DNA from: an uncultured Hormoscilla sp.
GTDB lineage: Bacteria > Cyanobacteriota > Cyanobacteriia > Cyanobacteriales > Desertifilaceae
Assembly (NCBI GenBank): GCA_963921275.4
Contig: OZ001293.3
Coordinates: 4,704,001-4,768,000 of the forward strand
DNA length: 64,000 bases
Direction: 5' to 3'
Both the position numbers and the translations under genes were made by a program. The notes under the pieces were generated by a model that saw nothing but the letters and a program-made list of their open reading frames with translations, made no database searches and was not told where the DNA came from. Below, one piece after another: positions 1 to 64,000 of the stretch. Positions within the stretch are counted from its first letter, which is position 1; every line of letters begins with the position of its first letter.

Positions 1-605
1 TGTGTTACTGTTGCAAACCTTAGAGAAGTAAGTTGTTCTTCTACCGATCGCTCATTTTCGGCAATAATTTCCCTTGGTAAAGATGCTGGCAGATAAGTTC
101 TTCTAAAAAGTTCTAAATCTAGGTCTTCTATTGTAGCATATGATAAGGGTCGCAGATCGAAGGGTAAATCCTTAGACCGTCTTTTTTCTGCCAGACGACG
201 CTCTTCTTCTATTGTAGCAGTTGCTCTGCGCGGACCTACGCGCACCCAAACTCGTCCGTTAAAGCGCACCGGAGGCGCGTCAGATGGTTGGACGATCGCC
301 ACTGCTAGTTCGCAACCGCCTAGATTACGTTTCTGGACTGTCATGGAGGGAAAAGGTAAGATATTCCCATCCGATCGCATATCTGAGAGGATGAGTAAAA
401 GCTGATCGGTAATTGTCTGGTTAGCACAACTGCCGTCGTCATTAACTCCAATAAACAGGACTCCTGGTTGTTGGTGATTTGGCAAGTCGTTAGCAAAAGC
501 ACAGATCGCCTGACGGATTTTACTTTGGTCAGATATCGAACCTTTACGTTCCACCCGATCTGATTCTAGATCCTTCAGGAGGTTTTCTAACTCCTGGTCT
601 TCCAT
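1..605 (-). CDS. AlbA_2/Schlafen-like domain ATP-binding protein (runs off window edge)
   Basis: Manual translation from ATG at 605: MEDQELENLLKDLESDRVERKGS...AICAFANDLPNHQQPGVLFIGVNDDG, typical of the AlbA_2 N-terminus. Confidence 0.7.
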   Translation of the reverse strand, partial: MEDQELENLLKDLESDRVERKGSISDQSKIRQAICAFANDLPNHQQPGVLFIGVNDDGSCANQTITDQLLLILSDMRSDGNILPFPSMTVQKRNLGGCELAVAIVQPSDAPPVRFNGRVWVRVGPRRATATIEEERRLAEKRRSKDLPFDLRPLSYATIEDLDLELFRRTYLPASLPREIIAENERSVEEQLTSLRFATVT

Positions 606-676
606 CTGTCCTCCTCCTATCTACTGCATACCCATATTACCGGTTGTGGCAATGGGGATGGAACGCGATCGCATCC

Positions 677-1459
677 TCATTCGCCTAACCCAGCTGACCG
701 CAATGCCTGGGTCATCATCTCTTCTAATTGTAGCATCTTTGCCCAGCTAGCCAGATAGTCAAAATCAAGTGATTCCCCCTGAACCTTCAGCACTCCTAAA
801 ATATCACGCCACTGGCGATCGGACATATTCTCCATCCGATCCAAAATTAGCTTTTGCAAAATGATGTCTTCTGCTGATGCCAACCAAATCGAGCGATCGG
901 GGGATATCTCCAACCGCTGACGGCGCTGCATTTCCGACTGTGCCAAGGGTTCTTGCTTGTCAAGCACGAAAATATCTACTTTCTGCATGCTGTCTAGATG
1001 GATGATATTAAAAGAGGATTTCCCGGCAATTGCTGCTGTTACCATCATCTCATCAATATAGAATCCCTCGATTGTGGCTGCTATTAAAGACTGCACTTGG
1101 TTTTGCTGTAAATCGGCCACCAGATCTACATCTAGGGTAGCACGCGGTTCCCCCCAAATTGAACTGGCGACGGAACCGCCTATTAAGTAGGCAATTCCTA
1201 GACTCTCCAAAATCTCTGCCATTCTTAATGCTAACCCGATAGATTCAGCATCCATTATTTTCCTCTCATTATCTCGTTCCAGTCGATCGGCTATTTCTTT
1301 GCCCAACCATCTGACCGCTAGCTGCAAGCGGATCTCTGCTGGGGTAGCATCAGGATATTGATTTCGGATTCCAATTAGGGCCCATTGTTGAATTCTTTTA
1401 GTTACTTTGTCAATTAAATTCGCTTTGGCGATCCCAGGCATTTCCCGAAAAGCCTGCAA
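677..1459 (-). CDS. Nucleotidyltransferase-fold protein with an N-terminal small domain in the same frame
   Basis: GGSVASSIWGEPRATLDVDLVADL (GS...DxD NTase motif); an internal Met near 1255 could be a separate start. Confidence 0.6.
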   Translation of the reverse strand: MQAFREMPGIAKANLIDKVTKRIQQWALIGIRNQYPDATPAEIRLQLAVRWLGKEIADRLERDNERKIMDAESIGLALRMAEILESLGIAYLIGGSVASSIWGEPRATLDVDLVADLQQNQVQSLIAATIEGFYIDEMMVTAAIAGKSSFNIIHLDSMQKVDIFVLDKQEPLAQSEMQRRQRLEISPDRSIWLASAEDIILQKLILDRMENMSDRQWRDILGVLKVQGESLDFDYLASWAKMLQLEEMMTQALRSAGLGE

Positions 1460-1718
1460 GAGAAATCTTTCTATTTCTGGATGGGTATCTGCTGATTGGG
1501 GCTGGTATCTTGCTGGATCTCAAATTAAGTTGAAAAAGTTGGAAGCTAAAACCAAACCTGTGTCTGAAGTTCCAATAAATCCCATATTTGAAACCAGATT
1601 TAGACCACTTTATAATGCTATTTTCAGTTTACTAATGTGTGACTATGAAAAATAATAGGACAAATCTCTGAATTTTCGGAAGCAAATAGCTTGAGTCAAG
1701 TCTGTAAGCCTTTGCCTA

Positions 1719-2021
1719 CTAACCGGTGGTTCGTGCTCTTGGGTGCGGGGCGATCGCCTCTTTGGAAGGAACTGAGGGATCGTCGCTATGGGTATAACCG
1801 TAGATTACGTACAAACCGATGTTCATCAGATGTTCTACGGTTTCGATCATGTAGTCTCGAAATCTCTCGTCATAGGGCACCTCAAATTTATGTACTTCTT
1901 TCGTCAGGCGGGCGAAACTCCGCCCATCTAACCGGGCTACCATATATATTCCTGGAAGGACGCAGTGGTCGTGGGCCGTTTCATAGACCCGCATTTTGGC
2001 ATCTAATTCGTCAAATTTCAT
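1719..2021 (-). pseudogene. Truncated tRNA(His) guanylyltransferase Thg1-like protein
   Basis: MRVYE...ARLDGRSF...PYDERF...YGYTHSDD matches the Thg1 N-terminus; similarity ends after about 80 aa. Confidence 0.7.
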
Positions 2022-2027
2022 TTGAGA

Positions 2028-5006
2028 TCAATTCTGCAAAACCTGCTTTAAATATAGCCCAGTATAAGAGTTGGGATTCTCTGCCACTTCTTCGGGGGTG
2101 CCCACGGCAATTATCTCTCCGCCATTATCGCCCCCTTCTGGTCCTAAGTCAATTACCCAGTCGGCACAGCGAATCACATCTAAGTTATGTTCGATGACAA
2201 TAATCGAATTTCCTTTATCTACTAACCGCTGCAAGACATTTAACAGTTGATGGACATCATAAAAGGATAAACCCGTCGTCGGTTCGTCGATTAAATAGAG
2301 AGTCTTACCCGTGGCCCGACGGGATAACTCTGAGGCTAATTTCATCCGTTGTGCTTCCCCGCCGGAAAGGGTGGGGGCGGGTTGTCCTAACTGTATATAT
2401 CCTAACCCGACATCGACTAATGTTTGCAATTTTTTGGCAGCTTTGGGGATGTTTTCAAAGATTGATAATGCTTCTTCTACTGTCATGTCCAAAACGTCGG
2501 CGATCGCATGTCCTTTGTATTTCACTTGCAGGGTTTCCCGGTTGTATCGCGCCCCTTTACAAACTTCGCATTGTACGTAGACATCGGGCAGGAAGTTCAT
2601 CGAGATGATATTTATCCCTTGTCCGCTACAAGCTTCGCATCGGCCTCCTTTGACGTTAAAGGAAAATTGTCCCGGTTTGTAACCTCTTGCTTTTGCTTCA
2701 ATGGTTTCGGCAAATATGCCTCGAATGAGATCAAATACTCCTGTATAGGTGCCTGGGTTGGAACGGGGCGTTCTGCCAATGGGTGATTGGTCGATCGCGA
2801 TCGCCTTATCGATCGCCTCTATTCCTTGCAACCGCTTCATGTGCTTGGGGAAGGGAACTTTGCGGGTGAGATGATGTTGCAAGGTTGGGTAAAGTAACTC
2901 GTTAATTAAGGTCGATTTTCCCGAACCGGAAACTCCGGTAATGCTGACCAGTTTCCCTAGGGGGATTTCTACATTGATGTGCTTGAGGTTATTTTTGTGG
3001 CAATCTTGCAAACGCAGCGATCGCCCATTTCCTTCTCTTCTGTTCTTGGGCGTTTCAATAACTCGCCTCCCGGACAAATAAGCACCGGTCAGGGACTCTT
3101 CTGATGCTTGCAAATCTTGGAGAGTTCCTTGGACGACAATATTGCCCCCATGTACTCCCGCGCCGGGACCGATATCTACCAGGCGATCTGCTGCACGAAT
3201 GGTTTCTTCATCATGTTCTACTACAATTAAAGTATTGCCCAGATCCCGAAGTTTAATTAGGGTTTGCAGCAGACGCTGATTATCTCGTTGATGCAACCCG
3301 ATACTGGGTTCATCCAAAACATAGAGGACTCCCGTGAGTCCGGCACCAATTTGGGTGGCCAGGCGAATGCGCTGCGCTTCCCCTCCAGATAGGGTGGTGG
3401 CCGCCCGATCGAGTGTCAGGTAATCTAAACCCACGTCCAGGAGAAATCGCAGTCTCGCCGTAATTTCTTTGAGTGCCAATTCCCCAATTTTCGCCTGACG
3501 GGGGGAAAGATTTAGCTTGTTAATCCGTTCCAGACATTCGCCGATGGAAACCTTGGTAAGGTCCTGTATTCTCTCCTGTCCTAATCTTACCGCTAGGCTG
3601 GCGGGTTTGAGTCGCAATCCTTGACATTCGGCACAAGGTTTATTGATTAAATATTGTTCCAGCTTTTGCTTTTGCAATTCGGAACCCATTAACTTATACT
3701 GCCGGTCCAGCATGGGGATAACCCCTTTATACAAACCGTAGTAACCGCGATCTTCTTCTTCATCCACAGCAGTGTAAATGTAGATTTCCTCCTTGCTGCC
3801 ATAGAGGATAATCTCCTCTTGTGCTGCTGTTAGCTGGTTCCAGGATGTTTCCATTTCAAATCCATATTCTTCTGAAAGGCTGTAGAGTAGGGACAGATAA
3901 TAACTACTATCTTTCTCTACCCAAGGGGCGATCGCGCTATAGACGGGGGCATCGGGATAGGGCACGATTAATTCTGGAGAGAAGGTCCGCAAGCTACCCA
4001 AACCGTGACAATTTGGACAGGCCCCGTGGGGAGAATTAAAGGAAAACAGTCGCGGGGATAATTCTTCCATGACCGCCCCATGTTCGGGACAAGCAAAGTT
4101 TTCCGAAAAGACTATCGTTTCGTTCTCGTCTGAGTCCTCATTCAGGATTTCAATAATTGCCAGTCCCGACCCCTGACCCAGACAGGTACTCAAAGAGTCA
4201 TGCAACCGTTCGGTTATTTCCGGTTTCTTGATCAGGCGATCGACTACTATTTCAATGTTGTGAGTCTGATTTTTATTTAACTGGATATTTTCGTCTAGGC
4301 GCAGGACCTCCCCATCCACCCGGACTCTGACGAAACCTTGAGAAGCGAAGGATGAAAGTAACTTCTGGAAACTCCCCTTTTTGCCCCGGACTACCGGGGC
4401 CAGGATTTGGAAACGGGTTCCCTCGGGCAGGGTCATCACCCGATCACACATTTGGTCGATAGTTTCCGGCACAATAGATCGATCGCACTGAGGACAGTGA
4501 GGTTCTCCGACCCGCCCGAACAGTAGTCGGAGATAATCGTATATTTCTGTTACCGTTCCCACAGTCGATCGCGGGTTGTGGGAAGTAGACTTCTGGTCGA
4601 TAGAAATAGCCGGACTTAAACCCTCTATCGCATCTACATCGGGTTTATCCACTTGTCCCAGAAACTGCCGCGCGTAGGCGCTGAGAGATTCCACATAGCG
4701 GCGCTGTCCCTCGGCAAAGATCGTGTCGAAGGCCAGAGAAGATTTCCCCGAACCCGATACTCCTGTAAACACGATCAGGCGATCGCGGGGAAGTTCCAGG
4801 TCAATATTCTTCAGGTTATGCTGTCTGGCACCCCTTATTCTAATTGTATTCTCCCACTGTGTCCCCCCTTTTGTGCGGCTAGCGCACTGCGTATCCTGGG
4901 TAGTGCGAATAGCGCTCCCAGCATATGCAGCATCGGGGGACACAGTGGCGGCAGAATTTTCCTTGGCGGCGGGTAGTCGATCGGAAAGATTCACAAACTC
5001 TGACAT
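2028..5006 (-). CDS. uvrA: Excinuclease ABC subunit A, with a repeat-derived insertion near the N-terminus
   Basis: IRGARQHNLKN, two Walker A motifs GVSGSGKS, two LSGGEAQR signatures, zinc-finger cysteines. Confidence 0.97.
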   Translation of the reverse strand: MSEFVNLSDRLPAAKENSAATVSPDAAYAGSAIRTTQDTQCASRTKGGTQWENTIRIRGARQHNLKNIDLELPRDRLIVFTGVSGSGKSSLAFDTIFAEGQRRYVESLSAYARQFLGQVDKPDVDAIEGLSPAISIDQKSTSHNPRSTVGTVTEIYDYLRLLFGRVGEPHCPQCDRSIVPETIDQMCDRVMTLPEGTRFQILAPVVRGKKGSFQKLLSSFASQGFVRVRVDGEVLRLDENIQLNKNQTHNIEIVVDRLIKKPEITERLHDSLSTCLGQGSGLAIIEILNEDSDENETIVFSENFACPEHGAVMEELSPRLFSFNSPHGACPNCHGLGSLRTFSPELIVPYPDAPVYSAIAPWVEKDSSYYLSLLYSLSEEYGFEMETSWNQLTAAQEEIILYGSKEEIYIYTAVDEEEDRGYYGLYKGVIPMLDRQYKLMGSELQKQKLEQYLINKPCAECQGLRLKPASLAVRLGQERIQDLTKVSIGECLERINKLNLSPRQAKIGELALKEITARLRFLLDVGLDYLTLDRAATTLSGGEAQRIRLATQIGAGLTGVLYVLDEPSIGLHQRDNQRLLQTLIKLRDLGNTLIVVEHDEETIRAADRLVDIGPGAGVHGGNIVVQGTLQDLQASEESLTGAYLSGRRVIETPKNRREGNGRSLRLQDCHKNNLKHINVEIPLGKLVSITGVSGSGKSTLINELLYPTLQHHLTRKVPFPKHMKRLQGIEAIDKAIAIDQSPIGRTPRSNPGTYTGVFDLIRGIFAETIEAKARGYKPGQFSFNVKGGRCEACSGQGINIISMNFLPDVYVQCEVCKGARYNRETLQVKYKGHAIADVLDMTVEEALSIFENIPKAAKKLQTLVDVGLGYIQLGQPAPTLSGGEAQRMKLASELSRRATGKTLYLIDEPTTGLSFYDVHQLLNVLQRLVDKGNSIIVIEHNLDVIRCADWVIDLGPEGGDNGGEIIAVGTPEEVAENPNSYTGLYLKQVLQN

Positions 5007-5039
5007 AACTATGTGGTTTCTTTATTCATTTTCCAATAT

Positions 5040-5275
5040 ACCACAACTGATGGGATTCGGCAATCGCGATACGGCCCGCCAGGGGTTCAAAGAGCGACCA
5101 GGGGACACCGCCAGTATCTGCTATTAGCGGACTACCAGTCTGACGTTAACTGTCAGAAGTATCTGCCGCCTACCGAGACCGCGAGAGATGAACGCGGATG
5201 TCGATTCTAAATACAGCCCGGATGGGAAAATTTAAGGGCGAACGCGCAATTCTTGAGTATTGTCGATATCTCTGT
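5040..5275 (+). pseudogene. glgP: C-terminal fragment of glycogen phosphorylase, broken by repeats
   Basis: Fragments QYLLLADYQSDVNCQ and MSILNTARMGKF..ERAILEYC resemble the GlgP C-terminus; split over frames and interleaved with hairpin repeats. Confidence 0.6.
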
Positions 5276-5400
5276 CAGAGCTCTTGTCCCAGGGAACATA
5301 CGGCGCAGGAGACATCGAGTCGAGATATCTCGCCAGGGCAGCCAGTTAAGATTAACATCGGAGAGTACGTCCAAGCATCGGCTAGCTTAAAAACACAGAC

Positions 5401-5994
5401 ATGAACAATCAACCAAGTAAACTGATAGTGTTGACAGGACCGAGTGGAGTCGGCAAAGGAACATTAGTGTATCGGCTGCTGGAACGTCATCCACAACTAT
5501 TTCTGTCAGTTTCCATGACTACCCGTTCCCCCCGTCCTTGTGAAATTGAGGAGAAACATTATTACTTTGTCAGTCCCAGGGAGTTTGAGCAAAAGGTGGA
5601 GGCGTCCGAACTGCTGGAATGGGCTGAATATGCCGGTAACTACTACGGAACTCCCCGGCGAGTGGTAGAGGAGTTACTCCGACAAGGCAACTCAGTCCTG
5701 CTAGAAATAGAACTAGAAGGGGCCAGACAGATCGCCGCTAGTTTTCCAGAAGCCCTGAGAATCTTTATTTTACCGCCATCAATGTCCGAGTTAGAAAGAC
5801 GCCTGCGCCGCCGGTCCAGCGAAGACGATGGGGCGATCGCCCGACGCTTGGAACGGGCGATCGTCGAAATTGCCGCCGCCGATGAATTTAACCTGCAGAT
5901 TATCAACGACGATCTAGAAACGACCATAGCGGAGATCGAAGCCGTTCTCCACCAGAATTGCGTAGGACGGGCGTCCAGCCTGTCCGAGACGTAG
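5401..5994 (+). CDS. gmk: Guanylate kinase
   Basis: GPSGVGKGT P-loop, SMTTRSPRP, LEWAEYAGNYYGT. Confidence 0.95.
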   Translation: MNNQPSKLIVLTGPSGVGKGTLVYRLLERHPQLFLSVSMTTRSPRPCEIEEKHYYFVSPREFEQKVEASELLEWAEYAGNYYGTPRRVVEELLRQGNSVLLEIELEGARQIAASFPEALRIFILPPSMSELERRLRRRSSEDDGAIARRLERAIVEIAAADEFNLQIINDDLETTIAEIEAVLHQNCVGRASSLSET

Positions 5995-6245
5995 CGGGCG
6001 TCCCGCCTGTCCGTTATACCCGTCAAGCTAGGCCCAAAGCATACAAAAACACCTTTGGGCAACCTTACCCAAAGGCGAAAGATGTTGATTTGAGAAGTGT
6101 TCGGGAATTATATAGCCCTTAACAGTTTTTTGATGTATTTCCTCTGGACTCCCGAAACCAAGAGAGTATCAACAAAACCCACAAGGCTTTCGATGTCTCT
6201 GGGGAGCTCTACTCGCACTACCCCAGAGACATCGATGGCTAATTC

Positions 6246-6371
6246 CTATAGGGGATGGAACAGCAGGTCGGGGAAAAAGCGGTTAAACTCAATCAGAATA
6301 CCAGCCGTGATCGTCATCCAAACTGCCAGAATCACTGGCGCGAGGGAAAGATACTTGAGTAAATCCTGCAT
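6246..6371 (-). CDS. psaJ: Photosystem I subunit IX
   Basis: Manual translation [41 protein letters not shown] (41 aa), directly downstream of psaF. Confidence 0.95.
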
Positions 6372-6404
6372 GATTTATTCTCCAAAAAATACCACAAACA
6401 GAGA

Positions 6405-6899
6405 CTAGCGGGGGGAAATGGGGATTTCGTTGTCAGAGGCAAACATTTCACCAGAGACAATGTCTTTGAAAGCTGCTAAAGGCCACATAGGACCGGTTGC
6501 CACGCACTTGAGTGCCAAAGATACATCAATGATGATTTCTTTTTCTTCAGGGTTCTTCTCTGAGCGAATTGCCATCAGATAGGCCCGACCGACCCAACCA
6601 ATCCAACCGGTGATGTAGAGGAACAGAATGCTGGGAATCAGGAAATCACCAGCATGAGAGAAACGCCCATCCACAATCAGGTGGGGGAGTCCATCTTCGC
6701 CGCAGAGAGCTTGAGCATAACGATCGAACCGCGCCGCCCCGGAATTTGGGTCAGCGGTAGTATTCAGAGCATCTTCGGCCCGATCCTGAAACTCCTCTGA
6801 TTGACTGCACGGTACCAAACCGGCAATATCGGCAGTAGCCGCTGGGACGCAACCAACCCAGAGACTAACGATCAATAGTAGAGCAAACAATCGTCGCAT
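6405..6899 (-). CDS. psaF: Photosystem I subunit III
   Basis: MRRLFALLL signal peptide, [38 protein letters not shown] end. Confidence 0.95.
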
Positions 6900-7027
6900 G
6901 GAATTGTTTCCTTTTGTTAAGAAATACCAACAAGGTGTGCTATGGAAAGGAATCATACTCGATCGCGGGATCGAAGTAAAGTTTAACTTTGTACAACAGC
7001 CAATCCATTCCCATAAATTACCAGATA

Positions 7028-8068
7028 ATGGCTACTATTCTAGCAATTGAAACCAGTTGTGACGAAACGGCGGTGGCAATCGTAAACAATCGTAACGTTT
7101 TAAGTAGCATCGTGGGACTGCAAAGTTATTTGCACCGGCCGTATGGTGGAGTAGTGCCGGAGGTGGCGTCGCGCCGTCACCTGGAAACGATCAATGGGGC
7201 GATCGCCCAAGGGTTGCAAGCAGCAGATCTAGACTGGTCTAGTATAGATGGAGTGGCAGCAACCTGCGCGCCAGGGTTGGTGGGGGCCCTGTTGGTGGGG
7301 TTAACGGCGGCGAAAACTCTGGCAATGGTGCATCAAAAGCCGTTTCTGGGAGTCCACCATCTGGAAGGACATATCTATGCTTCCTATCTGAATACGCCAG
7401 AGTTAACACCACCGTTCTTGTGTCTGCTGGTTTCTGGCGGTCACACCAGCTTGATTTACGTGCGCGATTGTGGTATGTATGAAACAATTGGGCAAACCCG
7501 GGATGATGCGGCCGGGGAAGCTTTTGATAAGGTCGCGCGGTTATTGGATTTGGGATATCCCGGCGGTCCGGCGATCGACTCCCTGGCCCGCGAGGGCAAT
7601 GGGCAAGCCTTTCGGCTAGCCGAAGGAAAGGTATCTCTGACAACCGGCGGCTATCATCCCTATGATTCCAGCTTTAGTGGCTTAAAGACAGCAGTATTGC
7701 GGTTGGTGCAGCAATTAAAGCAAGAGTCGGAGGAGTTGCCAGTTGCAGACATAGCGGCCAGCTTTCAGCATACTGTGGCCAAAGCACTAACCAAAAGGGC
7801 GATCGCCGCTGCCCTAGACTACGGACTGAATACCATTGCCGTGGGTGGGGGAGTGGCAGCTAATAGTGGTCTGCGCTATCATTTACAAGCTGCTGGGGCA
7901 AGTCATAATTTGCGGGTCTTGTTTCCACCCCGAGCATTATGTACTGATAATGCGGCGATGATTGCCTGTGCCGCAGCAGATCATCTCCAGCGCGGACATC
8001 AATCTCCCTTGACTCTGTCAGCCCAGTCCCGGATGGCGATCGGCACCGTCATGGACTTGTACCGATGA
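7028..8068 (+). CDS. tsaD: tRNA threonylcarbamoyladenosine biosynthesis protein TsaD
   Basis: [43 protein letters not shown]. Confidence 0.95.
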
Positions 8069-8099
8069 CGGAAAACCAAAAATGTTATCAGCAAAAATG

Positions 8100-8460
8100 T
8101 CTGCCACAAAGTTGGCAGCGGCTTCGATATCTTCTGGGATCTCGATGTCTCCCGGTCGCTCGATGTCCCCCGGGGCGAGGTGTCTCCTGAGAGCGCTAAT
8201 CGCACAAAAGGGGAGACACCTCGCGCTAATCGCACAAAAGGGGGACATCGTAGTCGCACAACTCCGGGGAGACATCGTACCCGCACAAAAGAGAAGATAT
8301 CGCTGACTGACCGCATGACCGCGTCCTTGAGGTCAAAACCATGAAATTTGCGGTTATGAACCTCGCCATTGAGGTTTTGGACATGAAATTTTTGGTTATG
8401 AAGCTGACCCGCTGTTTTCCCCGAGAGCGCTACTGGCACAAAAGGGGGAACACAGAAGGT
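8100..8460. repeat. Cluster of hairpin repeats plus degenerate 21-bp repeats
   Basis: Repeated GCGCTAATCGCACAAAAGGGG(A/G)GACA motifs, also seen at 4854-4948 and 14640-14695; repeated ATGAAATTT/TTATGAA units at 8340-8402. Confidence 0.7.
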
Positions 8461-8523
8461 AAACGGGGTTTGGTGTAATCTCAAATGTACGTGATTGGGT
8501 CGTAGCCAAAAAGGAAAAAAGCA

Positions 8524-9147
8524 ATGAACGATACTACGGCATTCTTGTCGGGATGCGCGATCGCAGCAGTGGCAACCTTTGTCATCATGGATAAAGGGAA
8601 TAATCTCGATTGCGCCAACCGTGGCCTTGGCAGCAATGTGCCTTCTATGAATCAAACCCTGCCCCCCACTCCTCTGCCACCACCGCCATCGGTTAATCCA
8701 CAACAGCCCCAGGCCGATAGCCAATTACAACAGCAACTGACGGAAAATCAACAGCTAAAATCTCAGCTGCAGCAGCAAGGTACTGAGGTGGAACAGCTAA
8801 AATCTCAGCTGGATAAGCAATGGATGGAAACTCAACAGCTGCTGCTGCAAATGCAAGCCCAGCAGGGTAGGCCAAAAGCAGCGGATTCATCTTTGCCTGA
8901 TTCTCGCACGATCGTCCTCTGGGTGCTGGGAGCCTCTGTGCTTGTCCTGGGCATTGGTGGTAGCATCATTATTATAGTCGTGCTACTGGCTATGTTTGCG
9001 CAATCACAGCAGCGTTATTACCCCACGGCTCATGTGGTTCATCCCTTTAATGTAAGTTCTTCGCCGCGCCGCGTCTATGAACGCCAGTCTAGGTACTTAT
9101 TCCCCTATACTAAAGTTAGAGGAACCTCCGACCTGGATGATGATTAA
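8524..9147 (+). CDS. Cyanobacterial membrane protein with Pro-rich and Gln-rich coiled-coil region
   Basis: N-terminal hydrophobic segment, PPTPLPPPP, QQL heptads, C-terminal transmembrane helix. Confidence 0.6.
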   Translation: MNDTTAFLSGCAIAAVATFVIMDKGNNLDCANRGLGSNVPSMNQTLPPTPLPPPPSVNPQQPQADSQLQQQLTENQQLKSQLQQQGTEVEQLKSQLDKQWMETQQLLLQMQAQQGRPKAADSSLPDSRTIVLWVLGASVLVLGIGGSIIIIVVLLAMFAQSQQRYYPTAHVVHPFNVSSSPRRVYERQSRYLFPYTKVRGTSDLDDD

Positions 9148-9201
9148 TGTTGTTAGTTGTTAGTTGACCACCGACCACTGACCACTGATCACTGATCACT
9201 T

Positions 9202-10550
9202 TCAATCAAAAGGTCTGTATTCTATACTGAAATATAAGCCATTTTCTTGTAAAGTTCTCCGATTTTGCAGGAGATTCCCCAAGGGGATACCCCAATCAAA
9301 ACGTGCTGTCAACTTGCGTGCTACTTCCAAGCGCAAACCCATCCCTACGGAATAGAGATTGTTTGGTTCTGGGTTGGCCCGATCGCTATTCCAGCCCGTA
9401 CCTATTTCAAAGAATGGTGTAAACTGCAAAACTGTATCCCATTCTGAAATTCGGCAGATCGGGAGGCGGGCTTCTACGGAGGCAAAAATGCCATTATCGG
9501 CGAGGATGGCATCCTGACGATAGCCCCGGACGCTGTTTATGCCCCCCAAGCCAAACTTTTCGATCGGCAGTAATGTTTCTGGTGCCAGTTGCACGTCCGC
9601 TCTTAATAATAGGGCTGCATCTCGTCCCAGCACGCGCAAATATTGTAGCTGACCCCGCCAAGAAAAGAACCGACTGTCCGGAGGTTCGTCGTTGACCGTA
9701 GCTGCAAAGGCACCTATTCCTACCGAAAATTGCGATCGGACTGCGAATACTTCTTCCCGTCCCCGGTCCGTCCATTGTTGAAAGAAGCGGATAGCGGTAA
9801 CTCTGGTTTCCCCATCCTTATTCGCTCCCGGAGATAGAGGGAAAGGTGCGTCCAGTAGTCGCGTGTCACTCTCTCTTCTGGCAGCTATTAACCCTAGGGC
9901 CAATTCTTTGGTAGGAGTTTCAATCAGCGGTTGGCGATAACTGATTTCATAGTCCCGGGAGTTTGACTCGATATCCAACTGGTCAAATGGTTCCTCAAGC
10001 ACTTCGATCTCTGAGCTTTTGAAGAATAATCCCAAAGTTCCATTGCTAGCATTAATTGGTATCCTGTAGCTAGCTTCATCCAGGGCGTTGCTACCATCTG
10101 TGTTAGTATAGCTGAGGGTTAGGGCGTCCCCCAGTCCTAATAAAGAAGCCTCCCTGAGGAGCACTTGACGCCGATCTGTTCCTACACTTGGTACCCGCCC
10201 GTTATCCAGTGTCAATACTGTCGAAAATGTTGGTGCTGATGTCACCTCTATTTCTAACAGGCTAGTACCGCTACGGGTTCCCGCTGCCAACTCTGCCGAC
10301 AGATTTTCGATCAGCGGGTTTAGTTGCAGCAATTGCAGCGCTTGCACTGATCTATCTACCTGTAGAGGGGTTTTCGCTCCCAATTCTACCCGACTGCGGA
10401 CGTAACCCGGGTGCAGTCGCCCTTTCACCTGCACATCTATCTCTTCTACTTTTCCTATAACTGCTATTTCCACTACTCCCTCTTGCATAGTTTGGGGCGG
10501 TAGGAATGCCCCTGAGGTGATGTATCCCCGATCGACGTAGTATTTAGTGA
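9202..10550 (-). pseudogene. ShlB/FhaC/HecB (TpsB) outer-membrane transporter, N-terminally truncated
   Basis: Upstream YYVDRGYITSGAFLPPQ POTRA remnant, VRGY motif, C-terminal ENGLYFSIEYRPF; no signal peptide or full first POTRA domain. Confidence 0.75.
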
Positions 10551-12130
10551 TCTCATCTAATTTGTCTGGGGATCCTACTTCCGGCTGCGTGACGGCAAGT
10601 TATCCGATTTCCAGATAATTGCCGTCACGCCAAGATAACTAATAGGGCAGAAAAAGCTCAGATAGGGATATGGGTGCATCTCAATGCATGCGCTTTGGCA
10701 ATAATTATCGCTAATTGCTAATTGCTCCCTTGCATTTAGTAAACTTGAAAGTCTCGCACAGAGCTAGTTTTCTCAATCTATAAATAATGATATCGTGATG
10801 ATCTATAATCGGCAATATAAAATCTCAAATAATATTATTTATTTTCTGCAAATCACCAGATGCTCCCTTCCTCTACAGTCCACAAGCGTATTTTTGTTGC
10901 TGTCATCGAATTATCATCCTTTGTTTGCACATAAATGCGATCGCTCGTTTCCTATAGGATATCATATCATGGTATAGCAAGTCTAAATCATTTGTGCAAA
11001 CATTTTGGGGTATAGCGCGAGTTTCCCGCTCCCCTCTCCCTGCTCCCTGCTCTGAGCTTATTGCACGACTCCTGCACGACTCACTATAGCTATATTAGGG
11101 GGCGGTTTCAGGACAATTATATTGATGACCGCTCTCCCGAGGGGAAAGGTGAGTGTATTCTGGGTAGTGGGAGTATGATGTCTCCCGGGAGACATCATAC
11201 TCCCAGAATACACCGAGAGGGAGTATGTCCAGAGTAGTATAATAGATAAGGCAAGCAAAAACTTTGAAAATAACCTCCTGTCGAACCCGCGCATAACTGA
11301 ATAATTACTGACTCCCATGGCAGAACATCTTGATGCTATACTAGAGCAGCAAGCTCTTCCCCTACTAATGCAAGCAGGTGAAAGAGCAATGCTAGCTCGA
11401 CTGCGCTCTGGCAATATCACCAGACATGATATTGAGTTCTATGTTTCGACGAACGGGGGACTAAAAAAGCCCAGAAAGAAGCAATACAGTTCCGAGGAGT
11501 TACCGAAAGGGATTTATTTCATCCCGACCTTATCCGCCAAGATCCAGAATTGTTTCCTGATAATTGAAGAGAGGAATAATCAATTAAAAATTAATAATTA
11601 ATAATTATCAAATTGAAAATAAGGCTCTCAGCTTTTCGACCTATGCAATTTAAATGCGCGACAGCTTATGAGTTTTGCTCACCTGAGACTTAACAACATC
11701 AAACAGGAGCAATCCTTAGTAGAATACCTCGTCGAGTCTTTTGACTTTAGGAAATGGGAAGAAATTGGCAAGCTTGAAATCGCTGGCAAAAAAATCTAAT
11801 TTTCGACCAGCAAAGATATGGAGCGATCACGCGCTCTTCCCCCCAGAAATATACGGTCTGGATGAAACGAGAACAGATTATTAAATCAAAATATCGAGAT
11901 TACGGTTGGGATCCATCATTGGGCAGTATCGTTTATTAAGCAAGATTCATTTCCAGAATATCATCCCTCCTCTTTCTTTCCCACTCGAAATCCCAAGAAT
12001 ATAGTAACAGATAAAGTAGAGAAAAAGCGAGCGATTGCCTATTAATTTTTGACAACAGCTATTAGGATGGGGCGGTTTCAGGACAATTGACGATCGCCCT
12101 GGTAAGAGCGGTAGTTTATTATCCTGAGGA

Positions 12131-12231
12131 AAGGTAAGGACTAAAGTCCTTACTACGAACGATTTGCTTCGATGCCTCCCGAGGGAAGGTAAGGACTTTA
12201 GTCCTTACTACGAACGATTTGCTTCGATGCC
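12131..12231. repeat. Two copies of a REP-like palindrome GTAAGGACT(A/T)(A/T)AGTCCTTACTACGAAC
   Basis: Direct repeats near 12135 and 12189; related copies near 12976, 48801 and 36105. Confidence 0.75.
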
Positions 12232-12813
12232 ACTTTTAATAATCCCGATTATTTTCCCCACCTGATTGATAAAATACTCCTGCAAGTCAATGGTAATTAC
12301 TTGTTCTTCTAGTTTCATAAACTTCCAGACACTGCCAGTTGTGACTACTTAGACTGTCTTGATGTTATTCTCTTTCCCCTGATTAAACAATTGAGCAGCA
12401 ATCATTTCTGCCATACATTGTGCTAATCCTGATTCAATTTTATCATTTTTAGCTTCCACTATCGTAACTACGGGAGCTTCAATGAATAGTTGTTCGGGAG
12501 ACATGCTAATTAAAAAATCACAAAATCCACTCAAACCTTTTTCTGTATCTACTTCAAAATCATTACCGGAAAATAAGCTAACAGCTTCCGATAACAGCTT
12601 TCTAATTTATATTAAAATTGGCGTAACGATCATCTCAGATAGGGCTTTCTCAAAAGCAATAGATAAGGCCAAAGGTATATTATACCGGAGCGTTTCAGTC
12701 AAGTAATTACTGTACTTAACTTCTGGAAAATTGGCAAAAATGCCCGCAGTTTCCACAATGGTGATTCCGAAAGTTGTCTTGAGGCTTTCTAGGGTGAATT
12801 GACTGTAGGACAT
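12232..12813 (-). pseudogene. Conserved cyanobacterial restriction-endonuclease-like protein, disrupted
   Basis: Pieces MSYSQFTL...SEMIVTPILI, GFCDFLIS...IVEAKND...QCMAEMIAAQ and VTTGSVWKF are separated by a frameshift and a stop. Confidence 0.7.
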
Positions 12814-13031
12814 AAAATTTGAGACTCTTTTGATATCATCTTGACCATATTATAGCTGAAAATCTTATCCCCTTCGATGTCCCCCAGAGGGGACGCGCTA
12901 TTCGCACTGCGCAGAGCACATCGCAGAGACATCGGGATCTCCTAACAGGGGAATGTCCTTAATAAGAAGGCCCGGGTAAGGACTTTAGTCCTTACTACGA
13001 ACGGACGATATTCTCTATTTTCTATTCTCAA

Positions 13032-14069
13032 TTAACACATGGCCAGCAGAGTCACTTCCCAAACAAGTCGGGGTTGAGCATAACTGAGCAGGTATTTGCG
13101 AGCTGTTTCAAGCTGTTGCAGGACATCTGATCGCGTAGCGTGCGCGCAGCGCAATCGACAGTCCTGTTGCCAGTAGCTATGCTGTAAATAATCAACTAAC
13201 CAGAGTTGAGCTTCTGTGTCAAGGTTTTGGTTAATTTCCTTTGCTAATTCTAAAGCATCTCGGAGAGTATTGGGCGGTGTCTCGTGGGTAGTGCGATCGT
13301 GCAGGACACGTAGCCCGGTGCGCGCAGTGCGAGTAGCGCTCCCACGAGACACCGGAAGATGGCGCAGTCGGGATAGCAGTTCTGCTGGTATAGCCTGGAG
13401 TTGGGCAAAACAGGCGATCGCCTCTCCAGGACTCCCCTGTGCCATTGCCATTATCTGGTCTTGCTGTAAGATCTCTTCATAACCCAATTGTCGCAATATT
13501 TGACTCATTTGTGCTTTAGGGAGCCGATAAAAAGGAATTCTAGCACATCGCGATCGAATTGTCGGCAATAAGTCAGACGAGGCTAGCAAAATGATGGTAG
13601 CACTTCCTGGTTCTTCCAATGTTTTGAGTAAACTATTAGCAGCTGCTTCTGCCATTGTGGGAGCTTGTTCTATTACTACCACATGTCGCGGTGCTTTTAG
13701 AGGCGATCGGCTGATAAAACTGGCAATTTCTCGCACTTGCTCAATTCTAATCTGGGGAAGCGCTTTCCGTTTTAAACCCGCAGCAGCAGCTTCTTGAGCA
13801 GACAATAGTTGACCCTGATGCTGATAGGTTGGTTCCACCCACAATACATCAGGATGATTGCCATCTCGTACAAGTTTCTGGATTTTGGTATGCTCTGAAC
13901 TGGGAGCACGATCGCAAAACATGGCTTCGATAAAACACTTGACTGCTATACTCTTGCCCACACCATCGGGACCCGCAAATAAATAAGCTGGGGCCAGGCG
14001 CTGACGGGCGATCGCTTCCCTTAAAAACTTTACCGCCTGTTCTTGCCCGATCACTCTCTCAAAAGGCAT
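13032..14069 (-). CDS. holB: DNA polymerase III subunit delta', with two in-frame repeat insertions
   Basis: AYLFAGPDGVGK, NHPDVLWVEP, AANSLLKTLEEP, LLPTIRSRC. Confidence 0.92.
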   Translation of the reverse strand: MPFERVIGQEQAVKFLREAIARQRLAPAYLFAGPDGVGKSIAVKCFIEAMFCDRAPSSEHTKIQKLVRDGNHPDVLWVEPTYQHQGQLLSAQEAAAAGLKRKALPQIRIEQVREIASFISRSPLKAPRHVVVIEQAPTMAEAAANSLLKTLEEPGSATIILLASSDLLPTIRSRCARIPFYRLPKAQMSQILRQLGYEEILQQDQIMAMAQGSPGEAIACFAQLQAIPAELLSRLRHLPVSRGSATRTARTGLRVLHDRTTHETPPNTLRDALELAKEINQNLDTEAQLWLVDYLQHSYWQQDCRLRCAHATRSDVLQQLETARKYLLSYAQPRLVWEVTLLAMC

Positions 14070-14103
14070 AATTTTTCATTTTGTTCTTGTAAATTTTTAA
14101 TTT

Positions 14104-14871
14104 TTAATTTTCGATAATTTGCCATTTAGTTAAGTATTCTGTTATAATGGTTTGGATATGGGCTTGGACTTGGGACTGGGAACCGCTAGCATCAACTCGG
14201 ATAATGCGATCTTGTTCTTTTGCCAATTGAGCAAATCCCCGATATACTCGGCGGTGAAACTCCAAATCAGCTTGCTCCATCCGGTCAGCTTTACCCCGTT
14301 GGCGCGTCCTCAAAAGACCCACCTCCACATCTAAATCTAACCACAAAGTTAGATCGCTGTGCAGACCAAAGCTAGCCATTTGATTGAGTTGCTCGATTTT
14401 ACTCAGACTCAGACCGCGACCATAACCCTGATAGGCTAGAGTCGAATCAGTGAAGCGATCGCACAAAACGATCGTCCCCTTCGCCATCTGAGGCTTGATG
14501 AATTCTTCAACATGTTGAGCTCTGTCGGCTGCATATAACAACAGTTCTGTCATCCCTCCTAGGTCAGAGTCGATGTCTCTGCGATGTGCTCTGCGCGCGC
14601 TATTCGCACTGCGCAGAGCACATCGGGGGTAGTGCGAATTCGGTGTCCCCCCTTTTGTGCTCCTAGCGCTCTCGGGGGACACCGAAAGCTTTTTAGAGAC
14701 ATCGAAGGCGAGCAAAATCTGGCGCAGTTTCTCTCCTAAGGGCGTACCTCCAGGTTCTCTGGTGACCGCAACGCGATCGGTCCGGCAGCGCAACCACTGG
14801 TACAGCAGCTGGATCTGAGTTGTCTTACCACTACCTTCGGTTCCCTCAAAGACGATCAGTTTTCCCTGCAT
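14104..14871 (-). CDS. tmk: Thymidylate kinase, with an in-frame insertion of about 45 aa
   Basis: IVFEGTEGSGKTTQ, TREPGGT, ELLLYAADRAQH, LCDRFTDSTLAYQGYGRG. Confidence 0.93.
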   Translation of the reverse strand: MQGKLIVFEGTEGSGKTTQIQLLYQWLRCRTDRVAVTREPGGTPLGEKLRQILLAFDVSKKLSVSPESARSTKGGTPNSHYPRCALRSANSARRAHRRDIDSDLGGMTELLLYAADRAQHVEEFIKPQMAKGTIVLCDRFTDSTLAYQGYGRGLSLSKIEQLNQMASFGLHSDLTLWLDLDVEVGLLRTRQRGKADRMEQADLEFHRRVYRGFAQLAKEQDRIIRVDASGSQSQVQAHIQTIITEYLTKWQIIEN

Positions 14872-14961
14872 TTATAATTATATGGTAATTTCTCCGGTTG
14901 AGTCTTGGTGCGGCCATAGTTATCATAAAAGAGTCGCACTGTCGAGGTCTTTGAATTTTAT

Positions 14962-15308
14962 ATGGCTCGGTACACTTGTTCTTTCACTGTTGCGCTTCCT
15001 GCCGATCATCTCCAGCAGTCTTTGAGTGAGATTCTGGAGTCCTGTAACTTCGAGGTTGTCTACGACAAAGTCGACTATATCAGGGTCGTGAGTTCCCCGG
15101 TCAAGTCTCCTTTACCAAGCTAGTGGAAGTAGAATTTCTGATTGACAGCACCACTGCTACCGAAACGGAACTGAAATTCAATTTAGTCATGAAAAACGAC
15201 GAACTGGCCCTAAAACTGGACAACCACTGTCGGCAAATGTTCGATCGCCTGACTAGGGCAATCGCCGACTCCAACCATTTGCAGCTGATTGAAACTGCGG
15301 TGGGATAG
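14962..15308 (+). pseudogene. Conserved cyanobacterial hypothetical protein, frameshifted
   Basis: MARYTCSFTVA start; C-terminal part VEVEFLID...VMKNDELAL lies in another frame. Confidence 0.55.
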
Positions 15309-15427
15309 ATTTGGGTGCATGTCAGTTGTCAGTTATCAGTTGTTAGTTGTACATTTTGAATTTTGAATGAGAGAATTTTGAGCAGTGCTAATGGTATGTT
15401 AGCAATCAGCCTGTTTATCATCAGACA

Positions 15428-15787
15428 TCATGCTGGGACTGATCGGAGTGATATCGAACTCATCGGCTGGGCTGCTAGCAACTGATTCAGTAAGTAATAG
15501 ATGGCACGCACCTGCGGTCCAAATACAATCTCATCGGAATTTTGCAGGTCATGAGTTACCAGTTTCCGACTGTTAATCAAGATGCCATTAGCACTGCTTT
15601 TCCCTTTCAAATTGCCATCCACTATCCGGCAGTAATAGCTTCCATCTTCATGGGGAAGCAGTACCAAGGTAGCATGTCGCGGGGGAGACAAACTGAGAAA
15701 CGAAGCGGATATCACATTGTGCATCTCTGCTAATTGAGTATACAGGGGATGAGAGCGTAAATTCCCGCTTCCCTTTGTCGTCTTCAA
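15428..15787 (-). pseudogene. FHA-domain protein remnant
   Basis: RHATLV...IVDGNLKGKSSANGILIN...HDLQNSDEIVFG. Confidence 0.65.
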
Positions 15788-15914
15788 TAATCAGTTTATG
15801 AGTTTGCTGTGCTGATGAAGCCATTGTCAGGATGTTTCAGGAATTGTTCTAGATCAACAAAAGTGGCGACATCCTCTCTCACGATCGCGAAAGTGGCTGT
15901 TTTTCCCCATACTG

Positions 15915-17720
15915 CTATTTTAGCATTCCCATCGAGAGCCGCACTTCTGCTATTACCTCGTCCGATGTTATTCCGATGGATCTGGCGATCGTATTTGCTG
16001 TCTTTTGTCTATCTCCTGTGAGCATTTTCACTTTTAATCCCATCTGCCGCAACTCTTCTATTGTTGTTTTGGCATCTGGCCTTAGTTGGTCCCTTACTGC
16101 TATCAATCCCCCTATTCTACCCTCTACTGCTACATATACTATTGTTTTACTCAACTCTGCCCAGCCTTGGGCCATTTTTTCCTCTTTTTTAACATCAATC
16201 TCATGCTTTGTCAAGCATTCTCTAGTTCCCAGAAGCACCAATTGACCATCCACCCAAGCCGATACTCCCAGTCCCGATACTGTGCAAAAGTCCTGGGCTC
16301 TTGGGATGGGCAAGTCTTGGGCGATCGCGGCTTGGGTGATGGCCTGAGCCAAAGGATAATTGCTGCCAGTTTCTACCGCTGCTGCTATTTGTAACAGAGA
16401 TTGTCGATCGTAGCCTGTACCAATGGGTAGAGAATCTGTGACAGTAGGCTTTCCAGTAGTGAGGGTGCCAGTTTTATCGAACGCCACTAGATCCAGCTGA
16501 TGAACCAGTTCCAGCACGTCACCCCCCTTGATTAAAATTTCCCGTTGGGCTCCCAGGCCAGTACCCACCAGGATCGCCGTCGGAGTGGCCAGTCCTAAAG
16601 CACAGGGACAGGCCACCACCAAAACCGCGATCGCTAGCTTTAAGCTCAACAACAGGGGAGTTTGATGAATCAGCTGGTGATGTCCCATTGTTGGCATCAA
16701 GACATGAGGCCAGATCTGAGTTCCCACAAAATACCAGAACCCGAAAGTCAGTGCTGCCACTGTCATCACTCCATAAGCAAAGTATCCAGCTACCCTATCT
16801 GCCAATTGCTGCACGGGGGCCTTTCTTGTTTGCGCCTCTTCTACCAGGGCGATAATCTGAGCCACAGTAGTATTTTGACCAGTACGGGTGGCCCGCATGG
16901 CAATTACTCCCGACTGGTTCATGGTTCCTGCTGCCACTGCATCTCCCGGTTTTTTTCCTACGGGGACCGATTCTCCCGTGAGCATTGATTCATCTACCGC
17001 AGTTTCTCCCGCCACCACTAACCCATCGGAGGGTATGTTTTCCCCTGGCAACACCCGCAAATACTCACCTACTTTCACATCAAAAGCGGGAATGTCTACT
17101 GATTTTTGGATCTCACCAGTTTCGCTAGGAATCAGATGTGTTATTTTCGGTCTGAGTGCTAGCAAGGATTTTAAGGAAACTGCTGCCTGAGTTTTCGCCT
17201 GTTGTTCCAGGGTACGTCCCAGAAGAATGAAACCCAGCAGCATCACCGGTTCATCAAAGAAGCATTCCCAACCCAGTTGGGGGAATAGCAAGGCTATGCA
17301 GCTAGCCATGTAAGCAGATAGAGTACCCAAACCCACCAGGGTATTCATATTGGGGGCATTTTGCCAGAGTCCCCGCCAGCCATCTATTAATATAGTACGT
17401 CCGGGCAGCAGCAAGGCCAAGGTTGCCAGTCCCCAGTGAAACCAGATATTACTCAGAACAGAGGCATGACCAAAGAAATGACCCATCCTCGATAGGAGGA
17501 TTAGCAAGCCAGCAATTACTAGATTTTTAATTTGTTGCCGAATTTATTCCCGCTGTTGCTGGTCATCCTGGGTTCGGTGTTAATGGGGAGAACGGGGCTG
17601 AGTGGGAAAACCCGCCTTTGTCAACTGCGCTGCCAGGGCCGTGCGATCGACTGTGCCCGCTGCACATTCCACTGCTGCCACAGCTGTTACCAGATTTACA
17701 CAAGCGGAAGATGAGACTTG
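15915..17720 (-). pseudogene. Heavy-metal (Cu) P1B-type ATPase, truncated
   Basis: TGES, CPCALGLATP, DKTGTLT and MLTGD are present; GDGIND and final TM helices are missing; the HMA remnant is in another frame near 17580-17720. Confidence 0.85.
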
Positions 17721-17880
17721 GTAGAGGGGGAAGACAGGTAGACAAAAAAGATTCTTCAACGAAAGAATAAGCAATTCACTCCCTTGTCTACTTTCCCTCC
17801 TTGTCCCCCAAGTCTTGTCCCAACAGAAAAGTAAAAAACCTACCCCTGTGAGCAGCCCCCAGCTCCCTAAAGCTTAGATC

Positions 17881-18374
17881 GGGTGTGGTCAAAACCCGTT
17901 GGTACACGGCTGGCGCCCCCAGCGTAGCGCCATCGGCCTCGTCGTCCGAACCCGTGCATGGTCCGGCTACTCCGCAACATTGTCCGCCTGCGCGGGCTAT
18001 ATTACATGCATCATCGATGCACCCGACTATCAACTACTTGTGACCGCACCCAATCTAACCGGTGCCCCACTGTTAGGATTTTAAACCTCTCGGTTGGGGT
18101 TTTAAACCTCGATTTTGGAGTTTTAAACCTCGATTTTAAAGTTTTAAACTTTGATTTTGAGGTTTTAAACCTTGATTTTATAATTTTAAACCTTGATTTT
18201 ATGGTTTTAAACCTCGATTTTTGGGTTTTAAACCTTTCGGTTAATGTTTTAAACCTCTCGGTTGGGGTTTTAAACCTTTCGGTTGAGGTTTTAAGTGGTC
18301 TTGCGCCCGTTAGCAACCGTTCACCGTTTTCTGTGAAGAGTTCCCCACTAATACAACTACTTTTGACCACACCA
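17881..18374. mobile_element. MITE-like composite with GGGTGTGGTCAAAA ends and a 21-bp tandem array
   Basis: Left end GGGTGTGGTCAAAA, right end TTTTGACCACACCA; flanks GCTTAGATC and GTTTAGATG (7/9 direct repeat); extra internal end at 18031-18051. Confidence 0.7.
18079..18294. repeat. About 10 degenerate 21-bp tandem repeats (TTTTAAACCTCGATTTTGGAG-like)
   Basis: TTTTAAAC recurs every 21 bp; reads as FKTPTER/LNLDFGV heptads. Confidence 0.9.
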
Positions 18375-18380
18375 GTTTAG

Positions 18381-19070
18381 ATGCACCCCTTGACAACCCT
18401 GAGTGAAAGTATGACTCCGGAGGATAACTTCAAATTTATCAATGCCTATCTGTCTAACATAGAACCGGCGATCGTCGAAAATCAGGGCTTTATTGATAAA
18501 TACATTGGCGATGAGATTATAACATTGTTTAGCGGTGAGGCCGATAATGCTGTTAAAGCTAGTATTGCTATGTTGCACCGCCTGAGAGAATATAATATCA
18601 AAAGGAAAAGACAGGAACAGATTAGAATTGGGATTGAGATTAATACGGGGGATTTGATGCTGGGGACGATCGGGGGTATTTCCCGCATGGATAGTACAGT
18701 GATTAGCGATGCGGTAAATTTAGCCTCTCGCCTGGAAAACCTGACCAAAGAGTATGGAGTGCCCCTGTTGGTCACTCACCAGACTTGTTCGCGCTTGACA
18801 AATCCAGAGCAATATGATATCAGAAAGATAGACAAAGTACGGGTGAAGGGAAAATCAAAATTGGTGACAGTATATGAGGTGTTTGATGCCGATCGCAAGT
18901 GCGATCTCTCAAGTTGGCGACGCTAGATATGTTTACAGAGGCATTGTCAGTTGATAATCAGTATAATCTCAGTGAAGCGAAATCCTTATTCTCTGATTCC
19001 CTCCGCCATAACCCAGGGGATAAAGTAGCTCAACTTTATCTGCAACGCTGCTGTCAACGGGAGATTGGTG
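18381..19070 (+). pseudogene. Adenylate/guanylate cyclase catalytic-domain remnant
   Basis: FIDKYIGD, RIGIEINTG, ISDAVNLASRLE, VRVKGK; N-terminus missing and frameshift near 18900. Confidence 0.8.
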
Positions 19071-19157
19071 AATGTTAGTTGTGGGTGGTCAGTGGTTAGT
19101 GGTCAGTAGTTAGTAGTCAGTAGTAAATTTTTGATTAAGAATTGTCAGCAATTAGCA

Positions 19158-20765
19158 ATGAACAGAAGAATCACAACAGCAATAATTGGCACGGCAGCAA
19201 TGGCGGCGATCGTGGTGCCAGCGATCGCCTCAATTCCCGATGTGAACGGGACGATCGCAGAGATTACAGTCCGTATAGATGGATACAGAAGGAGAGGCAG
19301 TGGTGTCATAGCTTACAAAAAAGGTAACACTTACTACGTGCTGACCAACACTCATGTAGTAAACCTTCCGGAAACCTACACCATTGTCACAGAAAATGGC
19401 ACCCGTTATTCTGTAGATTCAGGGGACATCCTGTATATGCCCGGAGTAGATTTAGCAGTATTGCCTTTCACTAGCAATGCGGAGTACGGAGTGGCCCAGC
19501 TAGGAGATTCAGATCGCCTGCAAAAGGGAGAAGTAATTCACGTAGCAGGATGGCCCCGATCGGGAGGTTCTTTGCGACAGCGGATATTTATTCACACAGA
19601 AGGGAAATTAACTCAAGGGGGGGCAGCTTTAAGCTATACTAATCTGGTAAGAGCGGGAATGAGTGGCGGTCCGATATTAGACAGTCAGTCAAGGTTAATA
19701 GGCATTAATCGCCTGGTCAGATTAGAGGGTGACACAGATAAAATAGTGGCATCGGGAGTAGCGATTAACAGTTTTTTGAACTGGTGGCAAACGGTACCCC
19801 TGGGGCCAGAACCGACAGTGCCCGCAAATGCTAATGTGACAGGCCCGAACTGGGGAACGGGTGGGGTAGACTTTGCTTTAGCTCAGACCATCGAAGGGGA
19901 AAATGGCTCGATAAGTTCGGTAGCTATTAGTAGCGCCAATGCAGGGCCGGGACAGTTGGTGGCTAGTGGGAATAGTGATGGGAGAATATCGGTGTGGAAT
20001 CTGGCGGACGGGAAATTAATCGCTACTCTGCGGGGTCATGAAAAACCAGTGAATGCTGTAGTAATTAGCCCCGATGGGAAGATGCTAGTCAGTGGCAGTG
20101 ACGATAATACCATAAAAATTTGGAATATGTCCAGTTGGGAACTAAAACGCAGTCTCATAGGACATGCATTGGCAGTGTCGGCCCTGGCGATCGCCCCAGA
20201 TGGTCAAACACTGGTGTCGGGCAGTTGGGACAAAACCATCAAGATTTGGCATCTGACTACAGGGGAGTTGCAAGAGACGATCGCAGGACATTCAGCATTG
20301 GTGAGTGCTTTGACCATAAGTCCGGATGGACGGATTTTAGCCAGTGGGTCTCAGGATAAAACGATCCGCCTGTGGCATCTGCAAACAGCTCAACCCCTGG
20401 ACATCCTGAGAGGACATGGACTGTCCGTGTTAAGTATAGCCATAAGTACAGATGGCCAAACATTAGCCAGTGGCAGCGGGGACGGGACGATCGGGATATG
20501 GAATTTGAGCAAAGGAGAGAGAATCACTACATTGAGAGGGCATACAGATGGGGTTTGGTCTGTTAAAATCAGCCCAGATGGTCGCACAGCGATCAGTGGG
20601 AGCTGGGATAGGTCGATCAAGCTGTGGGATCTGAGCACTATGAGATTGAAGAGGACTCTGGAGGCCCATTCAGGTTATATTAATTCGGTAGCCCTGAGTG
20701 GGGATGGACTCATCCTAGTCAGTGGTGATTGGAATAGTAAAATCAATATTTGGAGAAGAAAGTAA
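19158..20765 (+). CDS. Trypsin-like serine protease domain plus WD40 repeats
   Basis: VLTNTHVV, DLAVL and GMSGGP catalytic motifs; about 7 GH...SGS.D.TIKIW repeats. Confidence 0.9.
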   Translation: MNRRITTAIIGTAAMAAIVVPAIASIPDVNGTIAEITVRIDGYRRRGSGVIAYKKGNTYYVLTNTHVVNLPETYTIVTENGTRYSVDSGDILYMPGVDLAVLPFTSNAEYGVAQLGDSDRLQKGEVIHVAGWPRSGGSLRQRIFIHTEGKLTQGGAALSYTNLVRAGMSGGPILDSQSRLIGINRLVRLEGDTDKIVASGVAINSFLNWWQTVPLGPEPTVPANANVTGPNWGTGGVDFALAQTIEGENGSISSVAISSANAGPGQLVASGNSDGRISVWNLADGKLIATLRGHEKPVNAVVISPDGKMLVSGSDDNTIKIWNMSSWELKRSLIGHALAVSALAIAPDGQTLVSGSWDKTIKIWHLTTGELQETIAGHSALVSALTISPDGRILASGSQDKTIRLWHLQTAQPLDILRGHGLSVLSIAISTDGQTLASGSGDGTIGIWNLSKGERITTLRGHTDGVWSVKISPDGRTAISGSWDRSIKLWDLSTMRLKRTLEAHSGYINSVALSGDGLILVSGDWNSKINIWRRK

Positions 20766-20847
20766 GCAATTGAAAATTGAAAATTGGGAAACCTATTGAA
20801 AAAAAGGCTCTCAGCTTTTATCCTTAGGCAATGAAAATGGGTGACAT

Positions 20848-20997
20848 CCCGCAGCAGAGGTAAGAAGCACCCACCAGATGGCACCAGTCGCAATATTAAG
20901 AAACCCGATGCAAACGGAGAAACCGGGTTTCTGGGCTACTGGTTCAGATGGCCGCAGCAGAGGTGAGAAGCACCCACCAGATGGCACCAGTCGCAAT
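20848..20997. repeat. Two copies of a ~47-bp direct repeat
   Basis: CCGCAGCAGAGGT(A/G)AGAAGCACCCACCAGATGGCACCAGTCGCAATA near 20849 and 20952. Confidence 0.8.
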
Positions 20998-21180
20998 AGC
21001 CCGCCACTAAAGGAAAAGAGGCAAGCTATCAGCTCAGGGTAGGCAAATCCAGCTCAAAGGAGTAAAATAGCAGAGAATGAGGGCAAACGCCTATGGCGAT
21101 TACGGCTCTCCTCACTGCCAAGCACAGGTCTCCAGAGATAGGTTGATTGCAGTCAGCAAAAAAATGGTAGGAAATCAGCG

Positions 21181-23625
21181 ATGTTTGAATATTTTACAGA
21201 ACAAGCGATAAAGGTAATAATGCTCGCTCAGGAAGAGGCCCGTCGCCTGGGACATAACTTCGTAGGGACGGAGCAAATCCTCCTGGGTTTAATTGGTGAA
21301 GGGACGGGAATAGCAGCAAAAGTGCTGGGGGAACAGGGTGTAAATCTGAAGGATGTCCGGACGGAGGTAGAAAAAATTATAGGTCGGGGATCGGGGTTCA
21401 CGCCAGTGGAAATTCCGTTTACGCCAAGGGTAAAGCGGATTTTCGAGTCATCCCTGAACGAAGCACGCCAATTGGGACATAATTACATAGGCACGGAACA
21501 CCTGCTGCTGGGACTAATTCAGGACCGGGATGGGGTAGCAGCGAAGGTGTTGCAAAATATGGGGGTTGACCCCAACGCGATGCGCACCCAAGTGATTCGC
21601 ATGCTGGGAGAAGAAGCAGCGGTAAGCGTGGGAGGGAGTTCAAACAATGGCAAAGTCCCCACCCTCGATGAGTTTGGCACGAATCTGACGAAACTGGCAG
21701 GACAGGGGAAACTGGACCCGGTGGTGGGTCGGGAGCCGGAAATTGAACGGGTAATCCAAATTCTGGGTCGCCGCACGAAGAATAATCCAGTGCTGATCGG
21801 AGAACCGGGGGTGGGGAAAACGGCGATCGCGGAAGGACTGGCCCATCGGATTGTCAACAAGAATGTGCCGGAAATCCTAGAAAATAAGCAAATAATTAGC
21901 CTGGAACTGGGAATGCTAGTGGCAGGAACCAGGTTCCGAGGAGAATTTGAAGAGCGGTTGAAGAAAATTATCGAGGAAGTCAGATCGTCGGATAACATTA
22001 TCCTGGTAATTGATGAAATCCATACGATCATAGGGGCGGGCTCGGTAGAAGGAAGCCTGGATGCGGCGAACATCCTCAAGCCAGCATTGGCGAGAGGCGA
22101 AATGCAATGTATTGGGGCCACGACGATGGATGAGTACCGCAAGTATATCGAGCGGGATGCGGCCCTGGAACGTCGGTTCCAACCAGTGAAAGTGGGAGAA
22201 CCCAGCGTGGAAGAGACGATCGAGATTCTCTACGGCCTGCGATCGGCCTACGAACAGCATCACCAACTGAAAATCTCCGATGAAGCGATCGTGGCCGCTG
22301 CTAACCTCTCGGACCGCTATATCTCGGACCGGTTCTTGCCGGATAAGGCGATCGACTTGGTGGATGAAGCAGGTTCCCGGGTCCGGCTGTTCAATTCTAA
22401 ACTGCCGCTAGAGGTGAAGGAACAGAAGCGACAGTTGCGAGAAGTGATTAAGGAAAAAGAGGTGGCGGTCAAGGACCAAGACTTTGATAAGGCGGGAAAA
22501 CTGCGCGATCGGGAGTTAGCAATTAAAGAGGAGATCCAAATCGCTACTAGCAATAAAATAAATATTGCTCCGGTGGTCAGCGCAGAAGACATCGCCCAGA
22601 TCGTATCTTCCTGGACGGGAGTGCCAGTGCTCAAGCTGACGGAATCGGAATCGGAACTGCTGCTGCACATCGAGGATACCCTGCATCAGCGCCTGATCGG
22701 TCAAGAAGAAGCAGTGACGGCTGTATCTCGCGCTATTCGTCGGGCCCGGGTAGGTCTGAAAAACCCCAACCGCCCGATCGCCAGTTTCATCTTTTCGGGA
22801 CCGACGGGTGTGGGCAAAACGGAACTGACAAAAGCTTTAGCAGCCTATTTCTTCGGTTCGGAAGAGGCAATGGTTCGCATAGATATGTCAGAATACATGG
22901 AACGTCACACGGTATCCAAACTGATCGGTGCGCCTCCTGGATTTGTAGGTTATCAGGAAGGGGGTCAACTGACAGAAGCGGTGCGCCGCCGTCCCTACAC
23001 TGTGGTCCTATTCGATGAAATTGAAAAAGCTCACCCGGATGTCTTTAACCTGATGCTGCAAATTTTTGAAGACGGTCGCCTGACGGATGCGAAGGGTCGG
23101 ACTGTGGACTTCAAAAATACCCTGCTGATTATGACCTCTAACATCGGATCCAAGGTGATTGAAAAAGGTGGGGGAGGTTTAGGATTCGAGTTTGAGGAAA
23201 ATAGCGCTGATGCTCAGTATAACCGGATTCGCACTCTGGTAAATGAGGAACTGAAGCAGTATTTCCGCCCCGAGTTCCTCAACCGCTTGGATGAGATTAT
23301 CGTCTTCCGTCAGTTGACCAAAGAACAGGTGAAAGATATCTCGGAGATCATGCTGCGGGAAGTCTTCGGTCGCCTCACGGAACAGGGTATTACTTTAGAA
23401 GTTACCGATACTTTCAAAGAACTCTTGGTCAAGGAGGGATACAACCCCAGCTATGGTGCGCGACCCCTGCGACGGGCGATTATGCGCTTGTTGGAAGATG
23501 TCCTGGCTGAAGAGTTGCTCTCCGGTCGCATCTCTGAGGGCGATCGGGCGATCGTAGATGTTGACGAAGAGGGTAAAGTTAAGGTAACCCGTGCAGAGAA
23601 GAAGCAGTTGCTCTCAGTTAGTTAA
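21181..23625 (+). CDS. clpC: ATP-dependent Clp protease ATP-binding subunit ClpC
   Basis: Clp-N repeats, [11 protein letters not shown]-like coiled coil, [18 protein letters not shown]. Confidence 0.96.
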
Positions 23626-23840
23626 TGCCAACCATACACCACCCTCACCCCCTCACAGGGGTAGGTTTTTTACATTTCGGTTCGTTTGAGGGGGTGAGGG
23701 GGTGAGGGGGTGCTCACAGGAGTAGGTTTTTTATTTTTGCTTAATTTTTGTTTTACCAAAAGTCGGAAAGTGGGGGAGTAGTATCAACAAAAGTCAACAC
23801 TTGTTCATAATTTATTAATCAAATTTACCAAGATTAACTA

Positions 23841-24852
23841 ACTCAAGTTGCGACCTATAAAAATTGGATACAAAAAGCTATGATAAAGAGAATTATTTTC
23901 AACTCTAATCCCTTAGATGTAACAGCATGAATTGACTTGGGAAACAAATTGGTGATTCGACTAAAACAGGTTTCAACTTGTTTTCTTGTTACTTTTTGTA
24001 TATATTCAAAACAAGAAGATTCTTTTCTTTTTGAGTTCTTTTTTCGCAAAGGTTTTAACATTATACTTGACGACTCTTTTAGTAAATCCTCTAATTGATA
24101 ATCATTATAAGCTTTATCTCCATAAACTATTGAATTTGATGGTAAGTCAAAGCCAAAAGATTGCAAAACTTTAAAATCATTATAACTACCAGGATCTAGA
24201 TAAAATTCTATTAGCTTTCCATTTTTGTTTACCAACATATGAACTCTTAATCCATAAAAATAACGTTTTTTACTGGCAATATACCCTCGATATTCTTCCT
24301 TGTTATAAATTTGGCATCTATCAATCCTAATATTATCACATACTGGCACCGGGAAACTATCAAGAATATATTCTTGACCCGGATTGAGCTCTTTAAATGT
24401 TTGAGCTATAACTTGGAAGAAAAACATCCAAATTGGTTCGTCAATATTGTGTAATCGACGATTGAACCTACTTTTACTTAACATATTTTTTATATACTTG
24501 TGTTCGACCATAAATTGACAAGAGCGATCGTGGTGTCCTCCGAAAAAATATGCAGCAACTAATCCGACTGTCATCACTTCGGCATTGTTCATTTTTACTT
24601 GTGGATCTTCTTTTATATTTAACGCTTTTAGTAGCTCGTCACAAAGAACAAAAATTGTTGTAATCATATCTTCCATCATCTACATCCCCCAGCAATTAAC
24701 TATTATTTTAGTACATTATAACCTATAAACAGCCAACCCGCCGTATAGCACAAAAAAAATATAATTTTGTATCAAAAGCTACGAAATATCCCAAATATCT
24801 GTAAAGTCTAAGTGGGTAATTCATATTTTTTTTAATAGGTCGCAACTTAGGT
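23841..24852 (-). mobile_element. IS982-family insertion sequence
   Basis: Inverted ends ACTCAAGTTGCGACCTAT / ATAGGTCGCAACTTAGGT; TAACTA direct repeat on both flanks; markedly AT-rich. Confidence 0.85.
23855..24679 (-). CDS. IS982-family DDE transposase
   Basis: LSKSRFNRRL, ILDSFPVPVC, YFYGLRVH, YGDKAY, RKQVETCFS, IHAVTSKG. Confidence 0.88.
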   Translation of the reverse strand: MMEDMITTIFVLCDELLKALNIKEDPQVKMNNAEVMTVGLVAAYFFGGHHDRSCQFMVEHKYIKNMLSKSRFNRRLHNIDEPIWMFFFQVIAQTFKELNPGQEYILDSFPVPVCDNIRIDRCQIYNKEEYRGYIASKKRYFYGLRVHMLVNKNGKLIEFYLDPGSYNDFKVLQSFGFDLPSNSIVYGDKAYNDYQLEDLLKESSSIMLKPLRKKNSKRKESSCFEYIQKVTRKQVETCFSRITNLFPKSIHAVTSKGLELKIILFIIAFCIQFL

Positions 24853-24853
24853 T

Positions 24854-24887
24854 AACTACGAACTACGAACTACGAACTACGAACTAC
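24854..24887. repeat. 7-bp short tandem repeat (AACTACG)n
   Basis: About 5 copies next to the IS end; STRR-type heptamer. Confidence 0.8.
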
Positions 24888-25158
24888 CCCTGTAAGGTGA
24901 GGGGGTGAGGGGGTGAAGAGGATTCCTAGTTAAAATTCGTAGGCTGGGTTTCCGAACGAAACCCAGCAGTTACCTGTAAAGTTGGGTTGAGCCTAAGCTC
25001 AACCCAACCTACGATGATTATAAATAATTGTTACAAAAAAATCGAGATTTTGCGGAAAATGTAGGGTTAAATCTGAATATACAAGTATAAGGATTAAATC
25101 AGTCGATCCTGGGGTTGGGTGCAGAACCAAAGAAAATTACTACAAGAGCAACCCTGAT

Positions 25159-26973
25159 ATGGCTTGAATTAACGGTACGCAAAGGGACGATCTGCTCCCG
25201 GGAACGTCGGAGCAGGACGAGATTCGAGGTAGAGCCGGTAACGAATGCGCTGCGCGCACGCTACGCGGACGGCTTTTGGGCGATCGCGGAAATGACGTGC
25301 TCTATGGCAATCGAGGCCGGGATACCTTAACAGGAGGGGATGGGAGTGACATCTTCGTGCTCAGCGGCGGTCGCGATCGGATTACCGACTTTACTGACGG
25401 TCAGGACTTGATAGGATTACCAGGTCGTGTCAGCTTCGATCGGCTACAGATATCTGCTGGCACCGGGGCGAATGCTGGGAACACGATTATCTCCTTGGGA
25501 CGCTTTCAGTTAGCAGTCTTGGAGGGGGTGAGCAGCAGCCAGATCGACGCCGCTGATTTCACAAACGATCTGACACCGATATCGGAACCGACGCCGACAG
25601 TACCGCCATCAAATGGCAATTTTAACATTGAATTCGACTATCGCTTTGACAGCAGCGGATTTTTCAATGACCCCGCCCGCCGGGCGGCATTAGAAGCTGC
25701 TGCTGATATCTGGGAGGGCTTTATCCAAGACGAGTTTCCCAATGTTCCAGCAGGGATTGAATTTACTGTAGAAAATCCTTCTGTGTCAGGCCGGGAAGAA
25801 AGGATTGTCTTGAACTCTGAAATTGACGATTTGCTGATTTTCGTAGGTGTACGTCCATTGCCTGGCAGCACTCTGGGACAAGCTGGACCTGATGGTGTGG
25901 ATGCTGCTGGAACTGTTTTCTCCAACCGCATCAATGGCAGTGATTTTCAGCCTTGGGTGGGAGAGTTGACCTTCGATCCGGATGCGAATTGGTTTTTTGA
26001 CTTCACGCCCAATACAGATGGGGACATTCCTTTCGGGCAAAGCGATTTTATTAGTACGGCTTTGCATGAAATCGGGCATATTTTGGACATTGGTACTGCT
26101 GACATTTTCGAGTAAATCGGTGCAGGGAGGGCTTTTGATGGTCCCAATGCTCTGAATGTGAATGGGGGCCAACCTATTCCTTTGGAACGAGATTTGTCTC
26201 ATATCCAAGAGGGTTTTTTGAATGGTACTGTCTTGCTGGACCCCTCAATCACGAACGGCACCCGCATATTGCCGACTCAGGTTGATTTGGCTTTGTTGGC
26301 GGATATTGGCTATGAAATATCCGACTTTACAGCTCAAGGTGAAACGCCCCCGATCGCATCTTTCGGGGATGACCAGATCATCGCTACAATGTTGGCTGAC
26401 ACGATCGATGGTTTAGGTGGTGGCGACTAAATTCAAGGCGATCGGGGGAACGATCGGCTGAATGGAGGTTCTGGAAACGATCGGCTGTTTGGTCAAGCAG
26501 GTAACGATACCCTGAATGGGGACGCTGGGGATGACCAACTTGTGGGAAATGAGGGTAATGACATTCTCAATGATGGCTCTAATAATGATAACTTCTTCGG
26601 TGGCACGGGTAACGATACCCTGAATGGCGATGCGGGGAATGACTTCCTAAGAGGAGAAGCAGGGGATGATTTGCTCAATGGTGGTGCTGGCGATGATAAC
26701 CTTTTTGGTGATGCGGGCCGGGATAAATTCTTCTTTGGTGCTAACAATGGTGAAGACACTATTACCGACTTTGACATTGCTACTGAAAGGATCCAGATAG
26801 CATCTGGTCTGGGTTTTGCTACGGGTGCAGATGTGCTGGCTACTCTCTCTAGGACTTTCATTAATACTTCTGTCTTCACCCTGAGTCCGGGGAACTCGAT
26901 AGAGGTATTTCATGAGGATGTATCTAACATAAATAATACTCCTCTGACAGCAGCAAATTTCGTTATTGTCTGA
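25159..26973 (+). pseudogene. RTX calcium-binding protein with a zinc-metalloprotease (HExxH) domain
   Basis: One frame with in-frame stops at codon 3 (TGA), 26113 and 26428 (TAA); ALHEIGHIL; many GxGND nonapeptides. Confidence 0.8.
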
Positions 26974-27501
26974 TCTGTTTCATCCGCTAGCCCGCCGGGG
27001 GTTCAAACCCCCGGCTAATAGCTAAAGTCGGTTTAAAACCGACTAAAAATATTGTCATTTTAGTTTATGAGTAGGGTGGGCACCGCCCACCAGACAGCGG
27101 GTTCCTCTCGTTCCCAGTTTCAAGCTGGGAACGAATTCTAGAGGCAGAGCCTCCAGTTTAACCGAGATAGAGGGAAAATGGACAAATTTCATAAATTATA
27201 CCCTCGTTCCCAGTCAGCCAGTAGAACTTCCAGTAGAGATTGGATATTTTTCTCAAGTCGAAGTGAAACGAGGATCTTTTCAGAAAGCGGTCACAAATAC
27301 AAATAACTGATATTGTCGCGATCGCCCCCAAATTCCACGCAGTTATGTTACCATATTGTCCGATCGGTAAAAGCATTAGGTGTATCTAACTTTACCCGAT
27401 CGCTGGAGGCGATCAGGAATTGGCAGAAAAAGGAATTAAACAGATAAAGATCGTTCTGCTATGATTATAAAATAAATTAAGTGGGATTGCCAGAGTTAAT
27501 G

Positions 27502-27935
27502 GGGTGTGGTCAAAAGTAGTTGATATCCTGGCCAAAAGGATTGCGCTACCGGTGTCTCCTGGGTAGTACGAATAGTGCTCCCAGGAGACGCCGAGCACAC
27601 GGCTACGCCTACGCGATCGACGCTGACAGATTACATCGTAGCGAACGTAATACTAAATTTGCGTGTTACACGTAATCAAGCATAATGCCGGGCGGGAGCC
27701 TTCATGAATGATTACATCGTAGCGAACGTAATACTAAATTGTGTATTACACGTAATCAAGCATAATACCAAGCCGGGCGGGAGCCTTGATGGATGATTAC
27801 ATCGTAGCGAACGTAATACTAAATTGCGTGTTACACGTAATCAAGCATAATACCAAGCCGGGCGGGAGCCGCTTATCAACCAGTGAAATCGTCATAATTT
27901 TACCTTTTCTTTACCAACTGGTTTTGACCACACCC
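27502..27935. mobile_element. MITE with a perfect 9-bp target-site duplication
   Basis: Ends GGGTGTGGTCAAAAGTAGTTG / CAACTGGTTTTGACCACACCC; GAGTTAATG at 27493-27501 and 27936-27944; no transposase. Confidence 0.85.
27629..27870. repeat. Three tandem ~76-85-bp hairpin-forming repeats
   Basis: GATTACATCGTAGCGAACGTAATACTAAATT...ACACGTAATCAAGCATAAT...GCCGGGCGGGAGCC starting at 27629, 27710 and 27795. Confidence 0.9.
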
Positions 27936-27943
27936 GAGTTAAT

Positions 27944-28594
27944 GTGATAATGCCAATATATAGCGTATTACCTGATGATAGTGACATAGACCAGCGGCTG
28001 CAAAACTTGAAGAATTCAGGTATGTTAGTTGGCAGCGATGAGAGCATCATCAATAAAAAACTTAATGACTTGGCAAAGGAAGTTAAACAGGGTCAGATCG
28101 GTGCCAAAGGAGAAGTGACATTTTTAGAACGGCAAGTATTTGGCGAAGGTAGACAGGTGTTAATCATTCCCGATCCGATACAGTCAAATGTTAAAATACC
28201 CGATTACGCAGTTTACCAAGATCGGGGTGGGACGCTGGGACGAGAAATTATTGAAGTAAAAACTACAGTGAGGACCACTAATGTTACCTTATGTCGGGGA
28301 TGGGAAAAATGGATTAAGAGTAAAATCAATGAGGGAAATAAACAGCTAAAACGCTCGGGAATTACTTATGGAATACCGGGTTCTTTGGAAATGCAGCTAT
28401 ACGAAAGTGCCAAGAGCGAATTTGCTCAGATACTTCAAGACGATGCTACTACTGTGGAGAGTTGGGTAACTAGAGAATTCCGTCCCAATCAAATGAGGAG
28501 CTTACGGCGAGTAGCTATTTATGGTAATGGAAAACTCCTGCTTGAGTTTACTCGAACTGTTGAAAACCAAATTGTCAGAACATTTCCTGCATAA
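27944..28594 (+). CDS. Putative PD-(D/E)XK nuclease (toxin-tip-like)
   Basis: GAKGE...KIPDY...IIEVKT...GNKQL motif spacing. Confidence 0.5.
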   Translation: MIMPIYSVLPDDSDIDQRLQNLKNSGMLVGSDESIINKKLNDLAKEVKQGQIGAKGEVTFLERQVFGEGRQVLIIPDPIQSNVKIPDYAVYQDRGGTLGREIIEVKTTVRTTNVTLCRGWEKWIKSKINEGNKQLKRSGITYGIPGSLEMQLYESAKSEFAQILQDDATTVESWVTREFRPNQMRSLRRVAIYGNGKLLLEFTRTVENQIVRTFPA

Positions 28595-28600
28595 AAAACT

Positions 28601-29287
28601 ATGGTAGAAACAAGAACTTGGCGGCGAGGAAGCGGTCTCATAGATTGGACGTATAATATAGTAGATCACCATCATCAGGTAAAACAGTTGCTTGCCGATC
28701 GGGTAAAGCGTAGAATCTGGATAGCAGATAAAATTGAGCGTCTGCTAGATGCTCTGGGAAATTTCGCGCTGGTTCAGGACGTAACAGTCGATACCTGGAG
28801 TGGTGGAGAAGATAGTTTGGCGATCGCCGAATGGCAAGGAGTGGCGTCACGTTTAAAACTTGTAGACTTTTTGCAAAAAACAGACGAGGTGGTAAACATA
28901 GATTTTACCTTGACATTGCAATGCGCAACCCCGACAACTAATGGCAAGCTAAAAGAATTACAGATTGAGTCTGGTGGGAGTATATTCTTCTTCATTGAAC
29001 TAGAGGATGAGGGCAAATTGGATCTTAATACCGATACTCCAATTTGGTTGACTTTCTCTCTTGATGTTGATATCCATGCACCAATTTCTTGGGGACCAGT
29101 TCGGAATAATACTCAACATGCTCGGCTGAATGGATCGCGCTTATCTGCTTTCCTACACCGTCTGGAACAGGACATCCCAGCAGAATTTATAGGTGTAGAT
29201 GCTCCTGATTATCAAGGGATGGTCGATCGTTATGGATTTTTAACTCACTCAGTGGAGTTAGAAGCACAAACAACTGAGTCCTATTAA
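28601..29287 (+). CDS. Hypothetical protein, possible immunity partner
   Basis: 228-aa acidic ORF starting 6 bp after the nuclease-like gene. Confidence 0.5.
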   Translation: MVETRTWRRGSGLIDWTYNIVDHHHQVKQLLADRVKRRIWIADKIERLLDALGNFALVQDVTVDTWSGGEDSLAIAEWQGVASRLKLVDFLQKTDEVVNIDFTLTLQCATPTTNGKLKELQIESGGSIFFFIELEDEGKLDLNTDTPIWLTFSLDVDIHAPISWGPVRNNTQHARLNGSRLSAFLHRLEQDIPAEFIGVDAPDYQGMVDRYGFLTHSVELEAQTTESY

Positions 29288-29383
29288 GCGATCGCCATCA
29301 TTTGCGATCGCTTTTATTTATGGGTAATGCTAGCTAAAAATAGATGATGTACAAATTACATAAATCATGTTATGATAATCTTA

Positions 29384-30419
29384 CAGCTTGTTCAGGAAAC
29401 AAGTAGAACATTTTTGTGCTAAACTAGAGCTATACTCAATGCAGACCAAATTCAGCTATGGGACGTTACTCTCTGGACCTGAGACAAAAAGTAGTCACTG
29501 CTTATCAATTGGGCAAAGGCTCGATTCGGCAACTCGCCGAGCAGTTTATGCTCAGTCCTGCTACTGTTCATAGTTATATAAAACAAGATCGAGAAACGCA
29601 AGATATAACCCCTAAAAAACCCGGTCCCAAACGTCCGGGCAAGCTAGAAGCCGATCGAGACTTGATCGTGAAGATGGTAAAAGATTACCCAGATTGTCCG
29701 GTGAGGCAGTATCGGGAACATCTCCGGCGGGAGCAGGATGTTTATGTCAGTGTAGGGGGGATGTGTGAGTTCCTAAAAAAAGAAGGCTTAACCCTTAAAA
29801 AAAAACTTACCGGGCAGAAAAGGTAGCAACGGAAGCAGGTCAGCAGCAGCGAGTTGATTACCGAGAGCGGGTTCGAGATGTCCCACAGGGAAAATTGATA
29901 TTTATTGATGAGGCAGCTTTCTGGATAGGGATGAGTCGCGATCTGGCCAGGAGTGAAAAAGGTAAAAAGGCATTCTATTTAAGACCATTTTATCAGGGGA
30001 GTAAAATGACCTTAATCGGAGCAATAAGTCTTGAAGGAGTTGTGGCTAAAAAAGCAATTAAAGGCTCTATGAAAGGTAAGGATTTTAAGGATTTTATTGA
30101 AGATGACCTGGTTCCGAAGCTGAATCCAGGGGATGTGATAGTTATGGATAACCTTAATATCCATAAAATGGAAGGGATCGAAGAACTGATAGTCGCTACG
30201 GGAGCAAGAGTAGAATATTTACCACCCTACTCACCAGACTTCAACCCTATTGAGATGTTGTGGTCAACGGTTAAGTCACTGGTCAGAATGTTCCCAACAC
30301 GAGCAATGGAGGCGCTAGAACAGTTAATTGAACTTGCTCTGATGCTGATTGGAACAAATACGTTTAAGAACTGGTTTACTAAATGCTGTTATTGTACTAA
30401 TTAAATAGCGAACCTGCTG
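29384..30419 (+). mobile_element. IS630-family insertion sequence
   Basis: Ends CAGCTTGTTC / GAACCTGCTG; TA on both flanks; matching empty site ATAATCTTATCAGAAG near 33091. Confidence 0.88.
29458..30404 (+). CDS. IS630 transposase in two ORFs joined at an A-run
   Basis: YSLDLRQKVV HTH; IFIDE, VMDNLNIH, LPPYSPDFNPIE DDE motifs; slippery A-run near 29800 typical of a programmed frameshift. Confidence 0.88.
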
Positions 30420-30448
30420 TATCAGAAGATATTTCCTTAAGTCCAGAG

Positions 30449-30690
30449 ATGAAAAAGGTAACTATAATAACAATGAATCCGGAAGTGATGGGCGGAAAAC
30501 CTTGCATCCGGGGGTTACGAGTCACAGTTGGGACTATTGTGGGACTAATAGCATCGAGTCATTCACCAGAAACAATATTGCAAGCATATCCCTATTTAGA
30601 AGAGGCAGATATTTACGAAGCACTTGCCTAGGCAGCGTGGTGATTTTAAGAACAAGAATTTATCCTCCACAGCAACTCAGCATAAAAATA
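30449..30690 (+). pseudogene. DUF433 antitoxin copy with premature stop
   Basis: Near-identical to 33127-33363 but TAT changed to TAG at 30629; partner gene start degraded. Confidence 0.8.
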
Positions 30691-30739
30691 TTGTGCTAAG
30701 ATATTATTAGAGTACAACCAAGAAATCAAAGAGGATAAA

Positions 30740-31420
30740 TTGAGTTACGACAACACCTGCAAATATCTGGCAGAACAGGATCCGAGAGTCAGACAGTATA
30801 ACTGTGAAGTCAAACAGGCGGTGATTTTCCTCAAAGCTACTACGAGTGAGTTAGTGTTCCAGAATCAGTATGAAGACGAAGATACCATACATCGGTATCA
30901 GGTCATTCGGTTATGGGAAGAAGACCCAGCTATACTGATGGCAGATCCAGGTCTTTTACCACTGGCCACTCTAGCTCGCAGCGATAACTTCAATAGCTTG
31001 TTAGCACAAGTGGCCCAGGAATTTGGTAAAATAGAGTCAACAGCTCAACGCAATGAGATCTCAGCCTGCATTTCAATTTTGGCAGGTCTGCGATTTGAGA
31101 AACAATTGATTAATCAGTTATTCAAAGAGGAAGTCATGCGTGAATCAGTAATCTATCAGGATATTCTGCAAAAAGGTCGGCAAATTGGTCGCGCGGAAGG
31201 TCGCGTTGAAGGCCGCGAGGAAGGTTATTTGGAAGTTATTCACCGCCTGAGCGTGCGCCGATTTGGAGTTTGGACTGAGTGGTTTGAAGATCGCCTGAAA
31301 AAGCTGTCTATCTCTCAGTTAGAAGATTTGGTAGAAGCGCTGTTGGATTTCTCGACGGTGGATGATTTAGCCGCTTGGTTACAGCAAAATGAATCAGGCG
31401 ATATGGGAGTAGCCCCATAG
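30740..31420 (+). CDS. Rpn/DUF4351-type protein, probably internally deleted
   Basis: MSYDNTCKYLAE, YQVIRLWEEDP, MRESVIYQDIL, EGR repeats, LEDLVEALLDF...DLAAWL. Confidence 0.7.
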   Translation: MSYDNTCKYLAEQDPRVRQYNCEVKQAVIFLKATTSELVFQNQYEDEDTIHRYQVIRLWEEDPAILMADPGLLPLATLARSDNFNSLLAQVAQEFGKIESTAQRNEISACISILAGLRFEKQLINQLFKEEVMRESVIYQDILQKGRQIGRAEGRVEGREEGYLEVIHRLSVRRFGVWTEWFEDRLKKLSISQLEDLVEALLDFSTVDDLAAWLQQNESGDMGVAP

Positions 31421-31559
31421 CCCCAAACCCGATCGCCCCAGGCGCGATCGGGGTACAATTGTTATTATAGCTCAGTTGCCCGCGCCGGTTCCGTGCATTT
31501 ACAGGTTGATTTGCGCAGTGGTACTATCAACGCAGCCTGTTGCACTACCTATTTCTCCT

Positions 31560-31982
31560 TTATTCGATCGTCCAATCGGAAAGTCTCAGAGCTGGCACCC
31601 GTGCAAAATTCCGTCGGTTGCGCGTAACCAGGATAGCATTTTTAGAAAGTGCTATCGCCGCAATTCGCAAATCTTGCGTGCCAATGCGAATCCTTTGACG
31701 AATCAATTCGGCGTAACAATTGTAAGCCTCCCGATCGAAGTCAAGTAAATTAACGCCATTGAAGAATTCTACTCCAGTCCGCAATCCTATGTAAGCCCAT
31801 AGCAGTCTATCAGGTCGGGAAGATTGCCTGATAGCATTAAGCCATCCACGCATTTGTTCTTCCACTGTGATAACTGTCACACCAATATCTTCACTATTGA
31901 CTGCATTAACGCGCTGTATTACAAGAGGATGTCTATGTTGAAAAAGTGAGACGTGATCCGTATCAAGTATCCAAAAACTCAC
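31560..31982 (-). CDS. VapC/PIN-domain toxin
   Basis: WILDTDHVS, TVEE, GTQDLRIAAIAL, LVTRNRRNF. Confidence 0.85.
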   Translation of the reverse strand: MSFWILDTDHVSLFQHRHPLVIQRVNAVNSEDIGVTVITVEEQMRGWLNAIRQSSRPDRLLWAYIGLRTGVEFFNGVNLLDFDREAYNCYAELIRQRIRIGTQDLRIAAIALSKNAILVTRNRRNFARVPALRLSDWTIE

Positions 31983-31985
31983 ATT

Positions 31986-32366
31986 TTAGCCTCCGGGAGC
32001 ATCTATTGTACGATAATAGGCTTCCATTTCCGCATCCAGTTTGCGGCGATCGGCTTCTATATGTTCCAGCACTTCTGGGAAAACCGGATTATCTGCATAC
32101 ATTCCAGCAAACTTCATCCAAGGATGTTCGGGTTTGGGCAGTTCCATTTCCATCTGGACAATTTCTGCCTTTGACAAACGGGCAGTTAAAAGCTCTCGTA
32201 CCTTTGCCAGGGCTTCCGATCGCGTTCCACCCTCAGCCTGACAGTTAGGCAAACCCCACACCGTCGCCCTTACCGTACCTTCGTTTTCTGTTTCTATCAC
32301 CACATTATAAGTCAAGTTAGACAACTTGTCCGCAGTCGAGGTCAACTCCTTAGTTGAGGTCTCCAT
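31986..32366 (-). CDS. HicB-like antitoxin
   Basis: ATVWGLPNCQAEGGTRSEALAKVRE...HPWMKFAGM, directly upstream of the PIN toxin. Confidence 0.7.
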   Translation of the reverse strand: METSTKELTSTADKLSNLTYNVVIETENEGTVRATVWGLPNCQAEGGTRSEALAKVRELLTARLSKAEIVQMEMELPKPEHPWMKFAGMYADNPVFPEVLEHIEADRRKLDAEMEAYYRTIDAPGG

Positions 32367-32564
32367 ATTGATATTCTCTGCACGACTTGCTTTTCTTCTT
32401 TATCTTAACATCATTTGCCGTTAGATTGACAATTGTTAAAGCAAATTTAATATCGATCGGATAGCTTGCGATTGAAAAACGAGTAGATCGAGAAACCGGG
32501 GTTTCTGTCACTATAATATAAATATCATTAATAATTGCACGAGAAACCCTGTTTCTGACTGCCA

Positions 32565-33009
32565 CCTGTCTGTATCGCTTCTCATAATCCCTTGTTATAG
32601 CGGTACGGCTTTGTTGATAATCTGTTCCCGGTAACGTTCTTTTAATTCATCTTCGGTAAAAACATACAGTTCAAAGCCCAATAATTCTCGTAAATCCATC
32701 GATAAACTACCTTGTTCAAGTAAACCACTTCCCGGTTTTAAGTTTACCAAAAAATTGACCTCTGTGTCCCTGACTCATCCTTCTGATAAGCAAAGAGTGA
32801 AAAATGCGCAGGCGATCTGCTTCATATTTGGCTGCTTTTTCCAAGATTTCCTGCTTGCAAGCCTGAATTTTGGCTCGCCGACTGCGGAGGACTACTTCCG
32901 GATCTACTTCCAGAGCGATCGCCTCTAACTGTGCTGCTAGAGATATTTTTTCGTCTGGGGTCAGTTTTTCTGCTTGTTGAATTAATGTCTACAATGTATT
33001 TTTACTCAT
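32565..33009 (-). pseudogene. Degraded copy of the MNT antitoxin and the start of HEPN
   Basis: Close nucleotide match to 34425-34863, with stops. Confidence 0.8.
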
Positions 33010-33126
33010 AAGCTGATGGGATGGTTGCGCTCTGCCTCCAGTTTAACCTAGATAGAGGAAAAATGGACAAATTTCAGAAATCATGTTATGATAATCTTAT
33101 CAGAAGAGATTTCCGCAAGAATAGAG

Positions 33127-33363
33127 ATGAAAAAGCTAACTAGAATAACAATGAATCCGGAAGTGATGGGCGGAAAACCTTGCATCCGTGGGTTACGAGT
33201 CACAGTTGGGACTATTGTGGGACTAATAGCATCGGGTCATTCGCCAGAAACAATATTGCAAGCATATCCCTATCTAGAAGAGGCAGATATTTACGAAGCA
33301 CTTGCCTATGCAGCATGGCGAGTTGAAGAACAAGAAGTTATCCTCCACAGCAACCCAGCATGA
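33127..33363 (+). CDS. DUF433 antitoxin-like protein
   Basis: RITMNPEVMGGKPCIRGLRVTV...YPYLEEADIYEALAYAA. Confidence 0.88.
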   Translation: MKKLTRITMNPEVMGGKPCIRGLRVTVGTIVGLIASGHSPETILQAYPYLEEADIYEALAYAAWRVEEQEVILHSNPA

Positions 33364-33734
33364 AAATTCTGATTGATATGAATCTTTCACCAGACTGGGG
33401 GCAAGTGTTTATCAAGTATAACATCCAGTCGGTTCACTGGTCTACTGTCGGCGACCCGAGAGCAACAGACAGAGTGATAATGGAGTGGGCAAAAACCAAT
33501 AGCTATGTTGTCTTTACCAATGACTTAGACTTCGGTTCTCTGTTAGCAGCTACCCAAGCAGAGTCTCCCAGCGTGATTCAGATCAGAACTCAAGACTTGC
33601 TACCTGCTAGCATAGAAAACATCGTAATTGAAGCCTTACGTCGCTTGGCATCAGAACTCGAATTAGGTGCTTTGATTACCCTTGACCTTACCCGTTATCG
33701 AGTGCGAATTCTGCCGATAATTACCGAGGAATAA
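33360..33734 (+). CDS. DUF5615 PIN-like toxin
   Basis: MKILIDMNLSP...ATDRVIMEWA...FTNDLDFG; ATGA overlap with DUF433. Confidence 0.85.
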   Translation: MKILIDMNLSPDWGQVFIKYNIQSVHWSTVGDPRATDRVIMEWAKTNSYVVFTNDLDFGSLLAATQAESPSVIQIRTQDLLPASIENIVIEALRRLASELELGALITLDLTRYRVRILPIITEE

Positions 33735-33963
33735 GAAGAGGTGGGGCTAGACAAAATTAGCCCGCGCAGGCGGGCTAATTTATATTAAAGAGATGTTCCA
33801 TACTTCCGCTATCAACTCTTTTGAGGATTCAGTAAAGTAAGGAATGTTATTCGGAATCTACTTGCAGGGCGATCGCCTCTAACTGTGCTGCTAGAGATAG
33901 TTTTTCGTCTGGGGTCAGTTTTTCCGCTTGTTGAATTAATGTCTGCAATGTATCTTTACTCAT

Positions 33964-34048
33964 AAGCTGATGGGACCGTTGCGGTGAAAGAGGGGCGATC
34001 GGCCCGCGGACGGTCCGAAAAATCGGGGTACAATTGTGATTATAGCTC
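33964..34048 (-). promoter_or_regulatory. Repeated 85-bp promoter/leader with TATAAT -10 box (copy 1)
   Basis: Minus strand reads GAGCTATAAT...CCCATCAGCTT then ATG; full copies at 34864-34948 and 35756-35840, partial copies near 31448, 33010 and 36759. Confidence 0.6.
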
Positions 34049-34101
34049 ATAGATTTGCCTGTATCTGAGGAAGCGCTCGCCTTTTGCTGTCAGCCAGTAC
34101 A

Positions 34102-34440
34102 TTAATCTTGGGATTCCAATTCGTGCAAAATTTTTTCTACTTTGCTTTTTAACTCTGGTAAGTCCTGGGTAACTACTGACCAAACTTTCGGCAAGTTTAT
34201 CTTATAATATTGATGAGCCAGAATGTTTCGCATTCCCACGATCTTGGTCCAGGGAACATCGGGGTATGCTTGTCGCAGGCTGGAAGATAAACCACTTACA
34301 GCTTCACCAATAATTATCAGTTGGTACAAAATTCCGCTTTGAACCAAAGATTCTTGTTCAAAGCTGGATTTTCCACCGTACCGCTGAATTTTCGCTATGG
34401 CTTGTAAAATATCCTGCAACCTGTCGGTATTGCTTCTCAT
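34102..34440 (-). CDS. HEPN/DUF86 toxin (HepT-like)
   Basis: LIIIGEA...VPWTKIVGMRNILAHQY (RX4H motif). Confidence 0.88.
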   Translation of the reverse strand: MRSNTDRLQDILQAIAKIQRYGGKSSFEQESLVQSGILYQLIIIGEAVSGLSSSLRQAYPDVPWTKIVGMRNILAHQYYKINLPKVWSVVTQDLPELKSKVEKILHELESQD

Positions 34441-34449
34441 AATCAATTA

Positions 34450-34863
34450 TTATAACGGTACGGCTTTGTTGAGAATCAGTTCCCGGTAACGTTCTTTTAA
34501 GTCATCCTCGGTGAAAACATACAGTTCAAAGCCCAATAATTCTCGTAAATCCATCAATAAACCACCTTGTTCGAGTAAACCACTTCCCGCTTTTAAGTTT
34601 ACGAGAAAATTGATTTCTGTGTTTCTGACTCCTCCTTCTGATACGCTTAAATGAAAAATACGCAGGTTATCGGCTCCATATTTGGCTGCAAGTTCCAAGA
34701 TTTCCTGCTTGCAAGCCTGAATTTTTGCTCGCCGACTGCGGAGGACTACTTCCGGATCTACTTGCAGGGCCAGATATTCTAACTGTGCTGCTAGAGATAG
34801 TTTTTCGTCTGGGGTCAGTTTTTCCGCTTGTTGAATTAATGTCTGCAATGTATCTTTACTCAT
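34450..34863 (-). CDS. Minimal nucleotidyltransferase (MntA-like) antitoxin with divergent catalytic motif
   Basis: EILELAAKYGADNLRIF...DLRELLG...LKERYRELILNKAVPL; upstream of HEPN; the usual GS and DxD residues are not evident. Confidence 0.7.
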   Translation of the reverse strand: MSKDTLQTLIQQAEKLTPDEKLSLAAQLEYLALQVDPEVVLRSRRAKIQACKQEILELAAKYGADNLRIFHLSVSEGGVRNTEINFLVNLKAGSGLLEQGGLLMDLRELLGFELYVFTEDDLKERYRELILNKAVPL

Positions 34864-35040
34864 AAGCTGATGGGACCGTTGCGGTGAAAGAGGGGCGATC
34901 GGCCCGCGGACGGTCCGAAAAATCGGGGTACAATTGTCATTATAGCTCAGGTGGGAGGGCGATCGCCGGGTTGGGGGGCGCAGGGGAAGGGGCGATCTCT
35001 GAGATTAACAAGTGAGTAATAGTTATCCGTGGGAGGAAGC

Positions 35041-35364
35041 ATGACACCCCAACAGAAGTTTGAAATCATCTTCACCCGCCCAGTCTTTGGGCATTTGGCA
35101 ACAATAGACCGCAAGTATCATTCTCAGATCCGTAGTACAATTTCCGAACAGTTGAGTTACGATCCAGAGGTAGAGACTCGCAACCGTAAACCTTTGCAGC
35201 GACTTTCACAGTTGGGTGCAACGTGGGAATTACGTTTTGGTCCCTTAAATCGGTGGCGAGTGTTTTACGAGACTAACCCTGACGAATATGAGGTTTATAT
35301 CTTAGGAATTGGGGAAAAAGTGGGCAATCAGTTATTTATAGGCGGAGAGGAGGCGGAGTTATGA
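35041..35364 (+). CDS. RelE/ParE-family toxin
   Basis: ETRNRKPL...WELRFG...WRVFY...ILGIGEK. Confidence 0.75.
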   Translation: MTPQQKFEIIFTRPVFGHLATIDRKYHSQIRSTISEQLSYDPEVETRNRKPLQRLSQLGATWELRFGPLNRWRVFYETNPDEYEVYILGIGEKVGNQLFIGGEEAEL

Positions 35365-35633
35365 AAATTGTATCGATTGCTGAAATCAAGGCGAATTTAG
35401 AGGATTATCTGAAATCTCCTCCAAATGAACCAATTGCGATCGTGGAAGGCGATCGCCCTATAGCAGCAATGAGTTTAATTGTAGACCCGGAGGAGCTAGA
35501 GCGATTTCTGTTAGCCAACAATTGGAAGTTTAATCAAATTTTAGAGAAGTCGCGACGCAGCCTTCAAGAAGAGGGCGGTATTAAGCAGGATGATTTTTGG
35601 CAATTAGTGGACCAATTACCAACTAATGATTGA
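35361..35633 (+). CDS. Phd/YefM-like antitoxin
   Basis: MKIVSIAEIKANLEDYL...PIAIV; overlaps the toxin stop codon. Confidence 0.7.
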   Translation: MKIVSIAEIKANLEDYLKSPPNEPIAIVEGDRPIAAMSLIVDPEELERFLLANNWKFNQILEKSRRSLQEEGGIKQDDFWQLVDQLPTND

Positions 35634-35927
35634 AAAAGGGTCTAGAGAGTCAGACCGCCTCTGGTTCAAACCAGAGGCCAATAGCTCAAGTCGGTTTTAA
35701 CCGACTAATAGCATGATGCTGAAAATAATTGTAGCCACGTTTGACAAAATGGTATAAGCTGATGGGATGGTTGCGGTGAAAGAGAGGCGATCTGCCCGCG
35801 GACGGTCCGAAAAATCGGGGTACAATTGTCATTATAGCTCATAGATTTGCCTGGGGTATCAAATCGCGGCTACAAAAACAAAACCCGCTCGCGCGGGGGC
35901 GATCGCCGTTTTGCAAAATAATTCCTC

Positions 35928-36466
35928 TTAATCTAATTCACTTGCTAGCTGTTGAGCTGTCTGATATAATTGCATATTCATGCGAAAACCACCGATCATT
36001 AGTTCATCTAGCAGGGGAGTAACAGCAGGAATTAATCCCCTTTGCCTTGCTTGAACTAAGGTGCCTACAGTACCGACTATATTTAATCCGATTTTTCTGA
36101 GGTTTGTAGTGAGGACTTCCGTCCTCACTACAAACCTCAGAAAAATCGCGCCACTTCTCGTCCTCTAGCTTCATCTATTACTAATAAATCTGCTTGTAAC
36201 TCCATCACCAGCGTGATCGCTTCACTCTCACCTCTGTCTAACTGTTCCCTGAAACTTTCGACTACAGTCTGATTTTGAACGTTGATGACTTGTCTCCACT
36301 GTGCTGTCTCTACTTCTGCTGTACCTGGACGAGACTGTCCAAAGGTAACAACTTCTTCTCGAACCGCTGGGGGTATGCATATTTGATTGTAGAGCAGGTG
36401 CAACAGGCCAAATTGATTAATCCGAGCAAGAGAAACTAAAGGACTAGAATTGGTAACAACTATCAT
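35928..36466 (-). pseudogene. DUF3368 PIN-like protein interrupted by a palindrome
   Basis: MIVVTNSSPL...LDRGESEAI...VIDEARGR, then GTVGTL...GGFR after the insert at 36089-36148. Confidence 0.8.
36089..36148. repeat. Perfect palindrome with 28-bp arms
   Basis: CGATTTTTCTGAGGTTTGTAGTGAGGAC-TTCC-GTCCTCACTACAAACCTCAGAAAAATCG. Confidence 0.9.
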
Positions 36467-36747
36467 TATCTTTGTTCTCCGAGGATTCTTTGAACAGTTT
36501 CTACTTGGGCTACCAACTCTTTTGAGGATTCAGTAAAGTAAGGAATTTTATTCTGTCCCAGCAGTTGCACGAACTCCCATTTAGAGATTCCTAATAATTC
36601 CGCTGCTTTCCCGGTTGAGATTCGCTGTTGTCGGACTAACTCTAGTACAATTAATTCCAGAATTCTTCCTTCTAATTCTGCCTCGTTGGCTTCGAGGATA
36701 GGTATTAATTCTTGGGGTAACTTCAAGCTCAGGGTTATTGTACTCAT
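36466..36747 (-). CDS. UPF0175 family antitoxin-like protein
   Basis: ISTGKAAELLGISKWEF. Confidence 0.85.
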   Translation of the reverse strand: MSTITLSLKLPQELIPILEANEAELEGRILELIVLELVRQQRISTGKAAELLGISKWEFVQLLGQNKIPYFTESSKELVAQVETVQRILGEQR

Positions 36748-36977
36748 TTGATTTTGCTAAAATCGGGGTACAATTGTCATTATAGCTCTTTGCCTGGGCG
36801 ATTTCAATCGCGGCTACAAAAACAAGGGGGGCGATCGCCTATCGGGAAGTTAGGAACCTGCAAAAGGGGGCGATCACCCCCAACTTAGCGGGGGGTTTGG
36901 GGGATCCAGCGACTGGGAGATCCCATGCACGATCAACTGGTTTTGACCACACCCGTTGCCAACGGGCCCAAGACCAC

Positions 36978-37131
36978 TAAAACCCCAACCGAGAGGTTTC
37001 AAACCCCAACTGAGAGGTTTCAAACCCCAACCGATAGGTTTCAAACCCCAACCGATAGGTTTCAAACCCCAACCGATAGGTTTCAAACCCCAACCGATAG
37101 GTTTCAAACCCCAACCGATAGGTTTCAAACC
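36978..37131. repeat. About 7 tandem 21-bp repeats (TTTCAAACCCCAACCGATAGG)
   Basis: Near-perfect 21-bp periodicity next to a TTTTGACCACACCC end at 36941-36954. Confidence 0.9.
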
Positions 37132-37851
37132 TCGGAACAGTGTGTCCCGCTGCGTTCAGGTAATTAGTTATCAGGTCAGCACTGCTCCGGGTACTATTTT
37201 GGCCAATAGCGTCCCCGGTTAAAGCATCACGCTGGAAACCGAACATGTGACGTATCATTTTTTCCGTATCCTCTTAGGGTTAGGGCTAATTTTCAATTCC
37301 TAACTTTTTCGTTAACTCCATCTTGTCATACATATTTTGCTTTGCCAAGGGCTAAAAGTGGGATAAAAAGTGGTAAACAGTGAGTAATATGAAAGTTTTC
37401 CAGTCCTAACTTAGTTGGAAAAAGTAGGATTTAGTTGTTAAAGTGGCAAATAGTGTGATATAGTGGGATATGCTAACCTTAACTATGACCGGTGATTCTC
37501 ACTTTGACCTCTGGACATCCAAGAAATGCTACAATGGACCGGCGATCGGGTATTCGCTAAGACCGGCAAACCTCTGGACTCCGGGTGTGGTCAAAAGTAG
37601 TTGCGGCGGGGGATCCCATGCACGATCAACTGGCTTTGACCACACACCCGTTGCCAACGGGCCCAAGACCACTAAAACCCCAACTGAAAGGGTTTAACCC
37701 TCAACAGAGAGGTTTTAAACCCAAACAGAGAGGTTTAAAACCCAAACAGTGGGGCACCGGTTAGATTGGATGCGGTCACAAGTAGTTGATAGCCGGTGCA
37801 TCGATGATGCATGTAATATAGCCCGCGCAGGCGGGCTTTGTTCCTGTAGCC

Positions 37852-39593
37852 GGATGGGGTCGAGCCGGGAATCGCTTCCCGACCCTCCCTTGAGGAACCG
37901 GACTTGCGATTTTCACCGCATCCGGCTACTGGGTACTAGGCCCTTTTCATAGGTGGATGGGGTCGAGCCGGGAATCGCTTCCCGACCCTCCCTTGAGGAA
38001 CCGGACTTGCGATTTTCACCGCATCCGGCTACTGGGTACTAGGCCCTTTTCATAGGTAGACTTAATAGGAATTACTTCCGTTAGCCCTTGCCGCCTGTCT
38101 TTTCTTCCCTTTCCTGGTTTAGCGAGTGGTTGTTCTGATAACCGTTAGTATCACCATTTTCAAGTCAGTTTTACCAGTTATCCATACCTTATCCTCCACT
38201 TGCGTTTCGGATTAGTTCCGTGGCTTTTTAGGATTACTCATTCCAGCAGCTTCCTAGTATCACCGACCCACGTCAGCGCTGGCTACCCAGCATCATCTAC
38301 ATTACTGTAGATGTTATCCCAGGAATTACCCCGGGCATTCGCTTCTTGGGTCATCCCTCCCCCCGTGGCTTGCGCTTAACATCTAACTTGTCCTGATGGA
38401 CAGCACACGAGAGGTTACTTCGTTCCCTAACAACATTTCGCGATACCTTTAGGTCCACACTATACCCCGGGAGCTATTTGAGTACTATATTAGCCAGAGT
38501 CTAAAACTAATACTAGCTACCATTTCCTTTTTAGGCCAGCGCATATAGCCTTATTTCGCTGGTTCCTTATAACGAGGCTTGCACATGTTTGCCTGCTCTA
38601 ACCTTGGATATCTTTCCTAGCGGCGTCACCGGCTTAGGCTGCCAGTTATCCTACATTTGAGTCCTCGCTTAGCACCACGATGATGTCGCTTCGTAGCACC
38701 GAGGACCGGTGTCACCCCCGTACCTGGGGGGAGGGGAATTTAACCCCCATGCGGTCAGAGTTCCCGGCTAATGAAACCGGGCTAGCGTTCCGTGTTTGAC
38801 CACGTTAGGCTAGAACGAATCGCACAGACTTAATAGGAATTACTTCCGTTAGCCCTTGCCGCCTGTCTTTTCTTCCCTTTCCTGGTTTAGCGAGTGGTTG
38901 TTCTGATAACCGTTAGTATCACCATTTTCAAGTCAGTTTTACCAGTTATCCATACCTTATCCTCCACTTGCGTTTCGGATTAGTTCCGTGGCTTTTTAGG
39001 ATTACTCATTCCAGCAGCTTCCTAGTATCACCGACCCACGTCAGCGCTGGCTACCCAGCATCATCTACATTACTGTAGATGTTATCCCAGGAATTACCCC
39101 GGGCATTCGCTTCTTGGGCCATCCCTCCCCCCGTGGCTTGCGCTTAACATCTAACTTGTCCTGATGGACAGCACACGAGAGGTTACTTCGTTCCCTAACA
39201 ACATTTCGCGATACCTTTAGGTCCACACTATACCCCGGGAGCTATTTGAGTACTATATTAGCCAGAGTCTAAAACTAATACTAGCTACCATTTCCTTTTT
39301 AGGCCAGCGCATATAGCCTTATTTCGCTGGTTCCTTATAACGAGGCTTGCACATGTTTGCCTGCTCTAACCTTGGATATCTTTCCTAGCGGCGTCACCGG
39401 CTTAGGCTGCCAGTTATCCTACATTTGAGTCCTCGCTTAGCACCACGATGATGTCGCTTCGTAGCACCGAGGACCGGTGTCACCCCCGTACCTGGGGGGA
39501 GGGGAATTTAACCCCCATGCGGTCAGAGTTCCCGGCTAATGAAACCGGGCTAGCGTTCCGTGTTTGACCACGTTAGGCTAGAACGAATCGCAC
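37852..39593 (-). mobile_element. ORF-less group II intron (outer copy, 871 nt) interrupted by a copy of itself
   Basis: 5' GTGCGATTCG at 39593; DV AGCCGGATGCGGTGAAAATCGCAAGTCCGGTTC and DVI at 37852-37930; 103+768 = 871 nt; removal restores GTAGCC|GGACC seen at 17960-17970. Confidence 0.9.
37955..38825 (-). mobile_element. ORF-less group II intron (inner copy, 871 nt)
   Basis: GTGCG at 38825; DV/DVI at 37955-38030; near-identical to 52813-53683. Confidence 0.9.
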
Positions 39594-39862
39594 GGACCCT
39601 TTAGGGTTCGGGCGGCGAGGCCGAGTATCAAGGGTGTGGTCAAAATCCATTGGTAAGAGGATCCCCCCCAGCCCCTCTCATACATATTTTGCTTTGCAAA
39701 GTAATAAAAGTGGGACAAAAAGTGGTAGACAGTGGGTCATATGAAAATTTTTTAGTTCTAATTTAGTCGTAAAAAGTAGGAGTTAGTTGTTAAAGTGGCA
39801 AATAGTGTGATATAGTGGGATATGCTAACCTCAACTATGACCAGTGATTCCCACATTGACCT

Positions 39863-41239
39863 ATGGACATCCAAGAAATGCTACAATGGACCGGCGATCG
39901 GGTACTCGCTAAGACCGGCAAACCTCTGGACTCCCTCCAAAAAGCTATATTAGAAGGTACTTTACAAGGTCCAAAATATCCAGAAATAGCCAAAAATAGC
40001 AATGTCAGTCACCATCATGTCAAGAAGGTTGGTTCAAAATTATGGAAACTCCTCTCAGATGTATTGGACAAAAACATCAAGCAATCTAATTTTCGCTCCA
40101 TTTTGGAAGAAAATGAATTTTCCAATATTTATAACTTGGGTGACTGTATGCAAATTGGTAACATCAATCTATGTGGAGAAAATAGCAACTCTCTAGCAAA
40201 AAGCAGATCGCCCTCATCAGAGAGGGACAACTCAGACAAGGTCGATCGGGAAAGATGCCACGATCTCAGAGATGCGCCGGAGTTGAATTGGTCGTGCGAT
40301 CGCCCCCAGGCCCTAACTACTCTCAAAGAATGGATTATCGAAAAGAATACCCGTCTAGTCACGATATTAGGATTATCCGGGATTGGCAAAACTGCCCTAG
40401 CGGTGCAGCTAGTGCAACTTCTACAAGACAACTATGATTATATCATCTGGCGCAGCCTGGAGAATTACCCGACTTGGTCGGACCTGCAAACAAACTTAAT
40501 GCAGTTTTTTTCCCAGCAGCAAGCAACTCAGTTCCTTTCACCCATCGACTACGTGCGATCGCATCGTTGTCTGGTAATCTTGGACGACGTGCAGCAAATA
40601 TTGGTGAGTATAGAATTAGCGGGCGAGTACCAACCAGGCTACGAAGATTATGGCACATTCTTTAAGCAAGTAACAAAATTCCCCCACAAAAGTTGCTTAT
40701 TACTCCTGAGTTGGGAAAAACCGAGAGAAATTGCCACCTTAGAAGGGGTGAACCGTCACTGTCGCAGCTTCCAACTGCAAGGTTTAGGTGCCTCAGGGCG
40801 GGAAATATGCAAAGAGAGAGGATTAACCGATCCAGACAAATGGTTAGAACTGATTCACCTTTACGGCGGTAATCCCTTATGGTTAAATATAGTTGCCACG
40901 ATGATTAGAGAATTATTTAATGGTAGCGTAGCACAGTTTTTATCTTGTCCCACCCTCTGTTTAGGAGATGTAGAACCTTTATTGCAGAAACATTGTCAGC
41001 GTTTGTCCGAGTCGGAAAAACAGGTAATGTTTTGGTTAGCAAGTCAAGAGGTGGCTGTCGAGATTTCCAGTCCCCCAGAAACTATCCCACTTTCCCCCTC
41101 AGATTTCTTCACAGCGGTACAGTCTTTGAGGCGACGTTGCTTAATTGATAAGGTCACCGAAAACAGGCGATCGCGCTTTACCCTTCAGCCTGTCATTAAG
41201 GAGTATGTGAAAAACAAATCTTGGGCGCAATCAAATTAG
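39863..41239 (+). CDS. NB-ARC/NACHT-like P-loop NTPase with N-terminal HTH
   Basis: GLSGIGKT, IIWRSL, CLVILDD, YGGNPLWL, SLRRRCLI. Confidence 0.85.
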   Translation: MDIQEMLQWTGDRVLAKTGKPLDSLQKAILEGTLQGPKYPEIAKNSNVSHHHVKKVGSKLWKLLSDVLDKNIKQSNFRSILEENEFSNIYNLGDCMQIGNINLCGENSNSLAKSRSPSSERDNSDKVDRERCHDLRDAPELNWSCDRPQALTTLKEWIIEKNTRLVTILGLSGIGKTALAVQLVQLLQDNYDYIIWRSLENYPTWSDLQTNLMQFFSQQQATQFLSPIDYVRSHRCLVILDDVQQILVSIELAGEYQPGYEDYGTFFKQVTKFPHKSCLLLLSWEKPREIATLEGVNRHCRSFQLQGLGASGREICKERGLTDPDKWLELIHLYGGNPLWLNIVATMIRELFNGSVAQFLSCPTLCLGDVEPLLQKHCQRLSESEKQVMFWLASQEVAVEISSPPETIPLSPSDFFTAVQSLRRRCLIDKVTENRRSRFTLQPVIKEYVKNKSWAQSN

Positions 41240-41258
41240 GCGCGATCGCCTTTTTCCT

Positions 41259-41477
41259 TTACCTCCGCAGCACCGCAGTTATAATGATTGTCAGAGTCGC
41301 ACTGGCTATTAAAGTAAAAGCAAGTTGCACAACCCATTGAGTCGCTTGCTGGTAGTTGGAAAAGCGATCGTTAAACTTGGTAACATCATTCGACAACTTT
41401 TCGACGTCATTCGATAACTTTCCTAACTGTTCAACTACATCTGCTAGTGTTGGTTCCGTGTTTGGTGTACTCGTCAT
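41259..41477 (-). CDS. Small hypothetical coiled-coil/membrane protein
   Basis: MTSTPNTEPTL...YQQATQWVVQLAFTLIASA. Confidence 0.6.
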   Translation of the reverse strand: MTSTPNTEPTLADVVEQLGKLSNDVEKLSNDVTKFNDRFSNYQQATQWVVQLAFTLIASATLTIIITAVLRR

Positions 41478-41707
41478 TTTTTTCTTTCTTAACCCGATAA
41501 TTATATTATAGCAAGCCGTCAGGAGTTCTGCAACTGACTTTTTCTGAAATATTTCCTCTGTTTTCCCGGTTCCGAGAATAAGCTGAACAACCATAATAAT
41601 GCGATCGCTCTATTATTTAATTTTTATCTAGTCGGTTAAAACCGACTTTAGCTATTAGCCGGGGGTTTGAACGGCGGGCTGACTTCTCCCATAATCATGC
41701 GATCGCC

Positions 41708-43558
41708 CTATAAAAAACCAGGGCTTTGAACCACTGGCGGGGTAACTAAACCCATTTGCACTTGCCAGAGACTAGCATAAATTCCCGACTGTGCTAATAG
41801 TTCTTCATGTCGTCCCGATTCTACTATTTTACCCCGTTCCATCACGTAAATGCGATCGGTCTTGCGGATCGTGGACAGACGATGGGCGATCGCAATCGTG
41901 GTGCGATTCTGGGTAATGCGATCGAGCGATCGCTGAATAGCTGCTTCCGTCTCATTATCCACTGCGGAAGTCGCCTCGTCTAAAATCAAGATTGGCGGAT
42001 TCTTCAACACCGCCCGAGCGATCGCGATCCGCTGCCTTTGTCCTCCCGATAACTTCTGCCCCCGCTCTCCCACTATGGTATCATAACCGTAGGGGAGTTG
42101 GACAATAAAATCATGGGCTTCCGCCACCCGTGCAGCGGCAATTATTTCTGCTTCTGTAGCATCGAAACTGCCATAGGCGATGTTCTCACTCACAGTTCCG
42201 TGGAATAAGAAGACATCCTGACTCACAAACCCGATACAACGACGTAAATCCTGTAGTTGCAGTTGTCGTAATTCTATCCCATCTAGAGTAATACTGCCAG
42301 ATTGAACTTCATAAAACCGCAACAATAGTTTGACGATGGTGCTTTTGCCCGAACCCGTGGCCCCAACGATCGCGATTGTCTTGCCAGCAGGAATCTTGAG
42401 GGAGAGATTTTCTAGAACCGGGGCGCGATCGCGATAAGCAAAAGTTACCTCCTGCAATTCCAACTCACCCCGCACTGTTGCTAGAGTCATCTCTCCAGGA
42501 TGAATCATAATTGGCGTATCCAACAAATTCATCACGCGCTTGGTAGACGCCATTGCCCGTTGATACTGATCCAAAGTATCTCCCAAACGCACCAACGGCC
42601 AAAGTAACCGCTGAGTCAGGAATACCAACACGCTGTAAGTGCCAACTGCCAGTCTTCCTGCTGCTGTTTCCATGCCGCGGTAGAGCAATATCCCCGTAAA
42701 ACCGCACAGAATTAACATTCTAATTAAAGGTATGAAAGCAGCAGATAAGGCGATCGCCCGACAATTGCTTTGGCGATAGGCTTCGCTATCTTGTGCTACC
42801 CGGGCCGCTTCATACTCCTCAGCAGTAAAGCTTTTAATCATAGTAATCCCACTCAAATTATTAGAAAGCCTGCCGTTGAGAAAACCCACCTTTTTCCGCA
42901 CGTCAGCGTAACGGGGGGCGAGACGGCGCTGAAAGGCAATCGAATTAAAAAAGATGAATGGCATCGGGACGATCGCCAACCAAGCCACCTCCGGAGCCGT
43001 AATTATGAAAGTCGCCCCCACAATGACTACTGCGGTGCAGAGCTGGAGAATTTGATTAGCTCCTACATCCAAAAAGCGCTCTAATTGATTAATATCATTA
43101 TTGAGAATCGACATCAAATCCCCCGTGCTGCGCTCTTCAAAAAATTCCAGTTCCAAATTTTGTAAATGCTTATAGCTATCCAGACGCAAATTATGCTGAA
43201 TTGTCTGGGCGAGATTCCGCCACAGACGCTGATAAATATATTGACAAGTCGATTCCAATCCCCAGACGATCGCCGACAGTAGGGAAATTACCAAAAGTTG
43301 TCCGAAGATATCCGTGACTCCCAACTTCGTGGCAATTAGAGAATCTTTTCTCTTGACTACCACATCCACTGCTGCGCCAATTAAAGCGGGAGGCGCCAAG
43401 TCGAATATTTTGTTCAAGATCGAACAGGCGATCGCCTGCCATACTTCGAGCCGATAATTCTGTCTGTAGTCCAGCAAGCGTTTCAGGGGATGCACCCGCG
43501 TTTTCCCGGTATCTAACCGACCCTGGGTAGTTTTTGCCTTTGTCACTTTATTCCTCAT
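41708..43558 (-). CDS. ABC transporter fused permease/ATP-binding protein (MsbA-like)
   Basis: TM domain, [34 protein letters not shown]. Confidence 0.93.
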
Positions 43559-43765
43559 TTACAACTGACTCTGCTTGATTATATAACATTCCTTGCCGAT
43601 TTTTACCATCAAAATGAAAAAACGATCTGGTCCGGCTACAGCAGGGCGATCGCATTTATAGTAATTCCGTGCAAGTACTTATTGTATATTAACATAGAAT
43701 AAGCAATAATTAAGTTAAGATGATTGTTGTGATCGCCTCTGAGGAGGCAAAAATAGTAATAATCT

Positions 43766-43984
43766 ATGACTCAGCAACCACCACCTGATATGGAAAAAAT
43801 CAAGCAAAGGGCAGCTAAAGTGCAAGAAATCTGCAAAAGAGCTGATGCGGAGATTTTAATTTTAGACGATCTGATTGCCCAGTTAGAGGAAAAGATTCGT
43901 GCTTCTCCTCTATACCGTTACCGACTGCATAAGGCAAAGCGTTTGCTCTTTATTGAGTCCGATCCGTTTGGAGGTGACCCTTGA
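43766..43984 (+). CDS. Hypothetical protein
   Basis: 72-aa ORF with upstream GAGGAGG; a related decayed sequence appears near 44388-44580. Confidence 0.5.
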   Translation: MTQQPPPDMEKIKQRAAKVQEICKRADAEILILDDLIAQLEEKIRASPLYRYRLHKAKRLLFIESDPFGGDP

Positions 43985-44046
43985 AAGGAACTACCGATCG
44001 TAGTATTCTGTGTGGTTATAGGAGAGTACAGCTCTAATGGGAAAGT

Positions 44047-44391
44047 ATGGCAAAATTACCTACTCAAACTCTAATCACTATTTTCGACTTACAGCGACGG
44101 CTGATAGAACTCATTGATGAGGCAAAAGCAGCGGAGTTAAACCTGTTTGAGCGGTTTGGCGAGACAGAGGAAACTCTTGAGGAACTAGAACAACTGCAAA
44201 ATAGTACAGAACGACTCAGAAATCCTTACTCTCGTCTGTACTCGCTGGCGCTGACAATTGCTGAGGCTCAACCGACAGATCCATCTGCTATGCTAAACTT
44301 ACTGGCTGAAACTCTCGAACAAGGACCAGCGATAGCTGATGCTGTAGAAGCTAGTATTCTAGAAATTAAAAGGACTTGGAATCTGCCATGA
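44047..44391 (+). CDS. Hypothetical protein (helical)
   Basis: 114-aa ORF MAKLP...LFERFGETEET...KRTWNL. Confidence 0.6.
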   Translation: MAKLPTQTLITIFDLQRRLIELIDEAKAAELNLFERFGETEETLEELEQLQNSTERLRNPYSRLYSLALTIAEAQPTDPSAMLNLLAETLEQGPAIADAVEASILEIKRTWNLP

Positions 44392-44755
44392 ACAACAAAC
44401 AGAGAATTCCTGATGCCCAGACGAGAGCCAAAAATGTCGCTCGAATGCGCGAAGCTATTCGACAAATTGATGCTTTTACTTATCAACTAGATGAGTAAAT
44501 TGCGATGGTGGAAGAACATAATCGTCGCAGTCCTTTGACAGCTTACCGCTTGGGCAAGTTGAAGGGACCAGCAACTCAGAATAATACCCAGAAATGATAC
44601 GTGCGATCGCGCTTTCTCACTCTCACCCGTTTCCTGGCGAGGGAGCATCTAAATGTAATAATTAAGAAACCAGGTTTTGACAAAAAACCTGGTCTTGGCT
44701 TCTGGGCTACTAGCGTGAGAGTGATAAGATAGTAAGAGATAGTAGAAGTGGAGTA

Positions 44756-45310
44756 GTGATCGTGAACAAATCTCCAGAAGAGTACATCCAGTCAATGCGA
44801 ACAGCATTGGGACGGGGCGACCTGAAAACAGCACAAGAACTGGCGGCGTCGGCGGTAAAAATTTACCCTGACGCTGCTGACATCCAGCAATGTGCTTACG
44901 TCCTCGCCCCTACCAAGGTGACCAGCAGTCCCAGCACCTCAGAACAACGTAAAATGATTCAAGCTAATCACGAGTGGCTCCAGAAAAACAGGGAGAAATA
45001 TCGGCATTGATGGGTGGCAGTGCGATCGGGTAAATTATTGGCGGATGCCAGTTCCCTAGACGAGTTAGCCGACCAGTTAGAGGATACAAAGGGTGTATTA
45101 TTAACGGTGCTTTATTAATGCTACTACAATTTCCAAATGGAGAACCTTTTGCCACTGGGGCGATTGGTTATGAATATCGTCCCGTAACTGAGAATGAAAC
45201 AACAAATCGACTCTTACTGCAAGTCGATGTAGAAAATGTGCTTGCAGAAGCTGTGGTGGATACTGGAGCACCATATTCGATCATAGCGCCCCGAATTGCT
45301 GAGGATATAT
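44756..45310 (+). pseudogene. DUF5678-like gene with internal stop, followed by a truncated retropepsin-like protease
   Basis: NHEWLQKNREKYRH*WVAV; EAVVDTGAPYSII (DTG motif). Confidence 0.6.
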
Positions 45311-45366
45311 TCATGTTTCCATTCCCATGCTTGCGACATATATATCTACCAAATATCTGTAACTCC

Positions 45367-46518
45367 TTATCCTATCCCAACCGCCTCAGAAATAGAAGTT
45401 AACCCCCTTTCATCTAACTTTTGCAGCAACCCCGTCAAAATTCGCCGCACCATCAGCGGACCTTCATAGACAAAACCAGTGTATACTTGCACCAGACTCG
45501 CACCAGCGGTAATCTTTTCCCAAGCATCGGACGCCGTGAAAATGCCACCCACCCCAATAATCGGCAATTGCCCTTGAGTTTCCTGCCAAATAAACCGTAT
45601 CACCTCAGTCGATCGCGCGCGTAAAGGTGCGCCGCTGATACCTCCGGCCTCAGAAGCGATCGGTTTTCCCGTTCTCGGCAGCACCTGGGTTTTCAGTCCA
45701 TCTCTGCTAATAGTAGTATTAGTAGCAATAATTCCCGCCAGTCTATAGGTAGTGGCCAAAGCAACCACCTCTGCGATCGCCCCCCAGTCCAAGTCCGGGG
45801 AAATCTTCACCAAAATCGGCTTGTGGTTTTTGTTTTCCTGCTCTATAGCCTCTAGAATCAGACTAAGTTGGGTGGCATCTTGGAGCCTCCGCAGATCGGG
45901 AGTATTGGGAGAGGAGACATTAACGACAAAATAGTCTCCCCATGGCTCTAGCTGGCGAAAACTTCCTAGATAGTCCGTCGCAGCCGACTCCAACGGTGTT
46001 ACCTTAGACTTACCAACATTAATTCCAATGGGAATCGTGGGGTGCATCTGGTGCTGCGCAAACCTAGCTGCCATCACCGCTGCCCCGTTGTTATTGAATC
46101 CCATGCGATTCAGGGCAGCGCGGTCGGCATCCAAGGAAAACAACCGGGGACGAGGGTTGCCCGGTTGGGCATGCAGAGTCACAGTGCCAATTTCAGCAAA
46201 ACCAAAGCCCAGTGCATCCCAAATCCCCACAGCAACGCCATCTTTATCGAAGCCTGCTGCTAGACCCACGGGGTTGCTAAAGGATAACCCCCACAGGGTT
46301 TGTTCTAAGCGCGGATCCTGCAATGCCAGGGATTGCTGTAATTGGGCCTTGATCGGCGGTCCCCCCCTTACAGGAAGGGGGGTTAGGAGAGATCTCTGAG
46401 GGTCTTTACTGAGGCGCGCGAGCCAACTCAAACAGCCCAGTGTTTGTCGGTGCATCCATTCTGGCTCGATTTTTAGTCGGGAAAGTAAAATTGTCCGGAT
46501 TGCTTGATAAATCCCCAT
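45367..46518 (-). CDS. pyrD: Quinone-dependent dihydroorotate dehydrogenase
   Basis: [50 protein letters not shown]. Confidence 0.95.
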
Positions 46519-46614
46519 AAATAGAGTAATGGATTACTTGTTTAACTGTTCCCGTTCGCGTAGCGCAGCCTGTGGCTGCACGCTGCGCTATAGCCATTTA
46601 ATATCATTAGACAT

Positions 46615-46862
46615 TCTACAGTTGTCGTACAAAAGCTCTTTTTGTAATACAATAGAGATGACAATTTGTCGTGCGGAATGTGGGTGATAATATTGAAGCG
46701 ATCTCAACCGGAGCAGGTCGAGTCGCTTTGGCCATTCAGTCTACAGTTGTCGTACAAAAGCTCTTTTTGTAATACAATAGAGATGACAATTTGTCGTGCG
46801 GAATGTGGGTGATAATATTGAAGCGATCTCAATAGGAGCAGGTCTAGTCGCTTTGGCCATTC
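46615..46862. repeat. 125-bp tandem duplication
   Basis: TCTACAGTTGTCGTACAAAAGC...GGCCATTC starting at 46615 and 46740. Confidence 0.9.
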
Positions 46863-46912
46863 CTGCCAGCGGGGCCGGGACTCATCAAGCAATTTTATCT
46901 CTGGAGCCAAAA

Positions 46913-47330
46913 AATGAAACCTCAAACTAACGAAATAGTAGTAGACGCCTCCTGAGAAAACTACCAGCAGCTAATAGAGGGCATCCGGCCCGGGGCCAAG
47001 ACCTTCATCTTAGACCCGAAGTCCGACGGCATCCGGCAGCTCGGCGAAATCTGCCAACAGCATCGGGAAGCCGAGGTTCTGCACCTGCTCTCCCACGGCA
47101 GTCCTGGCTGTCTGTATCTGGGGAACTCCCAACTGAATTTAGATACCCTAGGGGATTACGCCCCAACACTGCAAGAGTGGAAGGTAAAGAAAATCCTGCT
47201 CTATGGCTGTAATGTAGCAGCAGGAGATGGGGGAGAGGAGTTAATAACCAAGCTGCAGGCCCTGACCGGGGCAGACATTGCTGCCTCCTACCCGGACGGG
47301 GGCGGCGGCCCGGGGAGGAGATTGGGAGTT
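46913..47330 (+). pseudogene. DUF4347-domain fragment
   Basis: LHLLSHGSPG and ILLYGCNVAAG...LQALTGADIAAS, broken by stops/frameshifts. Confidence 0.65.
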
Positions 47331-47446
47331 CTCTCGCAACAATCCCTGACCTCTTTGGAATGCTTGATAGTACATTACCATAGAACCAATGGTAATTGCA
47401 CCCTGAAAAGTTTGGTAGGCGATGAAGCCAAAGGCTGCGAATATGG

Positions 47447-48207
47447 CTATGGTGGCACTGGACGGCGGGCCAGGGTGAGTCTCTCTTGGCGTATTTGCTG
47501 GCGCAGCAAGCGAAAACGTTCTTGAAATAACTCACCTAGCTTGAACAGCCTGATTTCCTTGGCGTGGGCAATATTTGTTAGTAAACTACTGAAATAATGG
47601 GCGTATCTTTTTGTCCAGCCATTTGCTGTAATTTTGATGCGCATACTTGATGCGAAAAATACTGGCAACACCGCTAGCAACAAAATTGCTGCTATTATCC
47701 AATGTAGGGACAGCAGTAAAAGGGCGATCGCCCCCAGACGGCACCCGCACTGAATTAATTTATTGAAAATGGTCGTGGGACGATAGGGCGCTTCTGCTTG
47801 GGCCTGATGCAGGGCATCGTAATATTGGGCATTTTCATAATCTTCTAGATCTACCTCAATGGATTTAGCATGGAGGAGGTTTTGTACGTAGTCCGTGACT
47901 AACTGAAACTGGGCTTGGGTTACCAACCCGGTCAGGGAACGACAGATATCTGTAACTATGCCTATAATACCAGCTAGGATAATTAATAGCACAACTTGCC
48001 CAAAGCTATTTCCGGCACTGCCTCTGGTCACCGCGTCGATCGTAAGTTTGGTCAGATAAAGGGAAAGCAGGGGCAAAACTGCTTGACAACACACTAAAAA
48101 TCTGCTAGCAATAGTCCAGCCAGGGGTACTTTTTAGACTAATTGGATAGATCTGCGCAGGTACAGAAAACGGCGAATTTTTTGGCGGGCGCGACGCCAGG
48201 AGGGCAT
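47447..48207 (-). pseudogene. ABC transporter permease N-terminal fragment
   Basis: DLEDYENAQYYDALHQA, AHAKEIRLFKLG; no nucleotide-binding domain. Confidence 0.65.
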
Positions 48208-48813
48208 ATTTTTTGTCTGGTTAGTCTCATGGCCTCATGGCCCGCCTTCGGTGTCTTGTGGGAGCGCTAGTCGCACTACCCACGAGACACCGAGGGTTCA
48301 AACCCCCGCGTTACCAGGCGGGAGCCAGGTAACGAGGCTCAAGTCGGTTGAAACCGACTAATAGCATAATACCAATTTATTTGGCGTTCTGATAGAGAAA
48401 AAACGGCAACTCTCTCGTTCCCAGGAGGATCTGGGTCAGCCAACTCAAATCTCTGCTGGTTATGGTAATAGCCGCGCCTTAATTTATCAGGTAGTGCCCA
48501 GTAACATTATTTTACGCTACTATGTAGACCTCAATTCTCAACAAGTGTGTCGAGCTGAGGTATTCTTTCCCCAATCTGTAGACCGACTAATGATGCGCAC
48601 GACTGTCAATGGCATGCTGCTTGGCAGTGGCGCACTTAGCAAGATTCCCAGGGAACTCAAAAAAGTGCGTCAGGGTAAGTCCGATTCCCACGAGTTTACA
48701 CACAAAAACTTAAAAGGCGTCATCCAGAGAATAGATGGCGATCGCATTTACTTCGCTGTCTGGGATGCTAAATTCAAGTAAATTGTTCGAGTAAATTGTT
48801 CGTAGTAAGGACT

Positions 48814-49171
48814 TTAGTCCTTGCGATCGGAAAGCACTAAGAAACTTCCAAACACCTCATACCTGACAACCCACCTCTGCGCTAGCGAGAACGGACCCAT
48901 GGAGACAACCAGGGGACCCGCGAAGCATCCAGCGGAGACACAGAGAACCGTAGTGCGATACATCGGTACATTTTTGCCTTCCTCAACCTGTCTGACTGGT
49001 AACCCTGCTTGCACCATGGCCGCCTCGAAGGTAAACGAGCAGCCGATTAACTGGAAAAGCGCGTGCTATTCGCTGAGACTTGACCACTGCGTTGATCGTC
49101 GTAACCAGTTCACCGCCTGCGCTCACGCCCCTTAACAATAGAGATATTTTATCCGGGAATAACTGAGTCAC
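48814..49171 (-). pseudogene. Putative hydro-lyase (DUF1445-like) fragment
   Basis: [29 protein letters not shown]. Confidence 0.55.
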
Positions 49172-49334
49172 TCCCTGGAGTGACTCAGTTATTCCCGGGA
49201 AAACTCAGTCATTTCCAAAGGTAACTATTCATTTCTAGGAGTAACTAAATCATTCCACCGAGTACGAAAGTCATTCGGTGGCGTCACAACCTTTTGCTTT
49301 GGCGTGAGACAAGATTACCGAAGGGCAGTTGAGT

Positions 49335-49549
49335 AACTCCAAGGCCAGAGTAAGCACCTCCAAGGCCGGAGTAAGCACTTCCAAGGCCGGAGTAAGCGCC
49401 TCCAAGGCCGGAGTAAGCACCTCCAAAGCCGGAGTAAAATCGGGGGTGTGGTCTTGCGCCCGTTGGTAAGTAGTTCGTAGTTCAACCTTGCGGGCTATAT
49501 TACATGCATCATCGATGCACCCGGCTATCAACTATTTGTGACCGCACCC
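49335..49549. repeat. Five 21-bp repeats plus a short GGGTGTGGTC...GACCGCACCC element
   Basis: CTCCAAGGCCGGAGTAAGCAC repeated; element 49444-49549 shares GCGGGCTATATTACATGCATCATCGATGCACCC with 17992-18024. Confidence 0.8.
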
Positions 49550-49754
49550 TTCTGAGGGCCCAAAACGTCGCCTGTTACTACTTATCACCTGTGGCGAACT
49601 TGCTGTTCCCAATGAGGAACCAAAAAATGAAGTATAATTAATTCTTTCCCTAACAAAGCAGGAAATACTACTATAGATAGCTAAAAGCTAGCTTCCCTCA
49701 AGGTCGCCAGTGACCAACCCCTAAAAAAGTTTATCTCTTACATCAGGAGATCTT

Positions 49755-50351
49755 ATGGCTGAATTTAACGTCAACACACCAGCACAACTATCCCAAGCCA
49801 TTACCACTTCCGCGAATAACGGTGAGGCAGATACCATTAACATCACGGGAGATATTACCCTGACAGGGTTGCTACCCCTTATTGAAGAGGACGTAGAACT
49901 GCGAATTAACAGTTCTTTGGACTTTGAGACCCGATCGAGTTACAGCATCCGCGTCCAAACTACCGACTCTGCTAATAACGCTTTGGAGGAGGTCTTGACT
50001 ATTAATGTCATTGATGAAGCATTGAACTCCTCTCCTACCGATATAGTCCTTAGCAACAGCAGCATCAACGAAAACTCCCCATTGGGTGCAGTCGTGGGGA
50101 CTTTCTCTACTACTGACCCCGACGTTTCCGATAGCTTTACTTACCAGTTAGTCTCCGGTAACAACGCCTTCACCATAGTAGGGGACCAACTGCTAACTAA
50201 CAGTTCTTTGGACTTTGAGACTCAGTCGAGTTACAGGATATTCGTCCAGACTACCGACTTGACTGGGGCCAGTTACTCGGAGGTCTTGATTATTAACGTC
50301 AATGATGAAGCATTGAATTCCTCTCCTACCGACCTCGAACTCAGCAGTTGA
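49755..50351 (+). pseudogene. Cadherin-repeat surface-protein fragment
   Basis: SLDFETRSSYSIRVQTTD, NSSPTDIVLS...INENSP, FSTTDPD; ends abruptly. Confidence 0.7.
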
Positions 50352-50690
50352 CGCCAGAACCGCGTTTTTTACTGTCGCCTATCCCGGCGAGTAAGGCACC
50401 CGAGGTCGTAAAGCAATATGAAGACCGCGCGCAGAGATGGATCGATGATTGGCTGTCACTGTTATCAGATAAACTTAAGTCGGGGTTTATGGCATCGGAT
50501 ATTACTCACTTCCTTCCCTATCGAGAGGCGATCGCCACCTCGGAGCGAATAGAGTGTGATCGCTCAATTTGGGAAGATTTCGAGCAAGTTGCCGAGTGGA
50601 TCGAAAGATTATTGCCAATGGGGACAGCAGACTAAGGCGCGATCGCTCAAGGAGAGGCATAATGTTGATAGTCAGCAGATGAGGTAATCT

Positions 50691-51295
50691 ATGAGCAACG
50701 TTCAAACCCAATTACCGACAGATGCATGGGTAACAGCTACTTGGGATGAGTACATCCAAACTGTTCGGCAACAAGAAGGAGCTAAATGCTATTATGACAA
50801 CGGACAACTAAGAATTGAAATGGCACCCCAAGGTTACGATCGCTCCTACGATCGCTTCTCGATCGGGTATGCTGTGGCTTTATTTTGTGGTATCAAAGCC
50901 ATTCTCCTGGTGGGAGTCACTAACTGCACTTTCCGGAAAATTAGCGAGGGAGAAGCGCAACCGAATCTTGCCTTCTACATCGGTGAAAATGCCGAAACTA
51001 TTCCCCCGATACAACTATTGTCGATCTAGATGTTTATCCGCCTCCCGATCTAGCAATTGAAATTGCCAAAACGTCTTTTGCTGATGATATTGGCAGCAAA
51101 CGCATGCTCTACGAACAGCTAAACTTTACTGAATATTGGGTGGTAAATGTAGCTGATGCTCGACTGATTGCTTTTGCGATCGCATCTGGTGGGAGTAGGG
51201 CGATCGCCCGCTCGCAAGTTTTACCTCCATTACCCTTTAGCTTACTCTCGTTGCGGCGGTGTCGGACAACGGGTCGCAGTCAAATCTATGCTTAG
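50691..51295 (+). pseudogene. Uma2-family endonuclease, frameshifted
   Basis: WVTATWDEYI, QLRIEMAP, PPDLAIEI, LYEQL..TEYWVVNV split over frames. Confidence 0.75.
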
Positions 51296-51439
51296 TTAAT
51301 TGCCCAAATTCAAAATCTTGATGATTGAAAGATTAAGCTTTTAGGTGGAAGGTGGGCGGTGCCCACCCTACTCAAATAATAGAGTCCGATCGGGAAATTT
51401 GGCAAGATTTAGAGCCAGTTGCTGAGTTGAAGATGGTAT

Positions 51440-51818
51440 ATAGCTAATCCTGAACAATGGACAAAGTCAATATTCCTTTTGGTTCATTAACTACTAGCTG
51501 CATCATCTTCAAAAACTTTCGTCCCAACAATATGTAGGGGATATTTTCCCCTACATGAACAGCTATTGTTAACTCATAACTGTCAATAATAACCCTCCCT
51601 GCATATATCAAAATACTTGGTTCCCTGTACCGAAATCATTTCTACTTGCGATGCAAGTTTAGACCATCCCAATACCTCTACATCTTGAGAATCAATAGCT
51701 AGCCATCCTGTAGTAAATCCTGTATCCAAAAGTCCCTCTACTGTGAACCGTTCGCCCGCTAAATCCACCAATTACAGTTCAAAAATTAGCTCCCCATTAT
51801 CGCCAAACTTCCCATCAA

Positions 51819-51822
<4 letters not shown>
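51440..51822 (-). pseudogene. Clan AA aspartyl protease with stop/frameshift
   Basis: MIDGKFGDNGELIFEL*LVD...GLLDTGFTTGWLAI; ATG overlaps the upstream stop. Confidence 0.7.
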
Positions 51823-58663
<6,841 letters not shown>

Positions 58664-58915
58664 ATCGATTGACAATTAAACTACTACCCTATTATAGCAA
58701 GCCGGAGAGCCTTTGTGTAAAAGGAGCCCGATCGATCGGATGTGTTTATTAGATGGTGGCGTTCTTGGCTCTCAACTGGCGCAGAGTTGAGCGATCGCGA
58801 ATTTTCTTCGTTATAGTGGAGGTAAACATCGTGGGTTTTTCCCTTATATTAGCATCAATCACGATCGGGACATTTCTTAATATTTCGAGGAAGTTGCTAA
58901 ATGTCTCGATCGCAC

Positions 58916-59227
58916 TTAACGACAAGTTAAAGTATGAGTAATATTTCCACCCAAGCGAAAACGCCCATACAGAACTAAATTACCCCCTGCAACTCTGGCA
59001 CCATCAAATCTAGTAGATATTTTACCGTCCTTGTTGAGAAAAACGATGTCACCGCCATTTATTTCCCATGAATGCTCATTTGGGTTATTATAACCAACTA
59101 ATTCACCATCCTTTGCCAGATCGATATTTCTTGCTATTACAGAACCATCATCACGACCAAAATCCCAAGAACAAGCTCTCGCTATCTCCCGCATTCCCGC
59201 TTGAGCCGACATTTGCCAAAATACCAT
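58916..59227 (-). CDS. Hypothetical protein (possibly partial)
   Basis: 103-aa ORF with GYNNPNEHSWEI...FLNKDGKISTRF. Confidence 0.4.
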   Translation of the reverse strand: MVFWQMSAQAGMREIARACSWDFGRDDGSVIARNIDLAKDGELVGYNNPNEHSWEINGGDIVFLNKDGKISTRFDGARVAGGNLVLYGRFRLGGNITHTLTCR

Positions 59228-59418
59228 CGCCCAAGGTCTAGAGGCTCTGCCTCTAGAACTCGTTCCCAGGCGGAGCCTAGGAACGAGGGGAAATCCTTAT
59301 CTAGACAAGGCATACAGTGGGTTCTAACCCACTTAAGCTATTAGCCGTGGGTTTTAACCCACGGCCGGCCATGAGGCTAATCGAATCTTAACGCTTGATA
59401 TCGGCTATCTGACGTTGT

Positions 59419-59760
59419 TTAGTACCGTCTGATGTTGCTGTTCGGCTTATGAACGATAAAGCTGAGCACCTGGCACTGCTTAATGTTGTCAAACCCCATG
59501 ACGCGGATAAAGCAATCGCGGTAATCAGTACGACAAGCATCAATTTCTGCCATCACTTCATTGACAGTTTTCGCATGGAACAGGGGCAATTTCCACATGG
59601 TCCAGTAGTGCATTTCTGGTGCAGAGCTTTCGCTGAATTCCACACCAGCGATGTAACCTTGATCCAGAATGTACTGGATTTGATTTTTCATCTGCGCGTC
59701 TGACAGCGGTGGCAGATAGGAAAGTGTTTCGTAACGACGTTCTTTGGCAAGAGTTTGCAT
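59419..59760 (-). CDS. rbcS: RuBisCO small subunit
   Basis: [38 protein letters not shown]. Confidence 0.97.
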
Positions 59761-59802
59761 GATTTGCGTTCTGATTGTTGTAGGACGTTCTAATTATATT
59801 AA

Positions 59803-60204
59803 CTAACCCGATTCATTATCCGGGTCAGCTTCCTGTTCTGGATAAGAGCTGAGATCGGATATATTCAGTTGCGTAATCCGCTCCAGATACTGACGGCGGT
59901 GTCCCATATTTGCCTGTTGAATACCCGATCGCACCATTTCTGGTAAATACTCGGTCACCTCTTCGGCCAGATGTTGCCGCACCGTCATGATTCGGAACGC
60001 CAGTTCCTGGTGGTTGCTCGTGAGTAACTCTTCCAAGTAAGCTTCTCCATCCTGAATTTTTCCAGTTGTCGAAAAGCCATTTAGCCAAATTGCTAGACCT
60101 GGATTTGTTTCTCTCAACTGGCTGACCACAATGCGCACTGCTTGATAGGTCAAGTAACTAGCTAGCACTCGCGTCGTGTCTTTCGCAACTTGTTTAATAT
60201 CCAT
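59803..60204 (-). CDS. rbcX: RuBisCO assembly chaperone RbcX
   Basis: AKDTTRVLASYLTYQAVR, LAFRIMTVRQHLA; located between rbcL and rbcS. Confidence 0.96.
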   Translation of the reverse strand: MDIKQVAKDTTRVLASYLTYQAVRIVVSQLRETNPGLAIWLNGFSTTGKIQDGEAYLEELLTSNHQELAFRIMTVRQHLAEEVTEYLPEMVRSGIQQANMGHRRQYLERITQLNISDLSSYPEQEADPDNESG

Positions 60205-60273
60205 GTAACCTCAGTCTCTTAACCGATGCTGTAGGGCGGGCCGATCGCCTGCCCCGGTACCGTTCTGACTCTA

Positions 60274-61704
60274 TTAGACGGTATCCATTGCCTCGAACTC
60301 GAACTTGATTTCCTTCCACAGTTCGCAAGCAACTGCCAATTCTGGACTCCACTTGCAGGCTTCGCGGATCACATCGCCACCTTCGCGGAACAGGTTCCGA
60401 CCTTCGTTGCGTGCTTGAATGCAAGCTTCCAGGGCCACCCGGTTAGCGGTAGCACCGGGAGCGTTGCCCCAGGGGTGCCCCAGGGTGCCGCCGCCGAATT
60501 GCAGGCAAGCATCGTCACCGAAGATTTCTACCAGTGCCGGCATGTGCCAAACGTGAATACCGCCAGAAGCTACGGGCATGACACCAGGCATGGAGGCCCA
60601 GTCTTGGGTGAAGTAAATACCCCGTTCCCGATCGCGTTCGATGTGGTCTTCCCGCATCAAGTCCACAAAGCCCATGGTGATGCCTTTTTCGCCTTCCAGC
60701 TTACCCACCACAGTCCCGGAGTGCAGGTGGTCGCCACCGGACATCCGCAAGCACTTGGCCAGCACCCGGAAGTGAATGCCGTGGGCTTTCTGCCGGTCGA
60801 TCACGGCGTGCATGGCCCGGTGGATATGTAGTAGCAGACCGTTGCGACGGCACCACTTAGCCAGGGTAGTGTTGGCCGTAAAGCCACCGGTGAGGTAGTC
60901 GTGCATGATGATCGGCGTACCCAGTTCCTTGGCGAACTCGGCCCGTTCCAGCATTTCTTCACAGGTGGGGGCGGTGACGTTCAGGTAGTGACCTTTGATT
61001 TCACCGGTTTCCGCCTGGGCTTTCTCGATCGCCTCTTGCACGAAGGCGAAGCGATCGCGCCAGCGCATGAAGGGCTGCGAATTAATATTTTCGTCGTCCT
61101 TAGTGAAGTCCAGACCGCCACGCAAGCATTCATAGACTGCGCGACCGTAGTTCTTCGCCGACAGACCCAGCTTCGGTTTAATCGTACAACCCAGCAGCGG
61201 GCGTCCGTACTTGTTCAGCTTATCCCGTTCTACCACAATCCCGTGGGGGGGGCCTTGGAAAGTCTTCAGGTAGGCGATCGGGATGCGCAGGTCTTCCAAG
61301 CGCAGGGCCCGTAAGGCTTTGAAGCCAAATACGTTCCCCACGATGGAGGTTAACATATTGGTGACCGAGCCTTCTTCAAACAGATCCAGGGGATAGGCAA
61401 CAAAGCAGATGAACTGGTTATCTTCACCGGGAACCGCCTCAATATCATAGCAGCGACCTTTGTAGCGGTCCAGGTCCGTCAACAGGTCCGTCCACACCGT
61501 CGTCCATGTACCGGTGGATGACTCGGCTGCTACCGCCGCACCTGCTTCTTCTGGAGGAACTCCTGGCTGAGGCGTGACGCGGAAAGCCGCCAGAATATCT
61601 GTATCTTTGGGCGTGTAGTCCGGAGTGTAATAGGTCAATTTATAGTCCTTTACCCCGGCTTGATACCCGGCTTTTGTCTGAGTTGTGGTTGTACTGTAAG
61701 ACAT
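60274..61704 (-). CDS. rbcL: RuBisCO large subunit (form IB)
   Basis: [32 protein letters not shown]. Confidence 0.99.
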
Positions 61705-62169
61705 GAAATCCCTTACCTTGACTTATTTTCTTGGCTAGTTCTTCAGACTATATCAATATGCTCTCTCCCCAAGCTCTCAACTTCTTGATTTGCAAATAAT
61801 CCTTACTTATGTTTACCTTTTTTTATATTTCGCAATCTTCTTGACAAAAATAACTTTTACTGTATGGGCAGATCTCGCGGCATTATGGACATATACCCCC
61901 CCCGACCCTGCCCGACAGTTCGGGGAGCGGAGGGGGCGTTACCCGGGGAGCTGGTTCCCAGGCAGAGCCTGGGAACCAGCTTGACAAAACTTCATGAAAA
62001 GCAATAAGATTGCCGATCGATGTCTGAGGGGTTTTTGCGTCACTGCACGCTCCGGGCCCCCTACGCTGCGAGGGGGAGGCCGGGAGCCTGTAGCCGTGGC
62101 GAAGCATGGCTGCATCCCGATTTTTCGGGAACGGTAGACATCGAAGCTGAGGGGCTAGACTTTGGGCTT

Positions 62170-62943
62170 ATGGCAGTTACAATCGCGAACTTGAGGCAAT
62201 GGAAGCAGCAGGGACGGGCGATCGTCACCCTGACAGCCTGGGATTATGCCTTGGCTCAGTTGTTGGATGCATCTGGTGTGGATGTAATTCTGGTGGGAGA
62301 CTCCCTGGGGATGGTGGCCTTAGGTTATGAAACGACGCTGCCAGTGACGCTGGAAGAGATGCTGCACCATGCTAAGGCAGTGCGGCGGGGGGTGAAGCAA
62401 GCATTGGTAGTCTGCGATCTGCCGTTTTTGAGCTATCAGGAGAGTCCCTCGCAAGCCCTGCACTCAGCTGGCAGGGTGCTGAAGGAAACCGGTGCTGGGG
62501 CAGTGAAGTTGGAAGGGGGATATCCCGCGATCGCAGAAACTGTGGCACGTCTGGTAAATGCTGGCATTCCGGTGATGGGCCATGTGGGCTTGACGCCCCA
62601 GTCCGTGCGTCAGCTGGGTTATCGCCAGCAAGGAAAGACCCCAGCAGAGGCAGAAAGAATCCTCCAAGAGGCGATCGCCCTAGCAGACGCCGGTGCTTTT
62701 GCAGTCATCTTAGAGCATGTTCCCAGTGAGTTGGCCGCAACCATTACGGAACAACTACCAATTCCCACTATTGGCATTGGTGCCGGTCCCCACTGCGACG
62801 GACAGGTCCTAGTTACTGCTGACTTGCTGGGCCTTTCAGATCGCATGCCCCCCTTTGCCAAGTCCTATGCCAATTTGCGCCAGACTATTACTCAGGCGGT
62901 ACAAGATTTTGGTACCCAGGTGCGCGATCGGGAGTTTCCCTAG
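62170..62943 (+). CDS. panB: 3-methyl-2-oxobutanoate hydroxymethyltransferase
   Basis: [41 protein letters not shown]. Confidence 0.95.
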
Positions 62944-63480
62944 ATGGAGTTCACCAGTTCTCAGTAGCGCTGCGCGCACTTCGTAACGGAGTTCGCAGTT
63001 AAGTGGTTGTACAAAATTATTTTTATATTTTTCCACCTCAAACCCCTGTCAGTCGGCGCGGCACTCTGTTGGGTTTCGTGGGTCAACCCAACCTACAGAT
63101 GATGAGACTTGTCCGACGATCGCAGGTAGGGTTTGAGACTAGGAATTTGTTCGATCGCGCCCCAACTAGATGCTTGGTTTTCTGTGTTGAGCGCAAGTAT
63201 GACATTCTTTGTTGGTATTAATATCTTATTTGCTCCCATTCCTTCTTCCCTTTTCGCCGGGCGATGGCTTTCTGTTCGGGGTCTGGGGTGCCGGTTGTTG
63301 CCCATGCTCCTAGGTGGGAGGTTATATATATAGTAGGGGAGGTCTGGGGAAGAGCGGGCACCCATTGCGCTTTCTATGCCCTGACAATTGGCTTCAGGTG
63401 TAGGAGTACATTGGGCCGGGGTTTGGCTCGAATACGGCTCGAATAGCCCTCGCTAATGGCTCGACTCGGGCGAGAGTATA

Positions 63481-63552
63481 GCTCGGTCTCGGCTCGGTCT
63501 CGGCTCGGTCTCGGCTCGGTCTCGGCTCGGTCTCGGCTCGACCTCAGCTCGG
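63481..63552. repeat. Microsatellite built from CTCGG/TCTCGG units
   Basis: GCTCGGTCTCG repeated about 5 times, with degenerate flanks. Confidence 0.85.
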
Positions 63553-64000
63553 GTATCTATCGTCACATTTTTTGGGTGACTTCAGTCACATACGGGGGGG
63601 TGGGGCGGCGCTATTATGCGGCTGGCTCCCTCGGCTATAATTTCTGTATGGCTTCAGTTCTTATCTACATACCGAGGGCGACGTTGGGTCGCCAAAATGG
63701 GTGACTGTCGCCTTGTAATTTACCAGAAAACGGTATTTTTAGACAAATAAATTTGGCAAAATTGCTGTTTGAGTGGTCAAAATTTTTCTAAGTAGCAACT
63801 TGGGTTATGTATGGGCAGAAATTATCACGCTTGAGGTCGAACGGCCAGAGTAATGATCGTACATGTCTGAAGCGATCGGAAGTTGATGCCGTGTTTCCGG
63901 GCAGGTAGGGCCGCCGAAGTTACCTGTGGGTCGCGCCGGGGCAGGTCAGCAGTATTATTATTGATCCGGCAGCTATGCCCCGATCGCCCAGATGCGAACC

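Follow-up and report, generated by a model that had tools for sequence, protein, structure and literature searches.

We found two copies of the same group II intron, one inserted into the other, at 37852-39593 on the minus strand of the window, the 64,000-nt stretch of DNA analysed here (C1:4704001-4768000, from an assembly of 7.03 Mb in 7 contigs, one of which, C1, measures 6.88 Mb). A repeat scan of the find_repeats type displays this structure as a 103-nt direct repeat with a spacing of 103 (37847-37949 and 37950-38052, 98% identical) and a second direct repeat with a spacing of 768 (38058-38357 and 38826-39125, 100% identical over the 300 nt extended). What looks like two tandem duplications of 103 bp and 768 bp is, as the initial annotation had proposed with exact coordinates, an 871-nt intron within its own near-identical copy. 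The complete 871-nt unit at 37955-38825 (minus strand), which runs from GTGCG to CCCCATCC, lies between positions 768 and 769 of the second copy, and the two segments of this outer copy (38826-39593 and 37852-37954) align without gaps to positions 1-768 and 769-871 of the inner one. About one difference between the copies had been expected, and there is exactly one, at intron position 475, where the inner copy has A (38351, T on the plus strand) and the outer copy has G (39119, C on the plus strand). The junctions read ATTAAGTCT^GTGCG and CATCC^ACCTATG; since no base is common to both sides of either junction, the boundaries are unambiguous and the borders cannot slide. Excision of the inner copy in silico makes the outer copy whole again, which identifies the nest as a twintron. 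Its features, all on the minus strand, are the following.

38826..39593, minus strand: outer intron, 5' segment (intron 1-768), with the 5' GUGCG, predicted domains I-III and most of domain IV; aligned gap-free with one difference, equals the family consensus
37955..38825, minus strand: inner intron, 871 nt, ORF-less, GTGCG...CATCC; RF00029 match at 37957-38033 (44.4 bits); carries 475G>A
37852..37954, minus strand: outer intron, 3' segment (intron 769-871), with the end of domain IV and domains V and VI; identical to inner 769-871; RF00029 match at 37854-37930
38826..38840, minus strand: occupied self-target of the outer copy (intron 754-768), IBS2-like ATTCCTA and IBS1-like AAGTCT, +1 A at 37954; 12.47 bits
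38057..38072, minus strand: self-target of the inner copy (intron 754-769), unoccupied; the genome has 144 such empty self-sites
38497..38502, minus strand: EBS1 AGACUC of the inner copy (intron 324-329), exact complement of the consensus IBS1 GAGTCT, in a predicted 9-nt hairpin loop
39265-39270, minus strand: EBS1 of the outer copy
38600..38605, minus strand: EBS2 candidate AAGGUU of the inner copy (intron 221-226), complement of the consensus IBS2 AACCTT at -15..-10
39368-39373, minus strand: EBS2 candidate of the outer copy
37997..38030, minus strand: domain V of the inner copy (intron 796-829), within the Rfam match; helix present in 14-15 of 16 related families
37894-37927, minus strand: domain V of the outer copy
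39594..39611, minus strand: 5' exon of the outer copy (…CCGAACCCTAAAGGGTCC^), in a dispersed hairpin repeat of ~36 nt; the 3' exon begins at 37851

Ribozyme architecture and locus context

Both copies begin with GTGCG, which fits the group II start GUGYG, and both match the Rfam family RF00029 (domains V-VI) with 44.4 bits each against a gathering score of 40, over model positions 1-77 of 77. The longest ORF on the intron strand within 37852-39593 encodes 53 aa, and the inner copy contains none of 60 aa or more. Given the Rfam match on both 3' ends and only this 53-aa ORF, each copy is an ORF-less group II intron. The local fold predicts that G862 and A863 are bulged in domain VI, 8 nt before the last base, and it places the EBS1 candidate AGACTC (324-329) in a hairpin loop; covariation backs domains IV, V and VI, and domains I-III come from the minimum-energy fold only. 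The 5' end reads GUGCGAUUC, and the position +1 is an A in 81 of the 103 insertion contexts described below. Such a GUGCGAUUC start is counted among the IIB2 traits in an earlier study (PMC4649490), and the 871-nt ORF-less intron is probably of IIB type. The genome holds 75 matches to the group II maturase domain GIIM; one example of 592 aa combines RVT_N, RVT_1, GIIM and HNH domains and scores 356 bits against TIGR04416. We infer that the intron family relies on such RT/maturase/HNH proteins, encoded by other introns of the genome.

The inner copy had been described as lying in the same orientation just upstream of domain V of its host. This holds: the inner copy is complete, and covariation puts the insertion site in domain IV. 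The consensus of the family was aligned with 15 other ORF-less families of the genome (69-76% identical) and a consensus fold was computed. In this fold, a helix at 562-573/783-792 closes a domain that finishes 3-4 nt ahead of domain V (796), with compensatory changes at the pairs 567-789 (UA 5, AU 8, CG 1, UG 1) and 569-787 (CG 2, GC 12, UG 1); position and covariation support the assignment of this modelled domain as domain IV. A small inner stem (739-742/765-768), which encloses a GUAA-capped hairpin, covaries too. The insertion point immediately follows U768; it belongs to the 3' side of domain IV, with 27 nt left to domain V. An ORF-containing relative has a 592-aa frame that ends 16 nt short of the homologue of this stem's 3' strand (765-768).

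The outer copy itself is inserted in a dispersed hairpin repeat of ~36 nt (…CCGAACCCTAAAGGGTCC^GGCTACAGGAACAAAGCC…), parts of which are found at 37819-37851 and 39594-39630 of the window. The genome contains 78 copies of this repeat that resemble the empty site (at most 6 mismatches in 36), and five further family copies are located in the same context, which marks the hairpin repeat as a recurrent intron target. The longest frame across the reconstituted, intron-free junction is 216 nt, and no host gene is interrupted at 37852-39593. An Rfam CRISPR-DR28 match at 37819-37842 (36.6 bits against a threshold of 35) falls within the hairpin repeat, where no repeat-spacer array was seen, and is probably spurious.

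Several other repeats and introns were observed in the window. Shortly ahead of the intron locus, tandem 21-nt repeats (CAAACCCCAACCGATAGGTTT and variants) occupy 37000-37146, with at least five units in this first block, and 37653-37757. The whole locus is flanked by a direct repeat of 257 nt (37326-37582 and 39678-39934, 91% identity); the second copy of this repeat contains the start of a 458-aa ORF (39863-41239, plus strand) and the first copy starts a 75-aa ORF with a similar opening, which suggests a duplicated gene 5' end. Further on, a second nest of introns spans 52093-56921. It includes a copy of the 871-nt intron at 52813-53683 (plus strand) that lies antisense within the RT reading frame of another intron; this context recurs, with 12 occurrences genome-wide. 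On the minus strand, the nest also contains a pair of domain V-VI matches at a distance of 330 nt (52093-52169 and 52423-52499), an 831-nt-family copy at 55464-56293 and maturase-domain matches at 53777-54010 and 56685-56921.

Intron family and target rule

All copies of the 871-nt intron were collected by megablast at 93% identity or more, a genome-wide search that the initial annotation had suggested as a check; it revealed five copies occupied at the internal site and 144 empty self-sites. The 161 HSPs comprise 139 full-length copies and 22 partial ones, ten of which pair up as the two halves of five copies that are each split at 768/769 by a full-length copy. These five twintron loci are C1:1325884-1327625, 4741852 (the present locus), 5180205-5181946, 6029574-6031315 and 6410256-6411996, and a genome pattern search for the inner junction returned exactly the same five. 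Their outer flanks represent four distinct contexts, as two of the twintrons lie within the same repeated host element. When the 139 full-length copies and the five outer copies were compared position-wise to the consensus, 63 of these 144 showed no difference, 33 showed one, 29 showed two and the remaining 19 showed 3-12; such near-identity across the 144 copies indicates a very young family. Its insertions are found in 104 distinct contexts. In the second-largest family, with 72 full copies, the homologous site contains no self-insertion in the same orientation; the numbers are too small for a significant contrast. Genome-wide, we counted 400 domain V-like 34-mers against none in a shuffled control, and a first look with RF00029 gave 867 candidates, 150 of which were scored. 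The intron load of this genome is exceptional; a 2022 survey put the highest number of group II introns in one genome at 101 (PMC8919778).

One of the twintrons (C1:6025600-6032200) is situated in sense orientation in a gene of the rsmB/F type for an rRNA methyltransferase, where the end of the match to PF01189 (positions 2-75) coincides exactly with the junction. An antisense RT-encoding intron and a copy of the 831-nt family follow in this gene about 92 nt on, and in view of these further antisense introns the gene is probably broken.

Copies of these introns also meet in other arrangements. At C1:824934-826675 and C1:5447656-5450268, two and three copies of the 871-nt intron, respectively, follow each other head to tail with no spacer. 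Here an occupied site has presumably been used again, given that IBS1 and IBS2 persist in the 5' exon and only +1 becomes G. A 901-nt contig from the sequencing run of another organism also joins the end of the 871-nt intron to its start. At C1:3454542-3455513, a full copy is followed, in twintron fashion, by the terminal 103 nt of an outer copy, but is preceded by an ordinary genomic target that is present too at C1:1028772-1029641; this arrangement looks like the product of recombination between intron copies. The locus C1:361089-363236 holds a copy of the 831-nt family with an inverted full-length copy of the same family inside (1-321, full copy on the minus strand, 463-835), and appears to be an antisense self-nest, distinct in kind from the case of the 871-nt intron.

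For the target rule, the flanks of the 144 insertions were divided into 5 at the internal site, 3 in head-to-tail arrays, with the end of another copy as 5' flank, and 136 others; the latter represent the 104 distinct contexts, 103 of which were used to build a matrix. The consensus target consists of IBS2 A(A/C)CCTTA at -15 to -9, IBS1 G(A/G)GT(C/T)T at -6 to -1, and an A at +1. Counts among the 103 contexts include G at -6 (92), T at -1 (91) and A at +1 (81), and the variation at -5 (A 64, G 34, the latter allowing G-U) and -2 (C 75, T 23) is wobble-compatible. The consensus IBS1 block complements AGACUC (324-329) exactly, and the IBS2 block complements AAGGUU (221-226).

The intron had been suspected to carry a target for its own EBS1, with 5 of 6 possible pairs between AGACTC and AAGTCT. 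The pairing is correct, with its mismatch at -6, and a scan of the intron with the matrix from the 103 other contexts places the best match at position 768, with 12.47 bits compared to 4.28 for the runner-up. The score of this self-site tops 65% of the real sites, and the chance expectation for so good a site is ~0.02 per 871 nt. One position counts against the reading as a self-target: the internal site has an A at -6, where 92 of the 103 real sites have G.

The homologous place in the 15 other families mostly reads …UAGUAAUCCU^A, and that of the 871-nt family reads …UAUUAAGUCU^A. In a sister species, the homologue (91% identical, two full copies examined) reads …UAUAAAGUCU^ACCUAUG and thus contains the AAGTCT^A stretch, but its EBS1 loop differs through insertions and deletions, and the sequences in front of its two copies, …TTTTAGG and …TTTTGGA, are not GAGTCT-like. 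As the sister species has the stretch but another EBS1, the stretch in domain IV appears to predate the present guide. Judging from these two copies, self-targeting looks like a by-product of EBS1 retargeting.

Origin of the nests

The stretch ATTCCTA..AAGTCT^A in the intron's own domain IV fits its guides, which argues for reverse splicing into resident copies. We therefore hold it very probable that this ORF-less 871-nt intron, equipped with self-matching guides and served by helper proteins of other introns, was reverse-spliced into resident copies at 768/769 on at least several separate occasions, one of them at 37852-39593. In such a process, the excised intron RNA would be bound by an RT/maturase/HNH protein from another intron, and the DNA site would be picked through the pairing of EBS1 (AGACUC) and EBS2 (AAGGUU) and through a contact with the A at +1. 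The RNA would then reverse-splice into the chosen site and be copied into DNA, as in ordinary retrohoming. Where the chosen target is the domain IV stretch of a resident copy, the outcome would be a same-orientation nest at 768/769. Among the conceivable routes these steps appear the best supported, by analogy with established knowledge of mobile group II introns and with the Thermosynechococcus parallel (PMC2882425). The inner copy could presumably splice first, and domain IV should tolerate the insert.

Nesting could also have occurred a single time, with the resulting 1742-nt composite spreading afterwards as a unit to new sites. We consider this unlikely, even though the five twintrons share their architecture and their halves show 0-1 differences from the consensus, save for one outer copy with 5. 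Domain IV is the usual place of an ORF of ~1.8 kb, so that an insert of 871 nt need not block the outer ribozyme. Mobile composites are, moreover, raised as a possibility for the Thermosynechococcus twintrons (PMC2882425). The distribution of single-nucleotide variants speaks against a composite, however. The 475G>A change of the inner copy at the present locus is also found in two dispersed single copies (C1:790221 and 6407743), and the outer copy at C1:5180205 carries 61G>A, which is common to six single copies. Since these variants are shared between twintron halves and single copies, the halves derive from different sub-lineages. In addition, the two twintrons that occupy one host context have unlike outer copies (61G>A in one, five other changes in the other), and the internal site alone is an above-median target. 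As far as sequence variants can tell, the data favour separate invasions of resident copies over the spread of a composite, with the SNVs separating the two weakly (two informative shared variants).

We deem it very improbable that misassembly of a high-copy repeat has created the nest and that the real locus holds a single intron. The ~144 near-identical copies would invite such an error, and the short-read contigs of four sequencing runs, which end at repeat borders, span neither inner junction by 31 nt or more among the pieces listed. Some contig joints skip ~1742-1760 nt, with just 22-32 letters on one side, and are read as belonging to further copies of the dispersed host repeat that lack the intron. 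Searches with the exact 24-nt inner-junction pattern returned no match in public genome contigs and none in metagenome contigs, collections from which the genome itself is possibly excluded. A relaxed 17-nt pattern matched 13 + 23 loci, all 36 of which lack the intron by blastn and are chance matches; the same pattern had no match in four congeneric genomes (93-97% complete). With the junction absent from the four congeners and from both contig collections, no independent assembly displays the nest. An artefact is nevertheless difficult to reconcile with the two copies differing at one base, in a variant that recurs in two further copies, and with a junction shared by five loci whose flanks and private variants differ. 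The break also coincides with the exact intron termini and with the best predicted target, and the chromosome is represented by one 6.88-Mb contig, which suggests a long-read assembly.

Two DNA-level tandem duplications of 103 bp and 768 bp, produced by slippage or unequal exchange without intron mobility, would match the way in which a repeat finder displays the structure, but can practically be dismissed: two adjacent ones are needed, with borders exactly at GTGCG and at the last intron base and identical at five loci, and the sole difference between the copies is a lineage marker present elsewhere in the genome.

Use of self-sites and comparison with known twintrons

The suggestion that self-targeting could allow repeated nesting needs some qualification: the same site is occupied at five loci, but no nest deeper than two is present in the genome, all five inner copies being full uninterrupted 871-nt matches, and 144 self-sites are empty. 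Occupancy of the self-sites thus amounts to 5/149. Among non-self sites of equal or higher score, 40 are occupied and 173 empty (40/213), a proportion that is flattered by the training of the matrix on occupied sites. Taken literally, these proportions mean a several-fold lower use of the self-site than its score would predict. Possible reasons for this under-use include the mismatch at -6, loss of nested copies through recombination between the 768-nt direct repeats, and the youth of the family.

The 144 empty self-sites nearly match the 173 other empty sites of equal or better score in number. On this basis one might speculate, although we would give the idea little credence, that the family has become its own main target, that the self-sites act both as a copy-number-dependent brake and as a safe haven, and that they arose from an accidental retargeting of EBS1. 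Rising copy number would then divert more of the intron RNP to harmless sites within resident copies, recombination between the 768-nt direct repeats could remove nested copies again, and such a brake could help to account for the tolerance of a bacterium for some 400 introns.

Every ingredient is legible in the DNA, from the guide loops and the target rule (103 sites) to the internal site itself and a sister homologue that has the site but lacks the guide, so that the locus would illustrate how a change of guide sequence turns a retroelement into its own target. It also provides a testable estimate of self-site use (5/149, compared to 40/213 for comparable sites). Its practical weight is small; the locus is intergenic and gives no sign of an effect on the host.

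The cyanobacterium Thermosynechococcus elongatus is said to hold 28 introns, and the family described here would be ~5 times the size of that entire set. Mohr, Ghanem & Lambowitz 2010 describe ORF-less TeI3 (F3) introns within TeI4 (F1) introns in this organism, and the resemblance to our case is close: a cyanobacterium, ORF-less introns that are moved by the proteins of related introns, targets recognized mainly by base-pairing, and insertion into domain IV (PMC2882425). The inner copies there are identical and the outer ones diverged, from which the authors infer recent independent insertions, and they regard insertion into other mobile elements as a route of proliferation (PMC2882425). In Thermosynechococcus, however, inner and outer introns belong to different families, whereas here a single ORF-less element, with one difference in 871 nt, provides both. 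The insertion site differs as well: in Thermosynechococcus it belongs to the 5' part of domain IV, where it separates the first two ATGs of the outer ORF (PMC2882425), whereas in our intron it is found on the 3' side, beyond the ORF position.

In the archaeon Methanosarcina acetivorans (Dai & Zimmerly 2003), repeated site-specific homing into group II introns is reported, with the target termed a 'perpetual homing site'; these nests lie outside host coding sequence, and deletion by homologous recombination offsets insertion (PMC4424553). Nesting there reaches up to five levels with related introns as targets (PMC4424553), compared to two levels and identical ORF-less copies in the present genome. 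The 'zombie' twintron cox1i1149g2 of lycophyte mitochondria (Zumkeller, Gerke & Knoop 2020, PMC7049729) shares with our case that an intron lies within itself, in domain IV, and that the inner copy is highly similar to the outer one. That twintron is organellar, confined to one locus, ancient and conserved across a plant family, and its inner intron is probably dysfunctional according to the authors (PMC7049729). Here, in contrast, five recent events are found on a bacterial chromosome, and both copies essentially equal the family consensus.

In the plastid twintrons of the red alga Porphyridium purpureum (Perrineau et al. 2015, PMC4476101), the inner intron encodes its own protein, and remnants of ORFs are present in the two outer introns, whose mutual identity is 78%. 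The twintron Tr.e.I7/I8 of Trichodesmium erythraeum is likewise a cyanobacterial group II twintron, and its host intron also starts with GUGCGAUUC, but it consists of two different ORF-containing introns, the inner of which lies in domain I, and it interrupts a conserved protein gene (Pfreundt & Hess 2015, PMC4649490). Sequential splicing of Tr.e.I7/I8 was shown in vivo (PMC4649490), and by analogy sequential splicing is plausible for our twintron, too. Twintrons have been described in Euglena plastids as well.

In the searchable full-text literature, no bacterium turned up in which an ORF-less intron lies inside an identical copy of itself; a closer parallel may exist in the original description of the Methanosarcina nests. 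The nest described here is real, but it departs only modestly from intron-in-intron arrangements already known; the nearest case that we found, in lycophyte mitochondria, is single, old and probably dead. What appears to be new, relative to the literature searched, is a protein-less bacterial intron that homes into identical copies of itself, and that has apparently done so several times in one genome.
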